Source of the DNA: a phage
Direction: 5' to 3' (one strand)
DNA: 1,041 nt
Sequence record: MT912504.1
A model generated the notes under the pieces. It worked only from the letters and a program-made list of their open reading frames with translations. It had not been told where the DNA came from and did no database searches. The position numbers and the translations under genes were made by a program. This document shows positions 1 through 1,041 of this stretch, piece by piece (the stretch's first letter is position 1; the number at the start of each line of letters is the position of its first letter).

Positions 1-1041
1 ATGGCTAATGTTCCTGGTCAGAAAATTGGTACTGATCAGGGTAAAGGTAAATCTTCTTCTGATGCTCTTGCTCTTTTTCTTAAAGTTTTTGCTGGTGAGG
101 TTCTTACTGCTTTTACTCGTCGTTCTGTTACTGCTGATAAACATATTGTTCGTACTATTCAGAATGGTAAATCTGCTCAGTTTCCTGTTATGGGTCGTAC
201 TTCTGGTGTTTATCTTGCTCCTGGTGAGCGTCTTTCTGATAAACGTAAAGGTATTAAACATACTGAGAAAGTTATTACTATTGATGGTCTTCTTACTGCT
301 GATGTTATGATTTTTGATATTGAGGATGCTATGAATCATTATGATGTTGCTGGTGAGTATTCTAATCAGCTTGGTGAGGCTCTTGCTATTGCTGCTGATG
401 GTGCTGTTCTTGCTGAGATGGCTATTCTTTGCAATCTTCCTGCTGCTTCTAATGAGAATATTGCTGGTCTTGGTACTGCTTCTGTTCTTGAGGTTGGTAA
501 AAAAGCTGATCTTGATACTCCTGCTAAACTTGGTGAGGCTATTATTGGTCAGCTTACTATTGCTCGTGCTAAACTTACTTCTAATTATGTTCCTGCTGGT
601 GATCGTTATTTTTATACTACTCCTGATAATTATTCTGCTATTCTTGCTGCTCTTATGCCTAATGCTGCTAATTATGCTGCTCTTATTGATCCTGAGACTG
701 GTAATATTCGTAATGTTATGGGTTTTGTTGTTGTTGAGGTTCCTCATCTTGTTCAGGGTGGTGCTGGTGAGACTCGTGGTGATGATGGTATTACTATTGC
801 TTCTGGTCAGAAACATGCTTTTCCTGCTACTGCTTCTTCTGATGTTAAAGTTACTATGGATAATGTTGTTGGTCTTTTTTCTCATCGTTCTGCTGTTGGT
901 ACTGTTAAACTTCGTGATCTTGCTCTTGAGCGTGATCGTGATGTTGATGCTCAGGGTGATCTTATTGTTGGTAAATATGCTATGGGTCATGGTGGTCTTC
1001 GTCCTGAGGCTGCTGGTGCTCTTGTTTTTTCTCCTGCTGAG
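1..1041 (+). CDS. 10A: Major capsid protein of a T7-like podovirus (Autographiviridae-type, HK97 fold), homolog of T7 gp10A. Complete or near-complete: ATG at nt 1, open to the last base, stop codon not in window.
   Basis: Frame +1 is open across all 347 codons. Translation begins MANVPGQKIGTDQGKGKSSSDALALFLKVFAGEVLTAF and ends KYAMGHGGLRPEAAGALVFSPAE. By eye it is collinear with T7 gp10A as I recall it (about 345 aa), with many identical blocks along its full length and a C-terminus aligning to T7's ...GHGGLRPEAAGAVVFKVE. The single Cys (TGC, nt 430-432, in the LCN motif) sits at the same place as in T7. Gene symbol follows T7 nomenclature and is a homology call. The identification rests on memory of the T7 sequence, not on a database search. 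The provided ORF track omits this frame, presumably because it has no in-window stop. Confidence 0.9.
   Translation, partial: MANVPGQKIGTDQGKGKSSSDALALFLKVFAGEVLTAFTRRSVTADKHIVRTIQNGKSAQFPVMGRTSGVYLAPGERLSDKRKGIKHTEKVITIDGLLTADVMIFDIEDAMNHYDVAGEYSNQLGEALAIAADGAVLAEMAILCNLPAASNENIAGLGTASVLEVGKKADLDTPAKLGEAIIGQLTIARAKLTSNYVPAGDRYFYTTPDNYSAILAALMPNAANYAALIDPETGNIRNVMGFVVVEVPHLVQGGAGETRGDDGITIASGQKHAFPATASSDVKVTMDNVVGLFSHRSAVGTVKLRDLALERDRDVDAQGDLIVGKYAMGHGGLRPEAAGALVFSPAE

Follow-up and report, generated by a model that had tools for sequence, protein, structure and literature searches.

Results

The window encodes the major capsid protein of phage K1F

The stretch of DNA analysed here, called the window throughout, is 1,041 nucleotides long and is filled from its first to its last position by the coding sequence of a phage capsid protein. 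Codon tabulation of frame +1 (positions 1–1041, + strand) gives 347 sense codons and zero stops, with ATG as the first codon and GAG as the last. When 50,697 phage records were searched by tblastn, the translation of this frame was identical at 347/347 residues (100%) to the major capsid protein gp10A of Escherichia phage K1F. Both independent genome records of K1F and their RefSeq copies give this 100% match, and all other records reach at most 98.8%. The band of 60–80% protein identity contains 1031 phage records.

In the K1F genome, gene 10 has the scaffold gene 9 on one side and the tail tubular gene 11 on the other. It occupies positions 21136–22179 of NC_007456 with its stop codon, the coding part being 21136–22176, and its product gp10A is YP_338120.1 (10A in AM084414). 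The window holds the complete gp10A coding sequence (1–1041, + strand) in a recoded form, with a translation identical to that of NC_007456 21136–22176. The ATG start and the final sense codon are common to both sequences, but the native gene ends in TAA, which is left off in the window. The window has only the reading frame, without flanks.

Residues 60–342 of the translation (positions 178–1026, + strand) form a Gp10A-like major capsid domain, Pfam PF21703. The match covers positions 1–279 of the 279 in the profile with E = 3.8e-105 and 352 bits (cut-off 27), which places the protein within this family of T7-like Autographiviridae capsid proteins. The translation also matches PHROG 267, 'major head protein'. 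Solved structures of T7 gp10A (2xvr, 3izg, 3j7v-x) are similar to it over the full length with E = 1.7e-145, and the closest solved structure is 9vvq (E = 1.1e-216), a 347-aa chain that is ~97% identical as judged by eye from the alignment. T7 gp10A is thus a full-length homologue of the window protein, but T7 belongs to the genus Teseptimavirus, whereas K1F is a T7-like member of Kayfunavirus. The encoded protein is a normal HK97-fold capsid subunit of the T7 type. It is an already known protein from a well-characterised family with near-identical solved relatives, and nothing in it is new at the protein level.

Each amino acid is written with one codon

The translation contains 19 kinds of amino acid, Trp being the missing one, and each of them is encoded in a single way throughout the window. 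The codons are GCT, TGC, GAT, GAG, TTT, GGT, CAT, ATT, AAA and CTT, followed by ATG, AAT, CCT, CAG, CGT, TCT, ACT, GTT and TAT. An earlier reading of the window, made from the letters alone and referred to here as the sequence-only reading, had claimed that there is no synonymous variation over the 347 codons and that AAA, GAG, CAG, TGC and ATG are the only codons not ending in T. The codon table of frame +1 confirms the claim, with no second codon anywhere, and the list is exact. Of the degenerate amino acids, 17 occur five times or more, and all of these are monocodonic. For Cys, the single codon is trivially true because this residue is present just once. The effective number of codons (ENC, Wright), which the same reading had expected near 20, is 20.0, the theoretical minimum, whereas native K1F gene 10 has an ENC of 38.35. 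In the native gene, codons are mixed for all degenerate amino acids with two or more occurrences, with the exception of Asn (14/14 AAC). The proposal that the window translates to a T7-like major capsid protein whose native DNA is mixed in its codons is therefore borne out by the PF21703 match, the 347/347 identity with K1F gp10A and this native ENC. The two genes also differ in composition. T fills 84.7% of third positions in the window versus 36.6% in the native K1F gene and makes up 41% of the window overall, and the GC content is 39.8% versus 53%.

Alignment of the window with gene 10.0 of NC_007456 shows that the two DNAs are 81.2% identical and differ at 196 nucleotides. All 196 differences are synonymous, with 0 amino-acid changes. 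They fall at third codon positions in 187 cases, at first positions in 6 and at second positions in 3, and the changes at the first two positions fit the counts of native TTG codons (3) rewritten as CTT and native AGC/AGT codons (3) rewritten as TCT. The window and the native K1F gene agree in 159/347 codons.

As a natural reference we used 111 genes of at least 100 codons each from K1F, T7, phiX174, M13, G4, alpha3 and E. coli K-12, the last represented by a 36-kb stretch that includes ribosomal-protein operons, tufA and fusA. Among these 111 genes the lowest ENC is 28.6 (alpha3 G), closely followed by E. coli tufA with 28.8, and the most monocodonic gene uses a single codon for only 3/16 amino acids. 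The genes of phiX174 have ENC values of at least 32.5 with at most 3/16 amino acids monocodonic, i.e. they mix their codons. The codon bias of the window (20.0) is outside the range of natural highly expressed genes (lowest 28.6), and the statement of the sequence-only reading that natural genes mix synonymous codons holds in this set, where none of the 111 falls below 28.6. Chance gives the same picture. The probability that all amino acids are monocodonic is 10^-75.4 with the codon frequencies of the native K1F gene and 10^-88.9 with the T-biased frequencies of phiX174, and 2000 random back-translations drawn from phiX174 frequencies always have an ENC of at least 36.2. The one-codon pattern is deterministic and is no mere bias.

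Searches for the DNA itself return native capsid genes as the best matches

An exact search with 50 bases of the window (601–650) found no copy in the contig collections for viruses, genomes and metagenomes, and megablast of the window was likewise without a match among 72,556 plasmid records and 5,426 complete E. coli genomes; these DNA searches left out the synthetic-construct and patent records of GenBank. The best matches in the phage collection are native Kayfunavirus capsid genes at 80–82% identity (maximum 81.8%), a level that is accounted for by the shared amino acids and the 159 coinciding codons. The prediction that the DNA would have no close nucleotide match therefore stands only in part. 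No natural DNA with the exact sequence was found, but megablast does recover the native genes at ~81%. A natural genome with the exact sequence, the observation that the sequence-only reading had named as contradicting it, was encountered in none of the viral, genome, metagenome, plasmid, E. coli and phage collections.

Recoding creates repeats and open frames and overwrites the gp10B frameshift site

Several features of the window that would draw attention in a natural gene are by-products of its codons. Stop counts per frame show that the antisense frame -1 is open throughout (1–1041, - strand, 0 stops). It is no gene, since its openness follows from the fact that none of the 19 codons is a stop when reverse-complemented. 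Frame +2 contains two stops only, and an ORF caller could give spurious long ORFs on both frames. A tandem array of the CGTGAT type with a period of 6/18 lies at 912–947 (+ strand, TRF score 34–49), and stems from the spelling of the peptide RDLALERDRDVD with one codon per amino acid. In addition, the window has 12 dispersed direct-repeat families versus 1 in the native K1F gene, because recurring short peptides receive identical codons each time. Homopolymer runs of 5–6 bases (T5, T6, A6) are present at window positions 74, 86, 311, 499, 609, 875 and 1025, and runs of five or more are absent from the native K1F gene. The composition of the window, its repeats, its T-runs, its stop-free antisense strand and its nearly open +2 frame are products of the codon table and not biology.

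The 3' end of the gene illustrates the loss of a real signal. Native K1F carries GGTTTTC, read as G GTT TTC, at gene positions 1023–1029 (NC_007456 22158–22164). In T7, GGTTTTC occurs at position 23986, the corresponding site towards the 3' end of gene 10A. This heptamer is the -1 slip site of T7 for the minor capsid protein gp10B, which the T7 record annotates as a two-piece joined CDS. Beyond the heptamer the -1 frame runs on for 48 aa in K1F and for 56 aa in T7, with a conserved stretch common to both: the K1F continuation contains EETLTPQQKAARTRAAN, which is clearly related to the T7 continuation EETLTPAQEAARTRAAN. The NC_007456 record annotates gene 10.0 only, and a 10B feature is missing from it. 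Comparison with K1F and T7 shows that in the window the heptamer at 1023–1029 (+ strand) reads T GTT TTT in place of the native G GTT TTC. GGTTTTC is absent from the entire window, and the downstream gp10B extension is missing as well. The changed heptamer and the missing extension indicate that the overlapping gp10B signal was overwritten by the recoding. A gene built from this DNA would therefore differ in function from the native gene. The instructive point is that blind back-translation strips overlapping signals such as the -1 frameshift site of gp10B. The sequence-only reading had warned that motifs and repeats at the nucleotide level are uninformative here, a caution well founded in view of the 12 versus 1 repeat families, the homopolymers, the stop-free antisense strand and the lost frameshift site. 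Native signals, be they regulatory or evolutionary, are absent from the DNA of the window, and a search of it for native features at the nucleotide level would be misplaced.

The codon table coincides with the most frequent codons of phiX174

To compare the fixed table with known usage, we counted the codons of annotated genes in the genomes of six phages and in two groups of E. coli genes, ribosomal-protein and gsp. For each of 18 degenerate amino acids, a match was scored where no codon is more frequent than the one used in the window. phiX174 (NC_001422) matches at 18/18, with TGC:TGT tied 13:13 over 10 genes and 15:15 when A* is included. When only the structural and scaffold genes D, J, F, G and H of phiX174 are counted, the match is again 18/18 and there is no tie. 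alpha3 follows with 17/18, missing at Cys in a near-tie of 12:11. The match is 15/18 for M13, 11/18 for both G4 and T7, and 9/18 each for the K1F genome and for K1F gene 10 alone. The E. coli genes for ribosomal proteins, rpoA, EF-Tu and EF-G reach 8/18, as do 12 weakly expressed gsp genes of E. coli. The top-codon tables of K1F itself and of T7 are therefore rejected as sources (9/18 and 11/18). M13, G4 and alpha3 fit more poorly than phiX174 (15, 11 and 17 of 18), with alpha3 not strongly excluded. The sequence-only reading had speculated that the table resembles the preferences of small coliphages. The 18/18 match, counting the Cys tie, shows that the hunch was accurate and narrows it to phiX174. 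The agreement does not extend to the protein, as the window protein is unrelated to Microviridae.

The Cys codon has to be considered separately. Because of the exact tie, the table is compatible with phiX174 but not uniquely fixed by it, and another genome may share the same top codons. TGC and TGT are also tied, 10:10, over genes A, C, D, J, F, G and H of phiX174. The presence of TGC in the window fits an alphabetical tie-break in a table-building script.

We infer that the table was probably derived from phiX174, TGC having been taken in its tie with TGT. Our confidence stops at this level because of the Cys tie, the near-tie in alpha3 and the good fit of a simpler rule, by which someone would have chosen by hand the T-ending codon where one is available and AAA, GAG and CAG elsewhere, independently of phiX174. 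This rule describes 14/15 amino acids that have a T-ending option, and phiX174 gives no decision for Cys. The same residue is where the rule fails, since the window has TGC instead of TGT, and further arbitrary choices would be needed, namely AAA yet GAG and CAG, and TCT over AGT. The top codons of phiX174 provide all these choices at once, TGC being the alphabetically first of the tied pair, and genes D, J, F, G and H provide them without any tie. A hand-made table is hence an unlikely source.

Discussion

Our data suggest, with a probability of about 95%, that the window was produced artificially, by back-translating K1F gp10A with a single codon per amino acid. The lack of a stop, of flanks and of synonymous variation is what results when a protein sequence is written out with a fixed codon table. 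In this process, a person or a program would have taken the protein sequence of gp10A and written each amino acid with one fixed codon. The fixed table would then be that of the most frequent codons of phiX174, the tables of K1F, T7 and E. coli being excluded. The properties of such a back-translation are seen together in the window: an ENC of 20, synonymous-only differences from the native gene, no natural DNA found and a single reference table that is reproduced. The sequence-only reading had called the DNA a back-translation or a designed construct, and the ENC of 20.0, the exact K1F gp10A translation and the failure to find a natural copy uphold this.

One-codon sequences of this kind have a precedent. 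The OPTIMIZER server is described as offering a 'one amino acid-one codon' design, in which a single codon is chosen deterministically for each amino acid from a reference usage table, with an ENC of 20 (PMC1933141). The window follows the same principle, but its reference fits phiX174 and not an expression host, and its adaptation to E. coli is lower than that of the native gene.

Could the DNA nevertheless come from nature, as the capsid gene of a K1F-like phage that has escaped sampling and is extremely biased towards T-ending codons? The 159/347 codons already common to the native gene and the window, and the alignment of Kayfunavirus genes at 80–82%, would be in line with such an origin. 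The one-codon pattern would then have arisen with a probability of 1e-75 to 1e-89, and the lowest ENC of any natural gene tested is 28.6. In addition, the window differs from K1F by 196 synonymous and 0 non-synonymous changes, while the nearest natural relatives differ in protein (at most 98.8%). The G GTT TTC site that is conserved in T7 and K1F is lost, and the window is bounded exactly by the ATG and the last sense codon, with the stop missing. We reject a natural origin on the probability, the comparison with 111 genes and the synonymous-only difference from K1F, and regard it as effectively refuted.

Purposeful redesign of the gene can be weighed by codon adaptation. Taking 31 MG1655 genes (ribosomal proteins, rpoA, tufA, fusA) as the reference set, the CAI drops from 0.666 in the native gene to 0.575 in the window. 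Optimisation for expression in E. coli would be a conceivable aim, since K1F gene 10 is under active engineering, at the C-terminus of gp10B (PMC10367136). This CAI below the native value, together with the agreement of the table with the best codons of highly expressed genes at 8/18 only, leads us to reject it. Poor host codons are used, such as CTT (w = 0.078), AAT (0.162) and CCT (0.291), and T6/A6 runs and many repeats remain. The window is without a stop codon, a tag, an RBS or a cloning flank, and has zero matches in the 72,556 plasmid records. The restriction scan gives two BbsI sites (GTCTTC, at 287 and 995), and the sites of the 16 other enzymes checked are absent from the window; the scan gives no hint that cloning sites were put in or taken out by design. 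Our literature search, which surfaced the gp10B engineering of K1F, found no recoded K1F gene 10 matching the window. We therefore consider E. coli optimisation improbable. The lower CAI is in the direction expected of the opposite aim, a capsid gene deoptimised in its codons for phage attenuation, and for T7 such capsid genes are reported, with strains whose major capsid gene contains 182 suboptimal codons (bioRxiv 10.1101/106799). The drop is modest, though, and a table in which 8/18 codons are the best of E. coli follows no deoptimising rule. The bare reading frame, without a stop and with the gp10B frameshift site destroyed, also speaks against this aim, and comparable work on K1F was not returned by the literature search. 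Deoptimisation is thus even less probable than optimisation, and a plain back-translation of the gp10A protein remains our preferred explanation.

We further infer that this back-translation very likely exists in silico only, without a built construct. A K1F capsid gene actually built in a single-codon 'phiX174 dialect' is, by our estimate, a long shot. If it had been built, such a gene could possibly be used for complementation, as a copy proof against recombination or CRISPR, or to test how a T7-like phage tolerates a one-codon capsid gene without gp10B frameshifting.

The window can be regarded as a protein sequence in disguise. Since its DNA is a fixed-codon back-translation, only the protein sequence is biologically informative. 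The main value of the finding lies in quality control, since it allows the window to be flagged as non-natural.

In the course of the protein comparisons we noted several labels that deserve attention. PDB entry 9vvq is labelled 'Minor capsid protein', although its chain of 347 aa is as long as gp10A, the major capsid protein, and the alignment of the two covers 346 residues. Among the phage records, the same capsid gene appears inconsistently as 'scaffold protein', 'minor capsid protein' or 'hypothetical protein', in MK610268.1, PQ133619.1, the Salmonella PRF-SP series, MT682707.1 and KY295894.1. Finally, MT350292.1, 'Enterococcus phage EFA-1' with the host Enterococcus faecalis, contains a capsid protein with 98.6% identity to gp10A of the coliphage K1F. 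This capsid is odd for a Gram-positive host, which suggests a mislabelled host or a contaminant.

Follow-up and report, generated by a model that had tools for sequence, protein, structure and literature searches.

The stretch of DNA analysed here (1,041 nt, called the window) raises the question of whether it holds a known phage structural gene or an undescribed system. A preliminary description, made from the letters alone, had taken its product for a diverged member of the T7-family major capsid proteins and had seen nothing novel in it. We found that the plus strand of the window (1-1041) is occupied by a single frame-1 open reading frame (ORF) of 347 codons without a stop codon. The ORF starts with ATG, its product ends with ...LVFSPAE, and its last codon, Glu347, lies at 1039-1041. 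In the native gene of Escherichia phage K1F, the Glu347 codon is followed by TAA, which the window lacks. The other frames held only a 100-aa ORF rich in Leu, Val and Phe (+2 frame, 8-310) and, on the minus strand, one of 22 aa. A function for either of them was rejected, as both result from the T-rich, one-codon-per-amino-acid way in which this DNA is written.

Features of the 1,041-nt window and the evidence for each
Feature	Position	Strand	Evidence
Complete coding sequence of K1F gp10A (major capsid protein, 347 aa), without stop codon and with one codon per amino acid	1..1041	+	Translation, tblastn and direct comparison with AM084414 21131-22174
N-terminal stretch of about 59 residues that precedes the Pfam domain and is conserved in T7 and T3 gp10A	1..177	+	Alignment
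Full Pfam Gp10A-like domain, the capsid protein core (residues 60-342; profile positions 1-279 of 279)	178..1026	+	PF21703, 352 bits
Site corresponding to the -1 frameshift heptamer of the native gene (TGTTTTT in the window, GGTTTTC in native K1F)	1023..1029	+	Comparison of the 3' ends of the window and the native gene

The identity of the protein was revealed by tblastn against 50,697 phage records, of which 1451 had a match. Identity of at least 99% was observed in only four records. They all belonged to Escherichia phage K1F (DQ111067, AM084414 and their RefSeq copies), and the identity in them was 100% over residues 1-347. A direct string comparison gave the same result: all 347 residues were those of the AM084414 CDS at 21131-22174, which is annotated as gp10A, 'putative major capsid protein'. 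The window encodes K1F gp10A itself and not an unidentified relative of it. K1F is classified in Autographiviridae; Studiervirinae; Kayfunavirus. Protein identities of 95-99% were found in 190 further records, mostly from Kayfunavirus phages of Escherichia, Citrobacter, Salmonella and Hafnia. The top matches were thus major capsid proteins of Autographiviridae, which is what the preliminary description had expected of a BLAST search. One record with a 98.6% identical Kayfunavirus capsid gene is labelled 'Enterococcus phage EFA-1', and this host label is odd.

We aligned the protein globally with its two best-known relatives. It was identical to T7 gp10A in 243 of 351 columns (69.2%) and to T3 gp10A in 248 of 351 columns (70.7%), while T7 and T3 gp10A had 276 of 349 columns in common. 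Identical runs of up to 22, 18, 17 and 16 residues were separated by substituted stretches and by three or four short indels; an example of an identical run is SAILAALMPNAANYAALIDPE. The substituted stretches lay mainly at residues 1-25, about 145-185 and about 255-285. The pattern of identical blocks amid substituted stretches had been noticed before, and so had its implication, a T7-like phage that is neither T7 nor T3; both agree with the alignments, and the phage can now be named as K1F. The word 'diverged' is only partly appropriate. It holds relative to T7 and T3 (69-71% identity), but not otherwise, as a database entry has exactly this protein sequence (K1F, 347/347).

Searches of profiles and structures led to the same family. 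The protein matched Pfam PF21703, 'Gp10A-like major capsid protein', with E = 3.8e-105 (score cutoff, 27 bits) and PHROG 267, 'major head protein', with E = 6.7e-102. A search of the window protein against NCBIfam, a library geared to bacterial and archaeal annotation, returned no family. Its best sequence match in PDB was 9vvq (E = 1.1e-216), to which 335 of 346 residues were identical (about 97%; counted by hand from the alignment). PDB 7y23 was matched with E = 3.6e-154, and the T7 gp10A entries (2xvr, 3izg, 3j7v, 3j7w and 3j7x) with E = 1.7e-145 (residues 5-344 of the query against 6-343 of the chain). More distant matches were obtained with capsid proteins of T7-like cyanophages. The N-terminal stretch that precedes the Pfam domain is within the PHROG 267 match (residues 1-346), and the PDB matches begin at residues 1-5. 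An example of its conservation with T7 and T3 gp10A is DxLALFLKVFxGEVLTAF, and the stretch may represent an N-arm of the HK97 type. A single-sequence AlphaFold2 model of the window protein, built with no alignment, had a mean pLDDT of 29.7 and a pTM of 0.20 and was unusable. An HK97 fold of K1F gp10A is probable from its identity to 9vvq_I (about 97%) and to the T7 gp10A structures (about 70%). The sequence matches, which at these E values go far beyond what chance would give, support the assignment of the window protein as a T7-type major capsid protein, and no result spoke against it. The profile and structure searches therefore turned out as the preliminary description had predicted, with a Gp10A-like family, a major head protein and solved capsid structures of T7 and T7-like phages.

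The DNA showed quite another picture. All 18 degenerate amino acids are present in the window, and each is written with exactly one codon over the 347 codons (for example, Ala with GCT 48 times, Gly with GGT 36 times, Leu with CTT 30 times and Val with GTT 29 times). To our knowledge, no natural gene of 347 codons uses a single codon per amino acid throughout. In the native K1F gene, by comparison, 2-5 different codons occur for most degenerate amino acids. The codon of the window is the commonest phiX174 codon for 18/18 degenerate amino acids, with a tie for Cys, while the most used codons of the native K1F gene coincide with those of the window for only 9/18 (hand tally). The GC content is 39.8% in the window and 52.9% in the native gene. 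The nucleotide identity between the two is 81.2%, and it is distributed very unevenly: the first two codon positions are 98-99% identical and the third is 46% identical. In a sensitive blastn search of phage records, none exceeded 81.8% nucleotide identity to the window. Neither of the two marks of natural DNA, mixed synonymous codons and a nucleotide match to a natural record, was seen in the window.

The use of one codon per amino acid, together with the phiX174 table, implied that the window was written from a protein sequence by reverse translation and that only protein-level evidence from it is meaningful. We therefore estimate, with a probability of about 97%, that the window was derived by computer from the gp10A protein of K1F, by reverse translation into fixed phiX174-top codons. 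The codon scheme points to mechanical back-translation by means of a phiX174-like table; the same preferences may also occur in other T-rich genomes. Being synthetic, the DNA is in itself uninformative about evolution or regulation. Signals at the DNA level, such as codon bias, alternative-frame ORFs, slippery sites, promoters and RNA structure, are either absent from it or artefacts.

The frameshift site of gene 10 is a case in point. GGTTTTC is found at nt 1023 of the K1F gene and at nt 1020 of the T7 gene, in the same phase. A -1 slip at the K1F heptamer leads into a 48-residue extension, QPSGVSTFSQPNVATVAAAPEEETLTPQQKAARTRAANRAAKLAESNN, which is located at about 22153-22320 of the native AM084414 sequence (L001 5023-5190). 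This extension aligns with the tail of T7 gp10B (local score 103) and shares the motif EETLTPxQxAARTRAAN with it. From these sequences, K1F gp10B is predicted to be a minor capsid protein of 391 aa, produced via a -1 frameshift. A gp10B-type extension is annotated in neither of the two K1F records, while the EcoDS1 record has a 'region of similarity to gp10B'. In the window, the gp10B slip site was recoded away and the extension sequence lies beyond the window end. With TGTTTTT in place of the heptamer and no sequence after codon 347, the window has lost the frameshift layer. The -1 frameshift is a feature of the gene's DNA and not a criterion for membership of a protein in gp10A. A study of the T7-like phage phiPsa17 did not detect any frameshifted product (PMC4517105). 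At 720-726 of the window, the codons for Met-Gly-Phe form a canonical slippery heptamer, G GGT TTT, which is a recoding artefact and biologically meaningless.

The third codon positions of the window differ from those of native K1F at 54% of codons, and a change of this extent would block homologous recombination and guide matching. It might thus be asked whether the window is a physically synthesised and deliberately recoded K1F gene 10A, with the same protein and function, rather than a pure computational back-translation. Such a gene might serve for trans-complementation, to escape CRISPR counter-selection or wild-type recombination, or for expression in a phiX174-like context. The codon table is phiX174-like, and there is a precedent for engineering of the K1F capsid, namely K1F-GFP with GFP on gp10b (PMC7264188). 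However, a strict single codon per amino acid is rare in practical codon optimisation, and an engineer working on a T7-like phage in E. coli would have no evident reason to choose phiX174 codons. Moreover, the window has no stop codon, ribosome-binding site or cloning flanks, and its DNA is in no deposited phage record. We consider a recoded physical gene to be unlikely. A K1F capsid gene purpose-built in phiX174-preferred codons, for a cross-phage or generative-design experiment, seems somewhat less likely still; even if this were true, the protein would be the known K1F gp10A and nothing would be biologically new. The natural DNA of an undescribed Kayfunavirus with extreme codon bias was also considered. 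The nearest natural genes have about 82% nucleotide identity to the window, a value that, taken alone, resembles that of a diverged relative. But 18/18 degenerate amino acids are single-codon in the window, against the 2-5 codons for most of them in native K1F, and there is no protein substitution relative to K1F in spite of the changes at third positions. Natural divergence does not yield such a pattern. The codon uniformity and the contrast between protein and third positions effectively refute a natural gene, and we give it a negligible chance.

Doubt might also come from database labels, according to which the window would encode the minor capsid protein (gp10B) or a scaffold protein. The label 'minor capsid protein' is attached to PDB 9vvq and to the Salmonella phage PRF-SP, STP-SP and CRW-SP series, which are about 97-98% identical to the window protein, and the copy in Hafnia phage yong1 is labelled 'scaffold protein'. 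The window, however, ends at the gp10A terminus (...LVFSPAE) and has the length of gp10A, whereas the predicted gp10B would continue into the -1-frame tail that is missing here. The real scaffold is encoded by a separate upstream gene, gene 9, and Pfam and PHROG both give the major capsid protein. A gp10B or scaffold product is therefore very improbable, and we read the divergent labels on near-identical records as inconsistent annotation. Near-identical proteins of CY1 and ZH4 bear the label 'capsid and scaffold protein'. With back-translated K1F gp10A as the preferred reading, the only residual uncertainty concerns the origin of the synthetic DNA (computational or a physical construct), not the biology.

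As the window consists of 1041 nt without flanks, the gene neighbourhood was read from the native K1F records. The gp10A gene is situated between gene 9 (scaffold/capsid assembly protein) and gene 11 (tail tubular protein A), and gene 8 (portal, head-tail connector) is upstream of it. This arrangement is the canonical T7 structural module (class III). In the gap between native genes 10 and 11 (L001 5193-5210), we observed a terminator-like hairpin, CCTTCGGGTGCTTGAGGG, followed by a T-run, GTTTTTGCTT. It is placed as T7 Tphi is; the scan gave 1 site against 1.0 expected from shuffles, which is not significant alone.

In K1F, gp10a makes up most of the capsid, and gp10b is a minor component, the one tagged with GFP in K1F-GFP (PMC7264188). 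The preliminary description had mentioned 415 copies of gp10A in T7, and a figure of about 415 is indeed present in the literature (PMC4517105). The T7-like cyanophage P-SCSP1u likewise has 415 copies, arranged in 60 hexons and 11 pentons, with an HK97-like fold (PMC10575957). From its homology with T7 gp10A, K1F gp10A would be expected to serve as a shell subunit with the HK97 fold. Together with the gp9 scaffold, it would assemble into a T=7 procapsid, with the gp8 portal as the starting point around which the shell is built. This procapsid would consist of 60 hexamers and 11 pentamers, or about 415 copies of gp10A, and would expand during DNA packaging. The identity of the sequence, its family, the native neighbourhood and the artificial codons are direct results of this analysis; the fold, the copy number and the pathway of assembly and maturation proposed for K1F are inferred by analogy with T7 and its close relatives.

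The result is mainly negative: the window can be closed as well-characterised K1F gp10A. It is an already known phage structural protein with nothing novel in it, and the exact identity to K1F gp10A bears out the earlier opinion that no undescribed system is present. Two features were absent from that opinion, namely this exact identity and the one-codon-per-amino-acid DNA. There is also a practical lesson. DNA-level features of a back-translated sequence are artefacts and should not be scored.

Compared with known systems, the closest is K1F gp10A itself (CAJ29383.1 in AM084414; AAZ72994.1 in DQ111067), which is the same protein (347/347) with the same start and C-terminus. Only the DNA differs, as the window has neither the TAA nor the GGTTTTC site nor the flanking signals of the K1F gene. 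Other Kayfunavirus capsid proteins, such as those of Citrobacter phage SH3 and Escherichia phages EcoDS1, PH1061 and IMEP24, are 95-99% identical and colinear over the full length. The solved structure 9vvq differs by few substitutions, clustered at about residues 258-282, plus I9V, S19G, V91N and D172N. The gp10A proteins of T7 (NP_041998.1, 345 aa) and T3 (NP_523335.1, 347 aa) share the family PF21703 with the window protein but differ from it by about 30% substitutions and short indels. With HK97 gp5 and the HK97-fold superfamily, the fold and the shell-forming role would be expected to be shared, judging from homology to T7 gp10A and T7-like capsid proteins; HK97 gp5 itself gave no detectable sequence match in the PDB sequence search. 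The native K1F gene occupies the same place as in T7, between genes 9 and 11, although the -1-frame extension is 56 aa in T7 and 48 aa in K1F. The gp10B extension of T3 (NC_003298, L004 about 1420-1692) is unrelated to that of T7 and K1F and contains a Pfam Big_2 Ig-like domain (E = 4.4e-10). The frameshift tails of closely related capsid genes thus carry different modules, of the Big_2 type in T3 and of another type in T7 and K1F.
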